IMG/VR virus record: IMGVR_UViG_3300049811_000333 | Location: 1 to 64,000 of that record | Origin: a virus | Length of the DNA: 64,000 bases | Strand: one strand, 5' to 3' | In this document: piece after piece, positions 1 to 64,000 of the stretch | How the letters are laid out: each line of letters starts with the position of its first letter | Position numbering within the stretch: position 1 is the stretch's first letter | Position numbers and translations under genes: made by a program | Notes under the pieces: model-generated | Databases searched by the model: none | Told to the model about the DNA's origin: nothing | The model's input: the letters and a program-made list of their open reading frames with translations, nothing else

Positions 1-1
1 C

Positions 2-1186
2 TACTTCCGCGATGCCAAGCATGCCGAGATCGGTGACGACGAGACCTCCTGGTGCGCCGCGTTTGTCGGCGCGATGCTGGAGCGGTCCGGGGTTGTTTCG
101 ACTCGCTCCTTGCTGGCCCGCTCCTACCTGGAATGGGGCACCAAGGTCACCGACCCCAAGCCCGGCGACATTGTCGTCTTCAAGCGCGGGGACTCGTCCT
201 GGCAGGGCCACGTCGCCCTCTTCCTCTACGAGAAGGACGGCAAGATCTACCACCTGGGTGGGAACCAGAGCAACGCGGTCACCATTGGCGCGACCTCCAA
301 GTCGAAGCTCCTGGGATACCGTCGCCCGAAGACGGTGACCCCGGCCGCGGTCGAGAAGATGGACGAGGCCATGATCAAGGCTCTGGACATCCTCCAGACC
401 CCGAAGAGCGCCATCACGCTGTCCGAGTTTGCCCTCTTTACCGGCCAGACCCTGACCGATGAGAACCGGGTCGAGATCCGCGGCAACCGCGATGCCATGA
501 CCCCGGAGCGCTTCCGCCAGATCGTGGCCAAGAACTACTGGGCCCAGATCTCCGGACCGAAGCTCCCCTTCGAGCACGGCGTCTTCGCCCTCGATACTGC
601 TCTTGCTCACGGAGCTCAAAAAACCCGCCTCATGATCCAGCGGGCTATAGGGGTAGCGGCCGATGGCATCATCGGCCCTAAAACGATCTCCACGGCCAAG
701 GCAATGGCCCCTTCCAAGTTCATCGACGCCATGATCCGGGAGCGCGAAGCCCTCCTGAAGTCCTCCGAGGACTGGGATCTCAAGGCCCCGACCTGGAAGC
801 AGTCCATGGCCGCCCTGAAGGCCAAGCTCCTGCCGCCCGCCACGGCGGCCCCTGAACCCCCGGCTGTCGCGGCTGAAGCCGCGCCGCCTCCCATCCCAAA
901 ACCAACCCCTACCACGGAGAAGAAGATGTCTGAGACCCCTGTTCCGGCCACGCCGGATTACAAGCCCTGGACCCAGTCGCTGACGATCTGGGGCACCATC
1001 GTCACGTTCGCGTCCACCGTTCTTCCGGCCCTCGCCCAGATGATGGGCTGGGATATCTCCGCTGGCGACGTCCAGTCGGTCGGCACGGGCGTCACCACGG
1101 CCATCCAGGCCATCGGCGGCGTGATCGGCACGGTCATGGCCATCATTGGCCGCACGAAGGCAACGGTTCCGGTGAAGTTCCTCTAA
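2..1186 (+). CDS. Multidomain endolysin, 5'-truncated: TIGR02594-like NlpC/CHAP-type domain, GH108/PG-binding-like region, Pro linker, C-terminal membrane domain
   Basis: Frame is open from nt 2 (YFRDAKHAEIGDDETSWCAAFV); motifs GDIVVF..GHVA..LGGNQS and ALDTALAHG..IQRAIGVAADGIIGPKT; hydrophobic C-terminus. Confidence 0.85.
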   Translation, partial: YFRDAKHAEIGDDETSWCAAFVGAMLERSGVVSTRSLLARSYLEWGTKVTDPKPGDIVVFKRGDSSWQGHVALFLYEKDGKIYHLGGNQSNAVTIGATSKSKLLGYRRPKTVTPAAVEKMDEAMIKALDILQTPKSAITLSEFALFTGQTLTDENRVEIRGNRDAMTPERFRQIVAKNYWAQISGPKLPFEHGVFALDTALAHGAQKTRLMIQRAIGVAADGIIGPKTISTAKAMAPSKFIDAMIREREALLKSSEDWDLKAPTWKQSMAALKAKLLPPATAAPEPPAVAAEAAPPPIPKPTPTTEKKMSETPVPATPDYKPWTQSLTIWGTIVTFASTVLPALAQMMGWDISAGDVQSVGTGVTTAIQAIGGVIGTVMAIIGRTKATVPVKFL

Positions 1187-1275
1187 CCGAGGAGTTTGCA
1201 TGAAGGATCGCGGGCGGGCGGCTCCAGTCCGGAGCCGCCGCTACCGAAGAGAACTCAAGTCCGAGGGGGACAAGG

Positions 1276-2160
1276 GTGCAAGAATTCCAAGTGGAAGACC
1301 TGCCGAGCCATTACCCGACAGTCCAGGAGCTCCTGGCCCGCCGGAAGGAAGAGTTCGCCAGAAAAGAAAGCGCAACGGTAGCGCGAAAGCTCGTCCCGGT
1401 AAGGGTTACGGTCGATGGGCCTTACGGTATCGCGCATTTTGGCGATCCGCACGTCGACGACCCAGGGACGGATATAGCCCTCCTCGAACGGCACGTATCC
1501 GCCGTCTCGAAGACGTATGGTCTCTTCGCCGGAAATATCGGCGACATGCACAACAACTGGGTGGGGAAGCTGGCTCGCCTTTACTCGAAACAGGAGACCA
1601 CGGCTCGTGAGAGTTGGCTCCTGGTTGAGTGGCTGATGAAGTCCATGCCCTGGCTCTACGTTGTGTTCGGGAACCATGACCTCTGGTCCGGCGATGGCGA
1701 TCCTCTCGACTACATGATGAAGGGGACCCCTGGCGTCAACGGCGCCTACGGGGTTCGCCTGAACCTGGTGAGCCCGAATGGGTCTGGGGTGCGCGTCAAC
1801 GCTCGCCACGACTTCCACGGCAACTCGATGTGGAACACCGTCCATGGACCGCTGAAGGCGGCCAAGATGGGCTGGCGCGACCACATCCTGATCTGCGGCC
1901 ACAAGCACACCTCCGGGTATGCCATCGAGAAGGATCCGGCCTCCGGTCTCATCTCGCACATCCTGCGCGTGGCCTCCTACAAGAAGCACGACGACTACGC
2001 CGCTGAGCTTGGGCTTCCCGACCAGTGCGCCTTCCCGTCGTGCGTCACGATTATCGATCCCGAAGAGCCGGACAACAGTGTCCGGCGCATCACGTTCTTC
2101 CCGGACGTGGAGATGGGCGCCGACTACCTCACCTGGCTGCGGCGCAAGAGAGGCTTCTGA
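1276..2160 (+). CDS. Calcineurin-like metallophosphoesterase
   Basis: GDPH, GD, GNHD, H and GHKH metal-binding motifs in the expected order. Confidence 0.85.
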   Translation: MQEFQVEDLPSHYPTVQELLARRKEEFARKESATVARKLVPVRVTVDGPYGIAHFGDPHVDDPGTDIALLERHVSAVSKTYGLFAGNIGDMHNNWVGKLARLYSKQETTARESWLLVEWLMKSMPWLYVVFGNHDLWSGDGDPLDYMMKGTPGVNGAYGVRLNLVSPNGSGVRVNARHDFHGNSMWNTVHGPLKAAKMGWRDHILICGHKHTSGYAIEKDPASGLISHILRVASYKKHDDYAAELGLPDQCAFPSCVTIIDPEEPDNSVRRITFFPDVEMGADYLTWLRRKRGF

Positions 2161-2366
2161 TGGACAAGAAGATCCTTGCCCATCTTGCGAGCCTGACGAA
2201 ATCTGGAATGACAGTGAAGGCTCATCGGATGGGCGACATCATCGACGACCTTGAAGAGCTCTCAAACTATGTGGAGGGAGAAGAGATCTCCATCCTAGAG
2301 AGAGCCATCAAGGAGATCCTGGAGCTCCGTTTGCAGGTTGCAAACATGGAGACGAAGCTGCTCTGA
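2160..2366 (+). CDS. Hypothetical protein (MDKKILAHL...)
   Basis: TGATG coupling to the upstream gene; followed by a terminator. Confidence 0.6.
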   Translation: MDKKILAHLASLTKSGMTVKAHRMGDIIDDLEELSNYVEGEEISILERAIKEILELRLQVANMETKLL

Positions 2367-2760
2367 CAGGGGGCCCGGTTCGCGCCGGGCCCCTTTTTTT
2401 GTGCATTTTTCTGGCAATCAAACCTTCGCGCTGCGCCTTGTTCCGGCACGCTCTTGGGGTCCGCCCAACGCGGGCCGCGATCTCGGACCATGAGATTTCG
2501 GCCTTGGGATCATCGCCGACAAGTTGCCTCAGGTAGACGACCTCATCGTCCCTCCAGATCTGGACGGGCAGGTTCAGGTGGCCAAGAGATTTAGGCCTGT
2601 CGACGGGGAGGCCAAGGGTCAGCTTCCGGCGCATATTCTTGATGGCGGCTAGCGACCGGCCCGTAATCTTCGCCAGGATCGAGTTGGGGAGATGGAGGTT
2701 CTCCCGGAGCTCCACGAGCTCCTTCTTCGTCCAGTGCTTCCAGTGCCGAGATTGACGCAT
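2308..2760 (-). CDS. Tandem Myb/GcrA-like HTH DNA-binding protein
   Basis: Two repeats: WTKKE..L..LAKITGRSLAAI and WRDDE..SWSEIAARVGRTPRAC. Confidence 0.65.
   Translation of the reverse strand: MRQSRHWKHWTKKELVELRENLHLPNSILAKITGRSLAAIKNMRRKLTLGLPVDRPKSLGHLNLPVQIWRDDEVVYLRQLVGDDPKAEISWSEIAARVGRTPRACRNKAQREGLIARKMHKKRGPARTGPPVRAASSPCLQPANGAPGSP
2368..2400 (+). terminator. Rho-independent terminator
   Basis: GGGGCCCGG/CCGGGCCCC stem plus T7, at a convergence of operons. Confidence 0.85.
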
Positions 2761-3055
2761 ACCCTATCTGCACTCCCTTACGCGTTGCCTTATCGATCAG
2801 CGGCATATCCGGCCAGGGGAAGGCCAGGACGTATCCGGGATTGAGCCGGAAGGCCTCTGTCGCCGTGCGGACGGGCGTGTCCTCACGCACCGTCCGGAAC
2901 TTCACCTCGTTGTCCTCTGCCCAGAAGCGCGCCCAGAGCTCAGCACGGGGTCCGCCACACTCGATCACCATGGAGACGGGGGTGATGGCATGGATCACAT
3001 CGAGGGCCGCGTACACCATCTCCTCATCGGCGTCCCCCGTCACAAGGACCCTCAT
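2591..3055 (-). CDS. DUF2493/SLOG-like protein
   Basis: MRVLVTG..ALD..VIECGGPRAE.WA..WA..LAFP pattern. Confidence 0.6.
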   Translation of the reverse strand: MRVLVTGDADEEMVYAALDVIHAITPVSMVIECGGPRAELWARFWAEDNEVKFRTVREDTPVRTATEAFRLNPGYVLAFPWPDMPLIDKATRKGVQIGYASISALEALDEEGARGAPGEPPSPQLDPGEDYGPVASRHQEYAPEADPWPPRRQA

Positions 3056-3603
3056 GCGGCCAGAGAAATCAGTTGGGCATGAACCGTGTGCGGCTTCTCA
3101 AGAAGATCACGCTTGATTTCCGCCTCACGCATCGGCTGCTGGACCTTGAGGATCTGCTCCATCAGTTCCTGGACAGAGGCTTCCGGAAGCAGAATGCCCC
3201 TGGCCCGAGCCGAAGCGAAGTGGACTAGGTCCGCTAGGCTCTTGCGCTCGCTCTGCACGTACTGCGGGAAGGGGTCGATGGGGTCCATAGCGAAATAGTT
3301 CTCTGTCGGGACCTTCCCGCGGATCGCCTCGATGATGATTTTCTGGGAGACCATGCGCAAGGGCACCACCGGAAGCCGATCTGGCCGCGGGCCACAGTGC
3401 GCGTGCATCTGATAGTCCCAATCGATCCCCTCCGACAATCCGTACATGCCGCCCAGTTCATGCCGGATCGCGATGCGCATCCGGCAGTTCATCACATCCT
3501 GCTCGGCCGAGATGTCCCATCCCGCCCTGGCAAGGCTGAGGGTGTCTGTTTCAAAGCCTGCCCAGTGGAGCCGGACCGGCGCCGAGAGCACGCGATAGTT
3601 CAT
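3052..3603 (-). CDS. Hypothetical protein
   Basis: 183-aa ORF, translationally coupled to neighbours. Confidence 0.7.
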   Translation of the reverse strand: MNYRVLSAPVRLHWAGFETDTLSLARAGWDISAEQDVMNCRMRIAIRHELGGMYGLSEGIDWDYQMHAHCGPRPDRLPVVPLRMVSQKIIIEAIRGKVPTENYFAMDPIDPFPQYVQSERKSLADLVHFASARARGILLPEASVQELMEQILKVQQPMREAEIKRDLLEKPHTVHAQLISLAA

Positions 3604-3776
3604 CAGGTCCCGATGTCCCGGAGGATGGCCTGGTATTCGAGCTTCAGATTGGCGAGCACGCGCTCGGCATCCGAGATCAGCTTCAGATGCTTCTTGATCT
3701 TGTCCTTGGCCGCCCGCGAGCGCTCTTCCACAAGCTCTTTCTGGGCTTCGGTCTCAATCTGCTTAATGTCGAACAT
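3603..3776 (-). CDS. Small coiled-coil protein (MFDIKQIETE...)
   Basis: 57-aa ORF read manually; GGAGG RBS. Confidence 0.65.
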   Translation of the reverse strand: MFDIKQIETEAQKELVEERSRAAKDKIKKHLKLISDAERVLANLKLEYQAILRDIGT

Positions 3777-3905
3777 TACTGACCTCCTTTACGCTTGATG
3801 ATGCCGTTGAGAATGGTGATGGCATGCGCCATCAGCGCCCTCTCTTTCGGGTCCGTCTCCTTTTCCAGGTCCCGCAGGAGGCGGTCCCTGGTCTTCTCCA
3901 GATCC

Positions 3906-4163
3906 TTAGTCTTCATTCTCAATGGCCAGCCACGCCTTCATGACGACGGCTTCCTCTTCCGGGTCCAGGCCACCACCGCGCGTCACGACGGACTGAGGGT
4001 TAGCCAGGAGATTAAGAAGGGCGATGAGATGCGTTCGGTACAGGAGCGCCTTGGCCTTCCAGGCCAGGACCTGGGACTTGCTGGCGCTGGTCATCAGCGT
4101 TTCGACGCCATCGTCCCGGAGCCCCTCGATGAAGTTCTTCACCTCTTCGAGAGCCCCGGCCAT
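3906..4163 (-). CDS. Hypothetical protein
   Basis: Internal ATG (MAGALEEV) of the 170-aa ORF fits operon packing. Confidence 0.5.
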   Translation of the reverse strand: MAGALEEVKNFIEGLRDDGVETLMTSASKSQVLAWKAKALLYRTHLIALLNLLANPQSVVTRGGGLDPEEEAVVMKAWLAIENED

Positions 4164-4168
4164 GACCG

Positions 4169-4432
4169 TCAGCTGGCTTTGCGGGCCCGGGACTTTTTCG
4201 GCTGTCGCGCGCGCAACGAGGAGCTTTTTGCGATCCGTTTCTGCGCCGCTTCCCGCTTGGCCTGCTCCAGGTGCTTGACTGGGAGCAGCCTCCGGATGTC
4301 CTGGGCCTGGCACCACAGCATCACCGATAGGGCCTCGGCCTCCTCGTGCGTCAGCCTGCCGCCAGTTGGAATACTGACCTCCACGAATAGGAGATCTGTG
4401 TCCTCCACCACCTTGCATCCGAAGTCCCTCAT
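4169..4432 (-). CDS. Hypothetical protein
   Basis: 87-aa ORF coupled to the upstream ORF. Confidence 0.55.
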   Translation of the reverse strand: MRDFGCKVVEDTDLLFVEVSIPTGGRLTHEEAEALSVMLWCQAQDIRRLLPVKHLEQAKREAAQKRIAKSSSLRARQPKKSRARKAS

Positions 4433-4644
4433 TTCTGCAGCGCCGCCAAAATGGCTCGAATTCCGATCTTGATCAGGGCGAACCGGCTGACCGGCCAGGC
4501 GATCCGCTCCTGCTTGTCCAGGTGATCCACGTACAGGTAGGTGTCGTGGTAATAGATGGCTGGGCCCTGGGGGTCCCAGTAGATGATCCTCATGTCCGGG
4601 GAGGTGCCTTTTGCGGCGTTCTCAGGTCCAGCGCTATCCGACAT
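4429..4644 (-). CDS. Hypothetical protein
   Basis: 71-aa ORF, operon packing. Confidence 0.5.
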   Translation of the reverse strand: MSDSAGPENAAKGTSPDMRIIYWDPQGPAIYYHDTYLYVDHLDKQERIAWPVSRFALIKIGIRAILAALQK

Positions 4645-5157
4645 CGGCGTCTCAAAATCCCGTTAAAACCGACCCCCGCGGTCAGCCCCAGCGCTTGATG
4701 ATCGGATCCTCCACCGAGCGCCCAGAAACCCAGTCGAGGATGGGCTTGTGGATCGCCTGATGATAAATCCGGAAACAGTCGATGAAGCTCGCGTGCGTAG
4801 CGCCCAGGGGGAAGCACGGGGTCTCCCCCCATCTCGTCGGCGTCCCACTGGCGTCGAAGACAACCCAGAAGATAGCGTACCCTCGGACCCATGCCTTCCC
4901 CTCCACACTCATCCGCATGACGCGGTAGTCGACATTTTCTCCGGGTTCCGGCGGACGGTGCCGCTCAGAACCTGAGTAGGTAGACGATGAGCCACTCAAG
5001 CTCGCCGCGATCTGCTGCAGAAAGGTATCGTCTGAGACTGTCATGGGTGAGTTGACACAGGTCCGCTTTGATGGTTTCGCCGCGATAGTCGGCATCAACA
5101 AAGACCCCTGTCCGCTCATCTACGCGCGCGTAGAGCCGTCGAGGGTCAACCGTGTAC

Positions 5158-5355
5158 TCAGCCGCCGTTGACGGTGACATAAAGGATCCCTCCAGCCCCG
5201 AACGACATCAGCCCGAAGCCAATCGTGTTCAGAATGGACGTGAAGTGAGACAGGTCGCCCTGGGTCAGGGCCGCGCCGATGGTGGCAGCGGCGGACGCCA
5301 TGATGGCGACAACCCCGGCCACGGATGCGTAAATGGAGATGGTCTCGATGTTCAT
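5158..5355 (-). CDS. Small membrane protein
   Basis: Two hydrophobic segments. Confidence 0.55.
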   Translation of the reverse strand: MNIETISIYASVAGVVAIMASAAATIGAALTQGDLSHFTSILNTIGFGLMSFGAGGILYVTVNGG

Positions 5356-5425
5356 TTTCTTACCTTTGAAAGAAGCGGGGAGGACGCCACATCCCTCTAG
5401 CGCCCTCCCCTTCAGCGGCCGAGTA

Positions 5426-5902
5426 TTACCCGGCTCCCCCGCTGCTCAATTGGAGGACCTTGATCTCCTCCTTGACGAAGTCGGCGGCACGCTCAAGCCA
5501 TGCGCACCGCAAATAAAAGTCGGTCTGATTGGCGATAGCAATCACGACGCAGGTGTAGGCCGTGGCGATCATGTTGCTGACGCCGAACTCTTCCCGGATG
5601 GTGTCGTAGTTGTAGGCCTCTTGCGACGGCACTTCCGTCCGCAGCGGGCCAACATCCGGACGCATGGCGCGCTTGAGATACCAGATGGCTTTCTGGAGAT
5701 CCTCAATGTTGCCCTTGTTGGGGGCGCGCATGATGTACTTGATGACGTTGCCCATGTGGGCCCCGCACCGCAGCCGCTCGATCACGTTGATGACCTGGAG
5801 CGTCTTGCCCTGGTAATGGGCGGGGCTGTTCACGGGATCATGGGCCGGGGTTTCCCCCGGACCCACGGTCCCAGTGCTCGGCTGCGAAATGTGCATGTCC
5901 AT
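5426..5902 (-). CDS. DUF3310 (SaV-like) domain protein
   Basis: DPVNSPAHY..GNVIKYIMRA..K..EDLQKAIWYL; start uncertain. Confidence 0.85.
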   Translation of the reverse strand: MDMHISQPSTGTVGPGETPAHDPVNSPAHYQGKTLQVINVIERLRCGAHMGNVIKYIMRAPNKGNIEDLQKAIWYLKRAMRPDVGPLRTEVPSQEAYNYDTIREEFGVSNMIATAYTCVVIAIANQTDFYLRCAWLERAADFVKEEIKVLQLSSGGAG

Positions 5903-5928
5903 GTGCATACCCCGTGTGTATACGGAAG

Positions 5929-6243
5929 TCAAGCAGAAACGGCAACGAAATCGAAGGAAAAGTCGGCCCCGTCGCCCTCTTTGAAGCAGGTCACGCACAA
6001 CCCGCCAGCGGCGACCCTGGCCTCGCTGCCAGGCTCGGCGCTCTGGTAGGCCTCAGCCGCCAAGTCTCGCAGCTGGGCCCGGATTTCCGCTGCACAAGGG
6101 ATGCCGTCCGGGTTCACTTCCGCAGACACCCAGACCCATTTCAGGAACTCGTAGACCCGGGCTGCCTTCTCAGCGTCGAACCAGTCCAGAGTGCTCTCCA
6201 GCTTGTTGCGAACGTGAACCGGCAGTGTGTCCAGAGCCGTCAT
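5929..6243 (-). CDS. Hypothetical protein
   Basis: 104-aa ORF. Confidence 0.6.
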   Translation of the reverse strand: MTALDTLPVHVRNKLESTLDWFDAEKAARVYEFLKWVWVSAEVNPDGIPCAAEIRAQLRDLAAEAYQSAEPGSEARVAAGGLCVTCFKEGDGADFSFDFVAVSA

Positions 6244-6259
6244 GGCTTAAGTCCTTGGA

Positions 6260-6706
6260 TCAGAAGGGAATTTCGTCGTCCACCTCGTCCTCGTCGTAGC
6301 GCTTCTTGCGTGTCGAGGGCTTATCGGCGGACTTGGCCTTGCGGGCCGGACGATCATCGTCATCGTCATCCCGGCCCCGCTTCTTGGGCGCTGGGGCCGG
6401 GGCAAGGACCCCATTCCAGTCGTCGGCGACGAGCTCGGTCGAGTACCGATCATTGCCGTCCTTGTCTTCCCACTTGCGGGTGACCATCTTGCCGACCACC
6501 ACGACGCGGTCGCCCTTCTCCAGGGACTCGGCCGTCAGGGCGTTTTGCCCCCAGGCCACGACGTTGTACCAGTGGGTGATCGGATCCTGATCCTTGCCGC
6601 GGTACTCGTTCACGGCGACGGCCAGATTGGCCACCGACGATCCGTTCTTCGTGGCCCGGACCTCCGGGTCGCGGCCCAGGTTACCGATAATGGTTGTGAC
6701 GTGCAT
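6260..6706 (-). CDS. ssb: Single-stranded DNA-binding protein
   Basis: IIGNLGRDPEVR, KGDRVVVVGK..TRKWEDKDG, C-terminal DDEIPF. Confidence 0.97.
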   Translation of the reverse strand: MHVTTIIGNLGRDPEVRATKNGSSVANLAVAVNEYRGKDQDPITHWYNVVAWGQNALTAESLEKGDRVVVVGKMVTRKWEDKDGNDRYSTELVADDWNGVLAPAPAPKKRGRDDDDDDRPARKAKSADKPSTRKKRYDEDEVDDEIPF

Positions 6707-6715
6707 GTGGTCCTC

Positions 6716-7018
6716 TTAGGCAGCGCGGTTGGAAATGAGCATGCTCTCAAGGGCGGAGATGCGGGCCTCCAGCGCCGTGATGTCATTGCGGAGGGTTGCG
6801 GACCGGGCCGGACGGCCAGGGCCGCCACCGCGCACCACCTTCACATGCTTGAAGGCGCTCTTGCGGACAGCCCGGACATTGCTGACGTCCACGCCAAGCT
6901 CACGCGCAATGCGCGCATCGCTCCAGCCATGGGCGTAGGTCTCCACGCCGTTTTCGTTGACGAGAACCTCCTCGATGCGGGAGGCAATCTTGAACTTCGC
7001 TCTCAGGTCGATCTTCAT
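6716..7018 (-). CDS. HTH plus coiled-coil protein
   Basis: WSDARIARELGV..VRAVRK. Confidence 0.6.
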   Translation of the reverse strand: MKIDLRAKFKIASRIEEVLVNENGVETYAHGWSDARIARELGVDVSNVRAVRKSAFKHVKVVRGGGPGRPARSATLRNDITALEARISALESMLISNRAA

Positions 7019-7046
7019 GCGGGGGACTCCTGTGTTAATACCTGAC

Positions 7047-7076
7047 GTATTTACGCCCCAGAATTCTGGTTGTCAA
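7047..7076 (-). promoter_or_regulatory. Sigma70-type promoter
   Basis: TTGACA-N17-TAAATA on the minus strand. Confidence 0.6.
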
Positions 7077-7257
7077 CACCCTTGTCGTCTTTTTTGTCTT
7101 CGAAGTGCGCCGCCGCAATCAGCGTGAACACCACAATCAAAAACAGGATGCCAGCAAAGCCGAAGGCGTAGGCCAGCCAGCCGACAAACGAAACCCCGGC
7201 CGTCGCGTAAAGCGCGGTGGCCTTCTGCTTATTCGATGCGTCCCAAATCAGCTTCAT
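7051..7257 (-). CDS. Small membrane protein
   Basis: MKLIWD..., long hydrophobic stretch. Confidence 0.55.
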   Translation of the reverse strand: MKLIWDASNKQKATALYATAGVSFVGWLAYAFGFAGILFLIVVFTLIAAAHFEDKKDDKGVDNQNSGA

Positions 7258-7443
7258 GTTGCTCCCTCTCGATGTCCTCCAGGCTGAGCAATTGCCCCCG
7301 CCTAAGATACCCCGTAAACGGCCCGCCAACGATGCAGCGCCCTGTCCGGGGGCCCTTCGTATAAAGCCAGCACTTTCGGCAACACGGGCACTTCCATTCC
7401 CGGACCTCTTCTCCCGGGATGGTGCAGTGTTGCCGCCCATCAT

Positions 7444-7827
7444 TCACAGCGACCTCGCACTCAGACAAACCTTGCGCATGCCGTCCTCAATCTCAGCGGG
7501 CGACTTCCCGCTGGCCAGAAAGCGCTCGTAGGTGTCGTGGAGGGCAATGCAGACGGCAATGGGATTGATCCCGTGCTGCTCCCACCACGCCTTCTCATTG
7601 TTGGCGTGCTGAGATCTCGTGCCCCACATATGCTCTTCCGGGGTCAGAGGGAGGACCCAGCAGTCGCTGGGCTTCTCCCCCATGCCGGTGTGCGGCTTGC
7701 CGAGTTCAAGATCGCCATAACGAATATGCGCGACATGAACCGGCGTGCGCCCGGAGATCACGGATGGCATCTTGGCCACCATCCCCAGGTACTTCGAGTT
7801 CCGCTCGCGCGGCTTTCTCTGACGCAT
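7444..7827 (-). CDS. DUF968-like (HNH-related) protein
   Basis: YL..V..MPSVISG..AHIR..GMGEKPSD.W.LPL..EEH. Confidence 0.75.
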   Translation of the reverse strand: MRQRKPRERNSKYLGMVAKMPSVISGRTPVHVAHIRYGDLELGKPHTGMGEKPSDCWVLPLTPEEHMWGTRSQHANNEKAWWEQHGINPIAVCIALHDTYERFLASGKSPAEIEDGMRKVCLSARSL

Positions 7828-8240
7828 CAGTGAGGCTTCCCGGCTGGGACGTCGAACCCGTTGATGCCGCGCGCAGCCTCAATCAACTCGCGCGGCGGAT
7901 CGAGCTCGGCGTCAAGATAGTCTTCGGCGTCTGCGATAATCACGGCGATGGCGGAGACCGTGTTGCACACGGCCTCCTCATCATCGAAAAACGCCAGCGT
8001 CCCCGTCAGGACAGAGCTCAACACCCTGGCGATGGTGATGCACGCCACCCCATGGAGGCCGCGTGCATATTCCTCGTCAGGCTGCTTCTGAATGATCTCC
8101 ATCTCTGCCCACCACGCATCAATGATGTCCGCCGCCTTGTTGGCAGCGTCGATGCGAAACCTGGCTCCGGGTTGGTCCGGGTCCAGCGTTGCGACCACCT
8201 CTCTCAGTGCCGTACCCGGTGCCGTCATTTCAGCCCTCAT
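7827..8240 (-). CDS. Hypothetical protein
   Basis: 137-aa ORF, coupled. Confidence 0.6.
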   Translation of the reverse strand: MRAEMTAPGTALREVVATLDPDQPGARFRIDAANKAADIIDAWWAEMEIIQKQPDEEYARGLHGVACITIARVLSSVLTGTLAFFDDEEAVCNTVSAIAVIIADAEDYLDAELDPPRELIEAARGINGFDVPAGKPH

Positions 8241-8385
8241 TCAGAACGATGTCGATCCCACGCTCTACAAGGTCTGTCGTCGTCGTGTTGGCCTTCTTGG
8301 CCTTCTTGATCAGCCCATTCTTCCGGGCTGCCGTCGTGCGAATGTGAAGAATTGCGTCCTTATGCTTCGGGCGCTTGCTGCTCAT
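8230..8385 (-). CDS. Ribbon-helix-helix-like small regulator
   Basis: 51 aa read manually: KDAILHIRTTAARKNGLIKKAKKANTTTTDLVERGI. Confidence 0.55.
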   Translation of the reverse strand: MSSKRPKHKDAILHIRTTAARKNGLIKKAKKANTTTTDLVERGIDIVLNEG

Positions 8386-9404
8386 GCCATCTCTCTCAGT
8401 TCTTTCAGGCGGGCCCGCGAAGCGGACCGCACCTTCCCCTTTGCGGGATCCGGAAGAGAAGCCAGCTTCTCCTGGTTCTTCTTCAGAAACACTTCCAGTC
8501 TCTCCGCGTCGTCGATGTTGGCGATCTTCTCCAGGATGAAGGCCAGCTTCTCGGCGTTCGTCTTGGGAGGCTCGATCACCTCGTCTTCGACTTCCTGAGC
8601 GGGGGGCTCAACAACCGTCTCGTCGTTCAGGGCCTCGATCAAGGCATGGTCCTGATTGACGTCGTCTTCGAGGGGATTGTGCTCGACGGTTTTGGTGTCG
8701 CGAATGCTGAAGTCGACCCACTGATCGTCTGCCTCGACAATGGCAGCGCCTGCGGCCGACAGCGGAACGCTCTTCGAGCCGCGACGGATCACGGTCTTGC
8801 GCGCCATCTCGCCAAACCAGGACTTCCATGCCTGGCCATCCTTCGCGCGGGAAACTCCGCGCGTTGTGTCGATCTCATCGCGCGTCATGATCTCGCGGTG
8901 AATAACCTCGTGACCATTCTTGAAGATGGCGTAGGCGGCGACGATGGCATCGCCATCACGCGAACCCGTGGGGTTAGGCTTGTGGATGATCTTTGGGTCA
9001 TCACCCAGCATAACCTCGAATGTATCCCCTTCGTAGACACAGTAGGCCGAGATCGAGGTGAGGTCGCCCAGTTCCCGCAGTCGCCGGACAAGGCCGGTTA
9101 CCATGGGCATAAATTGCGCCATCTTCTTCTTGGTCTTCCAGTCCTTGAAGATGACAATCGCGCCCTCGCGGCCATCCGGCAGGATGCCCGCGTTTGCAGC
9201 CTGCATGCAGGCGATGAGCAGCGACGAGCGGTCAGCCTGGAGGAGTTCCGGGTTTTTGATGACCGCGGTCATGACCGTAGACTTGAAGCGCGTCGGGTCA
9301 ATGTTCGGAGGAAGAACGGGAGCCCACTTATCGTGCTGCTCGACCAGCTGCGACTCAAACTTTGCAACCAATTCGTTTGCCATCAGATCACTCCAGTCCG
9401 CCAC
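8382..9404 (-). CDS. recT: RecT-family single-strand annealing protein
   Basis: SLLIACMQAA..GILPDGREG..AQFMPMVTGL..WFGEMARKTVIRR; start may be 9383. Confidence 0.95.
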   Translation of the reverse strand: MADWSDLMANELVAKFESQLVEQHDKWAPVLPPNIDPTRFKSTVMTAVIKNPELLQADRSSLLIACMQAANAGILPDGREGAIVIFKDWKTKKKMAQFMPMVTGLVRRLRELGDLTSISAYCVYEGDTFEVMLGDDPKIIHKPNPTGSRDGDAIVAAYAIFKNGHEVIHREIMTRDEIDTTRGVSRAKDGQAWKSWFGEMARKTVIRRGSKSVPLSAAGAAIVEADDQWVDFSIRDTKTVEHNPLEDDVNQDHALIEALNDETVVEPPAQEVEDEVIEPPKTNAEKLAFILEKIANIDDAERLEVFLKKNQEKLASLPDPAKGKVRSASRARLKELREMA

Positions 9405-10429
9405 ATCGGCCAGGGCAGGTTCGTGTAGCGCTCAATCTTGCAGTCTTCGACCCACGCAGACTGGCCGAATTTCTCGAACCCTTCCCGGTATCTCTCCACC
9501 GCGGTCGCGATGTCGTTGATGCCAAGCGCGTAGTCCGGCTCCTCGTGATCGAAGAGGACGGGCTTCACCAGCGGTGCGCCCTCGGCCTGATAGACCACGA
9601 AGATGAAGGCGCAGTCGGGTTCATTCACAGCCTGCTTGACCCACTGCGGGTCATGCTCGCCGAAGACCTTCCCGGCCTTGAGAAACTTCTTCGTCATCTG
9701 GCGGCCCTGCATGTAATGGGTCGCCTGGACGTAATACTTGCCGCGCGCCAGGAAGTTGGCCACGGCCTGATCCCAGGGCATCTTCATGGTGTTGCGGGTG
9801 GACTTCAGGTCCACGATGGCCTTCTTCTTCCAGTAGTCGAAGCGGGCCCGAAAGGGGATGCCACCCACTTCCCAGAAGACGGACACTTCCGGATATCCGC
9901 CCTCAAAGGCGGTCCGGAGATGCGGGTTCGCGCGAATGTTCTGCGAAGCCAGCATGATCTCGGCGTAATCCTGCTCATCAAGCAGGGCCTTACCCTCGAC
10001 CTGGGCCTTGTAGGCCTCGACATCCTCGTCGTGGATGAGAACATCCTTGTCGATCTGACGGATGCGCTCGATCAGCTGCGGCTTGGTCCCGGACTTTGCC
10101 AGTCCGAGAAACTCGCAATGCCGCTTCAGGTCATCCGAGGTAATCAAGGCGCCCGGCCTCGGGGGCGGGCCCTTGCAGGCGTAGAGCTTGTCGAAGGCTT
10201 CCGGGCCCTCCAGGACACGCTTGTGGATCGCCTTGCCATACTGCATGGCAGGCGTTTCCTTGTCCGGGCGGCGATGCGGATTGGCACGCGAGTGCCAGTA
10301 GTAGTCCAGCGGAGAGATCAGCAGGTTCATGAGGTCCGTGGACCCGATGCTCCAATCTGCGTGGTATTCCGCCTCCGGCATCCCAAAGTAGATGCCGGGC
10401 TCGTGGTAAATGCCATTCTCGAAGCGCAT
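9383..10429 (-). CDS. RecE/ExoVIII-like PD-(D/E)XK exonuclease (DUF3799-like) with a SAP-like insert
   Basis: GIYFGMPEAEYHA, G.AIH..VLE, EVSVFW, RARFDY, DLKS, Y.VQA..Y; adjacent to recT. Confidence 0.9.
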   Translation of the reverse strand: MRFENGIYHEPGIYFGMPEAEYHADWSIGSTDLMNLLISPLDYYWHSRANPHRRPDKETPAMQYGKAIHKRVLEGPEAFDKLYACKGPPPRPGALITSDDLKRHCEFLGLAKSGTKPQLIERIRQIDKDVLIHDEDVEAYKAQVEGKALLDEQDYAEIMLASQNIRANPHLRTAFEGGYPEVSVFWEVGGIPFRARFDYWKKKAIVDLKSTRNTMKMPWDQAVANFLARGKYYVQATHYMQGRQMTKKFLKAGKVFGEHDPQWVKQAVNEPDCAFIFVVYQAEGAPLVKPVLFDHEEPDYALGINDIATAVERYREGFEKFGQSAWVEDCKIERYTNLPWPMWRTGVI

Positions 10430-10453
10430 GGGCTCTCCCGTTAATCAGGAGGG

Positions 10454-10482
10454 AATATGCGCGCAGTCTACACGCCGGTCAA
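10454..10482 (-). promoter_or_regulatory. Promoter of the recombination operon
   Basis: TTGACC-N17-CATATT on the minus strand. Confidence 0.55.
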
Positions 10483-10502
10483 CACAAAATGCAGGGGGCT
10501 GG

Positions 10503-11153
10503 CTACATTTGCCGCACATGCAACACCGCGCGCCCGAAGACCCGACCCTCCCCTGCTGTCAGGGGCTCGTAGTTTTCGTTGGCTGTGACGTACTTGACGC
10601 CTCCGCCACCAGACCGGACGCGCCGGATCGCGGGCTTGGTGTGCCGCTTGACGCTGAGGATCACGATGGAGCCGGGGTCGCCTTCCTCGTCCGTCATCTG
10701 GAAGACCAGGATGTCTCCGGGTTTGATCCCGCTCGGGTCACCGGCCATCTCATCGTTGTGGACCCGGACCGCGAAGCAGTGCGGCGGCAGCGTGCCCAGA
10801 TCCGAGATGCAGAAATCCCGACGCTCAATCTCGGCATGCAGGATGTCCTCGATGGTGCTGTAGTCCTCGGTGGAGAAGAAGGGCATGTAGCGAACCGGAG
10901 CCGCCACCTCGATCAGATCGTCCTCTTTCGCCGTGTACCAGCTGGGCGGCTGCTTTCCAAAGAGGAGCCACTCCTCCGACACTCCGAAGACCTTGGCGTA
11001 TTTCTTGGCGACTTTGACCGGGTAGGTCCTCCAACCCGACTCGTGCGCCGCGTAGGTGGGGTAGGTCCACCCAAGCCTCAGCGCGGCCTGTCGTCCAGAC
11101 TTATATCCAGCATGTTCACGGGCAAGCTGGAGCCGTTTCGCTTGCGTGCTCAT
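10503..11153 (-). CDS. CI-like repressor (XRE HTH plus S24-like C-terminal domain)
   Basis: RLQLAREHAG..YAAHESG..FGVSEEWLLFG; C-terminal FAVRV..I.PGDIL; divergent from gcrA. Confidence 0.85.
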   Translation of the reverse strand: MSTQAKRLQLAREHAGYKSGRQAALRLGWTYPTYAAHESGWRTYPVKVAKKYAKVFGVSEEWLLFGKQPPSWYTAKEDDLIEVAAPVRYMPFFSTEDYSTIEDILHAEIERRDFCISDLGTLPPHCFAVRVHNDEMAGDPSGIKPGDILVFQMTDEEGDPGSIVILSVKRHTKPAIRRVRSGGGGVKYVTANENYEPLTAGEGRVFGRAVLHVRQM

Positions 11154-11339
11154 CGTTGCTCTTCCCACTTTCCAAAAGTACGCATCCCAGGACCCACTGA
11201 GACTCACTGGGACGGGTATATACGCGTTGCACTTGCATGTCAACACAGAATGTAGCAAATTTACCATCAGCACTGTGGCAGAGATCTGACTATGCAAGAT
11301 GCAGTCTCTCTGGTATACACACGAGGCAGGGAGATACGC

Positions 11340-11948
11340 ATGGAAAATGTCGACGCAAAACTCTTTGAGCTTGAGGCTCAAGGCCTGCTCGTAGCTGAAC
11401 AAGCCAAGGTGCTTGGCATGGCCAAGGAGGCCGTCCAGAAAGCGCGCAAGCGCCTGGGCATTGTGACCGTCCCACCTCCGATCTCTGACGAGGAGCGGGA
11501 GTTCATGACCACCCTCATTCAGGAGGGGGTGTCGTACCTCAAGGTTTCCCAAGCCGTCGCCGAAAAGTTCGGCGTCCAGCGCAGCAAAAACGCTGTCGCC
11601 GGGTTTGCCTTCAGGAATGTCGTCAGAAGCCCTCGGACGCGCGAGGAAATCTACGCCGAGAACTCCAGGGAAAAGATCGAGGAAAACAAGTCGAAGCCGA
11701 AGAAGCGCCCGCCGACCGCGGGTAAGTTCCTCTTCAATACCGATCCGGCCCTCAAGACAGCCCCGGACGACCTCGCCATGTACGCCGACGCCTTTGCCGG
11801 AACCGGCAAGGAGCTCGACGCGCTGGGCAATGGTGAATGCCGCTGGCCCCTTGAACGCGTGAATGGCGTGTATACTTTCTGTGGCTGCCGGGTCCATCGC
11901 AAATCGTATTGCGAGGCCCATTTCAAAAGGGCTTACCCCAAAGAATGA
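11340..11948 (+). CDS. gcrA: GcrA-family cell-cycle regulator homologue
   Basis: RSKNAVAG; L....CRWP..FCG......YC.AH..RAY. Confidence 0.9.
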   Translation: MENVDAKLFELEAQGLLVAEQAKVLGMAKEAVQKARKRLGIVTVPPPISDEEREFMTTLIQEGVSYLKVSQAVAEKFGVQRSKNAVAGFAFRNVVRSPRTREEIYAENSREKIEENKSKPKKRPPTAGKFLFNTDPALKTAPDDLAMYADAFAGTGKELDALGNGECRWPLERVNGVYTFCGCRVHRKSYCEAHFKRAYPKE

Positions 11949-12478
11949 AGATCCTCACGCTCGACCTCGCGAAGCAGACCGGGTGGGCTGCGATCAGCGA
12001 TGGCGGGAAGATCACGTCGGGTCATGTCACGTTTACCGAAGAGACTTTCCCGGAGTTGGCCCTGGCCTTCTGGACCTGGATCAACGCTCGGATCATCGAG
12101 CACAAGCCTGAGTTCGTCGCCTATGAGGCGCCGGTAGTGAAGCACCCTCACGCCACCAAGATCCTCGTCGGTCTGTCGTGGCTCACCATCCTGGCCTGCA
12201 AGATCCACGACATTCCCTGCGAGCCGGTCACCAACACCAAGGTCAAGGTCCACTTCGTGGGCCGGGTCTACGGCAAAAAAGAGAAGCCCTATCCGGGCAT
12301 CGAAGAAGCGAAGAAGAGGGGCTGGAGCCCCCGCAGCACCGATGAGGCAGACGCCCTTGCAATCCTCAGCTACGTCCTCCACCAGTCATGTTGCGACGGA
12401 CCTAGAGCAACTCCTGCTCGGCGCGATCCTAAGCCAAAGCGACGTGCTGGACGAGGTCGCCGACCGTCTAAGGCCTGA
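11945..12478 (+). CDS. RuvC-like Holliday junction resolvase
   Basis: ILTLDLA..TGWA, VAYE, DEADALAI. Confidence 0.85.
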   Translation: MKILTLDLAKQTGWAAISDGGKITSGHVTFTEETFPELALAFWTWINARIIEHKPEFVAYEAPVVKHPHATKILVGLSWLTILACKIHDIPCEPVTNTKVKVHFVGRVYGKKEKPYPGIEEAKKRGWSPRSTDEADALAILSYVLHQSCCDGPRATPARRDPKPKRRAGRGRRPSKA

Positions 12479-13724
12479 GCACTTCACGGTCGAGGCCGTC
12501 CAGAGCCTCTACAAGATTGCGTTGCGACTGTACGGGGAAGGCCGAGAGGCCTCCCCGATTACTGTCTCTGCGGCCCTGGGGAACACCAAGGACCGCGACT
12601 ACATGCTGGCCCTGGTGTCCAGGGCAAAGGACACGCTCGGGGACCTGACGCACTCGGTTCCGGGCCTCGCTACAGAACTCATCGACCTCGCCAACCGTCG
12701 CGCCCTGCTTGAGGCTGCGGACAAGGTACGAGCGCTCGCCGCCTCTCCGTCCGAGATCATCAACACCCAGGAGCTCCAGGCCCGCCTTGAGGGCATTACG
12801 GTCGGACTCCCGGAGACCATCCAGAAGCCGATCAAGACCGCCTTCGATCTCGCGGAGGAGACGTTTGCGGCTGCGGAGAAGATCTACGAGACCGGCATCG
12901 AGCCGGGCGTCCGCTCCGGCTTCCGCCCGTGGGACAATCTCGTTGGCCCCATGATGCCCGGAGACCTCATCGTGATTGGCGGCGCGACATCGGCCGGTAA
13001 AACAGCCCTCGCCCAACAGATTGCCTTCGAGGCCTCCCAGGACAAGAAGGTCCTGATCCACTCGATGGAAATGTCGGCCCGCCAGTGGAATGACCGCTAC
13101 ATCAACCAGCTGACCGGCATCCCCGTCCAGACCTTGGAAGTGGGTCCCTTCACGGACAAGGAATTCGAGCTCATGGAGACGGCGAAGCGCGACGTGCTGC
13201 GCTATCTCAACATGGTGATCTCGGACCAGAAGGGCATGACCCCGGCGATGATCCTGTCGAATGCGCGGCGCGTGAAGCGCCGCTTCGGGCTCGATCTCCT
13301 GGTTCTGGATCATCTCCAGTTCATCAGGCCCACGGATCCGAAGAAGGAAGGCGCCGAAGCCATCGCGCTCGTAGTCGCTGAAATCAAGCACATGGCGGAC
13401 ATTCTCCAGGTCCCCATCATCCTGGTATCGCACCTCAACAGAGACACCAACAAGCGCGACAACTACCGGCCGGTCCTGGCTGACCTCTTCGGCTCGTCAG
13501 CGATTGAGAAGGATGCGGATTGCGTGGTGTTCGTCCACCGCCTGGCCTACTGGCTTGAGAGAGCTGGTCCGAAAAAGGACGAAGACCCGGCCATCTGGCA
13601 GCTTGGCATCGACGCCATCAAGAGCGAGGCGGAACTGATCCTGGGCAAGCGGCGCCGCGGTGAAGGCGCTGGGTCTGTGAAGGTGGGCTGGCGTGGCGAG
13701 AGAACCATGTTCTACCCGCTGTAA
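12342..13724 (+). CDS. dnaB: DnaB-like replicative helicase
   Basis: EQLLLGAIL, Walker A GATSAGKT, SMEM, LDHLQ, SHLNR, RP.L.DL..S.AIEKDAD; start uncertain. Confidence 0.95.
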   Translation: MRQTPLQSSATSSTSHVATDLEQLLLGAILSQSDVLDEVADRLRPEHFTVEAVQSLYKIALRLYGEGREASPITVSAALGNTKDRDYMLALVSRAKDTLGDLTHSVPGLATELIDLANRRALLEAADKVRALAASPSEIINTQELQARLEGITVGLPETIQKPIKTAFDLAEETFAAAEKIYETGIEPGVRSGFRPWDNLVGPMMPGDLIVIGGATSAGKTALAQQIAFEASQDKKVLIHSMEMSARQWNDRYINQLTGIPVQTLEVGPFTDKEFELMETAKRDVLRYLNMVISDQKGMTPAMILSNARRVKRRFGLDLLVLDHLQFIRPTDPKKEGAEAIALVVAEIKHMADILQVPIILVSHLNRDTNKRDNYRPVLADLFGSSAIEKDADCVVFVHRLAYWLERAGPKKDEDPAIWQLGIDAIKSEAELILGKRRRGEGAGSVKVGWRGERTMFYPL

Positions 13725-13742
13725 ACCAAACCCTCCCCTCTT

Positions 13743-14057
13743 TTATGCTTCCGATTTTGTCGAGGCGGCGCGGTCGAGGCGCTCTATCTCAGCGACGATC
13801 AAAGCCGCAGCACGGACAAGATCACGGCGGCGATCTTTCGGCTTCCACCATTCTCGGTCCCACGGCCAGAATGACGGAGGCTCGCTGTTCACATATCCGA
13901 ACGCGGATGCTCCCGTGTAGTGCGCCGCATGATGCAGATACGCGCGGGCCGCGGTGGACAGCGAACCGTCTGTGTGGCCGTCGTCATGTTCCGGTGTCCA
14001 GCCTTCAACCGCTTTTTGCCGCTCGCGTTCGGCGGCAACGTCATCAATCGCGCTCAT
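13743..14057 (-). CDS. Conserved phage protein
   Basis: DVAAERERQ..EGWTPEHDD..WPW...WWKP..RRRDLVRAAALIVAEIERLDR. Confidence 0.8.
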   Translation of the reverse strand: MSAIDDVAAERERQKAVEGWTPEHDDGHTDGSLSTAARAYLHHAAHYTGASAFGYVNSEPPSFWPWDREWWKPKDRRRDLVRAAALIVAEIERLDRAASTKSEA

Positions 14058-14172
14058 TGCTCAAATGCCCCTATCTATTGCGCTGCCGTTGCCGCCACAG
14101 GCGGACAATTTCGCGCCATTCATGTTCCGGCATCCACAGCAACCGCTCCTGCGTCTCTCGCATCAGTCTCTC

Positions 14173-14346
14173 CTATCTCTTGAGTATGTTTTCGATTTGG
14201 TAGCGCGGAACCGGGATCACCCTTTCGTCGTCGCCCGCGTAGTCGGTGAGCCATGTCCGCATCTGCGCCTCAAGCTCTGCGATGCGCTTCGCGTCTTTGA
14301 CTGACTGCTCACAGAGCGCAACAAAGCGCGGATCAATGTCGCTCAT
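14173..14346 (-). CDS. Small Ead/Ea22-like hypothetical protein (KRIAELEA)
   Basis: 57 aa read manually. Confidence 0.5.
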   Translation of the reverse strand: MSDIDPRFVALCEQSVKDAKRIAELEAQMRTWLTDYAGDDERVIPVPRYQIENILKR

Positions 14347-14555
14347 TACGGCCCCCCCCCCCCCCCTTGCTCACTTGCCTGCTTCGTCACGCGCTTCTTA
14401 TCGGTCACGTTCGTTGCGGTGAGATCAATCGTGTCTCGATAGAGCCGCGCGTCCGTGATGTGCAGCTTGCCGTCGATCCGCTGTCCCTCAACCTCGGCAG
14501 TCCAGTCGCCGTCCTTGGTTGCGGGGTCGACCCCGATGATGTGTCGATCCTTCAT
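14346..14555 (-). CDS. Hypothetical protein ending in a poly-G tract
   Basis: 69-aa ORF. Confidence 0.5.
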   Translation of the reverse strand: MKDRHIIGVDPATKDGDWTAEVEGQRIDGKLHITDARLYRDTIDLTATNVTDKKRVTKQASEQGGGGGP

Positions 14556-14691
14556 TTGCTAGGTTCGCGACCGTCACCACCGCAATGGTCGCAGGTGTCA
14601 GTTTGGTCCCCGTTGACGTATCCAGTGCCTCCGCAACCGTCACACTTTGTCAAATCTGGTCCATCGTCTTCTTCGCGCATCGCTTCTGTCC

Positions 14692-14955
14692 TTACGCAGA
14701 TAGGGCCGCCCTGGCAGCTTTGAAGTCCTCGACAGTCAAGCTCACGGGCTCTCCGCCAACGCGGAGCACGTAGAACTCACCTGTCTTGGGGTGATTGCCG
14801 CCCAGCTGAGACATGGCCTTGGCAAATTCCGCAAAAGGCGTCAGCGCCGCCTCAAGCTCCGCAATGCGCTTCACATCTGCGGGGGACCTAACGCACTTCC
14901 CAATGGCACCGGGACGTCTAAGCGTCGCTGGCCATCCGTCCTCATTATCTTCCAT
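14692..14955 (-). CDS. Ead/Ea22-like hypothetical protein
   Basis: KRIAELEAALTPFA..ARAALS. Confidence 0.55.
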   Translation of the reverse strand: MEDNEDGWPATLRRPGAIGKCVRSPADVKRIAELEAALTPFAEFAKAMSQLGGNHPKTGEFYVLRVGGEPVSLTVEDFKAARAALSA

Positions 14956-14971
14956 GCGTCAACTCCAATAT

Positions 14972-15003
14972 AAAGAAGCCGGGGCTAGTCCATTAGCCCC
15001 GGC
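14972..15003 (-). terminator. Probable terminator hairpin
   Basis: GCCGGGGCTA/TAGCCCCGGC followed by TTCTTT on the minus strand. Confidence 0.6.
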
Positions 15004-15096
15004 CCCATGCGCCGCCAGATGGACCCTACGGCGCTATGATCACGACACCCTTTGCAGTGGGCCGCGACCTAGGCCAGCCGTTTCAGGCTGGCGACC

Positions 15097-15300
15097 TCAA
15101 TCAACGTAGTCCGCGAAGCTGCGGTAGACGATGGTGCCATTGTCCGCAATCCAGCGCCTCGGTGGCGGCCAATCAGGCCCCTTGTAGCGATAGGCCTCCT
15201 CGTGAAGGGCCTCGTTGTATTCGAAGGGGCAGCCATTCTCGCCTTCGCGGGTGCAATATTTGTCACCGCAATTCTTCTCTCGCGTGCAATACCTACGCAT
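15097..15300 (-). CDS. Hypothetical protein
   Basis: GTIVYRSFADYVD C-terminus typical of small phage ORFs. Confidence 0.5.
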   Translation of the reverse strand: MRRYCTREKNCGDKYCTREGENGCPFEYNEALHEEAYRYKGPDWPPPRRWIADNGTIVYRSFADYVD

Positions 15301-15302
15301 CG

Positions 15303-15524
15303 CTATTCCTTCAGAAGATGGTCGAGAATGCCTTGCTGGATAGACTTCAGGTCCTTCTCAGGGAGCCGGATATTGAGATCGGTCCCGGACGTGTCTGCGT
15401 AGATCAGCTTCAGGTAAAGGTGCCCGTCCTTGGCGTAGACGGCTGCGTCAGTCGGGTTCGGGTTCAGTGCCTTGGTGACGGCCGCCCCGACGCCGCCGAT
15501 AAAGTCTTCAAAAGGGTTCGTCAT
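15303..15524 (-). CDS. Hypothetical protein
   Basis: 73-aa ORF. Confidence 0.55.
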   Translation of the reverse strand: MTNPFEDFIGGVGAAVTKALNPNPTDAAVYAKDGHLYLKLIYADTSGTDLNIRLPEKDLKSIQQGILDHLLKE

Positions 15525-16097
15525 TTCTTCCCCGCGAATTGCTTGCGTTTGAACCTCTTGTTCCGCCGCGTGCCGCGGTCAGAGACGCCCGTGACACAAC
15601 CGCCGTCAGGCCAGCAGCAATACTTCTTGTAGTCCGAGTACGAGGTGAAGGTCGGGCCCTGCTTGATCTCCCTCAAGACCAGGGTCACGCCGTGCGCCAT
15701 TACTTCCTCCAAAAAAGTCTGAATGTGCCGAGGAGCGCGTCCCAGATCTTCTGGATCGTATCGAAGCGCAGCGTGATGCGATGGTATCGCACCACGTCCT
15801 TCGGCTTCCACACCTCGTCCTCCAGCTTGTGGGTGGAGGAAAACTCTTCGAGCCTTGCCTGCTCCACCTCCATCCGGCGCTGGAATTCCTCGTCGGACCC
15901 GTAGAGATCCTTGGTTCTCTCCTTGAAGGTCTTCGCAGCTTCAGCCTTTATCTGCTCGAACTCTTCGTCCGTCAGAGACCTCGCTCCCAGCGCAGAGCCC
16001 CACATTGTCTTGCTGTTGGTATCCAGGGGCCTGCCGTACTTGGCATGGCACTTCTCAGGGTAAAAGCAGTAGGCACACTTGCCCTCCAGGAGGCAGG

Positions 16098-16382
16098 TCA
16101 TCGACACCATGTCTTTGCTCCATCGCGTCCGCAGACCGTGCCCTTCACCCAGGGCGATTTGTCCCTGTCGGACAGAATGCTCTTGCGCGGAGGCTCTGCC
16201 TTCGGCGGCGCCTCCCACTTCGAAACCCGGACCGTCATCTCGTTGACGGCCATGGCGTTCACAACGCCAATGGCCCCGGAGGCAAAGCCGATCACCAAGG
16301 CGATGTAGGCGATGTGCAGCGGTCGCTTGTCGGCGCGGCTCCGCCGCTTCTCCAGCTTCTCGACACGATCTTCCAGGGTCAT
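16098..16382 (-). CDS. Single-TM membrane protein
   Basis: MTLEDRVEKLE..IAYIALVIGFASGAIGVV. Confidence 0.55.
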   Translation of the reverse strand: MTLEDRVEKLEKRRSRADKRPLHIAYIALVIGFASGAIGVVNAMAVNEMTVRVSKWEAPPKAEPPRKSILSDRDKSPWVKGTVCGRDGAKTWCR

Positions 16383-16591
16383 TTGCTGTCCTTCATGGCA
16401 GCGTTCTTGTAGGCCTGCCCGATAAGGGCGCACACCACAGCCATGGTGCTGAGATCTCGATACGTGAAGCCTCCCGCGGTCTCGGCGTGGGCCCGGATGG
16501 CCCGCGCCGCATTGAGGAAGACCTCGGCGTGTTGTTCGAGATCGGAGCTATTCAATTCCCACTTCCCACAAATCGGCATCGCCTTTACCAT
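16379..16591 (-). CDS. Hypothetical protein
   Basis: Coupled ORF. Confidence 0.45.
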   Translation of the reverse strand: MVKAMPICGKWELNSSDLEQHAEVFLNAARAIRAHAETAGGFTYRDLSTMAVVCALIGQAYKNAAMKDSK

Positions 16592-16761
16592 TGGCGTGCA
16601 GAAAGTCCGTGAACTTCACGTAGAGTGCCAAGAACTGCTTGGCGATGGCGCGGTTGTAAACCGTTGGAACGCGATCACTCTCAAGGTACTGCTTGTACCC
16701 AATCAGAGCTTCCTGGATCAGAGCGAATTCGAGATCCGTAAGCTCCAGGTCGTCATCTTCC

Positions 16762-17073
16762 TCAGTCTTCTTCGTCTTCTTTGCCACGCTGTTCCCACTT
16801 TCTGGTTCCGAGGTCTCGCTTATCCTGGTCACGAGTGCAGATGGTTGCCCCGTAGCCAATGCGGACTGTGATGCCGGGCTTGCAGCCCTTCAATGTGAAG
16901 ATCGCAATCTCGTTTGCAGCGTCCGGGTTCTTCGCCAGGAAGGCCCGGCATGCGTCGTACTCAGGGTCCCTGGACTTCTCGACAACCAACTCCCCTTTAT
17001 GGAAGACGTTGTAGCGATAGAACTTGAGGCCCCATCTCTCCGGTGGGACCCGGACCATGTCGAACTCAATCAT
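16762..17073 (-). CDS. Hypothetical protein
   Basis: SRDPEYDACRAFL; coupled. Confidence 0.55.
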   Translation of the reverse strand: MIEFDMVRVPPERWGLKFYRYNVFHKGELVVEKSRDPEYDACRAFLAKNPDAANEIAIFTLKGCKPGITVRIGYGATICTRDQDKRDLGTRKWEQRGKEDEED

Positions 17074-17507
17074 GCCGGAGCTCCAAAAATCATGTCGTCG
17101 GCGTAATAGGCGCAGAGCAAGGCTCGCGCATCGCTGAGGGCATTATGAGGAATGGCCGGAAGCGGGTCGAGGTCACGCACCAGCCTCATCTCAAGATCCC
17201 CGACATCCCATTGGATGCCGTTCGGCTCTTGAAGCAAATCCAAGAGATAGCCAAAATCAGCTGGCCAATCCGCGATGATTGGTTGCTCGCGATGCCTGTT
17301 GAGGAACGCCACGATGCGGCGCTTGATGATGATGTCGTCCTCTGGCTCCTGGTTGAGAACCGGGATGACGTTTTCGCGCACCCACTCATGGCACTTCCCA
17401 AGGTCAAAGTGGCGCACGCAGTAAACGCTGTCGCCGCAGTCCGAGACCAGAGCGATGCTGATCAGATCTCCTTGGAAGTTAGTGAACTCGGTATCAAGGG
17501 CCAGCAT
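17070..17507 (-). CDS. DEDD 3'-5' exonuclease (DUF5051/Rv2179c-like)
   Basis: LDTEF..LISIALV..WVRENVIP..DW..D..PHNALSDAR. Confidence 0.85.
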   Translation of the reverse strand: MLALDTEFTNFQGDLISIALVSDCGDSVYCVRHFDLGKCHEWVRENVIPVLNQEPEDDIIIKRRIVAFLNRHREQPIIADWPADFGYLLDLLQEPNGIQWDVGDLEMRLVRDLDPLPAIPHNALSDARALLCAYYADDMIFGAPA

Positions 17508-17592
17508 GTGTGTTCCGGAAAAGGGCCGGGCATCCCTTCCGGGAGCCCGGCAGTCAGCCACAAGGAGGTGTCCCGAGCGCCGGGACCCTCAA

Positions 17593-17621
17593 TCTATACG
17601 CCAGGTGTTTACCGGCGTCAA
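17593..17621 (-). promoter_or_regulatory. Sigma70-type promoter
   Basis: TTGACG-N17-TATAGA on the minus strand. Confidence 0.6.
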
Positions 17622-18126
17622 CACTGGAAGCATGCTCGCAGGTCACAATTTCGGAAATCCAAGATCAATTCTGACCTGCACAAGCGGGGAGGACGCGGCA
17701 GCGCCCGGACCCGCGCTTTCATGGGGAGGGGGCTACTCAAGTGTTTAAGAGTGCAGTGTCTATAAGGGGGAGGGGAGCTATATGGCAGCGCTCGCTACCG
17801 TTTCACTAGCGCTCGCTCAGCTCCCTTGATGAGTACGAGGAGCGTTATTAACTCGTCACTGCAAGTTGCAGGGCAGCGCCCTCAATCCGTTCCTGTGATC
17901 CTCGCCGTGGGCTCGGCTCTCAGTCACTACTTCCGTAGTAAGATGTTCGACATTTTGAATTTACAGATCAAGTTAAATTTCTGTAATGTTTCAGAACGCC
18001 TGCCAATTCAAGGCCTTGGCAACATGCCTACCCCATTGACACGCTTTTGCCGGGATCAACAACTACAGGTGTTGACACCACCGCTCGCATTGTGCATATT
18101 CTCCTGGTGCTTTGAGAGGGGCGGGG

Positions 18127-18636
18127 ATGCCAAGCCTGGCGGGGAAACTGTCTGCGATCCTGGATACCTACCAGCCGCCTGTTGGCGTCCGGGTCAGTCA
18201 TCCCGTGGAGTTCCTATGGAAGCGCGGGGTTCTGGACCCTGTGCAATACGCCGCCGCCAATGCTTTCCGCGCGGACTACGAGTGCGCTGTTGGTGATAGC
18301 TCCGCCCCCATCGTGAACTGGGGGGCTTTTGAGTCCATGGCCCTCACGGACAACCCGGACCTCCTTGGCGGTCGTCACAAGTCTTCGATGCGGGTTGCGC
18401 GCCCCCCTGCCGGGCCCCGGCCAATCGTTGATGCCCGGAAGACCCTCTTCAATCTCCGCTGGAGCCTTGGCCATTTCGGTTTCCAGGTGATGCGCGCGGT
18501 TTGCGGCCTGGGGATCCCCATCGTGGTGGTCTCCAGAGAAATCTCCCTGGACAAGAACATCGTTGGCCACCGCCTCCGGGAAGCCCTCTGGGACGCCGCC
18601 GATTATTACGGCTTCACCGAGGAGGTCCCGGAATGA
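18127..18636 (+). CDS. DUF6456-like putative transcription regulator
   Basis: P.E.L..RG.L...QY.AA..FR.DY; C-terminal HTH-like VCGLG..RLREAL..A.YYG. Confidence 0.65.
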   Translation: MPSLAGKLSAILDTYQPPVGVRVSHPVEFLWKRGVLDPVQYAAANAFRADYECAVGDSSAPIVNWGAFESMALTDNPDLLGGRHKSSMRVARPPAGPRPIVDARKTLFNLRWSLGHFGFQVMRAVCGLGIPIVVVSREISLDKNIVGHRLREALWDAADYYGFTEEVPE

Positions 18637-19394
18637 GGCTGGCACAAATGGCAGAGCCGTACCTGGCTCTGAAATGGCCGATCTTCCCGGTCAAGGACAA
18701 GCGCCCATTGGTGTCCGGCGGTTACAAGGCCGCGTCCGTCGACCCTCGGGTGATCGAGGATTGGTCGCGGCGGTTCCCTGGCTGCAACATCGCCGTCGCC
18801 ACAGGTCGGATTTCCGGGATTGTTGTCGTGGATGTTGATGGCCCCCCAGGAGAACAAACCCTCCTGGCCTTGGCTGACGAGGGGATCGTGATCGACAGCC
18901 CGCTCCAGTCCCTGACTGGACGCGGGCGGCACATGATCTTCAAGTACGACAAGGGCATGAAGTGTTCCATCGGAAAGCTCGGCCCCGGACTGGATGTCAG
19001 GGCCGATGGCGGGAGCTTCACGGTTCCTCCCTCCGTCCATCACAGCGGCAAACGCTACGAGTGGGTCGCGGACCCGCTGACGACGCCGATCCCGCACTTC
19101 CCGTTGTCGGCCCTGCTCTACCTCTACCGGCCGAAAGCCCGTCCCACCTGGGGCGGGGCACCAAGTGTGTCCCTATCGGAAATTGTTGGTCGGGTTGCGT
19201 CTGCGGTGCCCGGGACCCGGAACGCGGAGCTCAACAGTGCCGCCTACATGGCCGGGAAGCTCGTCCGGCACGGGAAAATCTCGGAAGACGAAGCAGAGCA
19301 CACCCTGGTGGAAGCGGGCCTGGCCATCGGCCTGGACCGTCACGAATGCCAATCAACAGTGAGGAGCGGCCTGAGAGCCGGACAGGAGGAGTAG
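18633..19394 (+). CDS. Bifunctional DNA primase/polymerase (Prim-Pol)
   Basis: WPIFP..KRP..AS.D...I..W..CNIAVATG..VVVDVD..TGRGRH..GLDVRADG..VPPSVH.SG..Y.W; GTRN..L C-terminal domain. Confidence 0.92.
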   Translation: MRLAQMAEPYLALKWPIFPVKDKRPLVSGGYKAASVDPRVIEDWSRRFPGCNIAVATGRISGIVVVDVDGPPGEQTLLALADEGIVIDSPLQSLTGRGRHMIFKYDKGMKCSIGKLGPGLDVRADGGSFTVPPSVHHSGKRYEWVADPLTTPIPHFPLSALLYLYRPKARPTWGGAPSVSLSEIVGRVASAVPGTRNAELNSAAYMAGKLVRHGKISEDEAEHTLVEAGLAIGLDRHECQSTVRSGLRAGQEE

Positions 19395-19603
19395 TGAAGG
19401 AATTTAGGATCAAGGAAGACGTCATCGATGACGACGTGATTTGCGAGGAGATTTTCGTCGAGCAGTATGAGTCCGAAGGGGCCGTGTTTATCGGCCAGAC
19501 TGATGAGGACGAGAATGGTCCTGTTCTCCAAATGCACATGCTGACCGTGGCGCAAGCCCGGAAGCTGCGGGACGCGCTCAATGAGATCGTGGGGACGGCA
19601 TGA
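19394..19603 (+). CDS. Acidic hypothetical protein
   Basis: GTG start with AGGAGG RBS. Confidence 0.55.
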   Translation: MKEFRIKEDVIDDDVICEEIFVEQYESEGAVFIGQTDEDENGPVLQMHMLTVAQARKLRDALNEIVGTA

Positions 19604-19800
19604 AGAAGAAGCCTCTGTCGCAGCGCCTGGATCAATTGAAGGCTGTCCGTGACATTGCCACCAGCGCTGGCAATCACGACGACGAATACAGCCGTGGTCT
19701 CGCCAACGGCATCATCCTGGCCGTGGCCGTCATGGAGGCCAAGGACCCGGAGTACCTCGGAAAGGAGAAAGGGCCATGGACTGGTTCGGAGACATCCTGA
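19600..19800 (+). CDS. Hypothetical protein
   Basis: Y.RGLANGII.A.A.ME.K.PEYL pattern; coupled. Confidence 0.6.
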   Translation: MKKKPLSQRLDQLKAVRDIATSAGNHDDEYSRGLANGIILAVAVMEAKDPEYLGKEKGPWTGSETS

Positions 19801-20152
19801 TGCTGGGTGGGATCATCGTGCTCCTGGCCATCACCATCACCTTGAGCGGGGGCTGAGTGCCGTACAAGATCGACGGCATGATCGATGAGGCCTGCAAGCT
19901 CAAGTGCTGCAAATTGTGTAAGCACAGCTGGCTGCCATGGGATCAGGATTACGGATTTTGCAAGCATGCCAAGAACGCCTTCGGGCCCTTCCCGAAGCGG
20001 ATTGCGGAGCTTGATACCTGTGATCACTGGGAATGCTCTGGGTCCGCACAAACCCCTGACAAACATCAAGACAAGCCAGATTGACAGGTTTGTGCCGGTG
20101 CATACAATCAGCAGGCTCTAGGTATTATACCTGAGCCTTTTTCGATAAGATA

Positions 20153-20575
20153 TTGAGCCATAACGGGAGGAAAAGCATGCAGAGAAGGGCGGCCAGCCTG
20201 ACGTTGGGGGACCTGGGCCCCACGCTGACGGAGGTCTTTTGGGATAACGGACGCTGGTCGACACAGTCCCAGGATTTCGATGACGACGACGCCGCTAAGG
20301 AGGCTTGGAACAAGCTGAAGCTGAGGGGATACCTGGTCGCCAACGAGGGGTATCTCTGGGTGGATCAGAGCCCGGACATGGTCTCGGTATCCTCTGACGG
20401 CGGCGCCGGACATCTCTTCCTCATCCTCGACGAGGAGAACCCGAACACGAGTTCCATTGGCTTCATCTCGAACGCCGCCTGGATCGTGGAGAACGGAATG
20501 GGATTTCTGGAGCTCACTGCCATGAAATACCGGGAAACCCAGGAACAGGGCGGGAACATCGCGGCCATCAACTGA
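20153..20575 (+). CDS. Hypothetical protein with its own promoter, next to the candidate attP
   Basis: TTGACA..TACAAT at ~20081-20108; GGAGG RBS before ATG 20178. Confidence 0.65.
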   Translation: MSHNGRKSMQRRAASLTLGDLGPTLTEVFWDNGRWSTQSQDFDDDDAAKEAWNKLKLRGYLVANEGYLWVDQSPDMVSVSSDGGAGHLFLILDEENPNTSSIGFISNAAWIVENGMGFLELTAMKYRETQEQGGNIAAIN

Positions 20576-20581
20576 TGGCCG

Positions 20582-20620
20582 TTGACATGGCATCACTCGC
20601 AGATTACCAGTGCGGCGCCG
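20582..20620 (+). promoter_or_regulatory. Stable-RNA-like promoter
   Basis: TTGACA-N17-TACCAG followed by a GC-rich discriminator-like stretch. Confidence 0.5.
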
Positions 20621-20645
20621 TCACTTGCGGCATCCCGGCACCGGT

Positions 20646-20685
20646 CGGAGCGTAGCGCAGCCTGGTAGCGCACTTGCTTCGGGAG
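20646..20685 (+). other. 5' half of tRNA-Pro(CGG); candidate attP
   Basis: CGGAGCGTAGCGCAGCCTGGTAGCGCACTTGCTTCGGGAG; tRNA similarity ends right after the anticodon loop. Confidence 0.75.
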
Positions 20686-20728
20686 ATTGTGCGCTGTCTT
20701 CTGAAAAGTACAGCAATATCAACGAAAG

Positions 20729-20760
20729 ACGGGCGGTGAAAACCGCCCGTTTTTTTATTT
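20729..20760 (+). terminator. Rho-independent terminator, possibly bidirectional
   Basis: ACGGGCGGT-GAAA-ACCGCCCGT plus T run. Confidence 0.85.
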
Positions 20761-20784
20761 CGACAGGTTATTCCCAAGAAACCA

Positions 20785-21213
20785 TTAATCCAGTGTGCGG
20801 TACTTCTGTGAGCGGATCTCTGAGATGTAGGCTTCCGAAATTCCCGTCATTCGGGAGAGCTCACGGCCAGAGACCTTTGAGGCGCGGACCGCATTAATGA
20901 TGTCGCGCGGGTACTTCCTTTCGCCGTATGGGCGATGGGTGCGTCCCTTTCGGGATCGGTCTGAGTTGTTGTCGCCGTTGGTGCCTAGAAAGAGATGTTC
21001 GATGCACACGCAGGGGCGGTTGTCGCAACGGTGCAGCACGTTCATCCCAGCCGGGATTGGGCCATTGACGGCTTCCCACATGAGGCGGTGGGCGCGCTTG
21101 TTGCCAAGTCGCCCGTATCCTTTTTCAGTGAGGGTGCCTGTCCACTCAAGGCACCCGGTCTTTTCGTTGCGTTTGGTGTGCTTAAGAAGCCTGGTAAGCA
21201 GGTCTCGGTTCAT
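20785..21213 (-). CDS. HNH endonuclease
   Basis: GCLEWTG..GYG..AHR..VLHRCDNRPCV..EHLFLGT..DN. Confidence 0.92.
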   Translation of the reverse strand: MNRDLLTRLLKHTKRNEKTGCLEWTGTLTEKGYGRLGNKRAHRLMWEAVNGPIPAGMNVLHRCDNRPCVCIEHLFLGTNGDNNSDRSRKGRTHRPYGERKYPRDIINAVRASKVSGRELSRMTGISEAYISEIRSQKYRTLD

Positions 21214-21569
21214 AGAACTTGGTAAACCTCCGTCTTCCGGGCGTTCGACCGCGGACCCTTCATGTTGACGTAGGTGCCGGTTCCGACGATCACCCTCTGG
21301 CGCTTCAGCCACGAGATGAACGCGCCCCAGGCGTTGTGATGGTGGGGGCGAAGATCCCTGGCCTCACAGGCCAGACGAATGTCTTCGCCTGTCACCTTCT
21401 GACCCTTCATGGAGCGCACCACCTTGGCGGATCCAGCTTTCCAGTCGTCCGGGGCACGGCTGTAAACCCGGTCCAGGGCTTCATCCCGCATCTGGGTAGC
21501 CGCGCACTCTTTGTAGATACTCATGTCACACGTTCTCCCTCGTCGATTCTTGGCTCCACACGTTTCCAT
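21210..21569 (-). CDS. Hypothetical protein
   Basis: P.H.NAWGA motif; start uncertain. Confidence 0.6.
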   Translation of the reverse strand: METCGAKNRRGRTCDMSIYKECAATQMRDEALDRVYSRAPDDWKAGSAKVVRSMKGQKVTGEDIRLACEARDLRPHHHNAWGAFISWLKRQRVIVGTGTYVNMKGPRSNARKTEVYQVL

Positions 21570-21994
21570 GACTTCCCCTTCCCGATCCTGGTGATCATGG
21601 ATCCGGAGACGCCGTAGTCGGGCGCAATTGCCCCCGGCTTCTCGCCCCGGAGAAGCCGGGCTTTGATCACTGCCACCTTCTCCGGATCGAGCTTGTTGCC
21701 GAGGTGGGCCTTGCCGCGTCCGCGTTCGTCACGAATGCGCGACCGCTCAGCCTTGGTGGCTAGGAACAGATGTCCGGGCTCGACGCAGGCGCGGTTTTCG
21801 CAGTCGATGCCGACCACGACGTCGTCCGGGAGATCGCCATTGTGCAGATACCAGGACACCCTGGCCGCCGTGGTGTTGATGCCGCGGAACTTCACGACGG
21901 CCCGCCCGGCCGGGGTTTTGGCTCCGGTCCATTCCAGGCATCCGGTTTGCTCGTTGCGCTGGGTATGACTGAGGAAACGGGCCAGCTCACTCAT
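21521..21994 (-). CDS. Degenerate HNH endonuclease-like protein with a C-terminal HTH
   Basis: GCLEWTGA..AARV..VGIDCENRACVEPGHL (first His of the motif absent). Confidence 0.8.
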   Translation of the reverse strand: MSELARFLSHTQRNEQTGCLEWTGAKTPAGRAVVKFRGINTTAARVSWYLHNGDLPDDVVVGIDCENRACVEPGHLFLATKAERSRIRDERGRGKAHLGNKLDPEKVAVIKARLLRGEKPGAIAPDYGVSGSMITRIGKGKSWKRVEPRIDEGERVT

Positions 21995-22232
21995 CTGTGC
22001 CCTCGCACACCACCTCCAGGAACTGGACCCGGACTTTGACGATGCCGCATCCCTGCCAACAGCGATTGTGTTCCTTCAGATCCTCAATGCTTGGATAGAC
22101 GCGGTTGCCGCCAGATGCGCAACCAAGCTCGCACTCCCAGTCGACGAGGTCCATATAGCAGTCGATGAAGGTGTCGTCCTTGTTAACCCGGAACATGGGG
22201 AAGGCGGCATCAGGCACTGCGTTATTAGTCAT
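21987..22232 (-). CDS. Conserved small phage protein
   Basis: YMD.VDWECELG.A.GGN.VYPS.EDL..C...CGIV.V.V. Confidence 0.7.
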   Translation of the reverse strand: MTNNAVPDAAFPMFRVNKDDTFIDCYMDLVDWECELGCASGGNRVYPSIEDLKEHNRCWQGCGIVKVRVQFLEVVCEGTDE

Positions 22233-22259
22233 TCCTGTCTCCAGCCGATGATTGCGCAG

Positions 22260-22448
22260 TCAACATTCGTTATCACTCGACTCCATCAGGCTGCTCTCAT
22301 GCACGTTATAGAGATGCTCCGGATACGACACGTCGTACCTGTACCCGTAGCCAGATGGGTCCTTATCAACGCAGGTGATGACGCACACCTTGCCTTTGAA
22401 ATAGTCAACGACGACCCTGTCGCCGACCTTGAATCTTGGCTCTTTCAT
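22260..22448 (-). CDS. Small SH3/KOW-like protein
   Basis: FKVGDRVVV..Y.V..V.ESSL. Confidence 0.55.
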   Translation of the reverse strand: MKEPRFKVGDRVVVDYFKGKVCVITCVDKDPSGYGYRYDVSYPEHLYNVHESSLMESSDNEC

Positions 22449-22450
22449 TT

Positions 22451-22771
22451 CTATTCCTCATTGTCCAAGAGGCTGTCGAGGTAGTCTTCCTCGGCTTGGG
22501 TCCAGCCCCTGTTCTTTGGCTTCTTGCGCCGCTTGTCCGGGATCACGCGCTGCCGGTACTTCTTGGTGCCGAGGTCCTTGGCCTCGTCGCTGCGCTTCTT
22601 GGTGAAGATCTTGAGTGTCCGGCAGTCGTCCTGGAGCGAGAACGTCATGTCAACATCCCAGAGCTCCAATGCCCTGCCTTCGTCGCTGACGACGGTAAGG
22701 CGCGTCACTTTCGGAACGCACGCCTTCAGGACGGCCTCGCAGGCCTCAGCTTCCGTGCCTCTCATTGGCAA
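22451..22771 (-). CDS. Hypothetical protein
   Basis: KVTRLTVV..GR..SLQDD.RTLKIF. Confidence 0.6.
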   Translation of the reverse strand: MPMRGTEAEACEAVLKACVPKVTRLTVVSDEGRALELWDVDMTFSLQDDCRTLKIFTKKRSDEAKDLGTKKYRQRVIPDKRRKKPKNRGWTQAEEDYLDSLLDNEE

Positions 22772-22979
22772 GCCTCCATTCCAGGTTCCGGATTTCTTGC
22801 TCTAGCTCTTTGACCTTGACTCGGAGCTCGTCGCGCTCCTGGCCAACCATCATGTCCCAGTATTTCGACATCGCCTGCTCTGCTTCCCGGATGCTGGAGG
22901 CGATGACCGCCTCGAAGTAGTTCGGAGGCGTGAACATCAGCCGGGCCACCAGGATCTTGGCTCTGGCCTCAGGTGTCAT
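22746..22979 (-). CDS. Hypothetical protein
   Basis: Coupled ORF. Confidence 0.5.
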   Translation of the reverse strand: MTPEARAKILVARLMFTPPNYFEAVIASSIREAEQAMSKYWDMMVGQERDELRVKVKELEQEIRNLEWRLANERHGS

Positions 22980-23199
22980 TTTTGATTTTCCCCTGAGCGA
23001 TCATGGCGTCGGCGATGGCATAGGCGCCCTTTGCAATCTCTTCGGCTGTAGGCATGGCGTGCTTTGGGATAAAAGCTGCGCCGATGCCCATGACGGCCTG
23101 ACCAGCGAACCAGTCCCGGAGAGACATGCCGTACTCTGCGGCACTGTATTCGGTCCCTGGGATCGGGAAGGCTGTGCCGCCGCAATCGATTTTAGCCAT
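22969..23199 (-). CDS. Conserved small phage protein
   Basis: GG.AFP..GMSLRDWFAGQA..AY.IADAMI. Confidence 0.8.
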   Translation of the reverse strand: MAKIDCGGTAFPIPGTEYSAAEYGMSLRDWFAGQAVMGIGAAFIPKHAMPTAEEIAKGAYAIADAMIAQGKIKNDT

Positions 23200-23476
23200 C
23201 TTGCATCTCCACCAGTTTGCAGAGAGCGGCGAACCCGCCGATCCCGATAGAGGCGCCAGCCAGGAAGCTGGCGCCGAATGCGAGGAAGATCACGCCGCAG
23301 AGGGCGCAGATGATGGGCTCAGCGAACGCCTGGAGATACGCAGTCGCCATTGACATAATCCTTTCCGGAATTGACGCAGAAGCGCACCACGTCAGCTTCA
23401 AAAACGGCCCTCATGCAGCTGCTAGCGGCCAACAAGACCGCAAAGCAGCAGACAAGCCAGAGGATCGATCTGTCCA

Positions 23477-23929
23477 TCAGCCCTCCGTGCGTTCTGAGGC
23501 CTCGGTTTCGGTGCTCATGTTGACGTACCCAGAGCAACCATTCGATCCGGGAATGGCGACAGGGATGTTGCGGTGGATGGTTTCCCGGACCGCGTTCGGC
23601 TTGAACACGATATGGAAGGCGTCCTTGTAGGCGGCTGCGATCCCGGCCTGGAGAGCGGCTTCCGCAATCGAGGTGCGAGCCTTCTCTTCGTTGGCTTTGT
23701 AGCTCGCGATCTCTTGCTTCAGGGCTCGGATCTCGTCATCGCGCTTGCCGCGCAGTTCGACCTCTTCGCGCCAATTGGCGGTGACGTCTTCGAACGCCTT
23801 CTTGAGGCGCGCGATCTCTTGCTCAGCCCTCTCGAACTTCTTATGCAGGTTCTCGACGGCTACCGCCGCGTCGAGATTGAACGTCTTCTCTGTGACCAGC
23901 TTCTCAACGAGGTCTGTAAGTTCTTTCAT
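23477..23929 (-). CDS. Coiled-coil protein
   Basis: MKELTDLVEK...; GGAGG RBS. Confidence 0.65.
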   Translation of the reverse strand: MKELTDLVEKLVTEKTFNLDAAVAVENLHKKFERAEQEIARLKKAFEDVTANWREEVELRGKRDDEIRALKQEIASYKANEEKARTSIAEAALQAGIAAAYKDAFHIVFKPNAVRETIHRNIPVAIPGSNGCSGYVNMSTETEASERTEG

Positions 23930-24153
23930 TCTGCCTCCAGCTTCTTGATGATTGCGCGTATGTTGGCGCGGGTTGATACAAGCCCTCGATTGCGTTCGAG
24001 GCTCTTTGACTTCGAGATCGTGCAAACCATGGAGAACGGCTTGCCTTGGTATTCACCGACGAGACGACAGTGCGGGCTCCCGCCGATGACCTTGGCCTTG
24101 CGCACGCCCTCGCGTTCCGCGAGGCGGGCGATCTCCCGTGAGTTCTTGTCCAT
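23926..24153 (-). CDS. Small basic protein, possibly HicA-like fold
   Basis: GGSPHCRL motif; own promoter TTGCCT-N17-TACACA. Confidence 0.55.
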   Translation of the reverse strand: MDKNSREIARLAEREGVRKAKVIGGSPHCRLVGEYQGKPFSMVCTISKSKSLERNRGLVSTRANIRAIIKKLEAE

Positions 24154-24295
24154 GTCTCCTCTCTGCGTTGATTGTGGTGTGTACCATATGTATTAACAAT
24201 AGGCAAGCGGACATGCGGCGGGCCGGTTCCCGTTGCCCTGTGCTCAGGATAGGGTCCACCACTAGACCGGAGGGGGCCCGAGCACAGACCGCAAT

Positions 24296-24643
24296 TCAGT
24301 AGGTATCACAGAAGGGCGTCTCGGCATCGCGCCAGACGCAATTGGGGAGCTCGTCGATGAGGACCCCAAGGATTTCCTGCTCAAACCTCCGTCCTGTGCT
24401 GGTGAGGTCGAGCTTCTCCCCGGTCCGGATCATGTGCCGGTAGGTCTTGCCCCGGAGGACGTTGCGAATGCAGGTGTGGCTGACGCCGTACTGCCTGGCG
24501 AGGCGCCGCTGGCAGCCGTAGCGGCCGGTGTAGCTGTCCCGGATTTCCCGGGCCTGCTCATTGGTGAGCTTGGGTTGGCTTCCGTTCAGGGGCACGATCC
24601 TCATCGTCATCAGTTGTCCTCCGACTCCAGAATTCTCCTGCAT
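24296..24643 (-). CDS. HTH DNA-binding protein
   Basis: KLTNEQAREIR..LARQYGVS..IRNVL.GKTY. Confidence 0.6.
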   Translation of the reverse strand: MQENSGVGGQLMTMRIVPLNGSQPKLTNEQAREIRDSYTGRYGCQRRLARQYGVSHTCIRNVLRGKTYRHMIRTGEKLDLTSTGRRFEQEILGVLIDELPNCVWRDAETPFCDTY

Positions 24644-24828
24644 TTGTCGCAGCGCTTCAGCAATTCGACGTAGTCCGGATGCTCGGCGTCATAGCCAAAG
24701 CAGTTGCCGCGCCCGTCCGGGCCGTCACCCTCGTGGCCATAGCGATGGAAGGCCAAAGTCTCGGTCTTCGGGAAGCAATACCTGCAGAGGTCAATGGGAT
24801 CGCTGCGGCTTGTATAGATGCGTGGCAT
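24610..24828 (-). CDS. Small Cys-containing protein
   Basis: CxxC..HPDY..CxxC. Confidence 0.55.
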   Translation of the reverse strand: MPRIYTSRSDPIDLCRYCFPKTETLAFHRYGHEGDGPDGRGNCFGYDAEHPDYVELLKRCDKCRRILESEDN

Positions 24829-25013
24829 GACTCATCCTCTGCTGAAGCGGAAATTGACGACGCCCATGGCGATCTCTCCGGGGTCCTTGCCCCAGACATC
24901 GGCGACCAGGAGGACGCTGATTTGCTCGGCGATCACAAAGGGGTCGAGCTCGGTCGGCTCGTCGTTTTCGGCAATCCAGCGGACTGCGGCATTGAGCTTG
25001 GACATGCGGCCTC

Positions 25014-25976
25014 CTAGCGGCCGCGAGCCCTCGCCGCGGCCTGTTGAAACAGGGGTGAATGATGACCGTAGGTTCGCTCCAGGATCTCGACTGACATGGC
25101 GAGGAACCCTGAGGCTTCGTGGTAACTGACGCCAGACTGCAAGAGCCAAGTCGCGCAGGTGTGGCGGCAGATATGGGGGCCGTCAGGCCCTTGCCCGGCG
25201 GCCAGAGCCGTGGAGTTCCAGGCTTTGTGGACGCGTTTCACCGGCTCCCCCTTGCGGTGGATGCAGTGCTCAATCCCGGCAGCGAGGTCCAGCCGCTTCC
25301 AGCGGCGGAGGTGGGCCAGGAGCCGTTGGTGTATCCGGGCCGTCCCTTTTCGCTTATTCGGGGAAATCTCGCGTCCGCGGTGGAGTAGTCCGGCCTGGAG
25401 GTCAAACCATCCTGTTGGGCTAGGGGTCCAGGACAGTCCGAGGGCGGCTCCAGGCCGGGTTCCGGAGTAAACGCCGATCAGGATCAGGCGGCAGATGTGC
25501 CGGTTCCTGTGGCGCGCAATTCGCAATCTCGCCGCGGCCTGTCCGCGGGTCATGAAATAGCCGGTTCTTGGTTCCGGCTTGGGTGGCATCCAGATTTTCC
25601 AAGATCCCGCTATTTCCGACCCCCGCGGACGTAAAGCGGCGGCAAGGAACTGAAGCTCGTGCCGGATGGTGGCTGGCTTCTTGTTTCGGTGCTGGGCATA
25701 GGCCCGGCAGGTCCGCTCGGTCACGTCGGACGGGTGCATATCCCCCCACCAGGCGATGAGGGGCTTGGCCATGTGCTGACCGAAGTCAGTCTTGGTGGGG
25801 TGGTTGCGGAGGTGGGCTTTGAGGATGTCCCGGAGTGTACCGGAGAGGTACTTTGCTAAGGCTGCCTGAGCCAACTCGGGATCTCGTAAACCCGTCCGGA
25901 TTTCCCGGCCCTGGTCGAGGATGACCCAGAGGCCGGATTTCCGGAGATACAGACGCGGTGGTTTTGTGGGGCGCAT
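25014..25976 (-). CDS. int: Tyrosine recombinase / integrase
   Basis: YSGTR, H..RHT.ATWL..G, RTYGH catalytic motifs. Confidence 0.92.
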   Translation of the reverse strand: MRPTKPPRLYLRKSGLWVILDQGREIRTGLRDPELAQAALAKYLSGTLRDILKAHLRNHPTKTDFGQHMAKPLIAWWGDMHPSDVTERTCRAYAQHRNKKPATIRHELQFLAAALRPRGSEIAGSWKIWMPPKPEPRTGYFMTRGQAAARLRIARHRNRHICRLILIGVYSGTRPGAALGLSWTPSPTGWFDLQAGLLHRGREISPNKRKGTARIHQRLLAHLRRWKRLDLAAGIEHCIHRKGEPVKRVHKAWNSTALAAGQGPDGPHICRHTCATWLLQSGVSYHEASGFLAMSVEILERTYGHHSPLFQQAAARARGR

Positions 25977-25985
25977 GGCCCCAGG

Positions 25986-26234
25986 TTAATGGGCGTTCTT
26001 CTTCGCCTCAAGGGCCATGGCCCTGACCTCCTCCTGGATGCCAAGGATGAACATCTGCACGGACACCTCAAACCCGTAGAGGTTCTGGCGCTGCAGCACC
26101 TCCAGGATAATCCGGAGGAGAACCGAGACCCCGAGATCGGCCGGGGCCTTAGCCTCGTTGAGGTCGGCAACCACCATCTCGTAGAGGGTGTCCATGAGCA
26201 CGGCTTCTTCGTCCGTGACGGGGCGACTGGGCAT
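25986..26234 (-). CDS. Hypothetical protein
   Basis: Operon packing. Confidence 0.55.
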   Translation of the reverse strand: MPSRPVTDEEAVLMDTLYEMVVADLNEAKAPADLGVSVLLRIILEVLQRQNLYGFEVSVQMFILGIQEEVRAMALEAKKNAH

Positions 26235-26489
26235 CTATTCTTCCTCCATCACGAGAAGGCTCGACTTCGTCCGGAAGATCTCTTCCGACTCGCGCCGGAT
26301 CACGTCCGTGACGACGATCATGGCGTTGTTGAGCTCGCGCTGGGTCCGAGCGGCTCCGAGGCAGTGCGCCATCACGTCCGCCAGGACGTTGATGACGCTG
26401 CCGCTGTCGAGGCCGTGCCGGTCAATGCACAGGAAGACGTCGTGCCGCAAGGCTTGCAGCACGGGCTGCTGGAAATCACTAGGCTGCAA
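26235..26489 (-). CDS. Hypothetical protein
   Basis: Operon packing. Confidence 0.5.
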   Translation of the reverse strand: MQPSDFQQPVLQALRHDVFLCIDRHGLDSGSVINVLADVMAHCLGAARTQRELNNAMIVVTDVIRRESEEIFRTKSSLLVMEEE

Positions 26490-26901
26490 CGGAGGTATCC
26501 TTTTCCCTGAGAACGGTTCGCACCAGGGCGTGAACCGCTTCCTGGCATTCGTCCGGGCTTTCGAGGAGGGTGGGCTCCAGGAAGGCCATCATCTCGCGCA
26601 CGCAGGTCTGCTCGCTGTGCGTCAGCCGAGCTCGGACCGGGTTCACGACAATCCGGACCCCAGTCATGATCGCATTGATCCTGGTGCTGGGATTGAAGTG
26701 GATCTTCTCCTTGGCCAGGAGGTGGTAGAGCGGGCGCCGGTAGACCTTGGCGAGGTCGCTCAGGGTCTTGAAGGATTTGGGTGGCTCCCAGGCCCCGAGA
26801 ATTTTCCCGGCCCATGCGGTTCCATGTGGGATCTCTTTCGCCGCGGCGATGCAGAAAACTCCCAGAAACCAGACGCGCGCCTTGTCGCTCGGCGTCTCCA
26901 T
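26479..26901 (-). CDS. Hypothetical protein
   Basis: 140-aa coupled ORF. Confidence 0.55.
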   Translation of the reverse strand: METPSDKARVWFLGVFCIAAAKEIPHGTAWAGKILGAWEPPKSFKTLSDLAKVYRRPLYHLLAKEKIHFNPSTRINAIMTGVRIVVNPVRARLTHSEQTCVREMMAFLEPTLLESPDECQEAVHALVRTVLREKDTSVAA

Positions 26902-27391
26902 CAGATGTCCTTTCCGTTCTGAAACTCACACTTCCAGCGCTTGATGAACCAGTTTTCGGTCATGCCTGGATGCTCCGAGGCCCACTGCGAGATGATCTGC
27001 TGCGAGGCCATCATGCAGGTCAGAGGGCTGATGCCCTCGTCAGCTATCGTCAGCGGGTAGTCCCGGCAGCGGCGTGGGTCCCCGATCATGCACAGCGTCA
27101 TCACAAGGCTCAGCATTTTCCCTCCGGATGAGGGCGATGGTCCCGTTCGAGCGCACAACGTAGGTGACCCGGAGGCCGCTCTGGTCGAGTGCGTCGAGAA
27201 GTTCCAGCGCCTGCTTCTGAGAGAGCTCGAAGGTCTTGGGGACCAGCCAGGGCGAGACACCCGGATCGATGGGCACGCACAAGCGTGCCCCATCTTCCAC
27301 ATGCGCGCGCAAGGACTTAGCCGTTAGCCCCCCGTTCTCTCGAATGTCACCGAGAACTCCCTGGGTTACAGTGTGAGTCCGGTTCCAGAAC

Positions 27392-27424
27392 ATTAATCTT
27401 ACTCCCTGTGTATACGTTCGGCAA
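27392..27424 (-). promoter_or_regulatory. Promoter with a GTATAC box in the spacer
   Basis: TTGCCG-AACGTATACACAGGGAG-TAAGAT on the minus strand. Confidence 0.65.
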
Positions 27425-27426
27425 TT

Positions 27427-27717
27427 CTATTTGTGGATAGCACGGAGCCAAATGAACGCATCCTTGGGGCTCCCGGCGGCTTTCATACCCGCCTGCTCCA
27501 GAGCGACGAGTTCCTTGGTGGTGCCCATGCCATCGATGTCGTTATCGGCGGCAATCCCGGCCTGATGGATAGCCTTCACCCTGGCTGGGCCGAGAGAGGT
27601 GAGCACGCGGTCGATCTCGATGAGGCCGCGAGCCAGCGCGGCCATGCGGTCGTCAAAGCCCTTGGCGCTCACCTCGAAGGTGTAGCCAAACGCCTCCAGG
27701 CTGGGGCTGTCATCCAT
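27427..27717 (-). CDS. Hypothetical protein
   Basis: 96-aa ORF. Confidence 0.55.
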   Translation of the reverse strand: MDDSPSLEAFGYTFEVSAKGFDDRMAALARGLIEIDRVLTSLGPARVKAIHQAGIAADNDIDGMGTTKELVALEQAGMKAAGSPKDAFIWLRAIHK

Positions 27718-27931
27718 GAGATACCCCTATGATCTTCAAGGCCTTCTCTGGCAGGCGCGCGCCCATGGCGTAGGCCCACTCGATGTCGGCGCGCTTGGTG
27801 CGCTCGATGCCAATGAGGTGGTCTGAGCCCACCCTGGTGATGGCCATGGCTTTCGCCAGTCGCATGTTCCGGACGTTGAAGTCGCAGATGGCCATGCCGT
27901 GGTCGGTGTAGATGGTGTAGAGACCCTTCAT
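27710..27931 (-). CDS. Hypothetical protein
   Basis: 73-aa coupled ORF. Confidence 0.55.
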   Translation of the reverse strand: MKGLYTIYTDHGMAICDFNVRNMRLAKAMAITRVGSDHLIGIERTKRADIEWAYAMGARLPEKALKIIGVSHG

Positions 27932-28290
27932 GCTCTGGGTGCCTCCCCCAGGAGGAGAAGCCGGACAAAGCGATCCGCCTGCCGGGCCGAGAAGTTCCCC
28001 TTCTCGAAGGTGGCGAGGATGTCGGGGTGCTTCTCCGCGACCGTCAGGAGAGCGGAGCAGAGGTCGTCGAAGTCGACAGTGACGTGCTTACCGTTGGCCC
28101 AGGCCTCGATCTCGAAGGGCGAGCGCCAGAAATCCCGGCAAGCGTAAAAGGGATCAATCGTGTTCAGGCCCTTGATTTTCCGGATCTCCTCGATCCAGTC
28201 CGAGTTCTCGATCCCGACCACAATCAGGTCGGAGAGGGTCTGGGGAGCAAGGGTCGTGAAGGTCGGCCCAGTCGGCTGGTTCATCGTCAA
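27928..28290 (-). CDS. Hypothetical protein
   Basis: 120-aa coupled ORF. Confidence 0.55.
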   Translation of the reverse strand: MTMNQPTGPTFTTLAPQTLSDLIVVGIENSDWIEEIRKIKGLNTIDPFYACRDFWRSPFEIEAWANGKHVTVDFDDLCSALLTVAEKHPDILATFEKGNFSARQADRFVRLLLLGEAPRA

Positions 28291-28407
28291 TCTTCTCTAT
28301 CAGAACAGCATGGTGGGCGTGGTGGGTGCCCCGGAGGTCATCCGAGAGCACCCATCCAGGCGGGACGGGCTTGCCATGAGGTAGGTACTGGACAAGCCCG
28401 CGCTTTC

Positions 28408-28644
28408 TCACAGACGGAGGCCCGTGAGCTCGGACGGCGTCACGCCCAGGGCCTTGGCGGTCCGGAGCACGAAGCTGAGCGAGGGGTTCTTGATGCGGCC
28501 GTTCTCGATGTGCGACAGCACGGCCTGAGGAACCCCGGTCTTCTTGTTGAGGTCGAGTTGGGTCAGACCCCGCTGCTTCCGGAGGGCGCGGATGTTCTTC
28601 GAGATGCGCGCGGCGATCTTGGGGTCGAGGCTTGCACGAATCAT
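28408..28644 (-). CDS. XRE-family HTH regulator
   Basis: NIRALRKQRGLTQ..LSHIENGRIKNPS..AKALGV..SEL. Confidence 0.92.
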   Translation of the reverse strand: MIRASLDPKIAARISKNIRALRKQRGLTQLDLNKKTGVPQAVLSHIENGRIKNPSLSFVLRTAKALGVTPSELTGLRL

Positions 28645-28655
28645 GTGGTCTCCTG

Positions 28656-29738
28656 TTAGGCGGCTTCCGCCAGTTGACGCCATTCGTTCTTGTTGAGCTC
28701 GATGAGCTTGCCGCCCATCACTTCAAACTCGCTGGCTCGATTGTAGTCAGCGAGGTCTTCCGCGGTCCGGGTGATGGCGTTGAACAGCCCATACCGCGTC
28801 AAATCTCCGTTCTGGATCAGGTGCTTAAGGACGGAGCCCTTCTCTTCCTGGGTCCAGCCGAAGGTCTTGGCCGAGAGGTCCACCGTTTGCAGCGGGTCAC
28901 CCTCGATCTTCTGCTGCGCCAGTCCGGCGATCTCGTTGCACGAGGCCTGGAACTTGGCTTCGTCAAAGGCCGCGGTGACTACGTCGCGCAGCTGCGCCCA
29001 GAGCGCGGCGTCGGTGAGCCTCCGGGTCTGCTCGGAGAGCATGGACATGATCTGCTCGCCCAGGTCATGGCGGCTGCCGACGTGGTACTTGCGCATGCCC
29101 TTCTCGGCGAACGTCGCCAGGTTCGTGCAGCCCTTGGTGTAGACCCCGGCCTGAACCGAGAGAGCCCCGGCCCCAACCTCGGAATTCGAGACGATGATCG
29201 CCGGAGACAGCGTGTCGAAGATGGTGTGCGTCCCGTCGCCCCACTTATGGCCAGTCGGGATGTCGCGCATCATCTGCGGGTCCACGGCCTTGATGTAGAG
29301 CCTGGTTTCGGTGAGTTCGCAGGACAGGATCTCCAGCTTCCGGTCCCGCATGATCGGGAGGACAGCGGTGGCCAGGTCGAAGTTCTCCAGCGGCCGGTAG
29401 CGATCCGAGAGCACGGCCCGAGCGTTGCCGTCCAGTGTCCGGATCATGCGCGGCGCCGGGTTCTTCTTGAACCAGACATCGACGTTGGTGGCGAGGAGTG
29501 TCGGCGCCTCGGCACGCATTTTGTCGTAATACTTCTTGGGGATGCCGGTATATTCCGAGATCTGACCATGGGCATGGTTGTTGACGCCGACGTGCTCGCG
29601 CTCGGCGAGCACGAGGCCCATCTTGCCGTCGATGATCTCCGGACGGACGTGCTCGGTTGAGACCACGTAGTCCTTCTTGCTTTCGACTTGCCGCTCCAAT
29701 TCGGTGGCAAGCTCGACAATGCTGCGTCCGCGTTTCAT
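28656..29738 (-). CDS. DUF932-family protein
   Basis: RTLDG.ARAVLSDRY, ISNSEVG.G, CTN.A, H.G, YGL.NAITR.A. Confidence 0.85.
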   Translation of the reverse strand: MKRGRSIVELATELERQVESKKDYVVSTEHVRPEIIDGKMGLVLAEREHVGVNNHAHGQISEYTGIPKKYYDKMRAEAPTLLATNVDVWFKKNPAPRMIRTLDGNARAVLSDRYRPLENFDLATAVLPIMRDRKLEILSCELTETRLYIKAVDPQMMRDIPTGHKWGDGTHTIFDTLSPAIIVSNSEVGAGALSVQAGVYTKGCTNLATFAEKGMRKYHVGSRHDLGEQIMSMLSEQTRRLTDAALWAQLRDVVTAAFDEAKFQASCNEIAGLAQQKIEGDPLQTVDLSAKTFGWTQEEKGSVLKHLIQNGDLTRYGLFNAITRTAEDLADYNRASEFEVMGGKLIELNKNEWRQLAEAA

Positions 29739-29758
29739 AGTGTCTCCTTTGTGTTGAC

Positions 29759-29787
29759 GTTATAGTGCATGCGAAATGAATACGCAA
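29759..29787 (-). promoter_or_regulatory. Sigma70-type promoter
   Basis: TTGCGT-N17-TATAAC on the minus strand. Confidence 0.65.
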
Positions 29788-29792
29788 TAGGC

Positions 29793-30071
29793 CTACCAAT
29801 CGTAGGTGGCGAGGCCTTCAGCGGGATCCGCGTCCTGGTCGAGGCGAACCCAGTGGAAGCCGTGCGTCACGCCCCAGTCGATGACCTTTCTGAGGTCGTC
29901 GGGGCAGGTGTCGTCGGCCGCTTCTGGATTGCAGTAGAGCATCCAGCCATAGGGGCCGCGCATTCCAGACACGGGCCAGTGTGCAGGGTCGCAAGCGTCG
30001 AGCCAATTCGCGGTGCCCTGGCTGATGTGGCCGGTCGAGATGACCGCCGCCGTCATGGTCTCCACTCTCAT
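29793..30071 (-). CDS. Conserved small phage protein (DUF5983-like)
   Basis: ISTGH..YGW..P.DL..W..LD.DA..L.TYDW. Confidence 0.65.
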   Translation of the reverse strand: MRVETMTAAVISTGHISQGTANWLDACDPAHWPVSGMRGPYGWMLYCNPEAADDTCPDDLRKVIDWGVTHGFHWVRLDQDADPAEGLATYDW

Positions 30072-30259
30072 CGCTTGCTCCTGTCGGTGAGGCCGATGAT
30101 GAGTGGCAGGCCAATCAGTGGCGACATCACAAGGGAGATCACGAAGTAGAGGAGGCCGTCACGGCCTTTGCTCACGGCGATGAAGCCGGACACGAGGGAC
30201 CACATCACCCAGAAGTAGAGCAGCGCGATAGCGCTGGCCTGGCCTGTCTCGATCATCAT
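30068..30259 (-). CDS. Small membrane protein
   Basis: IA.SKGR..YF.ISL..SPLIGL. Confidence 0.65.
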   Translation of the reverse strand: MMIETGQASAIALLYFWVMWSLVSGFIAVSKGRDGLLYFVISLVMSPLIGLPLIIGLTDRSKR

Positions 30260-32861
30260 GCGTTTCCTTTCGGCTTGGAGGTTACGGTGAGGACCGTGTC
30301 GAAGGTGGGAACGAGGACTTGGTCGATGAACTTCTTATGCACCTCGCGCTGCATCTCGATGGAGGCCTCCTTGAAAAGGAACTGGATGACGAGATTGAGG
30401 GCGACGGCCAGGGATGTCATGGCCCCAAGTCCATTGGGCGCTAGCGTCATGGCCATGTCGGCAAGAGAGGCCCCGACAGGCAGCGCCTCCTTGGAGGAGG
30501 ACTCAAGGCCCGCAAGTTCCTCCGGCGTGAAATCGAACTCCGTCATGTGATGTCTCCGTAGTTTTTCTTGATTTCATAGCCGAGGCTCCATGAGAGCCGG
30601 TTGGCGTAGGCCTCCGCGGAAGCGAGGGCTTGCGCGAGGCCGTAATCGTCTTCCGGGTCAGACCACGAGAAGACCTGGTCATGTTGTTCGTGGTCTTCGA
30701 GCCCGTCCGGGCTCGCGACATAGACGCAGACGCACTCGCCGACCTTGTCGATGTCGATGTGGATGGTTGCGGTCATTCTTCCTCCCTGTCGACCCACACC
30801 CAGGCGAGGACGTAGGCGCCATTGTCCGAGGGCGAGATCGTTGGCAGGTCATCAATCTCGATGACCCCGTCATCGTTGAATTGCTGGTAGGCCTTCTCGC
30901 GGAAGGCATAGCCCTCCGGCGAGGACATATCCCTGGTGAGGTCCCAGATGATCTTGAGGGCCGGATGATCCTCAGGCAGGTCCTGCACGATGGTGCGCAC
31001 CACGTCGGCGCTGAGGCCGTAGGTGCCAACGGCCGGGATAATGGGCTTCACTTGATTTCCTCCACCTCGTCGAGAGGGTAGATGGTCTCGTCGTATTCGC
31101 GCACGCCTTCGCGTTCCCACTTGCCCTCGTATTTGTAGTCGCGAGCAATGTTGCGGGCTTGTGCGGCGTCGTCGGCCTCAACCTCTGTCGTGTATTCGAC
31201 GTAGGCGTCCTTGAGGCACATCACGCGGAACTTTTTCATTCCCATTCCTCCTCATCTGGGGGTGCTGCGAGCCCGAGAATTTCCTGGGCGCGTGCCTTGT
31301 CGACCTCGAAGGTGACGTGCAGGAGATAGCCTCGCCCGAGGAATTTTTTCTGGCGCTGGACGTGGACGATCTCGATCTCCTTGCCGGTTGCCCAGTCCAC
31401 GAGGTCTTTCGTGTCCTCGAAGGTCCACCAGAGCTTGCCCTTCATGACGCCGCACCCACGGTGAGGGTGTGGCCATCAACGCCGATGGCGACGGTGAAGT
31501 CGGGGGACCCGTCCGGTCCGGCGGCATAGACGGATGCTTCATCCGGCGTCTTCCAGTCCTGGTCTTCGAGCGCGGGCCCGTCCAGGTCATGTTCTGTCGA
31601 GGTGCCGTCCATCCAGAGCAGATGGAGCACGCCATAACACACGTAGTAGCTCCGGACATCGTTCCAGGTCTTGCCCTCTGGAAGCTCCACAGCCTCAGCG
31701 GCGCTGAAGGTGTAGACGGTCTCAACGTAGATGGTTTCCATCAGAAGGCCTCCCAGACGTAGATGCTGTTGCGGGTCCGGAAGCGCACGCGCGTCTCCGT
31801 CTCCTCCAGGATTTCTGTGATGATCGAGGTCTGCCACCAGTCTTGCGCCTGGTAGGTGCGGGCGTAGGGAGAGCCAACGGCGATCCCGTAGCCAACCTTG
31901 GGGCGGGGCCCTTGGTTCTCGGCGTCATCTCCGAACAGGAGGCGAGACATCGGTCCGCTGTCCCCGGCTCCGTCGCCTTCACGGCGTAGGCTGTATCTCA
32001 TTTTGCAATCCTCCGGGCCCTATCGACGAGGTAGTGCAGCCAAGACCGAAGGAGGTCGGTCTCGATCTCATCGGGGTTTAACTTTGCCACCATTTGAACG
32101 AACTCTGTTTCTTCGTTCACGCAGCCTCCTTGTCCCGTTTCCGAGAGGTGACCTGGTCGTATTCCGAAAGCTTGGTGCGGAGGTCCCACCATTCTTGGCC
32201 GTACTCCTGCACCACCTTGTCCTTGTCGATCCCGGACCGCTTCATGCGCGCCACCGTGATCGTGTAGTCGTGGCCGAGAAGCACGGGAACCTGACGGGCG
32301 AGGATCTCTTCGCGGAGTTGCTTCATCCGCTTTTCGAGATCCTTCGCCATCTCGTTGAGGGAGCCGAACTCGTCCGCGAGTTCGGCGATCCCGTAGTTGT
32401 CGAGGGTGTTGGTCATTCCTTCACTCCCTTCAGTTGTTCGATGTGGTCCTTGATGGCCTGCGCGTCGTAGATGCTGAACGCGGAGATGGCATCGTTGAGG
32501 CTGGTTGCTGTCCGCCACCAGACGTTACGAGCCGGGTGTCCGGGCATGAGGCCATCGGGTTCGAGGTCTTCGATCTTGACGCAGATGCTGAGGAGAAGCT
32601 CCCGAGCCCGGAGCGCCTCTTGCGCGAGGCTGATGAGCTTCTTGTATTCGGCAAGGCGTTCGTTGTTCATGGTTTTTCCTCGAAGCAAGGGCAAGTCTCA
32701 GCAAACTCACCGCGCGCATCAATCCGTTCGCGTCGGCACCATTGCCAGGTCAATGGCGTGACAACATCCCAGGTGCATTCGTAGAGGCCGTAGTCGTCCC
32801 AGCCGATGTCCGGATCGCAGAGCGTCTCCCCGACGTGAACGCAGCGAGAGCAATGCTTCAT
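30256..32861 (-). other. Run of ~10 short coupled early ORFs (e.g. 30256-30546, 31048-31245, 31236-31445, 31442-31741, 32117-32416, 32413-32670, 32667-32861)
   Basis: ATGA/TGATG overlaps and GGAG RBSs; no recognisable families. Confidence 0.6.
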
Positions 32862-33014
32862 GGCGCGTCATGCTCCCAGAGAGATTTGACAGGCCCGTAG
32901 ACCTGGTGGTGGTAGCGCCAGTAGAGGCGGGCGAGGCGGTTGAACATGGCGGGGTCTTTCGCGCGCTGTTTCTTGCGGCGGTATTTCCGGAGGCGATGCG
33001 CGGCGCTGGTCATG

Positions 33015-33398
33015 TCATGCTCCGAACCAGAACTGTTGCGCGTACCAGAGGATGGCGTCTTCCTCTTCTTGCGAGACGACAACGTCAGCCCATGGTTTCC
33101 ACCAGTCTTGCCACTGGAGGCGAGCGGTGCAGGGTTCGAGGAATTCGGTGAGTTCGCCGACGATGCGGATCGCCGGGCCTCCGGTGCCAAGGAGGATTTC
33201 GTATTCCTCCGGCAGAGCTTCGTGTTCTTGCCCCGGAGAGAACCAGCCGGTGCGAACCAGTACCGAGAGAGGCTCTTCTTGGACACGCTCTCGGAGATTA
33301 GCCGCGTCCTCGTACTGGCCATCCAGCATGAGGGCGTCGTGCTGCTTGTTGAGTTCGAGGATGCGTTCAGCCGTGCTTCTTCCGATGCACTCCGTCAT
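33015..33398 (-). CDS. Conserved acidic phage protein
   Basis: PLSV.VR.GW..EY.ILL.TGGPA.RI.GEL..LQ.QDW. Confidence 0.7.
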   Translation of the reverse strand: MTECIGRSTAERILELNKQHDALMLDGQYEDAANLRERVQEEPLSVLVRTGWFSPGQEHEALPEEYEILLGTGGPAIRIVGELTEFLEPCTARLQWQDWWKPWADVVVSQEEEDAILWYAQQFWFGA

Positions 33399-33554
33399 GT
33401 TTGCCTCCCTGGATGAGGTGGAAGTTGCCGCGCCGGATGAGGGGGTCATCCGGCGCATAGACATCGCGTCCATCGCGCGACTTCCACAGAATGAAGAGAG
33501 CGCACGCAGCACCTAGCGCCCATGACGTGAGGAGAAAGTAACCGAGCGCAGCGA

Positions 33555-34568
33555 TCATCGTGCGGCCTCGTCAATCTCCTCTTTCGAGAGCTTGTCGGAC
33601 GGGTAGGTCGAGTAGCCGAGCGAGGACCAGATGTGATCCTCGATCTCCTCAGCTGTGACGCCGTTCATCTCCAGGAAGTCCGCGACGTCGTCGGGACGAG
33701 AGCGAGCAAGCTCCCGGAGCCGCGCGAATTGCGATCCCGACGTGAGGGACATCGTCTCGCGATCATACGGGTCAGAAAACCGGGAGTTGTAGCTCCGAAA
33801 GGAATTGTGCCAGCCGTCATCGCCGGGCGTGCGCTCGATGATGAGCGACGAGAGGTCGGCGTTGATGACCGCATCGCGGAGCTTGAAGAGGTATTCCACG
33901 TCGAGGGTCTCGTCTCGCGAGTGCTCGTTGACGAACCCGACCGAGACGTTGGAGCACTCCGCGATGATGTCGGAATAGTTGGCGGTATCCGTGAAGATGC
34001 CGCCGTCGTCCGGCTTGTGATCCATGCCGAGAGCAAACGCGAGGCTCCGGGCGAAGGCGTCCGAGGCCGTCATGCCCCACCCTTGGTGGGTGATGATGGA
34101 CTGGGTCCTGCGCCGGTCGAAGGCGACGGCCGCCTCGATGCCTTGCAAGAGGTGTTGATTGTGCGCGGCGAAATACTTGCTACCGACGCCGCCGGTCTCC
34201 TCCTGGCGGTGGAACACGTAGAGGCCCGGAACCCCGGCAAGGATCATCTCGCGCAGCATCCAGACCCCGGCCGCGTTGTCCGCTCCGAGGCAATTGGACT
34301 CTTTCTCCTCGCGGTGCAGCTTGAGCTTGGTTCCCTTGAGGGCGATGCGTTGCTTGCCAGCGGTGATGTGAACGCTGTCGGTGTGTGCTGACCACAGGAT
34401 GCGAGGGCTGTCCCCGATCTTGAGGTAGCGGTTGCCCTGGTTGTCGCACTCAGCACCCAGTGAGGTGATGAAGCGCTTGATGAAGTCGCGCTCCGAGTTG
34501 GAGCCATGCGGCCTGCGATACAGGAGCATGGCGATGAGCGCTTCGTAGTCCGCGTGTGCGGGTTTCAT
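33555..34568 (-). CDS. M28/M20-clan zinc metallopeptidase-like protein
   Basis: SAHTDSVH, LGADN..G, EE.GG.GS, AFDRR, G.FTD, G...EH..E zinc-ligand motifs. Confidence 0.88.
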   Translation of the reverse strand: MKPAHADYEALIAMLLYRRPHGSNSERDFIKRFITSLGAECDNQGNRYLKIGDSPRILWSAHTDSVHITAGKQRIALKGTKLKLHREEKESNCLGADNAAGVWMLREMILAGVPGLYVFHRQEETGGVGSKYFAAHNQHLLQGIEAAVAFDRRRTQSIITHQGWGMTASDAFARSLAFALGMDHKPDDGGIFTDTANYSDIIAECSNVSVGFVNEHSRDETLDVEYLFKLRDAVINADLSSLIIERTPGDDGWHNSFRSYNSRFSDPYDRETMSLTSGSQFARLRELARSRPDDVADFLEMNGVTAEEIEDHIWSSLGYSTYPSDKLSKEEIDEAAR

Positions 34569-34578
34569 TGTGTCCTTT

Positions 34579-36312
34579 CTAGGCCGCGAGGGCCCTGGCT
34601 AGATCTTCTTTTCGGATCTCATCGGAGAACCGAGAGCGTTCCCATGCGTTCGTGGTGTAGGCGGCAACGATCAAGAGGTCGTGCCAGCTTTTGGAAGGCG
34701 AGAGGTCGCCGTGCAGTCCGGACCAGGCGTCTGCTTCAGACGTGGCAAGGGCTGGCTCTTTCGCGATGTCCGCCTTGTCGTAATACTTGCCGTCGATCTC
34801 GATCCCGTCCTCGCGGAAGGCGAACTCGGACCACGTCTCGCCGTTCTCCATCTCGTAGCTAGGCACGGAGTCATCGACTCTCGCGTCGAGGCGGTCGCAG
34901 TAGTAGGTGTCGCTTTCGATGTGCCACGTTGCCCACATGACCTCCTCGTATCCGCGAGTGCGGGTGCGCGTTCTGACGAGAACCGCGCCCGCCACGTTGT
35001 CGGCGACGTATTCGTCGGACCTGTGGCACCAAGTCGCATGGTCCCCACGGCAGTGGTTGCACCACGTCTCTGACTCGCGCCTGCCGACTGTGACGCAATA
35101 CATATCGTCTTCGTCGTAGCTTTCTTCGCAGCGCTCGCAGGTGCAGCGAGGTCCTGGGTCCTCGCGATTGAGGCCGTGCTGGTAGCAGGCGTCATCGCCG
35201 CTATCGGCGATCACGACCCACTCCGAGTTGACCTCGCGATAAGCCTGGGTGCCGTCGATGTAGGGCATGACGAGGCAGTCATCGTAACGCTCGTCCTCGA
35301 TCCGGCGGATTTTCGCGCCGATGAGGTCGGACCCGTCCGACTCCTCCTGAGTGTAGCCGAGGTCGCCGAGCATCTTCATAATGCGAAGACTGTCGCCGTA
35401 AACCCGGCCGATAGCCTTTTTCTCCGGCCATACGAGAGCGCGCGAGGTGATGCGGTCCTCTTTCTTGAGCCTGAGATAGGCCAGCTGGAGGTCGCTGTTG
35501 CCGTAGACGTGGACGGGGTGGACGCAAGACATATAGACGTCCCGCCTCTTGGACATGCAAGAGCTCGGACCGCGCGTGTAAACGCGCTCGATCTCTTCGG
35601 CCGTGACGGCGAAGCCGAGTTCGTATTCCGCGTAATCCCGGCCCATATCGCCGACGAGGTTGGCGATCACAGGGTCCGAAAGATGCGGGTAGAATTGCTT
35701 GAGATACCGTCCGGGGCGGAGGGTGATCTTGCGGTTGCGTTTCCCGTACTCCTCGCTCGGCGTGTAGGCCACCTTGGTGGGGTCTTGCGTCGAGATGTGC
35801 GCGAAGTGGCCGGGGATGCGGTCGAGGCTGATGTCCCACGGCACCGACGCATACTGGCGCTGGAGCCGGAGGTATTCGCGGGCTTCCCAGTCCATGCGGT
35901 CGCCAACTTCGTGGAAGTTGTTGGCGTGCTCGCGCTCGGAGAACCAGTTCGTTGCCTCGGAATACCGGAGGGCGTGGTAAATCCCGTCATAGGCGGGAGA
36001 CAGGAAGTGCTCCCGCCGCAGGAAGTAGATGGGGTTGACGCACTGGGCGCCGTAGTTGGTGTAGTGGTGCCGCGCCATCTCGCCCGGAAGGGTGAGCATG
36101 GTGTTGCAGTAGCCGAGCATCTTGAAGTGCCTGGTCAGGCCATCGAGGTCAACGTGACGCTCGATGATGTCCGCGACCCCGGAGGGCGAGGGATACCCGT
36201 CCGAGAGAGGGCGATCCCGGAGATCATCCGGGAGAGCCCGGAGCAAGAGGGCCACCCAGTACGCATTGACGGCGTCCTCGTTGGTGAGCTTGGTGTTCTG
36301 GCGGAGTTCCAT
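34579..36312 (-). CDS. 577-aa unknown protein (SCM / RALVW / RVYG / MPYID motifs) with an acidic Cys-rich C-terminus
   Basis: GAGGTG RBS before MELRQN; the longer ORF call overlaps tRNA genes. Confidence 0.8.
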   Translation of the reverse strand: MELRQNTKLTNEDAVNAYWVALLLRALPDDLRDRPLSDGYPSPSGVADIIERHVDLDGLTRHFKMLGYCNTMLTLPGEMARHHYTNYGAQCVNPIYFLRREHFLSPAYDGIYHALRYSEATNWFSEREHANNFHEVGDRMDWEAREYLRLQRQYASVPWDISLDRIPGHFAHISTQDPTKVAYTPSEEYGKRNRKITLRPGRYLKQFYPHLSDPVIANLVGDMGRDYAEYELGFAVTAEEIERVYTRGPSSCMSKRRDVYMSCVHPVHVYGNSDLQLAYLRLKKEDRITSRALVWPEKKAIGRVYGDSLRIMKMLGDLGYTQEESDGSDLIGAKIRRIEDERYDDCLVMPYIDGTQAYREVNSEWVVIADSGDDACYQHGLNREDPGPRCTCERCEESYDEDDMYCVTVGRRESETWCNHCRGDHATWCHRSDEYVADNVAGAVLVRTRTRTRGYEEVMWATWHIESDTYYCDRLDARVDDSVPSYEMENGETWSEFAFREDGIEIDGKYYDKADIAKEPALATSEADAWSGLHGDLSPSKSWHDLLIVAAYTTNAWERSRFSDEIRKEDLARALAA

Positions 36313-36365
36313 ATTCACCTCGTGGTTGCGTGAGAGTATTCCCTGTGTATACACACAAGGCATGA

Positions 36366-36443
36366 TGGCGCCCCTACGAGGGATCGAACCTCGATTTCGC
36401 AGCCGAGCGGCTTCGCGTCCTAGTCCAGTTAGACGATAGGGGC
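36366..36443 (-). tRNA. Atypical tRNA-Glu-like, 8-nt anticodon loop CCGCUCGG
   Basis: Acceptor GCCCCUA/UAGGGGC, D stem GUCU/GGAC, T arm CGAGG-UUCGAUC-CCUCG, G73, encoded CCA. Confidence 0.85.
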
Positions 36444-36450
36444 AGTGAGT

Positions 36451-36528
36451 TGGCCTCGCTTGCGGGAGTCGAACCACGCATTTCGCAGCCGAGAGGCAGC
36501 GCGTCCTATGCCATTAGACGAAAGCGAG
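36451..36528 (-). tRNA. Atypical tRNA-Glu-like, 8-nt loop CCUCUCGG, bulged T stem
   Basis: Acceptor CUCGCUU/AAGCGAG, D stem GUCU/GGAC, GCGUGG-UUCGACU-CCCGC, GCCA. Confidence 0.85.
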
Positions 36529-36535
36529 GAAGGGA

Positions 36536-36787
36536 TTAGAAGTAGAAGTCAGCGGCGAGGCCATTCCCTTGCCAGACTTCCACACGAAACGGCATCGAGG
36601 TGCGCAGGGTGCGCGTGTCTTGATCCTCAAAGGCGAAGTCTGCGAGCTTCGCAGGAGAGCCGCCGTAGTACGCGATGATCGTGGTGTAGTCGCGCGCACA
36701 GCCATCGAACTGGAACGTAAAGTCCTTGAACGAGAGGAAGCCGAGGCGCAGGTCGCCGTACTTCTCAAGCAATTCGTCGCGCGTCAT
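36536..36787 (-). CDS. Hypothetical protein between the tRNA-like genes
   Basis: GGAGG RBS, MTRDELLEKYGD..F..FTF. Confidence 0.65.
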   Translation of the reverse strand: MTRDELLEKYGDLRLGFLSFKDFTFQFDGCARDYTTIIAYYGGSPAKLADFAFEDQDTRTLRTSMPFRVEVWQGNGLAADFYF

Positions 36788-36805
36788 GCGATCCTCCGAG
36801 AGAGT

Positions 36806-36881
36806 TGGCGCCCCTGGCGGGAGTCGAACCGCGCCTTTCACAGCCGAGAAGCCGTATGTCCTGCCACTAGACGACAGGGGC
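36806..36881 (-). tRNA. Atypical tRNA-Glu-like, 8-nt loop CUUCUCGG, bulged T stem
   Basis: Acceptor GCCCCUG/CAGGGGC, D stem GUCU/GGAC, GCGCGG-UUCGACU-CCCGC, GCCA. Confidence 0.85.
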
Positions 36882-36888
36882 ATGAGGG

Positions 36889-37254
36889 TTACGGGGATTT
36901 ACGGAAGTCCACCGCGACGCTGTAGTATCCATTCGAGGAGCCCAGCCAGCGCAAGGTGACGTGCCCCTTGATGGTGCCGAACTTGTAGAAGGTCCACATC
37001 GAGATGCCGTCGATGCCTTCACCTGCGTCTGAGTTCTCCTCAGAGGCTTCGAGGATGGGCGAGCCGATGAGGTCATCGAGCGAGCCGATGGTCTCTTCGA
37101 GGTAAACGCTTTCGCAGCAATCCTGCATGTGGCCCATCCAGTAGAGAGAGCCATCATCGAGGGTGAAGCTAAGGCCATCGCCATCATCCACGATAGAGAC
37201 GATGGTTTTGCCGATGAGGTCAAATACTGGCGTATTTTTCCAGCCGTACTTCAT
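36889..37254 (-). CDS. Conserved phage protein (H.QDCCESV / SNGYYS family)
   Basis: HMQDCCESVYLE..DLIG.PIL.A..WTFY..T.KG.V..RW.G.SNGYYS. Confidence 0.8.
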   Translation of the reverse strand: MKYGWKNTPVFDLIGKTIVSIVDDGDGLSFTLDDGSLYWMGHMQDCCESVYLEETIGSLDDLIGSPILEASEENSDAGEGIDGISMWTFYKFGTIKGHVTLRWLGSSNGYYSVAVDFRKSP

Positions 37255-37267
37255 GCGAGCCTCCGTT

Positions 37268-37312
37268 GTGAGGTTGCTAGGCGGCACGCGAGGTGCCGCC
37301 ACGGAACATCAC
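37268..37312 (-). promoter_or_regulatory. Conserved long intergenic hairpin, copy 1 (possible RNase III-type site)
   Basis: Shares TGAGGTTGCTA..GCGGCAC..GAGG.TGCCGC..GGAAC.TCA with 38164-38209. Confidence 0.55.
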
Positions 37313-37602
37313 AGGCCGTGGTCAGAGCCGAACCGTTCGCGGCCGGGGTCCACGCAGGTCACTTCGAAGTCGATGGGGGCTTCCACGAAGAGAGCCGACG
37401 CGATGGCGTTCGCGATGTCACTGGAGCGCGCCATGCGGGCGGCTTGGATTTTCTCCACGATCTCGTAGAGGCGCGCGAACTCGCGGGTGCAGGTGGCTGC
37501 GAGGTAGTCATCGTCCGGCACGTAGTACGCCACCATGGCCGCATCGAGCGCGTAGCGGCCAGTGACGAAGAGATCGAGGCACTCGGCCTGCGTGAGCTTC
37601 AT
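37309..37602 (-). CDS. Hypothetical protein
   Basis: 97-aa ORF. Confidence 0.55.
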   Translation of the reverse strand: MKLTQAECLDLFVTGRYALDAAMVAYYVPDDDYLAATCTREFARLYEIVEKIQAARMARSSDIANAIASALFVEAPIDFEVTCVDPGRERFGSDHGL

Positions 37603-37605
37603 GGA

Positions 37606-37899
37606 TCACCTGTAGAAGGTTGCTGCGGGATAGAGTTCAAGGAGCTTGGCCTTCGCACCGCCGCGCCAAGGCGCGCGCAGGAACCCGTCAATGGTTCCCT
37701 CCGCGTTGCGATACCAGTAGAGAGGCTGTCCGAGGCCCCAGTAGGCCCCGCCTTCGTCGTATCCGCCGGAGTCAATCGCGACCCGCGAGAGGTAGAGCTT
37801 GTGCGGGGCGAGGGTATCAACCGGATCGGAATAGGGGTTCGGTCGCGACGGCCGCCCCATGGGGGCGCCGTAGCGGCAATCCACGCGAGGGAGCTTCAT
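37606..37899 (-). CDS. Conserved early phage protein
   Basis: YGAPMGR..SGGYD.GGAYWG.G.PLY. Confidence 0.75.
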   Translation of the reverse strand: MKLPRVDCRYGAPMGRPSRPNPYSDPVDTLAPHKLYLSRVAIDSGGYDEGGAYWGLGQPLYWYRNAEGTIDGFLRAPWRGGAKAKLLELYPAATFYR

Positions 37900-38163
37900 G
37901 CGTCACCCGTAGATTTGTTTGAGGATGGCGGCACCAAGTGCCCGCAAGCGGGCGTTGTTGGTGTTGAGGTACTGGTTGGCGCGTTGCTCCGCGCCTCCAG
38001 TGCCAAGGGCCGCGACAACGGCCTTGGCTTCTTCATCGATCTGGCTCATGGCGAGACCAGGGCCAAGATGGCGATCACGAGCCAGAAGATGACCGTGAAC
38101 GACACCATGGCGGAGATCGTGAACAGCGCGAGCCGCACGAGGACTTCGTACATGGGAACCTCC

Positions 38164-38209
38164 TGAGGTTGCTACGCGGCACCGCGAGGATGCCGCGAGG
38201 GAACGTCAG
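38164..38209 (-). promoter_or_regulatory. Conserved long intergenic hairpin, copy 2
   Basis: Same outer and inner stems as 37268-37312, with compensatory changes. Confidence 0.55.
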
Positions 38210-38508
38210 TGCTTAGGCTTCCACCCCCAGGGCGAGCGGGACTTGATCTCGCAATCGAGATCGCCGCCGCACACGGTCCAAGGGACGATGTCGCATTGGT
38301 CTTCGTCGCCACCCACGCAGTTGCAGGTGTCGCCGGGTGTGTCGTCGTCGTCGCAAGGGACGATGTCCTGAGGGAAGCGCGGGCCCGGAAGGCCGCGCAG
38401 GTCCACCACGTTCAGCGAGAGTTCGTCCGCGGCGCGGTAGTCCATGGCCCCGGCCGGGCTCGCGAGCGCGAGCGCGGCAAGGGCGAGAGCCTTACTGTTC
38501 CAGCGCAT
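38206..38508 (-). CDS. Secreted small Cys-rich acidic protein
   Basis: Signal peptide ALALAALALASPAGA; 6 Cys. Confidence 0.65.
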   Translation of the reverse strand: MRWNSKALALAALALASPAGAMDYRAADELSLNVVDLRGLPGPRFPQDIVPCDDDDTPGDTCNCVGGDEDQCDIVPWTVCGGDLDCEIKSRSPWGWKPKH

Positions 38509-39680
38509 GACGCGGAACCGGATGGAACACGCGGTCGCCGGGGATGTAGGCGGGGGTGGGGGCGAGGCGCCAGAACTTGATGCGCCAGCGTCCGATGGCG
38601 AGAGTGTGAAGCCCGCCGATGCGAGTGTGCTTAAACATAGCTAAGCCTCCGCAAGAGGCGCACACCCTACGTGTGCGCCCGTCGCGAGGGCCGCGCTGTG
38701 GTGGTTTGCCAAGAGACGCGCCGTCCGGTCGTGCACCTAAGCACCGATCACCCCTGCCTCCCAAAGTCAGACGGGCAGGCCGTCGCGGGACTTACCGCCT
38801 TGGCAAATTGTTTTTCGCGAGGGCTTCCGGGGTTTGGACCCCCGGAGCCGCCCGGATCACGCGAGAGAGGAACCGGCGAGCATGGCCTTGGATTGGAGGT
38901 CGATACCCCGGACGAGGCTGTCGTATTCCTCCCGCGAGATGAGGCCGTCCATGTACCGCTCATCGAGGCGGTCCATCTGGCGTTCAACCCAGAGTTCGAC
39001 GAGGTGTTCGCGCATGGCAATAACTCCCGAAAGGTGAGCGCGAGAGGCGCCCACGTCGCGAGAGTCGGTCAGGTCGCGAGAGTTGGCCCCCTCCGGGGTC
39101 TCAATCCGGAGGGGCGCGAGATCAGAGTTGTCGCGAGGCGATGTAGTCCGCCGTCTCCAGGTTAAGGCTCTGGATCAGGCTGGGGTCGCCATCGTCGGGG
39201 GAAAATTCGAGGTCAATCAGCTTGGCGAGGTCGTCCCCATGGATGCGCTGGGCATACATGAAGGTCTCGGCCGATTTGTAGTCGGCGAACTCCTGGAAGT
39301 CGCCCGTGATCCCCCGAGGGGTGACATGGACGACCGAGACATGGTAAGGCATGGGTGTGCTCCACATGATGCGCGCCCGTAGTGGGCGCGCACGACGTGA
39401 GGCGCACGCGCGCGTAGTGGGACCCGAGGCGCCGAGGTGCCGCCGGGAAAATTCGGATTTGTCGATTTTCAGAACCCGGAAGTTCCGGGCACCGATCACT
39501 TTTCCGTGATGATGCGGCGCACAAAACGTCCACGGACTATTGTGCGGCGCACACTCCGGGCACGGATCACTTTCTCGTGATGCTGCGATGCACGCTCCGA
39601 ACCCGGATCACATTCCCGTGATCCGTGAACGCAACATTGTGCAACGCAATCTCGCGGTTGCGTTGTACGATGCAGCGCAC

Positions 39681-39711
39681 AAAAAAAAACGGGCGGCCCG
39701 AAAGCCGCCCG
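39681..39711 (-). terminator. Rho-independent terminator
   Basis: CGGGCGGC..GCCGCCCG hairpin plus a T run on the minus strand. Confidence 0.85.
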
Positions 39712-39731
39712 CCCGATACTCCCGGCCCGGA

Positions 39732-39992
39732 TTAAATCCCGGCCACGTAAATCGGGCACCGTTTCCCGATGCCCCGATGGTAGGCCACGGCCACGTCCAA
39801 CCCGTGGTGAACGTCCGGATAGGGTATGGCCGGACCCTGCCCAATGGCCACGGTCAGGCATCGGGCCGACTGCCCGCGCATTAGTCGGTCATGCGCCTCC
39901 GCCTTCATGGCGGCCCGCCGCGCATAAAAGTCCCGGGCAACGGCCCGGATAGCGGCCATACGTTCCTGCTTCTGTTCCGGTGTCATGGTCAA
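39732..39992 (-). CDS. Hypothetical early protein
   Basis: Coupled to the upstream ORF; ends before a terminator. Confidence 0.55.
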   Translation of the reverse strand: MTMTPEQKQERMAAIRAVARDFYARRAAMKAEAHDRLMRGQSARCLTVAIGQGPAIPYPDVHHGLDVAVAYHRGIGKRCPIYVAGI

Positions 39993-40687
39993 AGATCCTC
40001 CAATGCCAAAATCCCGGCCGATAGGTCGGTTTTGATTTCGTTCGCCTTCAATCGCAACGTGCCGATTGTCTTTGGCCTGACCGATTGCTTAACCGGACGC
40101 GGTCCGGCCGCCTTCCGGGCGGCTTCAATCTTCGCCCGGGTCTCGGCCTTAAGTCCGGCCTTCCGGATACGTTCGATTGCCCGCGCTTCCTGGCGTCCGG
40201 CCAATGCCGCCGCCCGGAACAGCTTGCGCCGCGCCTTGGCTATCGCCTTGGCGGCGGCTTTCGCCTTCCGGCCATGGACGATCCGGACCGGGGTAACGGT
40301 CCGGGTAAAAACATTCAACGTGTCGGCGGCCCGATAGGCCTTGCCGACAAACCCGTCCGTAATCTGATCTTTCTTGATTGGTTTCGGCCGGGACGGTCTC
40401 TTAACTATGACCCGCCCGCCCTCAATCCGGACCGGCTCCCGGTTCACTAACCGGCCATCCGCGTTCACATAGCATCCACCGTGAACATTACCTTCACGGC
40501 CCGTTTGCGGGTTCACGCCACCGGACGCGGCGTGCCGCGTCATGTGCCGGACTTCCCACGGGATGCCGTTTTGATTGGTTGCGGTTCGCACCTCCTGGAC
40601 CGTTTCCCGGAACAGTTGGCTGTTATGCCATCCCGTTACGGTCCCGGCCCTCCGGTTGCGCCGCGCTTGCCTGTTGTGGCTCGCCAT
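39989..40687 (-). CDS. Highly basic early protein
   Basis: AAAGGGA RBS; K/R/A-rich, 232 aa. Confidence 0.65.
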   Translation of the reverse strand: MASHNRQARRNRRAGTVTGWHNSQLFRETVQEVRTATNQNGIPWEVRHMTRHAASGGVNPQTGREGNVHGGCYVNADGRLVNREPVRIEGGRVIVKRPSRPKPIKKDQITDGFVGKAYRAADTLNVFTRTVTPVRIVHGRKAKAAAKAIAKARRKLFRAAALAGRQEARAIERIRKAGLKAETRAKIEAARKAAGPRPVKQSVRPKTIGTLRLKANEIKTDLSAGILALEDL

Positions 40688-40976
40688 TGCGTTCCCTTTC
40701 CTGGGTTTATCGGCTGACCCGGTGCTAGCCCGGATCGGTCCGCCGCCGCCCATGACCGGGCGACAAAATGAATAGTACGCTTTCCGTTGATACCGCTCTA
40801 ATCACGTGAAATCACGAACTCGTGATGTTGTTTTCGTTTGGTTTTTCGCCGTTTGAACCGTGTTCGCCCCATATCCGTGTGCGTCCTTGTGATCGCTTTC
40901 CTTGATAAATGCACGTCTTGCACTTGCAACAAATACCTGGGCACCTGTCAATCCTTACACTGACGATTGACCTAGC

Positions 40977-41000
40977 AAAAAGCCCGGGCGAACCGGGCTT
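40977..41000 (-). terminator. Rho-independent terminator
   Basis: AAGCCCGG-TTCGC-CCGGGCTT followed by TTT. Confidence 0.75.
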
Positions 41001-41005
41001 GATGC

Positions 41006-41311
41006 CTATGGCAATGGCGGCGGTGGGGCTTCATTCCATGTGTTGCCCCGGGCAACGGCCATGTTCCACCGCCAGGATACCCGGGCTTGCTCCCGTTCCC
41101 GGCCCGTGGCCGTGGCCATCCACCGCCGGGCATCGCCCGCTTGATCCAGTGCCCGGGCATACTGTGAACGGGCCGCAATCTTCAACGCTGCGCTAATGCC
41201 ATCGGCATCGCTGAACAGCGCCAGCACTTCCGGCCGCCCGGAATTTATCATCCGCATACGTTCACGGTCTCGGATCGTATCGGCCGCCGACTTCATGTTA
41301 TATCGTAACAT
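41006..41311 (-). CDS. Hypothetical early protein
   Basis: AGGAGG RBS, MLRYNMKS; followed by a terminator. Confidence 0.6.
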   Translation of the reverse strand: MLRYNMKSAADTIRDRERMRMINSGRPEVLALFSDADGISAALKIAARSQYARALDQAGDARRWMATATGREREQARVSWRWNMAVARGNTWNEAPPPPLP

Positions 41312-42476
41312 TGCTTTGCCTCCTGTGATTTGCTGCACCCTGTATATACGCCTCTTTATACCCGCCTTCAATCCCGTACAGAATTACCGCCCAAAATAGC
41401 CGCCCGGTGTCATCCTACCCGGGATAGCTGCGCCGGCCCTAATCCAATCCCCCCGGCCACGTCCAACCCCTATCCAGTCGCCCACGGCCCGGAACCCGGA
41501 ACAGACTCCCGCCCTATGGGATGCAATAGGGAATGGTCAGGATACGGACGAACCCGCCCCAACTGCCTATCATCCGTGTGCCTCGGAATTGTGTAACAGT
41601 TGTGGGGGGATTGTTCGCCGACCCTCTATCCCCCGCCCCACAAAGCAAACGCCTCCCGCTTCCGCTCCCCTCTCTCGCCGCCCTAGTCCGGGTTCGCGAC
41701 TATCGCCGGACGGGCGCCAACCCGGTCCGGCCCTCTCTATTGTTTATTTTTTTTGTCTGATTTGTTTGGCTCGGATCGGTCTCAATCCCTGACTGTCACC
41801 TATCCCCATGGTCCGGACTTGCTACCTGGTATCATCCGTGTGCTCCGGACGTACCATGCCCATCCGCCTACATGATTGTCTGATGTCTGATTATTCTTTT
41901 ACTTGTCAATAGCTTAGTTCTACTGTGAACCCTGACTTATGTCTGTTCTGTGAACTCTGATTACTTCAATCTATTGAAATCGTTGGGGATTATTATTCTC
42001 TGTTCACATCTGGATCACAGAAACGTGATCGTGTTCATGGTTTGTTCGCGTGACGCATACGGAAATTCAGGGTGCGGACGGCATCAGTGCCACCCCCACA
42101 ACACAATCCTCATAAGAGCACTTGCACTTGCAACAGGAGTGTCCGGGCTTGTTGCCATTCGTCGGGCATGAGGATGCTATATCCGACGTTTGGTATCATA
42201 CCCCCTACCCTTTTTTCTCAGGGATGGGTCCCTCTTTTACGGGTTCTTCCTTTTCACGAGCCCGCTGCCTCGCGGCTCGACAGCTGCTGCACATGCAGGG
42301 ACCTGAGTCAGGGAGCTCAGACGAGTAGTGGCCCATTAGGGGTGTCCTTTTTCTGGTGGGATGGGTCCCCCGGTAGGGGCCTGTTAGGGACCCATCGGGA
42401 AATTCTATCAGTGTACCCCGGTATATCAATTGGACGGTCCGGGTCCCCCTCCCCATGTATACCCCAGGAGGTACCC

Positions 42477-42752
42477 ATGAAGACCATAGCACTGTTACTC
42501 GCACTTGCCTTTGCTACCCCAGCGGCTGCTGCGCCCATGATCTTGGGCTGCCATAAGCAGTCTTGCGTGACGGCGACCAGCAAAACCAGCACCCGGACGG
42601 CCTCGGGGCCGGTCCGGGATGGGAAGGTGCGCCTGCCTGGCGGAACCTGGGTTGACTGCGCTGGCGGACCGAAGGTCTCGCTGGGGGACTGCAGGGACAC
42701 CCTGCGGAAGAAGACGGTCGACTTCTGGTACGAGCAGAAGCTGAACAACTAG
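42477..42752 (+). CDS. Secreted small protein
   Basis: AGGAGG RBS; signal peptide MKTIALLLALAFATPAAA; 4 Cys. Confidence 0.75.
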   Translation: MKTIALLLALAFATPAAAAPMILGCHKQSCVTATSKTSTRTASGPVRDGKVRLPGGTWVDCAGGPKVSLGDCRDTLRKKTVDFWYEQKLNN

Positions 42753-44554
42753 CACCCTGGCGGCTTCCCGACATGCTTGCTGAAGAGCTTCTCGCTGAGG
42801 GACCACCACTTCTCCCACTCTTCCTCGGAGAGAGCCTTCTCGGTCCGGGTTGGGATGAAAGTGATGGTGGCAACCAGCACCCCATCCACCGAGATGATGG
42901 ACCAGGCGGCGTTGTGCAGGCTTGCAGCTTTTTCCTGGACGATCTGGATGGCTTCTTCTTTGGTCATGCTGTGTCCGGGGAGGTTGGATTTACGGGCTTG
43001 GCGGTGATGCCCCCTACTGGGATATTCACCACCGCTCCAGGGGAAAAATCAGACAGCTGGAGGGGGGCGAAAAACATATCCACCCCGTCTACCTCGACGA
43101 GGACGGTTTCCGGTTTCCGGGGAGGGGCAATGGTCACTTCCTGGATGTTGATCCAGCGGTCGAAGATGCAGGGGCGGATGTCCATCAGGACACCGTCCGC
43201 ATCATAGAACTTGATGGCAACAGCGATCATGGGGTTTCCTCTTTTGAGGCGGAGGGGCCATCCATTTTGGATGGGTTGGGTCCCCAGTAGACATGGTAGG
43301 GGGCCTTCAGGATCACATAGCCGTTGTCAGAGATGGCCTGGAGCACTGCGGAGGCCCGGTTCCGGAACATCTCCACGTCTTCCGGGTGGTGCTTCTGGAG
43401 CCATTCCCAGGACGCAGCCCCATCGGCAGCCCCGTAGATGGCCCTGGCGATGATTTCGAGCATCAACCCTCCGGGTTTGTGAAGGAGTTTTCCATGCCGC
43501 GCAGGTAGGACTCATTGGTGGCCTTCATGACCAGGGCCGTGATCCCGCTCAGGGCGTGCTCCTTGGCGAATTTCCCGGATTTGACCAGGTCCCGTCTCTC
43601 CAGCCACTCGTAGATGGCCAAGGCATACTCTTCCGGGCTCATGTCAGGTCACCGCGAAGTAGATGCACCACACCGACAGCGAGCAGATGGTGGCGATACC
43701 GAGGTAGATGACCCGGGCCATGAGGCCGAAGCCGATGTCGTCGTCGAACTGGGCCGAGATCCAGATCGCCATGGCGAAGAAGAGGGCGGACATGATGGCG
43801 GGAACGGCCCAGAGGCCGAAATCAAGCACGGGAAACCTCATCGATGAGCGCGTTGACGACTGTGACGATGGCCCTCCAGCTATCCAGAGGGACAGTAAGC
43901 CTGGCTCCGGGTGTGGAGATGGTGACTGCGGTGCTTGTCGATCTGTCGGAAGTCACCATTTCCACGTTTGCGGAGATGTGATGGACCCCAATCTTGACGT
44001 TGGAGGTCGCCTGCTTGGTTGTGGTTACTTCCATCCCATCGCCTCCTTTTCCTCGTCAGTGAGCTTTGCCAGGGCGGATTTCCGGAGCTCTCGGGTCTCC
44101 TCCAGCTTCCGGAGGGTTTCCCAGTAGGCTTTGACGGCCTTTCCTCTGTCGTAGACGTCGGAAATGACGCCGCCCCCATCACAGAAGTCGCAATACCCCA
44201 GGCGGCGGCCCTTGTTGCCTTCGTAGGCATCGCGGGGCTCGGTCCACGTCTTGCCGCTCCCCTCGCAAACCGGGCATTTGATGTTCATTAGTGCTCCGAT
44301 ACGGGTTTTTCGCCATTTTTACTGGCGGTAAAGGCTCGGAGGTCCTTGAAGAACCTCTCAGATTGGGTTTGGGGACCGGAAATGGCAATCCCGGCCATCG
44401 AATAGCTGGCTTTCAGACCCGGATAGAGGTCGTCCAGCAGCCCCTGGACCTTGTCCAGGGCTGCTTTCTGGGTCGCCATCATCTCGATGAGGGTCCCGAG
44501 CTCGTCCTTGGAGAGAATTTCAGCCACCCATGCCTCCCCAGGGTCGATCCCCAC
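42749..44554 (-). other. Cluster of short leftward ORFs (42749-42967, 42964-43230, 43227-43466, 43644-43841 TM, 43822-44034, 44025-44288 CxxCxGxG zinc finger, 44288-44554)
   Basis: Coupled ORFs with RBSs. Confidence 0.6.
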
Positions 44555-44930
44555 CGCTTCCGACCCGGACGATGGTGAATTCCCGGTCCAGAACCCACCA
44601 ATCCGACTTCACCACGTTGAACTCCTCGACGGCGGCCAGGATTTTCTGGGTGTCGAGATGTCCGCAAGTGTAGAAATCGAGCATCACCAGGGCCGGAGAG
44701 ACCTCGTCCCAGATGTGCATAGCAACGTGGCTGGTGGTGATGATGCAGGTCCCGGTCCAGCCGCGGTTTCCGGGCATCTTGTGGTAGCGGGCATGGGGCC
44801 CTTCGAGGATTTCCATTCCCTGGGCCTCAATCAGCCGCTCGAACCACTTTTCGGTAAAAGCCCGCTCACCCTCCCTTGGAGGGTGCATGACTTCGAACCG
44901 GCCAATGAAATGCTTGTGGGCAAGGATCAT
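44520..44930 (-). CDS. Pyruvoyl-dependent AdoMet decarboxylase-like protein (SpeD/SpeH family)
   Basis: GWTG..II.TSH.AMH.W.E..LDFYTCG. Confidence 0.85.
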   Translation of the reverse strand: MILAHKHFIGRFEVMHPPREGERAFTEKWFERLIEAQGMEILEGPHARYHKMPGNRGWTGTCIITTSHVAMHIWDEVSPALVMLDFYTCGHLDTQKILAAVEEFNVVKSDWWVLDREFTIVRVGSGGDRPWGGMGG

Positions 44931-45199
44931 GGCGACCCCCACGAGTTCTGGAGGCTGGTGACCTCCATTTTGATCCTCCGGATCTCCTGCAGGAAGGGCA
45001 GGATGTAGTCCGGGTTGATGGCCATGGTGACGGCCACCCCGTCATCTTTCCGCTCCACCTTCAGCTGGAGGTGAAAGTCCTGGAACTGCTCTTCCAGGCA
45101 CTGGGCGATGTCCGCGGCCAGGACATAGGGGGTGGTGTGGTCGATCTTGGATCCCAGATAGGCCCCGATCTCCTGGTAGGCTTCCATCAGGGTGGTCAT
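44927..45199 (-). CDS. Hypothetical protein
   Basis: Coupled ORF. Confidence 0.55.
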   Translation of the reverse strand: MTTLMEAYQEIGAYLGSKIDHTTPYVLAADIAQCLEEQFQDFHLQLKVERKDDGVAVTMAINPDYILPFLQEIRRIKMEVTSLQNSWGSP

Positions 45200-45504
45200 C
45201 AGTTCCCACCCTTGGTCATGGAGACAAAGGCCATAGCCTCGGCCTCAGTGTCGAAGTCGGCGGCAATAAGCATGTCCCCGTCCTCCAGGAAAATCTGTGC
45301 AATGGTGGCCCCGGAGACCTCCTCCAGGTGCTTGATGGCGTCGTGCAGCGCTTTGTGCGCTTCAAGTAGGGCCGGGCTGGTCTTCGGTGCTGTCATTGGG
45401 TCCCTCCGTATATGGTAACGTATACACAAATTGCGCGCAGGCGCCAGCCCCGCCCCCGCAGATCGCAAGAAAATAACTCTGGCGTCCTGTCAAGCGTAAT
45501 TTTG

Positions 45505-45533
45505 TTGCGTGATGCGTATACTTCCTGTATAAT
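45505..45533 (+). promoter_or_regulatory. Terminase operon promoter
   Basis: TTGCGT-GATGCGTATACTTCCTG-TATAAT. Confidence 0.75.
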
Positions 45534-45541
45534 ATCAGGCC

Positions 45542-45997
45542 ATGGCAAAGAATACGGTCAACTGGAAGCACGACTTGAAGGGCACGCGCTCTGACTCCCG
45601 GGAGAGTTTCACCCAGGAGCAGGTGGCCGAAGCCCTCGTGGCGGCTGGGGGTGTGCAGGCGGACGCGGCGCGGATCCTTGGATGCTCGCGCACGACCATC
45701 AACGGCTATGTCCGCCGCTACCCCAACCTCCAGGAACTGATCATCAACGCCCGTGAGGAGACCCTGGACCTCGCGGAGAGCCAACTCCTGAAGAAGGTGA
45801 AGGAGGGCAACATGACCGCCATCATCTTCTACCTGAAGACCCAGGGTAAGCAGCGCGGTTACGTCGAGAAGGGGGAGGCGCCTCAGAAGCCGGACGAGAC
45901 CCAGGACTTCTCCACGGCGACGACAGAGGAGCTTCAGGAGCTTGAACGGGAACTTGCTGGCCTCAATTCCGCCAAGCCTCCGCGCCTCAACTCTTGA
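45542..45997 (+). CDS. terS: Terminase small subunit (HTH)
   Basis: HTH AARILGCSRTTI; AE..L...G..TAIIFYLKT.GK.RGY; directly upstream of terL. Confidence 0.8.
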   Translation: MAKNTVNWKHDLKGTRSDSRESFTQEQVAEALVAAGGVQADAARILGCSRTTINGYVRRYPNLQELIINAREETLDLAESQLLKKVKEGNMTAIIFYLKTQGKQRGYVEKGEAPQKPDETQDFSTATTEELQELERELAGLNSAKPPRLNS

Positions 45998-47432
45998 GAA
46001 GGTCCAGGCTACGCTCGCGAAGCGGAGCCTCAGAGCCTTCCTGCCTTGGGCATGGAATTGGATTGAGCCTCGGGAGTTCCGGGGCAATTGGCACATCGAT
46101 GCGATTTGCGACCATCTCGAAGCGGTGAACCGCGGCGAGATCCGTCGCCTTTTGATCAACGTCCCGCCCCGTCACGCGAAGTCGCTCATCTGTAGCGTCT
46201 TCTGGCCCGCCTGGACCTGGATCCAGGACGGCATGATGGGGGCTGATGGGTACGCGCTCCCGACCGTGGGTCGGGGCGCGCGCTTCCTCTGCGCCTCGTA
46301 TTCGGATCGCCTGTCCCTTCGTGACTCTCTGCGAACCCGGCAGCTGGTGCAGAACTCCATCTACCAGCGCCAGTTCGGCATCAAGCTTTCCCCGGACCAG
46401 AAGTCCAAGTCCCGCTTCGACCTCGTCAAGGGTGGGTACCGCGTTGCCACCTCGACCGGCGGTATGGCCACGGGTGAAGGCGGCGACATCCTGATTGTCG
46501 ACGACCCGCACAACGTCAAGCAGGCCGAGTCTCCGACCGTCCGAGAGGAGACCGTGCGCTGGTTCGGTGAGGTTCTCCCGACCCGCTTCAACGACCCCCG
46601 GCGCGGTGCCATGGTGGTCGTCATGCAGCGCGTCCATGAGCGGGACGTGTCCGGGTACATCCTGGCCGAGGAATTGGGGTACACCCACCTCTGTCTCCCC
46701 GGAGAATTCGAGCCGCTCCATCCCTACGCCTGGAAGGATGACCCCCGGAAGGAGCTCGGTGAGCTTCTCTGGCCGTCGCATATCGGCAAGGATGAAATCG
46801 AAGAGCTCCGGCGCAGCCTGGGCTCTTACGCCTATGCCGGACAGGTCCAGCAGCGCCCAGCGCCCCGTGAAGGTGGCATGTTCAAGCGCCACTGGATCCG
46901 GCTCTGTGAGCAGCTTCCTCCAAATCGCGTGCGTGTTCGGGCCTGGGACCTGGCTGGATCTCTGACGGGCTTTGACCCCGACTGGACGGTCGGCGTCTTG
47001 ATGTCTCGTGACCCGGACGGCTGGATCTACATCGAGGACATCCAGCGCTTCCGCGCCACCCCCGGTGAAGTGGAGCGCCAGATCAAGGCGACCGCCGCCC
47101 TCGACGGCAAGAAGACCACCGTCATCCTTCCGCAGGACCCTGGGTCCGCGGGCAAAGCCCAAGCCTCCTATCTGACCCGGGCCCTGATGGGCTACCGGGT
47201 CAAAAGCAATCGCGTCTCTGGTGACAAGGAGACGCGCGCCGGTCCCTTCGCCTCCCAGTGCGAGCACGGCAACGTCCTGATGCTCCGCGCTCCGTGGAAC
47301 GAAGAGGTCTACGGCGAGATCTGCACATTCCCGAACGGACGCCACGACGACATCGTCGACGCGCTGTCCGACGCTTTCAATGAACTCGCGGAAGCCCGCT
47401 TCGGCGCTGGCTCCCTACCCATGGTGTGGTAA
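45942..47432 (+). CDS. terL: Terminase large subunit
   Basis: INVPPRHAKS, TGEGGDILIVDDP, QR.HE.D, QQRP, WDLA, HDD.VDA; start uncertain. Confidence 0.97.
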   Translation: MNGNLLASIPPSLRASTLEKVQATLAKRSLRAFLPWAWNWIEPREFRGNWHIDAICDHLEAVNRGEIRRLLINVPPRHAKSLICSVFWPAWTWIQDGMMGADGYALPTVGRGARFLCASYSDRLSLRDSLRTRQLVQNSIYQRQFGIKLSPDQKSKSRFDLVKGGYRVATSTGGMATGEGGDILIVDDPHNVKQAESPTVREETVRWFGEVLPTRFNDPRRGAMVVVMQRVHERDVSGYILAEELGYTHLCLPGEFEPLHPYAWKDDPRKELGELLWPSHIGKDEIEELRRSLGSYAYAGQVQQRPAPREGGMFKRHWIRLCEQLPPNRVRVRAWDLAGSLTGFDPDWTVGVLMSRDPDGWIYIEDIQRFRATPGEVERQIKATAALDGKKTTVILPQDPGSAGKAQASYLTRALMGYRVKSNRVSGDKETRAGPFASQCEHGNVLMLRAPWNEEVYGEICTFPNGRHDDIVDALSDAFNELAEARFGAGSLPMVW

Positions 47433-49025
47433 ATGGCCATCGACCCCTCAAAAATTGCCTCCGACCTCGGCGCTATGAGCGAGGACTGGCTCCTGCTCCG
47501 CTCGATCATGGGCGGGACCCCGGAGATGCGGAACCAAGGTGAAACCTACCTCCCCAAGTATGATGGGGAGAGCGACACCACCTACGAAAACCGGAAAAAG
47601 CGGTCCGTTCTGACCAATTATTTGGAGGACGCGGTCCGCAACGCCGTCTCCCTGCCGTTCCGCAAGGACATCCTTGTCGGCGAAAACGTCGATGACGACA
47701 TCAAGGAGCTCTTCAAGAACATCGACCTCGTGGGGAATGACATCACCCAGTTCGGCCGCCTCACCATGGACGACGGCGGGTTGATGGGCCTCGCGTTTAT
47801 CCTGGTCGACTTCTCCAAGAACGAGACGGATGGAACCCTGAAGGCCGAGGGCGATGCCGCCCTTCGGCCGTATTGGACCCTCATCAAGGCCGATGACGTC
47901 CTGGCCTGCTACACAGAGATCGTGGGCGACCGCGAGAAGGTCTACCACTTCCGTTACAAGGAGACGATCACCCGCATCGACGAGGAATACGTCGAGACGG
48001 TGGTCGAGCGCGTCCGCGTCTACAAGCCCGGAGAGTGGGAAATCTGGGAGAAGGACAAGGGCGAGTGGAAGATGGTCGACTCCGGCCCCATGACCATCAC
48101 CGAGGAAGTCCCCGTCGTCCCCGTGTTCTGCGGCAAGCGCCTCAATGGCTTCCGGGTCCGCCCCCTGTTTATCGATTTGGCCTATAAGCAGGTCGAGCAC
48201 TGGCAGAGTGCTTCTGACCAGCGCAACATCCTGTCCTTCGCCCGCTTCCCGATGCTGGCTTGCTCCGGCACCGGGACGACCATGCAGGATGCCGAGATCA
48301 CGGTCGGCCCCTCGCGAGTCCTGACCACCGAGCAGTCGGACGGCAAGTGGTACTACGTGGAGCCCAAGGGCGATGCCATCGAGGCCGGACGCAAGGACCT
48401 CGAAAATCTGAAGGAGGAGATGCGGATCCTTGGTCTGCAGCCCATCGTCGGGAAGTACCAGAACGTCACCGCCACCTCGCGTGCTCTCGACGAGACACGC
48501 GTGTACTCGGCTGTTCAGGTCCTGGCCATGAACCTGGAAGACGCGCTCATCCGGGCGACCGACTTCACCGAGCGCTGGCTGGGCCGAGAGCCGACCCCGG
48601 ACAAGGAAATCCACGTCAACCGCGACTTCAACCTGTCGATCCGCGACACCGCGGAAGTCGACAGCCTCATCCGCTCGCGCATCACGGGCGAAATCTCGCG
48701 CCGGACCTTCTGGGAAGAGCTCCAGCGCCGCGGCACCCTGGCCCCGGACTTCGACCCGGACGAGGAGCAGGCCCAGCTGGATTACGAATTCCAGAACGGC
48801 CAGATCCCCTTCACTGTGTCGGCAGAGCTTCCGGGCGTGGAACTGACCCAGTCCGAGAAGAACGCCAACAAGGCGACCGACATCACCAACACCTTCGGCG
48901 AGATCAACAACGCCCGCAACAAGGCAGCCAAGAAGGGCCGGACCAATATCCGGTCCAACGAGCCTGCCAGCGCGTCGAAGGACAGTTCTTCGCTCCTCGA
49001 CCTCAAGATGAGGCAGTCGCAGTAG
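47433..49025 (+). CDS. Portal protein (DUF4055-like)
   Basis: GG...MR..G..YLP..E....Y..R; P..DLA..H.Q..SD; follows terL. Confidence 0.9.
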   Translation: MAIDPSKIASDLGAMSEDWLLLRSIMGGTPEMRNQGETYLPKYDGESDTTYENRKKRSVLTNYLEDAVRNAVSLPFRKDILVGENVDDDIKELFKNIDLVGNDITQFGRLTMDDGGLMGLAFILVDFSKNETDGTLKAEGDAALRPYWTLIKADDVLACYTEIVGDREKVYHFRYKETITRIDEEYVETVVERVRVYKPGEWEIWEKDKGEWKMVDSGPMTITEEVPVVPVFCGKRLNGFRVRPLFIDLAYKQVEHWQSASDQRNILSFARFPMLACSGTGTTMQDAEITVGPSRVLTTEQSDGKWYYVEPKGDAIEAGRKDLENLKEEMRILGLQPIVGKYQNVTATSRALDETRVYSAVQVLAMNLEDALIRATDFTERWLGREPTPDKEIHVNRDFNLSIRDTAEVDSLIRSRITGEISRRTFWEELQRRGTLAPDFDPDEEQAQLDYEFQNGQIPFTVSAELPGVELTQSEKNANKATDITNTFGEINNARNKAAKKGRTNIRSNEPASASKDSSSLLDLKMRQSQ

Positions 49026-49057
49026 TGGCCGAATACTGGCGTGCGCAATAAAATTAC

Positions 49058-49086
49058 TTGACTCAGGGAGTCATTTGATATATTAT
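49058..49086 (+). promoter_or_regulatory. Promoter of the tRNA-Trp-like gene
   Basis: TTGACT-N17-TATTAT. Confidence 0.65.
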
Positions 49087-49134
49087 TACCAGACTGGCAC
49101 AAGTGTAGCCAAGTCTTGGCGCCAGCATTACTGC

Positions 49135-49209
49135 ATCGGCGTGGTGTAACTGGCAGCATTGGGGTCTCCAAAACCCCAGGTCCAGGATCGTTGCCTGGCG
49201 CCCTTGCCA
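49135..49209 (+). tRNA. Degenerate tRNA-Trp(CCA)
   Basis: Anticodon arm GGGGU-CUCCAAA-ACCCC, G73-CCA; T loop AUCGUUG and two acceptor-stem mismatches. Confidence 0.7.
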
Positions 49210-49257
49210 TCTTGGCCCAGCGAGGGGCGTTGTCCCCTCCAGCGCCTCTCGCACCCC

Positions 49258-49437
49258 ATGACAGATCCCTTCTACCGGACCGTCGACCTCGACGGCTGGT
49301 CCCTGACGATTTCGAGCTCGGACACCGTGGACCTCGTCCTCGACGGTGGGCCGATGCCTTTCAGTTTTTGCCTGAACGCCGACCAAGCTGAAGAGCTCCT
49401 GGTGGCCTTGCAGGCGGCCTTGGAGAAAATTCTATGA
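49258..49437 (+). CDS. Hypothetical protein
   Basis: ATGA coupling to the next gene. Confidence 0.5.
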   Translation: MTDPFYRTVDLDGWSLTISSSDTVDLVLDGGPMPFSFCLNADQAEELLVALQAALEKIL

Positions 49438-49820
49438 CAGCGTTTACCAACTACGCTGAGAACCTGGTCATGACCTGGCTGTTCACGGCTTCTGCCGCGA
49501 CCCGCCCCACGGCCTGGTATGTGGCCCTGCACACCGCGGACCCGACTGAAGTCGGCAACGTCGGCGAGTTGACCGGCAACGGCTATGCCCGCCAGTCCGC
49601 GACCTGGACCATTGCTTCGAACGAAGCCTCGAACACCGGCACCCTGACCTTCGGCCCCAACACCACGACGAACTGGGGCTCCGTGTCCCACGTCTCGGTG
49701 TGGGACGCTGTTTCGGCTGGCAACTGTCTCGCCAAGGGCGCGCTGTCGTCCTCGGTCACGATCAACGTCGGCGATAGTCTCACAATCGCTGCTGGGGCTC
49801 TCGACATCACCCTCGACTAA
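49434..49820 (+). CDS. Small virion fibre subunit-like protein
   Basis: FTNY.EN..YVALHTADP..GYARQ..F..WG.V.H..WDA..GN.L..I.AG.L.I.LD family pattern. Confidence 0.75.
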   Translation: MTAFTNYAENLVMTWLFTASAATRPTAWYVALHTADPTEVGNVGELTGNGYARQSATWTIASNEASNTGTLTFGPNTTTNWGSVSHVSVWDAVSAGNCLAKGALSSSVTINVGDSLTIAAGALDITLD

Positions 49821-49872
49821 AATTCATTGCGTCTCATAACTGACGAGTGCCTGTGGTATAATAGGAGGGAGG

Positions 49873-50325
49873 ATGACCCCATTCGAGTTCATCTTCGGAC
49901 CCTCGCAAACGCAGCAACGTCTTGAAGACGCGCACACGAAACTGGACGCGCTGATCGAGCGCCTCACTCTCTTGGAGAACTCTATGTCTTATGCTTTGGA
50001 AGTGCTCACCGCCAAGGTGCGTGAGCAGGGCGACGTCGTGTCGTCCGCCGTGGCCCTCATCAAGGGTCTGAAGGAACAGCTGGCCTCGGCCGTCGCCCAG
50101 GCCGCCAACTCGGGCGCCGATGTGGCCGCTCTCGAAAAGCTCACGGCTGAGCTCGACACGTATGGCGACAGCCTCGCTGAAGCCGTAGCTGCGAATACGG
50201 TGGCTGAAGCCCCGGCCGCTCCGGAAGCCCCGGTTGAAGCTCCGGCCGAGCCTGTCGCTGAGGCTCCTGTGGAAGCCCCTGTTGAGGCCCCCGTCGAGGC
50301 TCCGGCTGAAGAGCCCCAGGCCTAA
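49873..50325 (+). CDS. Coiled-coil protein with an EAPV-repeat tail
   Basis: GGAGG RBS; (EAPV/EAPA)n C-terminus. Confidence 0.75.
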   Translation: MTPFEFIFGPSQTQQRLEDAHTKLDALIERLTLLENSMSYALEVLTAKVREQGDVVSSAVALIKGLKEQLASAVAQAANSGADVAALEKLTAELDTYGDSLAEAVAANTVAEAPAAPEAPVEAPAEPVAEAPVEAPVEAPVEAPAEEPQA

Positions 50326-50464
50326 TGAGATAAACCTAGGGTCGGCCTCTGCTTGCATGCTCCCTGGGTCAGTCATGTGCCGGGCGCGGGGAAACCCGCC
50401 CCGGCTGCATCCCTATGCCGTCGATCCGGCGACGGTGTTGGCATGCATTTCACAGAGGTGATCA

Positions 50465-50932
50465 ATGGCTTTCCCATCTTCTTCTGGGACCAAGCAGGAA
50501 AACCTTGCGTCAGCCTGGAGCATTGCTCGCAATGCCGCGGGCGGCATCAAGCAGCGCGCCGAGAGCCTGAAGACGTCTAGCGCTGCCGGGCCGATCCCGG
50601 CCGCGTCGGTTCTCGACCTCCTGACCTACCTGGCTGATCAGAAGCTCGTGCTGTCTCGCGTTGCCGGGCTGACTGGCATTGCGGCCTACGCCCAGGAACA
50701 GGTCGGTGACCCGGCCCTCAACGTCGCCACCGAGTACAGCAACATGATTGCTGCGGTTGACGCCGTGAGGGATTGGGTGCTCGCCAACTTCCCGAAGGAC
50801 GGCAGTGGCTACCTTCTCGTCACCCAGTTTGCTGGCGACAATTCCGGACGCACGGTCAGCCGCCAGTTCTCTTCTGCTGAGACAGCCGGGTTGAGGACGG
50901 TCTTGGATGCCTTGATCGCCACCATTGATTAG
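50465..50932 (+). CDS. Putative virion protein
   Basis: GAGGTG RBS; structural module context. Confidence 0.7.
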   Translation: MAFPSSSGTKQENLASAWSIARNAAGGIKQRAESLKTSSAAGPIPAASVLDLLTYLADQKLVLSRVAGLTGIAAYAQEQVGDPALNVATEYSNMIAAVDAVRDWVLANFPKDGSGYLLVTQFAGDNSGRTVSRQFSSAETAGLRTVLDALIATID

Positions 50933-50940
50933 GAGCTGAT

Positions 50941-52131
50941 ATGGCTCTCGCGCTGACGGCTAAGCTGCAGGAGCGAGCAGGCACAGGCTCGACAGCTTAC
51001 GGAACTGGCTCCTACACTACGGCCTCCTTTACGCCCGCCAACAATTCGCTGTTGGTCGTTGCGGTGATGGTGGAAGAAGACAACTTCCAAACGCCCACAA
51101 TCGCCGACAACATTACGATTTCCGGCGGTGGCCTGACGTGGACCAGTCGTGTTCAGGCACAGGGGGCTGTGTCGGGAACGTGGGCGGCTGGCCTTCGCGT
51201 ATTTACGGCCCATGTGACAGTCGGCGCCAGCATGACCGTCACGGTCGACTGCGGCGGGCTTTCGGCCTGGAGCTACGAAGTCCAGATCTTTGAATTTACG
51301 GGTCACAATCCTGGAAGCCCGGTTGGTGGAACGGCCTCGTTTTACTCTGGAACAGGGGGCAACTCCGGCGCTGAGACCCTGACGCTTTCGTCGGCTCCGG
51401 TGTCTGCAAGCTACGTGCTGGGCTTCGCCTACAATGACGTGACGTCGGACAGTGGAGTAACAACCGGAACAGGTTGGACGCAGCAATACCGCAGCTATGA
51501 GCAGTATTACACGGCGCACTCGCAGTCGCGGACCGGGTCGACCTCAGAAAGCGTCACTTGGAATGACCTCACGTCCGGGTATCTATCTGCGGCCGTCGCG
51601 CTGGAGATCAAGGCCGAGCCGACATATTTCGGTGGGACACCTGGCACCCAAGCCAACAATGATAGCGGCTATACCGCGTGGGGGACCTACACCTGTCCTG
51701 GCTCTGGATCGCAAGCGGTGACCGTGTGCGGGGCCTATGGCCACGCGATCAGCACCACCCCCGTCAACCTTCGCATCGCCATTTATGACTCGGCCGGGAC
51801 CACGCTGATCGCGCAAAGCGCAGCCTTTACGGGTGTGCATAACGGCGGCGTGAACATCTGGCAATACGCCCCGATTTCAGCCACCCTGACGGGCGGCGCC
51901 AGCTATAAGCTTGCTCTGTCCATAGGCTCCGCTGGTTGGTCTTGTGAGGCCATGACGTCCTCGATCACGGATGGCAACTACGAGCCGGTTGACTACACGT
52001 CAGGCGGCTTCCCGGCGTCCCTGCCGACACCAGACAACCAATACTATATGTACCCGCTGCGGATCGGCGTTGATGCGGCAGATGCAAATACGACAACACG
52101 CAAGCTGATGGTCCTCCTTGGAGTTGGATGA
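50941..52131 (+). CDS. Putative fibre/adhesin (two beta-rich domains)
   Basis: G/S/T/aromatic-rich; deviant codon usage. Confidence 0.7.
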   Translation: MALALTAKLQERAGTGSTAYGTGSYTTASFTPANNSLLVVAVMVEEDNFQTPTIADNITISGGGLTWTSRVQAQGAVSGTWAAGLRVFTAHVTVGASMTVTVDCGGLSAWSYEVQIFEFTGHNPGSPVGGTASFYSGTGGNSGAETLTLSSAPVSASYVLGFAYNDVTSDSGVTTGTGWTQQYRSYEQYYTAHSQSRTGSTSESVTWNDLTSGYLSAAVALEIKAEPTYFGGTPGTQANNDSGYTAWGTYTCPGSGSQAVTVCGAYGHAISTTPVNLRIAIYDSAGTTLIAQSAAFTGVHNGGVNIWQYAPISATLTGGASYKLALSIGSAGWSCEAMTSSITDGNYEPVDYTSGGFPASLPTPDNQYYMYPLRIGVDAADANTTTRKLMVLLGVG

Positions 52132-52589
52132 TGGCCGATAACTTTGTGACAAACGCAGGGTCCGGCGGCTCCACCTTCGCATCGGACGACGTGGGGAGTG
52201 TCCACTACCCACGACTCAAGGCCGTGCCCGGCATCGACGGGCAGGCCGGGGATAATGGCCTATCTATCTTCCGGTCCCTCGACCTTGATGAGACGGAAGA
52301 GGAAATCAAGGGCTCTGCCGGTGCGGTCTACGGTTGGTACATCACCAACCTCGCCAGCGCGAAGCGCTACATCAAGTTCTACAACGCCACAGCCGCCAAC
52401 GTCACGGTTGGCACCACGACTCCGGTCATGACGCTGTGCCTGGATGCTGGCCAGTCGGCCAACGTCTTCATGCCGTTTGGCATATACTTCTCCACAGCCA
52501 TCTCGGTCGCCGCTACTACGGGCCTGGCCGACAACGATACCGGAGCCCCAGCCGCAAACGAGGTCGTCGTCAACGTCTTCTACGTCTGA
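52128..52589 (+). CDS. Putative virion protein
   Basis: MADN..GG.TFA.DD..HY.R.K; Y.KFYN..GTT.P..GI.F.T.I. Confidence 0.7.
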   Translation: MMADNFVTNAGSGGSTFASDDVGSVHYPRLKAVPGIDGQAGDNGLSIFRSLDLDETEEEIKGSAGAVYGWYITNLASAKRYIKFYNATAANVTVGTTTPVMTLCLDAGQSANVFMPFGIYFSTAISVAATTGLADNDTGAPAANEVVVNVFYV

Positions 52590-52675
52590 GGTGCTCCATG
52601 AAAATGTTGAGACGTCTCCGCCGTTGGTTCTGGAGAAGCTCCCTGCGCCGCAAGCGCGCCCCGTAAAGGTGATCG

Positions 52676-53167
52676 ATGCCGACAGCCACTCCCAACTACG
52701 GAACTCCCGTAGCTCTGACGATGACGCTGGCCTCTTTGGCCTCTGACACGAACCTGGTGGCTGGCCGCGAAAGCACGGCCGTCAACAATGGCTCTGCCGG
52801 GGCCGACGCTATCGACGCGTTGGTCGGCGGGAAGATCACCACAGGCACGTCTCCGACCGCGGACCGTCAGATCGAGGTCTGGGCCTATGGGTCCTACGAT
52901 GCCACGTCCTATTGCGGTGGCGCGTCCGGAACGGACGCCAACCTGACGCCTCAGGCCAAGAGCCTGATGCGTCTTCTGACCGTGATCCCGACGTCGGCAA
53001 CCTCGAACCAGGCCTACACCTTCGGGCCGTTTTCGATTGCCCAGGCGTTCGGTGGCGTGGTCCCGGAAAAGTGGGGCATCTACGTCGTGCAGAATACTGG
53101 CGTGGCGCTTCACGCCACGGGCGGCAACCACGAGATCAAGTACACCCCCGTCAAGTTTGAGAGCTAG
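52676..53167 (+). CDS. Putative virion protein
   Basis: TLASLAS..GREST.V.N..P.KWG..V.N.TG.AL. Confidence 0.75.
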   Translation: MPTATPNYGTPVALTMTLASLASDTNLVAGRESTAVNNGSAGADAIDALVGGKITTGTSPTADRQIEVWAYGSYDATSYCGGASGTDANLTPQAKSLMRLLTVIPTSATSNQAYTFGPFSIAQAFGGVVPEKWGIYVVQNTGVALHATGGNHEIKYTPVKFES

Positions 53168-53169
53168 CC

Positions 53170-53901
53170 ATGGGCATCTGGACTGGCCCGCCTGCGGGTG
53201 CAGGATATGGGGCCTGGAGGCTCGATGGCGCCCCGTTCCTGACCTTCCCGACCCCGGTTGTGTTCGGTGGCTGGTTCAGGGTGATGGCGACCACCGCTGG
53301 TTACGAGTGGCATTTGTCCGGCAAGTGCGGCACCAACGCCTACTTCAACATCAACCTTAACCCGCAGAGCTCGTTGTACTGGGAAGTCTTTAACGGCTCT
53401 ACCATCGATGCGTTGCATTTTCGCGGGTCTAACCTCGCCCTCACTCTTGGCCAGTGGTATTTTTCGCTCTGCCGCTGGAACCCGCCGACCGGCGTTCGGC
53501 AGCAGACCATCTCAGAGGCAGGGGTCATCACGCAGGGGGTCGGGTCAACAGCCCAGGGCACCCTAACCGCCATGACCTACATGCAGTTGGGGACGGACAG
53601 CAGCGCAACGGGGCGTCTGAATATTGCGGAGTTCTTCGCTCTCGACCCGGATCCTTTCGGGGCCGATGCGTATATCTCGAACGCGCTCCTGCGGCAGATC
53701 GCCTTCAATGGACCGTTCTCAATCCCGCACGTCGCGCGCTCGGTGAGGCTCTACGTTCCGTTCCGGGACGGAACCCCAAATGGGTTGATCCTCCCGAGAA
53801 CCACGAGGGCCCTGGCGATGAACTCCAGGCCTCCCGTCAGCCCGCACCCGCCCGTCAACTGGGTTTCGCCCCGGGAGTATCCAAACCTAGGGATCGTGTG
53901 A
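53170..53901 (+). CDS. LamG/concanavalin-like putative receptor-binding protein
   Basis: LGQWYF..W, IAEF..., C-terminal HPP; beta-sandwich pattern. Confidence 0.55.
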   Translation: MGIWTGPPAGAGYGAWRLDGAPFLTFPTPVVFGGWFRVMATTAGYEWHLSGKCGTNAYFNINLNPQSSLYWEVFNGSTIDALHFRGSNLALTLGQWYFSLCRWNPPTGVRQQTISEAGVITQGVGSTAQGTLTAMTYMQLGTDSSATGRLNIAEFFALDPDPFGADAYISNALLRQIAFNGPFSIPHVARSVRLYVPFRDGTPNGLILPRTTRALAMNSRPPVSPHPPVNWVSPREYPNLGIV

Positions 53902-53902
53902 C

Positions 53903-54334
53903 ATGCGCCGCTTCCTGCCACTCGGCCTCCCGATGTTCTACATCCGGCCGGATGCCGATGACACGGACGGAGCCTGGACCAGCACGGCGACCCACCTCTA
54001 CGAGGTGATCGACGAAACCTCCCTCAGCGATGCGGACTATATCGAGTCCTCCGCAAATCCCGTCAACGATCTCTGCAAGATTAGGCTCTCCAATCCTTCC
54101 GTGACCCCGGCCATGCCGTTCACCGTGAAGTACCGCGGCTTCAAGACAGTTGCCACGGGGACGATGGAGCTCAGAGCCCGGCTGCTGCAGGGCACGACGC
54201 AGATTGCATCCTGGACGGAGAGTAATGTCCCGGCAACCCCGACCACGTACTCGCACACGCTCTCGCAGGGCGAGTTCGACAGCATCACCGATTTCACCGA
54301 TCTCTTCATCGAGCTCCGCGCCAACTATACGTGA
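53903..54334 (+). CDS. Putative virion protein
   Basis: RPDAD..W..LY..IDE..D.DYI..I.D..DL. Confidence 0.7.
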   Translation: MRRFLPLGLPMFYIRPDADDTDGAWTSTATHLYEVIDETSLSDADYIESSANPVNDLCKIRLSNPSVTPAMPFTVKYRGFKTVATGTMELRARLLQGTTQIASWTESNVPATPTTYSHTLSQGEFDSITDFTDLFIELRANYT

Positions 54335-54341
54335 GGCACCT

Positions 54342-54554
54342 ATGGAACCGACCTTCTGGGCCGTCTGGAAAGACGGCATGGATTACCCGAACCTCTACAC
54401 CGACGAAGCCGCCGCCAAGGCCTTCTGCACTTCCCAAGCCAAGAAGTACCCCGGCGAGACCAGCTACCTCTTGAAGCTGGGCGTGGTTGGGTCTCTGACC
54501 CTGCCGGAAAAGTACAAGAGCACTGGATCCATGAAGACCGCAGACGGCGAGTGA
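54342..54554 (+). CDS. Hypothetical protein
   Basis: GAGG RBS. Confidence 0.6.
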   Translation: MEPTFWAVWKDGMDYPNLYTDEAAAKAFCTSQAKKYPGETSYLLKLGVVGSLTLPEKYKSTGSMKTADGE

Positions 54555-54555
54555 G

Positions 54556-54855
54556 ATGGCAGACATGGCAACGATTGGACTTCAAGTCGACTATCCGCTC
54601 GGCGCGATCACCTCGAAATTCGAGATCGCCGACCTCGACATGAGCCGCATCCTCACCGCCTACTCGGCCATGTATGGCCAGGTGGACGATGGCATGGGTG
54701 GCATGCGCGACATGACTCCGCAGGAGATCATCGACCGCCTGGCCATCGAGCTCATCGGCAACGTCAAGTCGAACACCCGCGAATGGGAGCGCGTCGAGCG
54801 CCTGAAGCAGGCTGAGCTCGAAGTGCAAGACATCCCGGCTGTTAAGGTGGAATAA
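54556..54855 (+). CDS. Hypothetical protein, possible fibre chaperone
   Basis: 99-aa acidic ORF. Confidence 0.65.
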   Translation: MADMATIGLQVDYPLGAITSKFEIADLDMSRILTAYSAMYGQVDDGMGGMRDMTPQEIIDRLAIELIGNVKSNTREWERVERLKQAELEVQDIPAVKVE

Positions 54856-55685
54856 TGGCCCTCATCATCCCGACCCCGGATAACGATCTCTTCGAGACGA
54901 ACTGGTCGGGACGGCCCTCAGCCACGATGGGGACACTGGTCACGGCCGGTGGCACCGCCCACACCCTCGGATCGACCTTCACGCAGATTTTTGCCTCAAC
55001 CTCCTTCGATACGGAGTGGGTCGAGATCATCTGCCACGGCGTGCAAACGGCAGCCACTGACAGTCGAGCCCTGCTCAACATCTACATCGGCGGTTCTGGT
55101 TCTGAGCAGATCCTGATCCCGAACCTCTTGGCGAATGGCGGCACGATTGCTGCTACCGCCTGCATGCCGAAGGTTTACCGCTTCCCTCTGCGTATTCCGA
55201 AGGGATCGCGCATCTCGGCGAAGAGCCAAGCCTTGATCGTCTCCGACAACGTCTATGTGATCATGAACCTCATTGGTGGATCGCAGCTGGATAGCTGGGT
55301 TGGCGCTGGCGTGGAAGCGATTGGCGTTTCAACTGCCGCCTCAGCGGGCACAGCGATTACGCCCGGAACCACGGCAGACGGGACCTTCACGTCACTCGGC
55401 ACGAACACCAACGAGTTCCGGTACATTTACGTCCAGCACGGCGGCCCGAACGCCGCCGACACGACGCAGAACGCTGGGGCCACTAGCATTGAGATTGGAT
55501 CCGGATCAACCCTGATCCCCGGCCTTCAGTTGTTCCTGGCTGGCCTCGAAACCAACGAGAGCTCGAACGTCTATACCGGCTGTGGCCGATGGCGCGTGAT
55601 CCCGGCCGGGACGGCCCTGCAGGCCCGCCTGAGGTTTTCCGGAACGGCCGAGGCCCAATATGTGGCGCTCTACGGCGTTTATTGA
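54855..55685 (+). CDS. Putative virion protein with an internal duplication
   Basis: Two G.T.T.G..G.FT....T..IP.G..I.AR/K halves. Confidence 0.7.
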   Translation: MALIIPTPDNDLFETNWSGRPSATMGTLVTAGGTAHTLGSTFTQIFASTSFDTEWVEIICHGVQTAATDSRALLNIYIGGSGSEQILIPNLLANGGTIAATACMPKVYRFPLRIPKGSRISAKSQALIVSDNVYVIMNLIGGSQLDSWVGAGVEAIGVSTAASAGTAITPGTTADGTFTSLGTNTNEFRYIYVQHGGPNAADTTQNAGATSIEIGSGSTLIPGLQLFLAGLETNESSNVYTGCGRWRVIPAGTALQARLRFSGTAEAQYVALYGVY

Positions 55686-55693
55686 GGTAGCTT

Positions 55694-56044
55694 ATGGCCA
55701 TTACAGAAGCCTACGCCGGATCGGCCACGATCTCGACCACGGAAATCAGCCTTGTGTCCGGGACCGGCACGTTGCAGAGCGTCACGGATGACGGCGTGTA
55801 CCAGCTTTGGCTGGACTGCAACGCAATCACGAACACCGAGACGTTTGAGCTGAAGATTAAGGAGAAGGTGCAGAGCACCGGCACCCAGCGCGTCGTCTTC
55901 TATGCCATCATTGGATACGCTCAGGGCAACGAGCCGAACTTCGTGAGTCCGTCTCTTGTGTTGATGCACGGGTGGGACGTCACATTAAAAAAGCTAACCG
56001 GAACAGACCGCGCAATCTCGTGGAGTATTCGGAAAGTCGCTTAA
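55694..56044 (+). CDS. Putative virion protein
   Basis: GAGG RBS; DGVYQ..LD..L.HGWD.TLK..GTDR.I.WSIRK. Confidence 0.7.
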   Translation: MAITEAYAGSATISTTEISLVSGTGTLQSVTDDGVYQLWLDCNAITNTETFELKIKEKVQSTGTQRVVFYAIIGYAQGNEPNFVSPSLVLMHGWDVTLKKLTGTDRAISWSIRKVA

Positions 56045-56059
56045 TAGGGACGGGGAGCA

Positions 56060-58198
56060 ATGAGCAATTGGTTCTTTGATCCCCTCCTTCCAGCGGCGGC
56101 CAATTCTCCCGAGCCCGCCAAGCTCCGGGTCACCTTTGTTGAGGTTGAGTTTGCGCAAGGCACGGGCACCTTCCCGGCCTCTGGCGCCATTGCCGCCTCC
56201 GCTACTGTATCGGCGACCGCAAACGTCAAGCGCGCGCGAAGCGCGGCGCTGGCGGCCACGGCAACGCAGGTTGTTGCGGCCACAGCGTTTGGTGGTCGCT
56301 CGCAGTATCCGGCTCCGCTGCCGTCGCTGTCGATGGGCGCGAGCGCTGGTGCTTCGACCTACTCCCGGACGGCGGCCCTTGTCGCGTCCGGAACCCTGGC
56401 CGCTACGGCCGGAGTGACGCGTCCCCGGACCGCAGCTTTGGCGGCCACGGCCGCCACAAACATCGTTGGCGCCCGCTCTCGCGGTCGAACCGCAGCCCTG
56501 GCGGCTGCGGCTGCTATTGCCGCTGTTACCGGTGCTCACCGTCCACGTACCGCGGCCCTTGCCGCCACCGCTGCTGTTTCTGCAGCTGGTCTGCGTGTCG
56601 TCCTTCGCTCGGCGACACTTGCGGCCACTGCCTCCCTTACGTCGGGCCGCGCTGCTAAGCGGGCCGCCTCCGCCACCCTGTCGCTGGCTCTCACACAGCT
56701 GTTTGTGGGCGGGGCTTCGAGGCCGAGAAGTGCCGCGCTGTCTGGCACCGCTTCTCTTGTAACGGCCGCCACAAAGATCGGTTCGCGCAGCGCAGCGCTT
56801 GCGGCAACCGTAGGGATCGTGGCCTCCGGAGGAGCGCGCCGTCCTCGGACGGCGGTTCTCGCGACCACCGCCACTGTGGCCTGTACGGCCCAGCGCAAGC
56901 GCCCCGCCGCCGCCGCCCTTGCGGCGACGGCTTCTGTGGTGGCCACTGGTGTGGCCGGGAAGACCCGGTCTGCGGCCCTGGCTGCAACGGTTGCTCTGGC
57001 ATCGACGGCCACTAGGTCTCGGGGCCGCTCTGCGGCCCTGGCTGCAACGGTTACGCTTGCGGCTGCCCGCATCCGGCTCCGGCCGGGATCGGCCGCTATC
57101 GCGGCATCCGGAACCCTGACGTCGATTGCCCTGGCCACGCGGCCTCGTTCTGCGGCGATTTCTGGCGCGGCTACCCTAGTAGCGGCTGCCACCAGGAAGC
57201 GGGCCAGGACAGCCGCCCTGGCCACGGCGGCGACCATTGCAGCCCTTGCCGGTGCCAAGCGACCCCGGACCGCGGCCCTCTCGGCTGCGGCCACCATGTG
57301 GGTGTTCGCGGCGTCCGGCATCACGGCCCTGATTACGGCGGCGTCAACCCTAACTGCCGCCCGCACCGTCAAGCGCGCGGTCTCCACCAGCCTGACGGCA
57401 ACAGCAGCGCTCGCCTCCGCCGCCGGAGCGCGCCGTCCCCGGACGGCTGCTCTGACGGCTACAGCCACCCTCAGCGCCCAGCGCATCCGGCTTCGCCCCG
57501 CCTCAGCGGCGGTGAATGCCACGGCTGCTATGGCGGTGACGGCGGCGGCGCGCAGGCCCGCCTACGCGACCCTGGTTTCCACCGCTGCCATTGCGGCGAC
57601 GGTTGGAGCCAAACGCAGCCGGTCCGCAAGCCTGGCCGCTGCGGCAACGATCTCACTCTCCGTGGGGAACTCCCGGGGTGCTGCCCTGGCCGCATCTGCG
57701 GTCCTGGCGGCCTCCGGATCCAGGAAGCGCGGCCGTTCCGCGGCGCTGGCAACCACAGCCGCCATCTCCGCTGTGGCGTCTCGCTCGCGTGGGCGGTCCG
57801 CTGCCCTGGCATCCACGGCGGCTCTGACGTCCGGACGCGCGGCCAAGCGGGCCGTCGCGGCCGCTATGTCGGCCGCTGCCGCTGCGGCCACCAATGCCGC
57901 GCGCTCGCGCGGTGTGTCGGCGTCCCTGGCAACCTCTGGCAACATCTCCAGCTTGGAGACGTTCCAGTGGACCAGGTCGGCGTCCCTGGCGGCCTCTGCG
58001 GCCATCTCCGCGGACGCCACTCAGGTCTACGCTCTCAGCTGTTCGATGCGCATCTCCGCCGATCTGAAATGCGGCTGGGGTGAGAGAGCCGAGTTCGCCT
58101 ACGTCAAGGTCATGGCTCCGTATGTCCGGGCCTCCATCAAGGCTCCAACCATCGCTATGAAAGTTAGAGCCCCAACGGTCGAGGTGCTGGTGGCATGA
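56060..58198 (+). CDS. Ala/Arg-rich protein with ~30 tandem 20-aa repeats
   Basis: Consensus R-x-R-[ST]-A-A-L-A-A-T-A-x-[LVI]-x7. Confidence 0.8.
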   Translation: MSNWFFDPLLPAAANSPEPAKLRVTFVEVEFAQGTGTFPASGAIAASATVSATANVKRARSAALAATATQVVAATAFGGRSQYPAPLPSLSMGASAGASTYSRTAALVASGTLAATAGVTRPRTAALAATAATNIVGARSRGRTAALAAAAAIAAVTGAHRPRTAALAATAAVSAAGLRVVLRSATLAATASLTSGRAAKRAASATLSLALTQLFVGGASRPRSAALSGTASLVTAATKIGSRSAALAATVGIVASGGARRPRTAVLATTATVACTAQRKRPAAAALAATASVVATGVAGKTRSAALAATVALASTATRSRGRSAALAATVTLAAARIRLRPGSAAIAASGTLTSIALATRPRSAAISGAATLVAAATRKRARTAALATAATIAALAGAKRPRTAALSAAATMWVFAASGITALITAASTLTAARTVKRAVSTSLTATAALASAAGARRPRTAALTATATLSAQRIRLRPASAAVNATAAMAVTAAARRPAYATLVSTAAIAATVGAKRSRSASLAAAATISLSVGNSRGAALAASAVLAASGSRKRGRSAALATTAAISAVASRSRGRSAALASTAALTSGRAAKRAVAAAMSAAAAAATNAARSRGVSASLATSGNISSLETFQWTRSASLAASAAISADATQVYALSCSMRISADLKCGWGERAEFAYVKVMAPYVRASIKAPTIAMKVRAPTVEVLVA

Positions 58199-58497
58199 GC
58201 CTCTATTTCGCTAGGGGGAACGAGATCTCCTTCGAGGTTTCGTTCCTCGACATCAACCGACAGCCAATGGCCCCGCCGTCCGCGAACTTGTACGTCTCGT
58301 ACAAAGACGCCGGGGTCCGGACAACTGTTACCATCCCCATGACGTCTGCCGGTGGCGGTGTCTTCACCGCGACTTGGGATAGCGCCCCCGCCGATCCCGG
58401 CATCATCGAGTGGCACGCCAGGGCTGGCGGGGGTGACCCCGCCGCTGAGGATGGCAGTTTTCAGCTGATCGCGAACAACGCAAACCCGTCAACGTAA
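58195..58497 (+). CDS. Ig-like virion protein
   Basis: G..I.F.V.F.D..P.SA..G.F.A.W..G. Confidence 0.65.
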   Translation: MSLYFARGNEISFEVSFLDINRQPMAPPSANLYVSYKDAGVRTTVTIPMTSAGGGVFTATWDSAPADPGIIEWHARAGGGDPAAEDGSFQLIANNANPST

Positions 58498-58514
58498 CCT
58501 CTTGGAGGTTTCGC

Positions 58515-58709
58515 ATGCGTTACGTCGTGAAGAAGCCGAAAGCATTCGACGTTGAGGACTGGGACGACGACTCCGTCCCTCATGTCCCGGATCTCACCGT
58601 CTACGACTCTGACGAGTTTGTCTTCACCGGCATTCTCGATCACGAAGGCAATGAGATCCATCGGGCCGACAAGGCTCCGCTGGGTTTCCTCGCGGAGATC
58701 CTCGAATGA
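58515..58709 (+). CDS. Small acidic protein
   Basis: TGILD..GN.I.R..P.GF motif; GGAGG RBS. Confidence 0.65.
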   Translation: MRYVVKKPKAFDVEDWDDDSVPHVPDLTVYDSDEFVFTGILDHEGNEIHRADKAPLGFLAEILE

Positions 58710-59095
58710 AATTTGGAATTTCTGGTCGTCGGAAAGACGTGCGCCGCCTCGCGCCCGTCTTCGACGGGGCCTACACGGGCGCCTCGCCGACCACGCTGTC
58801 TCTTGGTGAGTACGGCACCTACATCAAGACCAGCGGCGCAGGAACGGCCCAGACCGTCGTCCTCCCTGCTGGCGAGTACGTTGGCCAGCGCAAGCTGGTC
58901 ATCCTCAAGGAGAAGGGCATCGCTGGCGACAGTATCACCTTCACCATGACCAATCTGGAAGAGGGCCTCATCAAGGCTATGACGCCTGGTGGCGCCACCG
59001 CGCTTACCATGAACACCGTCGACCAGTACGCTCTCTTCGAGTGGACGGGCGCCAAGTGGAACATCCTGTACACGAACGGCACCCTGACCACCTAA
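58706..59095 (+). CDS. Putative head decoration/fibre protein
   Basis: LP.G...GQ.K..W.G..W pattern. Confidence 0.6.
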   Translation: MKFGISGRRKDVRRLAPVFDGAYTGASPTTLSLGEYGTYIKTSGAGTAQTVVLPAGEYVGQRKLVILKEKGIAGDSITFTMTNLEEGLIKAMTPGGATALTMNTVDQYALFEWTGAKWNILYTNGTLTT

Positions 59096-59270
59096 CCGAA
59101 TTCCGCGGCTTAACGGCTGCGGCCTAACGGACGCTCTGCGGCACGCCGCGTGGTCCCCTAGAAATCCTGCCGCTCCGCGATGGGACGGCAGGTCCTCTCT
59201 CAACCCAATGCTCTGACGCGATGTCAGTTGCGAACCGCGGGCGCGAAGCCCGTAGAGGTAACAACACCCC

Positions 59271-60077
59271 ATGTTCGACTTTCCCTTGACGGTGGACGCG
59301 CTCGATGCGGTCCCCGAGAAATACCGTGCGCTTTACGTGGAAGAGGATGGCGAGTTCAAGCTCGAAGCAGACCTCTTCACCAAGATCGATAAGCTCGCCA
59401 AGACCATCGATAAGGAACGCAAGAGGGCCAAGGACGCTGAGCGCGATGCGAAGTCCTGGGCTGACGTCGGCGACTCCCCCGATGAAGTCAAAGCCAAGCT
59501 GGATCAGATCGAGGCCAAGCACGCCGAAGAGATCGAGAAGCTCCAGAAGCTGATCGACGAGAAGGGCGATAGCGCCGGAAAGATCGAGAAGATCAAGAAG
59601 GAACTGGAAAAGGCCTCGCAGGAAGCCATTTCCAAGAAGGACCAGGAACTCAAGGACATGGAGAGCACTCTCCGGGTCCACCTCATGGAGTCGGCCGCGA
59701 AGGCCGCCATCGCTGAGGAGAAGGGTCGGGTCAAGCCCCTCCTTCCCTACGTTCTTCAGAAGCTTTCGTTCGTCAAGGAGAACGGCAAGTACGACGTTCG
59801 CGTCCTCGATGAGGACGGTGAGGTCCGTCTGACAAAAGACGGAAAAGACATGGGCATCCGAGAGCTCGTGCAGGAACTGAAGGCCGATCAGGACTTCAGC
59901 GCTCTGTTCGAAGGCACTGGTACCACCGGATCCGGCTCGAACCCCAAGGGGTCGGGCGGCGGTGGCGGCGCTCCGCAGAAAAACCCCTGGGCCAAAGACA
60001 GCCTCAACCTGACTGAGCAGATGCGCCTGCAGCGGGAGAACCCCGCGCTCGCGAACCGGCTCAAGGCGCAGGTGTGA
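59271..60077 (+). CDS. Capsid scaffolding protein
   Basis: LD.VPE.YR.LY.E.DG.F.L; coiled coil; G.G..NPW..NLTEQ..NP.LA; directly before the MCP. Confidence 0.85.
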   Translation: MFDFPLTVDALDAVPEKYRALYVEEDGEFKLEADLFTKIDKLAKTIDKERKRAKDAERDAKSWADVGDSPDEVKAKLDQIEAKHAEEIEKLQKLIDEKGDSAGKIEKIKKELEKASQEAISKKDQELKDMESTLRVHLMESAAKAAIAEEKGRVKPLLPYVLQKLSFVKENGKYDVRVLDEDGEVRLTKDGKDMGIRELVQELKADQDFSALFEGTGTTGSGSNPKGSGGGGGAPQKNPWAKDSLNLTEQMRLQRENPALANRLKAQV

Positions 60078-60111
60078 GCTCGCGGCCTCCAGATAATTCA
60101 GGAGAATTTTG

Positions 60112-61083
60112 ATGACCGAAACTCGGTTGTCTAACATGATCGTCCCGGACCTCTTTAACAACTATGTTATGGAGCGCACGGCCCAGCTGTCGCGTCTGCG
60201 TCAGTCGGGGATCATCGCAGATATGTCGGAGCTTCTGGGCGACAAGCTCGGCGGCACGACTGTGAACATGCCCTTCTTCAAGGACCTGACCGGCTCCGAC
60301 GAAGTGGTCGACGACACGCAGAACCTGACGATCAACAACATCACGACCTCGCAGGACGTCGCGGTGAAGCTGTATCGTGCCAAGGTCTTCGGCGCGACCG
60401 ACCTGTCGGGCGACCTCGCGGGCGCTGACCCCATGGCGGCCATCGCCACGCTCTTCGCTGAGTGGTGGGTGCGCCAGGAGCAGACCACGCTCCTCAAGAC
60501 GCTCGAAGGTGCCTTCGGCGCTGCTTCGATGTCCGGCAACGTCCTCGACATCACCGGCCTCACGGGCGCTGCCCAGAACTTCGACGCCGACTCGTTCCTC
60601 GATGCCATCGCCAAGCTCGGCGACCATCAGGACGAGCTCGCTGGCGTCCTGGTTCACGGCGACACCTACCGCGTGATGAAGGGCCTCGACCTCATCGACT
60701 ACATCAAGCCCTCGGACGGCGGTCAGCCGATCCCGACCTGGATGGGTCACTACGTTCTGGTCGACGACACGGCCCCGAAGGACGCTTCGTCCCCGATCAA
60801 CTACACGACCTACATCTTCGGCAACGGCTCGGTGGGCTACGCCCAGGCGCCGACGAAGACCCCGGTCGAAGTTGGCCGCGAGCCGCTGCAGGGCGGCGGC
60901 ACGGACTACATCGTGAACCGCAAGCACTTCATCATGCACCCGCGTGGTATCAAGTGGCAGGGCACGCCGTCCGGTCCGACCCCGACGAACGCCGAACTCG
61001 CAACCGGCACCAACTGGCTGCGCGTCTGGGAAAATAAGAATATCAAGGTTGTCAAGTTCGTTCACAACCTGAACCAGGTCTAA
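60112..61083 (+). CDS. Major capsid protein
   Basis: T.LS..IVP.LF..Y, GG.T.NMPF..DL.G, G.DPM.AI, HPRG.KW, PT.AELA...NW.RV..K.I. Confidence 0.92.
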   Translation: MTETRLSNMIVPDLFNNYVMERTAQLSRLRQSGIIADMSELLGDKLGGTTVNMPFFKDLTGSDEVVDDTQNLTINNITTSQDVAVKLYRAKVFGATDLSGDLAGADPMAAIATLFAEWWVRQEQTTLLKTLEGAFGAASMSGNVLDITGLTGAAQNFDADSFLDAIAKLGDHQDELAGVLVHGDTYRVMKGLDLIDYIKPSDGGQPIPTWMGHYVLVDDTAPKDASSPINYTTYIFGNGSVGYAQAPTKTPVEVGREPLQGGGTDYIVNRKHFIMHPRGIKWQGTPSGPTPTNAELATGTNWLRVWENKNIKVVKFVHNLNQV

Positions 61084-61100
61084 GACCTATACATTGAGTT

Positions 61101-61130
61101 GAGGCGGGAGGGTATACCTCCCGCCTCTTC
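61101..61130 (+). terminator. Hairpin after the MCP gene
   Basis: GAGGCGGGAGG-GTATA-CCTCCCGCCTC followed by TT. Confidence 0.65.
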
Positions 61131-61141
61131 GCATAGAGGTG

Positions 61142-61528
61142 ATGATGATTTCCAACCCCAAGGGCTGGAGGAATAGGCGCGCTGCCGCGCTGGTCCGTCA
61201 GCAAGACAAGGACGCTCGCCGGGACATCAATGCCCAGCGCTGGCGCGCTTTCCAGGGGCTTCCCCCCGAGAAGGCCAAACGAGAAAAGGCCGATGGCGAG
61301 CTCTCCAGCGAGGAGATCGAGCTTGAGATGGCCGCTCTGGCCAACAAGATCGAAGCCAATGTGAACGAGCTTGCGCAGATTGTTTCGGATGCGGCTCCCG
61401 AGCCCGTCGATCCGGAAACGATGTCGAATGGCGATCTCCGTCGCGCCATCGAGGCGAAGGGCTTTGAGGTCCCCAAGACGACCGCTCGCGCCCGCCTGAT
61501 CGAGATCTACAAGGAAAAGGTAGCCTAA
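61142..61528 (+). CDS. Hypothetical protein with a C-terminal HeH/LEM-like motif
   Basis: MS..DLR..IE..G......RA.LI. Confidence 0.65.
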   Translation: MMISNPKGWRNRRAAALVRQQDKDARRDINAQRWRAFQGLPPEKAKREKADGELSSEEIELEMAALANKIEANVNELAQIVSDAAPEPVDPETMSNGDLRRAIEAKGFEVPKTTARARLIEIYKEKVA

Positions 61529-61529
61529 G

Positions 61530-61937
61530 ATGGCCTACGCCACCCAAGCCCAAATCGTGACCATGTATGGCCAGGATCTGCTGGATGCGGTGGCGAGCAG
61601 AGACGGCAGCGGACGCGGGTCTCCAGAGACCATCGCCGCGGCCCTTGATGCAGCGTCAGCTGAAATCGACACCTATTTGAGTGTCCGCTACACGGTTCCC
61701 CTTGTCCCGGCTCCCCCGTACATCCAGCAGATCTGCGTCGACATCGCCGTGTATCGCATGGCCCTCGACATTGGGCCCCGCACAGAAGAGATGCGTCTGC
61801 GCTACGCGGACGCCATTGCGTATCTGAAGAACGTCGCTGACGGCAAGTTCGAGCTTCCGGATACCGGCGGCGGCGAAACGCCAGGCGGCGGCAGCGCAGG
61901 CACAGGGGCGCGCGTTATTGGCGCGAAGCGTGGATGA
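61530..61937 (+). CDS. Mu gp36-like head-tail adaptor (DUF1320)
   Basis: YAT..AL..ASAEID.YL..RY..PL..DIA.Y..RY.DA..L..VA.GK. Confidence 0.9.
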   Translation: MAYATQAQIVTMYGQDLLDAVASRDGSGRGSPETIAAALDAASAEIDTYLSVRYTVPLVPAPPYIQQICVDIAVYRMALDIGPRTEEMRLRYADAIAYLKNVADGKFELPDTGGGETPGGGSAGTGARVIGAKRG

Positions 61938-62419
61938 TCCGGTTCGACGTCGATAAGCGGTCCGTCTCCTACATCACGAGCACCATCAACCGCATCAAAC
62001 TCGCTCTCCGTGGCGGAGCCTCCGCCATGATGCGCGAGATCGGCGAGTTGATGGAGACCCAGCATCGCCGTCGCATCACCTCCGAAAAAACATCTCCGGA
62101 CGGACAGGCTTGGACCCCCAACATTCGCGGCACGTCCATTCTTTTCAAGACCGGCGCCCTGGCTTACGGGTTTCAGTCCCGGGCCAGCATGTTCACCGTT
62201 ACGCTTGGCCCTCCGAGCCTTCCCTACTCCTACATCCAGGAGTCCGGCGGCACGATGACGGGAAGCCCGCACATGGTCTTCCGGGCCAACGGCGATCTGA
62301 TTTACGCGCGCAAAGCCAAGGTCCCAGCGCGCCCGTACATGGGCATCTCCCCGCAGAACTGGGTGGAGATCTCGCAGCTGGTTGACCGCCACATGAGCAG
62401 GATGTTCGGATGGCTGTAG
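61934..62419 (+). CDS. Mu gpG / P2 gpS-like virion morphogenesis protein
   Basis: M..IG..RR..E..PDG..W.P..IL..TG.L..PARPYMGIS. Confidence 0.9.
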   Translation: MIRFDVDKRSVSYITSTINRIKLALRGGASAMMREIGELMETQHRRRITSEKTSPDGQAWTPNIRGTSILFKTGALAYGFQSRASMFTVTLGPPSLPYSYIQESGGTMTGSPHMVFRANGDLIYARKAKVPARPYMGISPQNWVEISQLVDRHMSRMFGWL

Positions 62420-63093
62420 AGCTCTCTCTGAGGCTGAACGCCTACCGGCAGGCCGTGGCCAACGCGATCCGGGAGGGCGTTCCTGATTTTCGCGACGTCA
62501 AGGTCCATGTCGGCTCGTTCGGCGTCGAGACGCTTGAGCGCTTTGTCCAGAACCCTCCCGCGGCCCGCATTTCGTTTCTTGGGATGCGCAGCCTCAAGCG
62601 GAACAACGTGGGCCAGCTGATTGGCCCCTGCACGATGGCCGTGTTCGTCTTCGCCAAAGACCCATACACCAATCAGTCCTATGCGCCGGTCCTGGACCTG
62701 GCCGAGAAGACGGCCGACTTCATCGACATGAACACCTTCGGTCTCGATTACGCAGCGGCTTGCTACGTGACCGACATCGAACCCATTTACTCGGAAGCCC
62801 TCGATAAGATCGGGTCCGGCCTTGTGACCATCACCTTCCGCCAGGAAGTGACGATTGGCCGGTCGCGCGACCTTGTGGACGAGTCCGGCTTCTACCCGGA
62901 TCTCTACGATCCCGAAGTGTTGGCCGCTGGCTGGCCCGGCAATGTTCGCGGCAACGCGTCTTCGAACCTGGGCGTTCCCAACGTGCTGCGTGACTTCCCA
63001 GGCCAGGTCTCTCCGCCAGAGGACTTCACGCAAGACCCGCCGGAGGACTTCATCCAGCAGGGTCCACACCCGGATGAGGATGAGACGCTGTGA
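62410..63093 (+). CDS. Tail completion/terminator protein (Mu gp37-like)
   Basis: Position; V..H.G.F..PA..N.FGL. Confidence 0.6.
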   Translation: MAVELSLRLNAYRQAVANAIREGVPDFRDVKVHVGSFGVETLERFVQNPPAARISFLGMRSLKRNNVGQLIGPCTMAVFVFAKDPYTNQSYAPVLDLAEKTADFIDMNTFGLDYAAACYVTDIEPIYSEALDKIGSGLVTITFRQEVTIGRSRDLVDESGFYPDLYDPEVLAAGWPGNVRGNASSNLGVPNVLRDFPGQVSPPEDFTQDPPEDFIQQGPHPDEDETL

Positions 63094-63233
63094 AGGAAAA
63101 GTTCGCCGCCATCAAGCTCGTGATCGAGAAGCTCCTCAAAGAGATCGACGATCCGCAATCGCAGAAGATGCTGCGCTACATGCTGATGGGCATTACCGGC
63201 CTGCAGCTTTGGCTCCAATACTTCGGACTCTGA
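63090..63233 (+). CDS. Small hypothetical protein
   Basis: GTGA coupling, 47 aa. Confidence 0.45.
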   Translation: MKEKFAAIKLVIEKLLKEIDDPQSQKMLRYMLMGITGLQLWLQYFGL

Positions 63234-63234
63234 C

Positions 63235-63984
63235 ATGGACCTACCGACGCTTGTGCTTGAGCTCTCGCGTCGTCTCTACGACGCGGAGCGGCGCATCAAC
63301 AATCTGATCCGACCCGCTCGCGTAACAGAGGTGGACACCAAGAAGGCTCTGATTAAGGTTGCCTACGCCCTCGATGAGCAGGACCAGGACGTCGTCTCTG
63401 GCTGGATCCCCTGGAGCCCGTCGCGGGCCGGGGAGATCAACAAGTGGGAGCCGCCATCCAAGGATGAGCAGGTTCTGATGGTCAATCTCGGTGGCGAGAT
63501 TGGCCCCATGAGCATGATCACGTCCTCGCTGTGGTCCGGGAAGTACAAGCCGCCCCACGATAAGGGCGCCGAGAAAAAGACCACGGTCCGGGAGAACAAG
63601 AAGAACCCGGACGGCACCGAAGAACCGGACGACAACCTGCCTGCCTACATCTCGCACTACAAGGCGAACAAGGATGATGGCGCGGTTGCCTACAAGAGCT
63701 CTCGGGACAAGTACAAGAACCCGACAAAGCAGGTCGAGGCTGTCACCGGCCAGGACCGGCAGATCGTGAAGGCCACCTCGGGTGGCGTCACGAACCAGCA
63801 CACGCAAACGGCCAACGCCGACATCTATGACAACCCCGGCGGAGATCGCTTCGTCAATTGCGCCAAGATTGCCTATGGCAAGAAGGGCGGGCCGAAGGAC
63901 GGATCGGGCGGCACAGATTACGCCTCCGCATCCATTCCCAGTGGAGACAGCTTCAGCGGCTTTGACGGAGGGGTCACGGCATGA
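63235..63984 (+). CDS. Baseplate spike protein (P2 gpV-like)
   Basis: RR..NLIR..V.EVD..SGWIPW..RAG..W.PP...EQV. Confidence 0.88.
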   Translation: MDLPTLVLELSRRLYDAERRINNLIRPARVTEVDTKKALIKVAYALDEQDQDVVSGWIPWSPSRAGEINKWEPPSKDEQVLMVNLGGEIGPMSMITSSLWSGKYKPPHDKGAEKKTTVRENKKNPDGTEEPDDNLPAYISHYKANKDDGAVAYKSSRDKYKNPTKQVEAVTGQDRQIVKATSGGVTNQHTQTANADIYDNPGGDRFVNCAKIAYGKKGGPKDGSGGTDYASASIPSGDSFSGFDGGVTA

Positions 63985-64000
63985 GCACGATGAGCCCTTC

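What the first reader, a model, noticed from the sequence alone, without database searches (positions are those of the whole stretch)
33555..36881. Candidate new system: three decoding-altered tRNA-Glu-like RNAs, an unknown Cys-motif protein and an M28-like peptidase (tRNA-dependent glutamyl writer/eraser?)
Seen: three divergent tRNA paralogues (36806-36881, 36451-36528, 36366-36443) lie directly upstream of, and co-oriented with, a 577-aa unknown gene and an M28/M20-like metallopeptidase. All three keep tRNA-Glu-type body features (U11-A24, U13:G22, 4-nt variable loop, G73, CUC in the loop, encoded CCA) but have abnormal anticodon arms. Known: those features are GluRS identity elements; non-proteinogenic tRNAs that evade EF-Tu supply aminoacyl-transferases (staphylococcal tRNA-Gly with Fem enzymes); M28/M20 enzymes include glutamate carboxypeptidases; phage peptide-tagging loci often pair such peptidases with ATP-dependent ligases, and no ligase is recognisable here. 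Inference: the RNAs are dedicated Glu donors, the 577-aa protein is the transferase and the peptidase removes the tag. Alternatively the RNAs are decoys against anticodon-nuclease defences.
Basis: partly seen in the sequence, partly recalled or inferred. Interest (0 to 1): 0.92.

Follow-up and report, generated by a model that had tools for sequence, protein, structure and literature searches.

The report
Odd glutamate tRNAs beside phage enzyme pair
A temperate phage carries three glutamate-tRNA look-alikes with an enlarged anticodon loop next to an uncharacterised acyltransferase-like protein and a zinc peptidase; the trio recurs in many unrelated phages, which points to an undescribed tRNA-linked enzyme system whose chemistry has not been shown.

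Summary
Observation confirmed. Three divergent tRNA-Glu paralogues (36806-36881, 36451-36528, 36366-36443, minus strand) keep the GluRS body identity set and an encoded CCA. Each has an 8-nt anticodon loop, C-Y-N-CUC-R-G. They sit directly upstream of a 577-aa gene and an M28-like peptidase gene.

New here:
- This tRNA class recurs in about 22 viral contigs, in cultured Bradyrhizobium phage BDU-MI-1, and in Armatimonadota and Planctomycetota chromosomes. The cloverleaf covaries strongly.
- The 577-aa family and the peptidase form a strict adjacent pair in 20 of 20 loci, including KP34-like phages. The peptidase is found in at least 596 viral contigs.
- In 15-16 of about 22 records with the odd tRNA the pair is present, mostly on the same strand and 0.05-4 kb away.
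- tRNAs near the pair are mostly Glu-type.
- The protein core has a GNAT-like fold at modest Z (5-7.3).

Best reading (about 0.35): these are non-decoding Glu donor tRNAs for a tRNA-dependent transferase, and the peptidase trims or reverses the product. No chemistry is shown. Armatimonadota and Planctomycetota cells and one jumbo phage carry the tRNA without the pair. RtcB lies nearby in four lineages, which keeps a tRNA-conflict reading alive.

Earlier scan notes on other DNA (e1-5374148, e1-5988188) describe look-alike modules with a phage GluRS. I found no GluRS in my sets.

The parts
36806..36881 (-). t1: tRNA-Glu paralogue with anticodon loop CUUCUCGG, a bulged T stem, G73 and CCA
   Evidence: ARAGORN; Rfam tRNA 39.6 bits; model R1 75.8 bits; sequence
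36536..36787 (-). 83-aa ORF between t1 and t2; no family match and not conserved in related loci, so membership in the module is doubtful
   Evidence: no family; no conserved cluster
36451..36528 (-). t2: tRNA-Glu paralogue with loop CCUCUCGG, C1:G72 and a bulged T stem; missed by ARAGORN
   Evidence: model R1 85.1 bits; sequence
36366..36443 (-). t3: tRNA-Glu paralogue with loop CCGCUCGG and a regular 5-bp T stem
   Evidence: ARAGORN; model R1 81.1 bits
34579..36312 (-). 577-aa protein of a large uncharacterised phage family (KP34 gp10-like). It has an N-terminal helical region, a conserved core, Cys-rich zinc-ribbon-like repeats and a C-terminal helix
   Evidence: no Pfam, PHROG, NCBIfam or PADLOC match
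35158..35895 (-). Conserved core, residues 140-385. C252, M253, R291, Y305 and D353 are invariant in 141 sequences; motifs GPxSCM, HPxxVY, GRxYGD and PYxD
   Evidence: alignments A1 to A3; 2932 representative clusters with E<=1e-3
35335..35631 (-). GNAT-like segment, residues 228-326 (beta1 to alpha3)
   Evidence: core model pLDDT 94.7; all 50 top VIA-align entries are GNAT folds, Z 5.0-7.2, and Z up to 7.3 on second look
34768..35157 (-). Cys-rich region, residues 386-515, with CxxC pairs (C392/C395, C418/C421, C472)
   Evidence: alignment; weak LIM and zinc-finger structural and Pfam hits
33555..34568 (-). 337-aa clan-MH zinc peptidase (M28/M42-like; PHROG 4191). H62, D64, D97, E123, E124 and H216 are invariant

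Best explanation
The region is a tRNA-linked enzyme module.

Shown:
- A conserved, translationally close gene pair (GNAT-like/zinc-ribbon protein, then a clan-MH zinc peptidase) is widespread in phages.
- In a subset of larger phages it is physically linked to extra tRNA-Glu(CUC) paralogues.
- Many of these tRNAs, including all three in this window, have an 8-nt anticodon loop with invariant C...CUC...G.

Inferred:
- Host GluRS still charges these RNAs, because the D-arm/variable-loop identity set and U35-C36 are invariant.
- The remodelled loop, which may fold as a 6-bp stem closed by C:G with a 6-nt loop and has no conserved U33, keeps them off the ribosome. So does the bulged T stem seen in about a third of copies.
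- They would therefore form a private pool of Glu-tRNA.
- The GNAT-like protein would use Glu-tRNA as acyl donor, as the GNAT-fold transferases Fem, L/F-transferase, ATE1 and MprF use aminoacyl-tRNA, and add Glu to a protein, peptide or small acceptor early in infection.
- The co-translated peptidase would prepare the acceptor end or trim or remove the added residue.
- Phages without the RNAs would draw on host Glu-tRNA.
For: 1. The tRNAs are real and under selection. Covariation is seen in the acceptor, anticodon and T stems, and the D stem and loop C..CUC.G are invariant in 30 of 30.
2. The GluRS identity elements named for E. coli (U11-A24, U13-G22:A46, no residue 47, U35, C36; PMC9976931) are all kept.
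3. Decoder features are lost. The base 5' of CUC is U in 15, C in 12 and G in 3 of 30. About 9 of 30 have a T-stem bulge. One copie next to a peptidase gene has a ~40-nt D-loop hairpin insert. Capsulimonadaceae keep the odd gene alongside normal tRNA-Glu CUC and UUC.
4. Linkage. Of about 22 viral records with the odd tRNA, 15-16 encode the family and 19 of 24 encode the peptidase. All complete records with a true cloverleaf do. The distance to the pair is under 2.5 kb in 13 of 16, and 54 nt in this window.
5. Specificity. Near family genes 10 of 24 tRNA genes are Glu-type. Near peptidase genes the count is 8 Glu-type against 4 others.
6. The linked members sit in several branches of the family tree: 7 changes by parsimony, at least 2 forced by well-supported branches.
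7. GNAT-like fold. ATE1, MprF and L/F-transferase head the Foldseek list.
8. The pair is the only conserved neighbourhood.
Against: - No biochemical step is shown.
- Fold matches are modest (Z at most 7.3; Foldseek E at least 0.14). Acetyl-CoA GNATs score higher than the tRNA-dependent ones. An RxYGD motif sits where GNATs bind CoA pyrophosphate.
- Most module-bearing phages have no tRNA (about 4-7 of 80 loci do).
- The tRNA class exists without the pair in Armatimonadota, Planctomycetota and a jumbo phage.
- Several linked copies have ordinary 7-nt loops.
- RtcB RNA ligase lies in the same neighbourhood in four lineages, which fits a tRNA-damage conflict better.
- An 8-nt loop does not by itself prevent triplet decoding; yeast mitochondrial tRNA-Thr1 decodes triplets with one (PMC3113583).
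Confidence: 0.35

Rival explanations
1. The RNAs are spare tRNA-Glu(CUC) decoders whose altered anticodon loop escapes a host tRNA-targeting defence. The GNAT-like/peptidase pair is a separate early host-takeover or anti-defence module that merely shares the same early region, or counters the same tRNA-directed system.
For: - Phage tRNAs with anticodon-loop changes are proposed to evade anticodon nucleases (PMC10264068).
- RtcB is close to the tRNAs and pair in BDU-MI-1, G006, G009 and G016.
- In phage Pasto the pair lies next to ArdA.
- GAG is the main Glu codon of this phage, 767 against 372 GAA.
- Ordinary 7-nt tRNA-Glu(CUC) copies accompany the odd ones.
- A natural 8-nt-loop tRNA can decode triplets.
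Against: - No U33 equivalent is conserved, the C:G that can close the loop is invariant, and T-stem bulges and a D-loop insert argue against efficient decoding.
- No tRNA-Glu-specific bacterial defence nuclease turned up in the papers searched.
- A shared early region does not explain why the linked tRNAs are almost only Glu-type.
Confidence: 0.25
2. The GNAT-like protein is an acyl-CoA-dependent enzyme that acts on tRNA-Glu or Glu-tRNA itself, for example by N-acylating the aminoacyl group as the TacT/AtaT toxins do, or by modifying a base. The zinc hydrolase acts as the deacylase, and the odd tRNAs are preferred or protected substrates.
For: - Classical CoA-dependent GNATs are the best structural matches (Z up to 7.3).
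- RxYGD lies at the beta4-alpha3 junction.
- Clan MH includes N-acyl-amino-acid deacylases (established knowledge).
- tRNA linkage as above.
Against: - The CoA motif is only partly matched.
- Only the first two thirds of the GNAT fold aligns.
- The invariant Cys252 is unusual for such enzymes.
Confidence: 0.13
3. The RNAs are non-functional mimics or decoys.
For: - Several divergent copies per genome, with a conserved GluRS-type body and CUC.
Against: - A decoy should copy the target loop, yet the loop differs systematically from the host 7-nt loop.
- The same class is conserved in the chromosomes of a whole bacterial phylum beside housekeeping genes.
Confidence: 0.12
4. The RNAs are quadruplet (+1 frameshift) decoders reading GAGN. 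The anticodons would be UCUC, UCUC and GCUC here and CCUC elsewhere.
For: - The 8-nt loop.
- The variable base is exactly the one 5' of CUC, so the window's set could cover GAGA/G and GAGC/U.
Against: - Phage genes are full of GAG codons, so general frameshifting would be harmful.
- U33 is absent in most copies.
- No gene needing a +1 shift was looked for or seen.
- The linkage to the enzyme pair would be left unexplained.
Confidence: 0.05

Closest known systems
Non-proteinogenic tRNA-Gly isoacceptors of Staphylococcus with FemXAB (GNAT-fold aminoacyl-tRNA transferases)
   Same: Extra tRNA paralogues keep synthetase identity but appear poorly suited to the ribosome. They would work with a GNAT-fold enzyme that could take the aminoacyl group.
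   Different: - The amino acid is Glu, not Gly.
- The change is in the anticodon loop (8 nt) and sometimes a T-stem bulge, rather than in T-stem base pairs.
- The system is phage-borne.
- The enzyme shows no sequence similarity to Fem, and its tRNA dependence is untested.
L/F-transferase, Bpt and ATE1 (N-degron aminoacyl-tRNA protein transferases) and MprF aminoacyl-PG synthases
   Same: GNAT-like catalytic fold. They top the Foldseek list for the core. ATE1 also carries a Cys-rich metal-binding region.
   Different: Matches are not significant (E 0.14-0.8; MprF Z 5.3). None of these enzymes is paired with a zinc peptidase or has its own tRNA.
Glu-tRNA-Glu-dependent enzymes (LanB/thiopeptide dehydratases, glutamyl-tRNA reductase)
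   Same: They use Glu-tRNA-Glu outside translation. Some are selective for particular tRNA-Glu sequences.
   Different: Unrelated folds and contexts. No such gene lies near the module.
Yeast mitochondrial tRNA-Thr1(UAG) with an 8-nt anticodon loop
   Same: A natural tRNA with an enlarged 8-nt anticodon loop (PMC3113583).
   Different: That tRNA decodes triplets and drives a codon reassignment. Here U33 is not conserved and the loop ends can pair.
Phage tRNAs with anticodon-loop substitutions that evade anticodon nucleases (T5 and others; PMC10264068)
   Same: Phage-encoded tRNA paralogues that differ from the host in the anticodon loop. RtcB is nearby in some lineages.
   Different: The known cases are base substitutions in 7-nt loops of Lys, Tyr and other tRNAs. 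Here there is an insertion, only Glu is affected, and there is tight linkage to one enzyme pair.
KP34 gp10/gp11 (Drulisvirus core genes 'hypothetical protein' and 'putative peptidase')
   Same: Homologous gene pair in the same order.
   Different: Those podophages carry no tRNA. The function of the pair is unknown there too.

Membership tests
tRNA-Glu (substrate of GluRS) | U11-A24 pair, U13-G22 pair with A46, and no residue 47 (4-nt variable loop) | tested here: met
   U11:A24 and U13:G22 in 30 of 30. The variable loop is AAAN in nearly all. Identity set as given in PMC9976931.
tRNA-Glu (substrate of GluRS) | Anticodon-loop determinants N34, U35, C36 and A37 in a 7-nt loop | tested here: inconclusive
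   CUC is invariant. The next base is A in 20, G in 9 and C in 1 of 30 (G in all three window copies). The loop has 8 nt. Whether GluRS accepts it cannot be computed.
Canonical elongator tRNA | 7-nt anticodon loop with U33 and no Watson-Crick 32-38 pair | tested here: not met
   The loop is 8 nt. The first and last loop bases are C and G in 30 of 30. The base before CUC is U in 15, C in 12 and G in 3.
Canonical elongator tRNA | Regular 5-bp T stem (EF-Tu contact) | tested here: inconclusive
   t1, t2 and about 9 of 30 overall carry one extra nucleotide in the 5' strand; t3 and the rest are regular. EF-Tu binding cannot be tested here.
GNAT superfamily | Mixed beta sheet with the beta1-alpha1-alpha2-beta2-4-alpha3 core | tested here: inconclusive
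   All 50 top VIA-align entries are GNATs. However, Z is 5.0-7.3 over 75-93 residues, rmsd is about 3 A, and only up to alpha3 aligns.
GNAT superfamily | Q/RxxGxG/A acyl-CoA pyrophosphate loop after beta4 | tested here: inconclusive
   The invariant GRxYGD lies at that place; the last position of the motif is not G/A.
Aminoacyl-tRNA transferases (Fem, L/F, ATE1, MprF) | Structural similarity above that to other GNATs | tested here: inconclusive
   Top of the Foldseek list, but E 0.14-0.8 and probability at most 0.57. MprF scores Z 5.3, against 7.3 for acetyltransferases.
Aminoacyl-tRNA transferases (Fem, L/F, ATE1, MprF) | Uses aminoacyl-tRNA as acyl donor | not testable with these tools
   Only genetic linkage to tRNA-Glu genes is available.
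Peptidase family M28 / clan MH | Pfam PF04389 at or above the gathering score | tested here: met
   22.0 bits against a cut-off of 21.3, which is marginal. Several homologues carry PF04389. PHROG 4191 'peptidase', E 9e-76.
Peptidase family M28 / clan MH | Co-catalytic metal ligands and catalytic Glu (HxD ... D ... EE ... H) | tested here: met
   H62, D64, D97, E123, E124 and H216 are invariant in 26 sequences. The profile aligns these to the M42 TET1 and peptidase T structures, weakly, at E 0.008-0.012.
+1 frameshift suppressor tRNAs (sufD/SufB2 type) | Extra nucleotide that makes a four-base anticodon in a loop keeping U33 and a purine 37 | tested here: inconclusive
   An 8-nt loop is present, but U33 is kept in only 3 of 30 under the quadruplet reading. 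No frameshift-dependent gene was sought.

The most novel reading that the evidence does not exclude
Phages, and separately some bacterial phyla, maintain a dedicated non-decoding tRNA-Glu. In phages it feeds a previously unrecognised, very widespread family of tRNA-dependent glutamyl transferases (KP34 gp10-like, GNAT-like core plus zinc ribbons). This enzyme works with a partner aminopeptidase to remodel host or phage proteins early in infection. That would be a new post-translational writing system with its own private tRNA.
Probability: 0.3. Interest if true: 0.92.

Novelty: new variant of a known kind. Interest (0 to 1): 0.8.

Why it matters
- The gene pair is among the commoner unexplained early modules of phages. 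The peptidase occurs in at least 596 viral contigs and the partner protein forms about 2900 clusters. The pair is a core gene set of KP34-like Klebsiella phages used in therapy work.
- The linkage to a specific, oddly built tRNA-Glu gives the first concrete and testable handle on what the pair does.
- The tRNA class itself is undescribed as far as my literature searches reach. It has an 8-nt loop, an invariant GluRS-type body and sometimes a bulged T stem or a D-loop insert, and it occurs in phages and in whole bacterial phyla. It bears on how cells and viruses divert aminoacyl-tRNA away from the ribosome.
- A cultured system exists for experiments: phage BDU-MI-1 on Bradyrhizobium diazoefficiens USDA110, and a Mesorhizobium sp. 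STM 4661 prophage.

Tried and rejected
Searches that gave nothing or too little:
- Megablast of the region against cultured phages found no match.
- Rfam at gathering threshold on the whole window found nothing. A local search found only t1.
- The single-protein locus search found nothing, and alignment A1 was too divergent for patterns.
- The 577-aa protein has no Pfam, PHROG, NCBIfam or PADLOC family. A scan of 21 members gave only zinc-finger noise.
- The profile search of PDB sequences gave nothing.
- Foldseek against PDB gave nothing at E<=1e-3.
- The sigma-70 promoter and terminator scan gave nothing above shuffles.
- BLAST of the BDU-MI-1 tRNA against cultured phages returned mainly ordinary T4-like tRNA-Glu.
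- Complex prediction of the 577-aa protein with the peptidase gave no verdict.
- The look-up of sequencing runs listed no run and no RNA holder.

Ideas tested and dropped:
- The ESM Atlas lead to PcfJ (0.80) was not borne out by Pfam.
- A 7-bp anticodon stem with a tetraloop: the second loop pair is formed in only 30% of sequences.
- Host shut-off by frameshifting at GAG, with the phage avoiding GAG: phage genes use GAG 767 times against 372 GAA.
- A link between the tRNAs and the GAG-free zone at 39.4-42.1 kb: no such zone is found in related loci.
- A GluRS gene linked to the pair, as earlier scan notes suggested: 0 of 52 records and 0 of 80 loci.
- The tRNAs as an attP remnant: they are complete covarying cloverleaves 11 kb from the integrase.


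Full report
**Setting.** The window is the first 64 kb of an 80.6-kb IMG/VR virus record with about 61% G+C. The phage is temperate: it has an integrase, a repressor, a RecET-like pair and a DnaB-like helicase. The finding lies in a long block of leftward genes between the integrase (about 25 kb) and the terminase/portal genes (about 46-49 kb).

**The RNAs.**
- ARAGORN reports two 'tRNA-??? (ct)' genes at 36366-36443 and 36806-36881. The middle copy, 36451-36528, is missed.
- All three match the covariance model R1, built here from 30 such RNAs, at 75.8-85.1 bits.
- Read from the sequence, each has a 7-bp acceptor stem of its own sequence, G73 and an encoded CCA.
- Each also has the D stem G10-U11-C12-U13 / G22-G23-A24-C25, a 4-nt variable loop, and 8 nt between the anticodon-stem strands (CUUCUCGG, CCUCUCGG, CCGCUCGG).
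- t1 and t2 carry an extra nucleotide in the 5' strand of the T stem.
- The body features are the major GluRS identity elements described for E. coli: U11-A24, U13-G22:A46, absence of residue 47, with U35, C36 and A37 in the loop (PMC9976931).

**The class is wider than this window.**
- A pattern scan of viral contigs and my own parsing found about 22 contigs with true cloverleaves of the same kind. The other pattern matches were chance hits in coding sequence.
- The loops read CC[U/C/G]CUC[A/G/C]G, rarely CU....
- On an alignment of 30 sequences the cloverleaf is 93% paired. All 7 acceptor pairs and all 5 anticodon-stem pairs change on both sides, and no shuffle or slid register comes close.
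- The D stem, the CUC and the first C and last G of the loop never vary.
- The second possible loop pair forms in only 30% of sequences. The arm is therefore either 5 bp with an 8-nt loop, or 6 bp closed by C:G with a 6-nt loop; it is not a long hairpin.
- The base just 5' of CUC is U in 15, C in 12 and G in 3 of 30, so no U33 equivalent is conserved.
- About a third of copies have the T-stem bulge, with compensatory changes around it.
- One copy (L306:6091-6207), 750 nt downstream of a peptidase gene, has a roughly 40-nt self-complementary insert in the D loop.

**The same kind of gene occurs in cells.**
- It is chromosomal in about 22 Armatimonadota assemblies (loop CUUCUCGG, T-stem bulge). 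It lies beside pyruvate kinase and RNase G.
- It is also found in Planctomycetota, beside ClpP, and in single Desulfotomaculaceae and Parcubacteria assemblies.
- Capsulimonadaceae genomes also hold ordinary tRNA-Glu(CUC) and tRNA-Glu(UUC), so the odd gene there is a third, extra paralogue.
- Those genomes lack the 577-aa family.

**The proteins.**
- The 577-aa ORF matches no curated family.
- Its core (residues about 140-440) belongs to a very large phage family: 2932 representative clusters at E<=1e-3.
- C252, M253, R291, Y305 and D353 are invariant in 141 sequences. CxxC pairs follow the core.
- AlphaFold models are confident: pLDDT 86 for the whole protein and 94.7 for the core.
- Foldseek finds nothing significant. 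Its top rows for the core are ATE1, MprF aminoacyl-PG synthase domains, GNAT acetyltransferases and L/F-transferase, at E 0.14-0.8.
- VIA-align's 50 best entries are all GNAT-fold proteins. They align to residues 228-326 at Z 5.0-7.2, and up to 7.3 on a second look.
- In that second look acetyl-CoA enzymes outrank MprF (Z 5.3). I conclude that the fold is GNAT-like and that the fold alone does not tell what the acyl donor is.
- The 337-aa protein is a clan-MH zinc peptidase. It matches PHROG 4191 at E 9e-76 and Pfam M28 marginally.
- H62, D64, D97, E123, E124 and H216 are invariant. Profile matches to M42 TET1 and peptidase T are weak.

**The module.**
- In 20 of 20 loci examined, the family gene is followed directly by the peptidase gene on the same strand, often with touching or overlapping stop and start codons. 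No other neighbour is conserved.
- The pair occurs in cultured phages: Bradyrhizobium phage BDU-MI-1; Rhizobium phage Pasto, where it sits beside ArdA; and Drulisvirus, where it corresponds to the KP34 core genes gp10 and gp11 'putative peptidase'.
- At least 596 viral contigs encode the peptidase.
- The family gene is sometimes duplicated. In a Mesorhizobium sp. STM 4661 prophage the whole pair is duplicated.

**Linkage of tRNA and pair.**
- Of the roughly 22 viral records with the odd tRNA, 7 were already in the protein-derived locus set, and 8-9 of the other 15 encode the family.
- 19 of 24 records tested encode the peptidase. The exceptions are fragments or records whose match is not a clean cloverleaf.
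- Positions show the tRNA on the same strand and close to the pair:

| Record | Distance from tRNA to pair |
|---|---|
| this window | 54 nt |
| G004, G007, G011 | about 55-170 nt |
| G008, G010, G017, G018, G020, G022 | about 1 kb |
| G009 | 1.4 kb |
| G005, G016, G023 | 2.3-4.3 kb |
| G006, BDU-MI-1 | 8-9 kb |
| G021 | 19 kb |

- Within 6 kb of 80 family genes, 10 of 24 tRNA genes are Glu-type. Within 10 kb of 80 peptidase genes the count is 8 Glu-type against 4 others.
- On a tree of the family, tRNA-linked members fall in up to seven places, at least two of them forced by well-supported branches. The tree is poorly resolved, and the label only reflects the DNA held.
- The relation is not obligate in either direction. 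Most phages with the pair have no tRNA, and the tRNA exists without the pair in a 224-kb phage and in the bacterial phyla above.

**Interpretation.**
- The strictly kept GluRS-type body, the loss of decoder hallmarks and the specific linkage to a GNAT-like enzyme together make a non-ribosomal use of Glu-tRNA the best single reading.
- I give it about 0.35, because nothing about charging, EF-Tu or transfer is shown and because acyl-CoA remains an equally good donor on structural grounds.
- The main rival, at about 0.25, is a tRNA-conflict reading. It draws on three points:
  - RtcB ligase lies near the tRNAs and pair in BDU-MI-1, where a small alarmone-synthetase-like gene sits beside it, and in G006, G009 and G016.
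  - Ordinary 7-nt tRNA-Glu(CUC) copies accompany the odd ones.
  - Natural 8-nt-loop tRNAs can decode triplets (PMC3113583).
- Quadruplet decoding is unlikely, given the phage's heavy use of GAG.

**Earlier notes of this scan.**
- Notes on other genomes (e1-5374148, e1-5988188) report phage GluRS genes near a Cys-motif protein and an M28-like peptidase, and sealed-loop tRNA-Glu mimics near GNAT-fold proteins.
- I could not compare sequences with those notes.
- I found no GluRS in 52 records and 80 loci that hold the pair.
- If those modules hold the same family, they would be independent support for a Glu-tRNA connection.

These are listed under Tried and rejected.

Noticed in passing
window 39434-42116: There is no GAG on the + strand for 2682 nt, where about 51 are expected from the window's density. 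This is by far the largest gap of any trinucleotide. AGA and AGG also have long gaps here, and the + strand is pyrimidine-rich (GC skew -0.15, AT skew -0.21). About 1.5 kb of the zone has no convincing gene. Related loci show no such zone.
   Followed up: partly
L187, L216 and about 25 other genome-contig loci: Armatimonadota (about 22 assemblies) and Planctomycetota carry a chromosomal tRNA-Glu paralogue with the same 8-nt loop (CUUCUCGG or CUUCUCAG), set among housekeeping genes. In Armatimonadota it also has a bulged T stem. Capsulimonadaceae hold it in addition to normal tRNA-Glu CUC and UUC.
   Followed up: partly
L251 (KY940711.1 112500-121342): Cultured Bradyrhizobium phage BDU-MI-1 has an 8-nt-loop tRNA-Glu that is annotated 'tRNA-Glu-TTC'. 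About 1.7-3.6 kb downstream lie a 'GTP pyrophosphokinase' (small alarmone synthetase-like) gene and an RtcB gene, and the family/peptidase pair follows about 9 kb away.
   Followed up: partly
L306:6091-6207; G013 30859-31088: These are tRNA-Glu-like genes of 101-117 nt. The L306 copy has a roughly 40-nt self-complementary insert in the D loop together with an 8-nt loop, CCGCUCCG.
   Followed up: no
window 36312-36363: The public gene call for the 577-aa protein starts 17 codons further upstream (594 aa), immediately after the CCA of t3. The ATG at 36312, preceded by GAGGTG, looks the better start.
   Followed up: no
L015/L277 (G016) 66579-66654: This tRNA-Glu(CUC) has a 7-nt loop, UCCUCAC, so C stands at position 33. 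It lies in the same phage as two 8-nt-loop copies.
   Followed up: no
L169, L170, L174, L176: In several phages the family gene is present as a short (about 280-375 aa) plus a long (about 510-540 aa) paralogue in tandem, upstream of a single peptidase gene. Some of the peptidases carry 100-230-aa C-terminal extensions.
   Followed up: no

Follow-up and report, generated by a model that had tools for sequence, protein, structure and literature searches.

The window, by which we mean the whole stretch of 64,000 nucleotides that was analysed, covers the initial 64 kb of a virus record in IMG/VR with a length of 80.6 kb (61% G+C, estimated to be 87% complete). Inside a long minus-strand gene block, or operon, it carries three unusual tRNA-like genes, referred to here as the odd tRNAs and numbered by position. 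In the direction of transcription, the genes of this part of the block are as follows.

36889-37302, minus strand: gene for a DUF7448 protein, at the upstream end of the tRNA stretch.
36806-36881, minus strand: copy 3, a tRNA-Glu(CUC)-like RNA of 76 nt with the loop CUUCUCGG at 36844-36851, a bulged T stem, G73 and an encoded CCA.
36536-36787, minus strand: small open reading frame of 83 amino acids between copies 3 and 2, with a GGAGGA ribosome-binding site 7 nt upstream of its ATG.
36451-36528, minus strand: copy 2, a tRNA-Glu(CUC)-like RNA of 78 nt with the loop CCUCUCGG at 36489-36496, the acceptor stem CUCGCUU/AAGCGAG with C1-G72, and a bulged T stem.
36366-36443, minus strand: copy 1, a tRNA-Glu(CUC)-like RNA of 78 nt with the loop CCGCUCGG at 36403-36410 and a regular T arm.
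34579-36312, minus strand: gene for a 577-amino-acid protein, starting 53 nt downstream of copy 1, with a probably GNAT-like core at residues ~225-326 followed by two CxxC pairs.
33555-34568, minus strand: gene for an M28-like metallopeptidase (phrog_4191), directly after the 577-amino-acid gene.

The spacing around the RNAs is 7-18 nt, apart from the 53 nt that separate copy 1 from the gene for the 577-amino-acid protein. No promoter- or terminator-like site was found in a scan of positions 35800-37600, and with none among the odd tRNA genes the RNAs are most likely processed out of a polycistronic transcript, presumably by the tRNA-processing enzymes of the host. The 83-amino-acid reading frame had no family match and no relative among the fetched loci. 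The odd copies are the only tRNA-Glu genes of this phage, in which no canonical tRNA-Glu was found, and no GluRS gene was detected in this phage or in five relatives. A BLAST search of the 651-nt region against cultured phages returned no match. Among sequencing runs, no RNA run was listed, and the one DNA run contained 0.04 of the words.

The anticodon arms of all three copies are 18 nt long and read CGAAG-CCGCUCGG-CUGCG in copy 1, CGCUG-CCUCUCGG-CUGCG in copy 2 and UACGG-CUUCUCGG-CUGUG in copy 3, exactly as in a preliminary description of this DNA; the coordinates and the common minus-strand orientation given there were likewise confirmed. In the register that leaves an 8-nt loop, four of the five stem pairs form in copy 1, with an A·G mismatch, and in copy 2, with a U·U mismatch, and all five form in copy 3, two of them as G·U. 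Both possible registers with a 7-nt loop allow only 0-2 of five pairs in each copy, so that the failure of these registers, originally noted for copies 1 and 2, holds for all three. A 7-nt loop with the Arg anticodon UCU was rejected, given that no such register pairs. At its energy minimum each arm folds into a 7-bp stem capped by a GCUC or UCUC tetraloop, and ARAGORN modelled all three copies with a 6-bp stem, a 6-nt loop and an 'anticodon ct'.

Outside the anticodon arm, the features of tRNA-Glu are present. The acceptor stems (GCCCCUA, CUCGCUU and GCCCCUG in copies 1 to 3) are divergent and are each paired at seven of seven positions, with G73 and an encoded CCA after every one of them. 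The D stem GUCU/GGAC is invariant and includes U11-A24 and U13·G22; G18G19 is present, the variable loop has 4 nt (AAAU or AAAG) and the T-loop is UUCGA. The T stem contains one bulged base in copies 2 and 3 and is regular in copy 1. The pairs U11-A24 and U13·G22, together with a 4-nt variable loop that lacks position 47, make up the GluRS identity set of tRNA-Glu. Canonical features found in the odd tRNAs were thus the cloverleaf, the 7-bp acceptor stem, the discriminator base, CCA, the Glu D helix and the 4-nt variable loop, whereas the canonical anticodon arm, with its 5-bp stem, 7-nt loop, U33 and purine 37, was absent.

A comparison with elongator tRNA-Glu(CUC) (RF00005) places likeness and difference in the same way. 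The two share the cloverleaf, a 7-bp acceptor stem, G73 or A73, CCA, the D helix, a 4-nt variable loop, UUCGA and the CUC triplet, and odd genes adjoin canonical tRNA-Glu(CUC) in some phages (for example at loci L002, L079 and L112) and lie within tRNA clusters in bacteria. The anticodon arm of the elongator has 17 nt, in contrast to 18 nt (rarely 16) in the odd tRNAs, in which a C-G pair closes a six-base loop and U33 is not conserved. Unlike the elongator, copies 2 and 3 carry a bulge in the T stem, and only copy 3 passes the threshold of the Rfam tRNA model, with 39.6 bits; copies 1 and 2 were absent from the results of this model even at E values up to 10.

The odd tRNAs of this phage belong to a large family. 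A DNA pattern that combined the tRNA-Glu D arm with the odd loop matched 97 stretches in IMG/VR, which yielded 36 distinct and clean tRNA-like sequences on approximately 28 contigs, often in pairs, and a scan of metagenomes added 96 distinct sequences; in all, the odd arm was present in more than 100 distinct tRNA-Glu-like sequences from these two sources. In a 34-member alignment, 92.7% of cells paired, compared with 69% in shuffles, and the covariation score was 0.614, compared with 0.151 in shuffles. Compensatory changes were apparent at every pair of the acceptor stem, of the 5-bp anticodon stem and of the T stem. Judged by this pattern of substitution, the three genes of the phage are real, selected RNAs derived from tRNA-Glu(CUC).

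The same data bear on the possibility that the three copies are tRNA pseudogenes in decay, or owe a spurious additional base to faulty assembly. The rejection of copies 1 and 2 by the Rfam model and the single anticodon-stem mismatch in each of them are in keeping with such an origin. Against it, the same arm recurs in three copies and in more than 100 distinct relatives from independent samples, and all stems show compensatory changes while the acceptor stems stay fully paired. We regard decay or error as extremely improbable. The earlier argument from the divergent but fully paired acceptor stems to selection rather than decay is borne out by the compensatory changes in the family. The counter-indications named alongside it, a read-level indel or orthologues with normal 7-nt loops, did not materialize: the odd arm is common to the relatives, and an indel error is thereby excluded.

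The odd arm is a minority form among phage tRNA-Glu genes. In an unbiased sample collected by the acceptor sequence GCUCCC, it was present in 3 of 85 genes, all three with CUC; the remaining 82 had normal 7-nt loops and mostly UUC. A sequence search with the tRNA of a relative matched only ordinary tRNA-Glu genes, such as tRNA-Glu-TTC of Bradyrhizobium phage BDU-MI-1. No description of an odd-loop tRNA-Glu class was found in the literature searched, and the family is apparently undescribed.

We examined the architecture of the loop across the family. The outermost loop bases form a C-G pair in 103 of 104 distinct sequences and an A-U pair in the other one. When only CUC was fixed in the loop, the scan again returned C as the first and G as the last base, with a single U..G. 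The helix, including this closing pair, measures 6 bp in 89 of the 104 sequences, 5 bp in nine and 7 bp in six, and some members with 16-nt arms present the same six-base loop without the extra base. Given that the outer bases are C and G in nearly all members, the loop is effectively one of six bases, and from these alignments the common form is better read as Y-N-C-U-C-R sealed by a Watson-Crick pair than as an open 8-nt loop. The conserved 8-nt loop of the preliminary description is therefore right as a count, with three bases rather than two on the 5' side of CUC, but does not hold as an open loop, given the C-G pairing of its outer bases and the six-base loop shared by the 16-nt arms.

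The further extension to a 7-bp stem with a tetraloop, also proposed at the outset, is indeed the minimum-energy fold of each arm here but is not conserved. The second extra pair that it requires is unpaired in 26 of 34 relatives, and on this basis the 7-bp/tetraloop form was rejected as the structure of the family. The last position of the six-base loop is G in this phage, which permits zipping into a 7-bp hairpin, and A in most relatives. In the six-base reading, copy 1 has G immediately 5' of CUC, and copies 2 and 3 have U; the first 36 members comprise 17 with U at this position, 15 with C, three with G and one with A. A base that served as the U-turn of a decoding loop would not be expected to vary like that.

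Anticodon loops of 8 nt make +1 frameshift suppressor (quadruplet) tRNAs. On this model the odd tRNAs would be natural +1 frameshift-promoting tRNAs, or readers of GAG-N quadruplets, which serve a programmed shift or disturb host translation; we consider this unlikely. The tRNA would pair with GAG in the A site, where the additional base 5' of the anticodon would distort the arm and let the frame slip by +1. The relevant precedent is SufJ, a Salmonella tRNA-Thr with a C31.5 insertion that reads its codon in the zero frame, the shift coming afterwards (PMC4238358). As in SufJ, the odd arm is one base longer than normal, the extra base being a pyrimidine, usually C, on the 5' side of the loop and 5' of CUC; measured from the 3' strand of the stem, neither the anticodon nor the 3' part of the loop has moved. 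An intact body and CCA end are in keeping with this model, as are the flanks of CUUCUCGG, which fit a C32-U33/UCUC/G37-G38 arrangement, and one array (L389), which holds CUGCUCGG, CUACUCGG and CCGCUCGG side by side. In SufJ, however, C31.5·A38 is not a Watson-Crick pair and U33 is kept (PMC4238358), whereas the odd tRNAs have a C-G pair at the outer positions and often lack U33. SufJ is moreover a laboratory mutant, whereas the odd tRNAs are natural, multi-copy and widespread, are known from sequence, and include relatives without the extra base, namely the 16-nt-arm members with the same six-base loop.

Codon usage also argues against efficient frameshifting. GAG accounts for 947 of approximately 23,000 codons (approximately 4%) and stands in an ordinary context: the following base is A in 31%, C in 26%, G in 31% and T in 11% of cases, close to the values for other codons, and A, C or G comes next at 88% of GAG codons. 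With GAG this abundant and its next base normal, an efficient shifter would damage the phage's own proteins, and efficient reading of GAGA, GAGC or GAGG as quadruplets is unlikely on these sequence grounds; the SufJ-like extra base, and the ability of SufJ to decode in the zero frame before a later shift (PMC4238358), leave room for a weak shifter. When neighbouring genes were scanned for +1 junctions that contain GAG, nothing convincing emerged, the sole hit being an overlap of ordinary appearance at 45942, where two plus-strand genes adjoin. Arrays of two to four copies nearly always repeat one loop, and for this reason a set of quadruplet readers that covers all GAG-N was rejected as a general rule. 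The original alternative, natural quadruplet readers of GAGA/GAGC or RNAs disabled for decoding, thus divides: the context of GAG and the repeated loops speak against the former, and the six-base loop and the 16-nt arms fit the latter, as withdrawal from decoding, better.

Two subtypes could be distinguished. Phage-type loops follow CC-N-CUC-R-G and include copies 1 and 2. The CUUCUCGG type, represented here by copy 3, is frequent in chromosomal surroundings in bacteria as well, where it lies on contigs of 100-200 kb beside a pyruvate kinase gene, an NFACT/RqcH-type gene, or tRNA-Thr and tRNA-Tyr genes; one such locus is on a Capsulimonadaceae chromosome. These bacterial copies have no encoded CCA, and their T stem is bulged too. 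In two Coriobacteriia genomes (G021 and G022), the odd gene accompanies both a canonical tRNA-Glu(UUC) and a canonical tRNA-Glu(CUC) gene and lies beside tRNA-Val; in these genomes it is supernumerary. At least three clearly tRNA-like sequences were present among the 120 matches listed in the scan of bacterial genomes, the rest being mostly chance matches, so that the scan bears on occurrence and not on frequency. The 577-amino-acid family was missing from the bacterial carriers of the CUUCUCGG type, and this subtype, at least, works independently of that protein, as far as gene content indicates. Glutamyl-tRNA reductase is encoded in all three bacterial carriers; it occurs in most bacteria, so its presence carries no weight, and a dedicated role in haem synthesis was set aside. 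A search for lanthipeptide dehydratases gave no match, but gave none in the controls either, and is likewise of no weight.

The odd tRNAs might instead be working decoders of GAG triplets, with a loop remodelled to escape a host enzyme directed at tRNA-Glu, either an anticodon nuclease or a toxin that modifies tRNAs. Most Glu codons of this phage are GAG (947/1,424, 66.5%), no canonical tRNA-Glu is present to read it, and related phages possess 7-nt-loop tRNA-Glu(CUC) genes with C33, another oddity of the loop. Phage tRNAs do escape tRNA-targeting defences by changes in the anticodon loop (PMC10264068), but that study makes no mention of tRNA-Glu or of a change in loop size, and here it is the size of the loop that differs and not the bases alone. 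Evasion makes little sense, however, in bacteria that hold the odd gene beside canonical UUC and CUC genes. The position of U33 is occupied by U in only about half of the members, and the linkage to the gene pair described below would be left unexplained. We also know of no nuclease specific for tRNA-Glu(CUC). An evasive decoder is accordingly improbable in our estimation.

A natural anticodon loop that counts eight bases is found in the yeast mitochondrial tRNA-Thr(UAG) (PMC3113583, PMC7609411). This RNA decodes triplets (PMC3113583), which favours the evasive decoder and counts against withdrawal of the odd tRNAs from decoding. Unlike the odd tRNAs, it is organellar, single-copy and the sole reader of CUN triplets. 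A review of non-canonical natural tRNAs published in 2020 lists the yeast mitochondrial case as its only 8-nt loop (PMC7609411). The odd tRNAs, for their part, combine a natural origin with closed loop ends. To our knowledge, no Watson-Crick closure of the loop ends has been described for the yeast RNA, and the size of the anticodon loop is among the most constant features of tRNAs, altered sizes being known to us almost only from laboratory suppressors or organelles.

Another use of a tRNA-Glu look-alike would be as a decoy, or sponge, that titrates a host factor such as a tRNA-directed defence nuclease, GluRS or another enzyme that binds tRNA-Glu. Several divergent copies per phage, the copying of tRNA-Glu identity marks onto an RNA with an altered decoding end, and the capacity of the arm to shut into a hairpin in this phage all suit such a function. 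The encoded CCA, G73 and CUC are nevertheless retained as though charging matters, copies reside on bacterial chromosomes, and no candidate target is apparent, the neighbours of the odd tRNAs having no match in PADLOC. A decoy function is, on this evidence, quite unlikely.

The gene pair encoding the 577-amino-acid protein and the M28-like peptidase is linked to the odd tRNAs. Within the few kilobases fetched around each locus, the pair was present at 9 of 28 odd-tRNA contigs and at none of 115 canonical phage tRNA-Glu loci (Fisher p = 1.3e-7). Searches of whole records raised the count to 17 of 28 contigs, the other 11 comprising eight without a match in the whole-record search, seven of them less than 80% complete, and three covered by the fetched stretch only. 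The distance from tRNA to pair is mostly 0.2-4 kb, with the tRNAs upstream in some phages and downstream in others; at one locus (L379), a deviant tRNA-Glu(CUC) lies directly upstream of the pair. In a replicate with metagenomes, the pair was found at 16 of 113 loci, and at 9 of 44 among loci of at least 4 kb, and every positive locus was of the CC type. The linkage is real, as are the existence of the genes, the covariation of their structure and the large size of the family.

In a tree of the core of the 577-amino-acid protein, the carriers of odd tRNAs are spread over deep branches, with 8 changes compared with 15.5 in shuffles. This tree is compatible with an association that arose only once, and the linkage could be inherited synteny. 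In the reverse direction, an odd tRNA was present in 2 of the 32 contigs found by way of the protein. The pair thus does not need an odd tRNA, and elsewhere it presumably uses a host tRNA, if any tRNA.

The 577-amino-acid protein itself belongs to no Pfam, PHROG, NCBIfam or PADLOC family. It has 65 homologues, all unnamed and mostly viral, and the ESM Atlas placed it with virus-specific 'hypothetical protein' clusters only. A search of IMG/VR with an alignment of eight sequences recovered relatives at 32 loci, and an M28-like gene directly follows almost everywhere among them. The residues invariant in the family are a Ser-Cys-Met motif, several Arg and Tyr residues, a Pro-Tyr-x-Asp motif and the two CxxC pairs. 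The peptidase matched phrog_4191 strongly and Pfam M28 weakly, and had no sequence match in the PDB.

To gain insight into the fold of the 577-amino-acid protein, which had no sequence match among solved structures, we relied on an AlphaFold model with a mean pLDDT of 89. No significant match was obtained with Foldseek, the best of its weak matches being GNAT-fold proteins that included the tRNA-dependent domain of MprF. In an exhaustive structural search with the core only (residues ~225-326), the top 50 matches all belonged to the GNAT superfamily, with 77-97 residues aligned and Z scores of 5.2-7.1, values that are weak by the guidance of the search tool (Z below 8). The aminoacyl-tRNA transferases FemX, MprF and Sbb17 were among these 50. 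Given the uniformity of this list, the core is likely GNAT-like in the predicted model; the weak match fits users of acetyl-CoA and users of aminoacyl-tRNA alike and does not distinguish between them.

The explanation that we favour, with a probability of roughly 40%, is that the odd RNAs are glutamate-accepting tRNAs kept out of routine decoding, which in phages would serve the adjacent GNAT-like/M28 module. The body retains what GluRS and the processing enzymes read, namely the acceptor stem, G73, CCA, the Glu D helix, the 4-nt variable loop, the elbow bases and CUC, whereas the decoding end is rebuilt as a covarying 5-bp stem and a C-G pair around the six-base loop Y-N-C-U-C-R. Host GluRS would charge these RNAs with glutamate; given that this phage and five relatives lack a GluRS gene, they would have to rely on the host for this step, in agreement with the retention of CUC and of the tRNA-Glu body. 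The charged RNAs would be largely excluded from ordinary codon reading, a proposal with which the sealed six-base loop, the 16-nt arms, the presence of U on the 5' side of CUC in only about half of the members and the bulged T stem of copies 2 and 3 are consistent. They would then constitute a dedicated Glu-tRNA pool, or a tRNA-shaped cofactor, for a non-ribosomal step, performed in phages most likely by the adjacent GNAT-like 577-amino-acid protein together with the M28-like peptidase. GluRS normally reads the anticodon loop, and the six-base loop might impair charging, a point that counts against this explanation.

Non-proteinogenic tRNA-Gly isoacceptors of Staphylococcus, which have a normal 7-nt loop and decode weakly, serve the Fem transferases, which are established enzymes. 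The odd tRNAs resemble them as extra genes beside normal isoacceptors, in the intact acceptor end, in changes expected to reduce use in translation, and in a GNAT-fold neighbour as a possible user. Whereas the Fem transferases are established, the corresponding role of the 577-amino-acid protein is suggested by a weak structural hint from the predicted model. A more specific form of the favoured explanation, to which we give some credence but which we hold to be doubtful, is a phage glutamyl-transfer module: non-decoding Glu-tRNAs with the sealed six-base loop would feed the 577-amino-acid protein as a GNAT-like transferase that marks a phage or host target with glutamate, the M28-like peptidase would trim or reverse the mark, and the CUUCUCGG genes of bacteria would be its equivalent in cells, a pool of Glu-tRNA set aside for non-ribosomal use.

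A rebuilt anticodon loop is thus under selection in more than 100 distinct natural genes, always with a tRNA-Glu body and CUC, in phages and on some bacterial chromosomes. If these RNAs decode normally, the limits of what the ribosome tolerates would be redefined, and if they shift the frame, they would be the first natural frameshifter tRNAs of bacteria or phages. If they are charged and yet do not decode, they would reveal an unrecognised non-ribosomal use of Glu-tRNA during infection and would give a first lead on the function of a gene pair that is widespread in phages.

In scanning the plus strand of the window, we observed a stretch from 39434 to 42116 that contains no GAG over 2,682 nt. 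This gap corresponds to 49 times the mean spacing and was by far the largest in the genome when all trinucleotides were compared. When the stretch was modelled from its own dinucleotides, 9.6 occurrences of GAG were still expected, versus none observed, and AG, AGA, and AGG were likewise depleted on the plus strand within the same limits. No good open reading frame was found at approximately 40753–42317.

Between copy 1 of the tRNA-Glu(CUC)-like genes (36366–36443, minus strand) and the 577-amino acid gene that lies downstream of it, we identified the following feature.

36340–36360: palindrome centred on GTGTATACAC

The palindrome has a single occurrence in the window, a count that is not unusual by chance. 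It could act as a binding site for a protein or as a processing site.

Besides copies 1 to 3, the window contains a sole tRNA-like gene, which was called by ARAGORN.

49135–49209, plus strand: tRNA-Trp(CCA)

Its acceptor stem contains two mismatches according to ARAGORN, and it was not reported by the Rfam tRNA model at the gathering score. It is located just past a gene ending at 49025 that, judged by its position only, is probably the portal gene.

Among fetched loci, one metagenome contig carries an array with differing loops.

L389:1813–2215, minus strand: three tandem odd tRNA-Glu-like genes

The loops of this array are CUGCUCGG, CUACUCGG, and CCGCUCGG, and it was the only one among the arrays seen to show a systematic difference in the base 5' of CUC.

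Other loop oddities were found in tRNA genes of related phages, including two that adjoin copies with the odd anticodon arm, in which a C-G pair closes a six-base loop.

L002:5452–5527: tRNA-Glu(CUC), 7-nt loop, C33
L112:12657–12732, minus strand: tRNA-Glu(CUC), 7-nt loop, C33

The loops of these two genes are UCCUCAC and CCCUCAC, with C replacing the universal U at position 33. A related provirus contains a non-Glu tRNA-like gene (L009:6519–6591), immediately preceded by a tRNA-Pro, for which ARAGORN reported a four-base anticodon, gata, in an 8-nt loop.

The cultured Bradyrhizobium phage BDU-MI-1 (L365; KY940711.1, record positions 114085–117791) possesses a (p)ppGpp synthetase gene and an RtcB RNA-ligase gene approximately 2 kb downstream of an ordinary tRNA-Glu(UUC), an arrangement that hints at damage to, and repair of, tRNA during infection.
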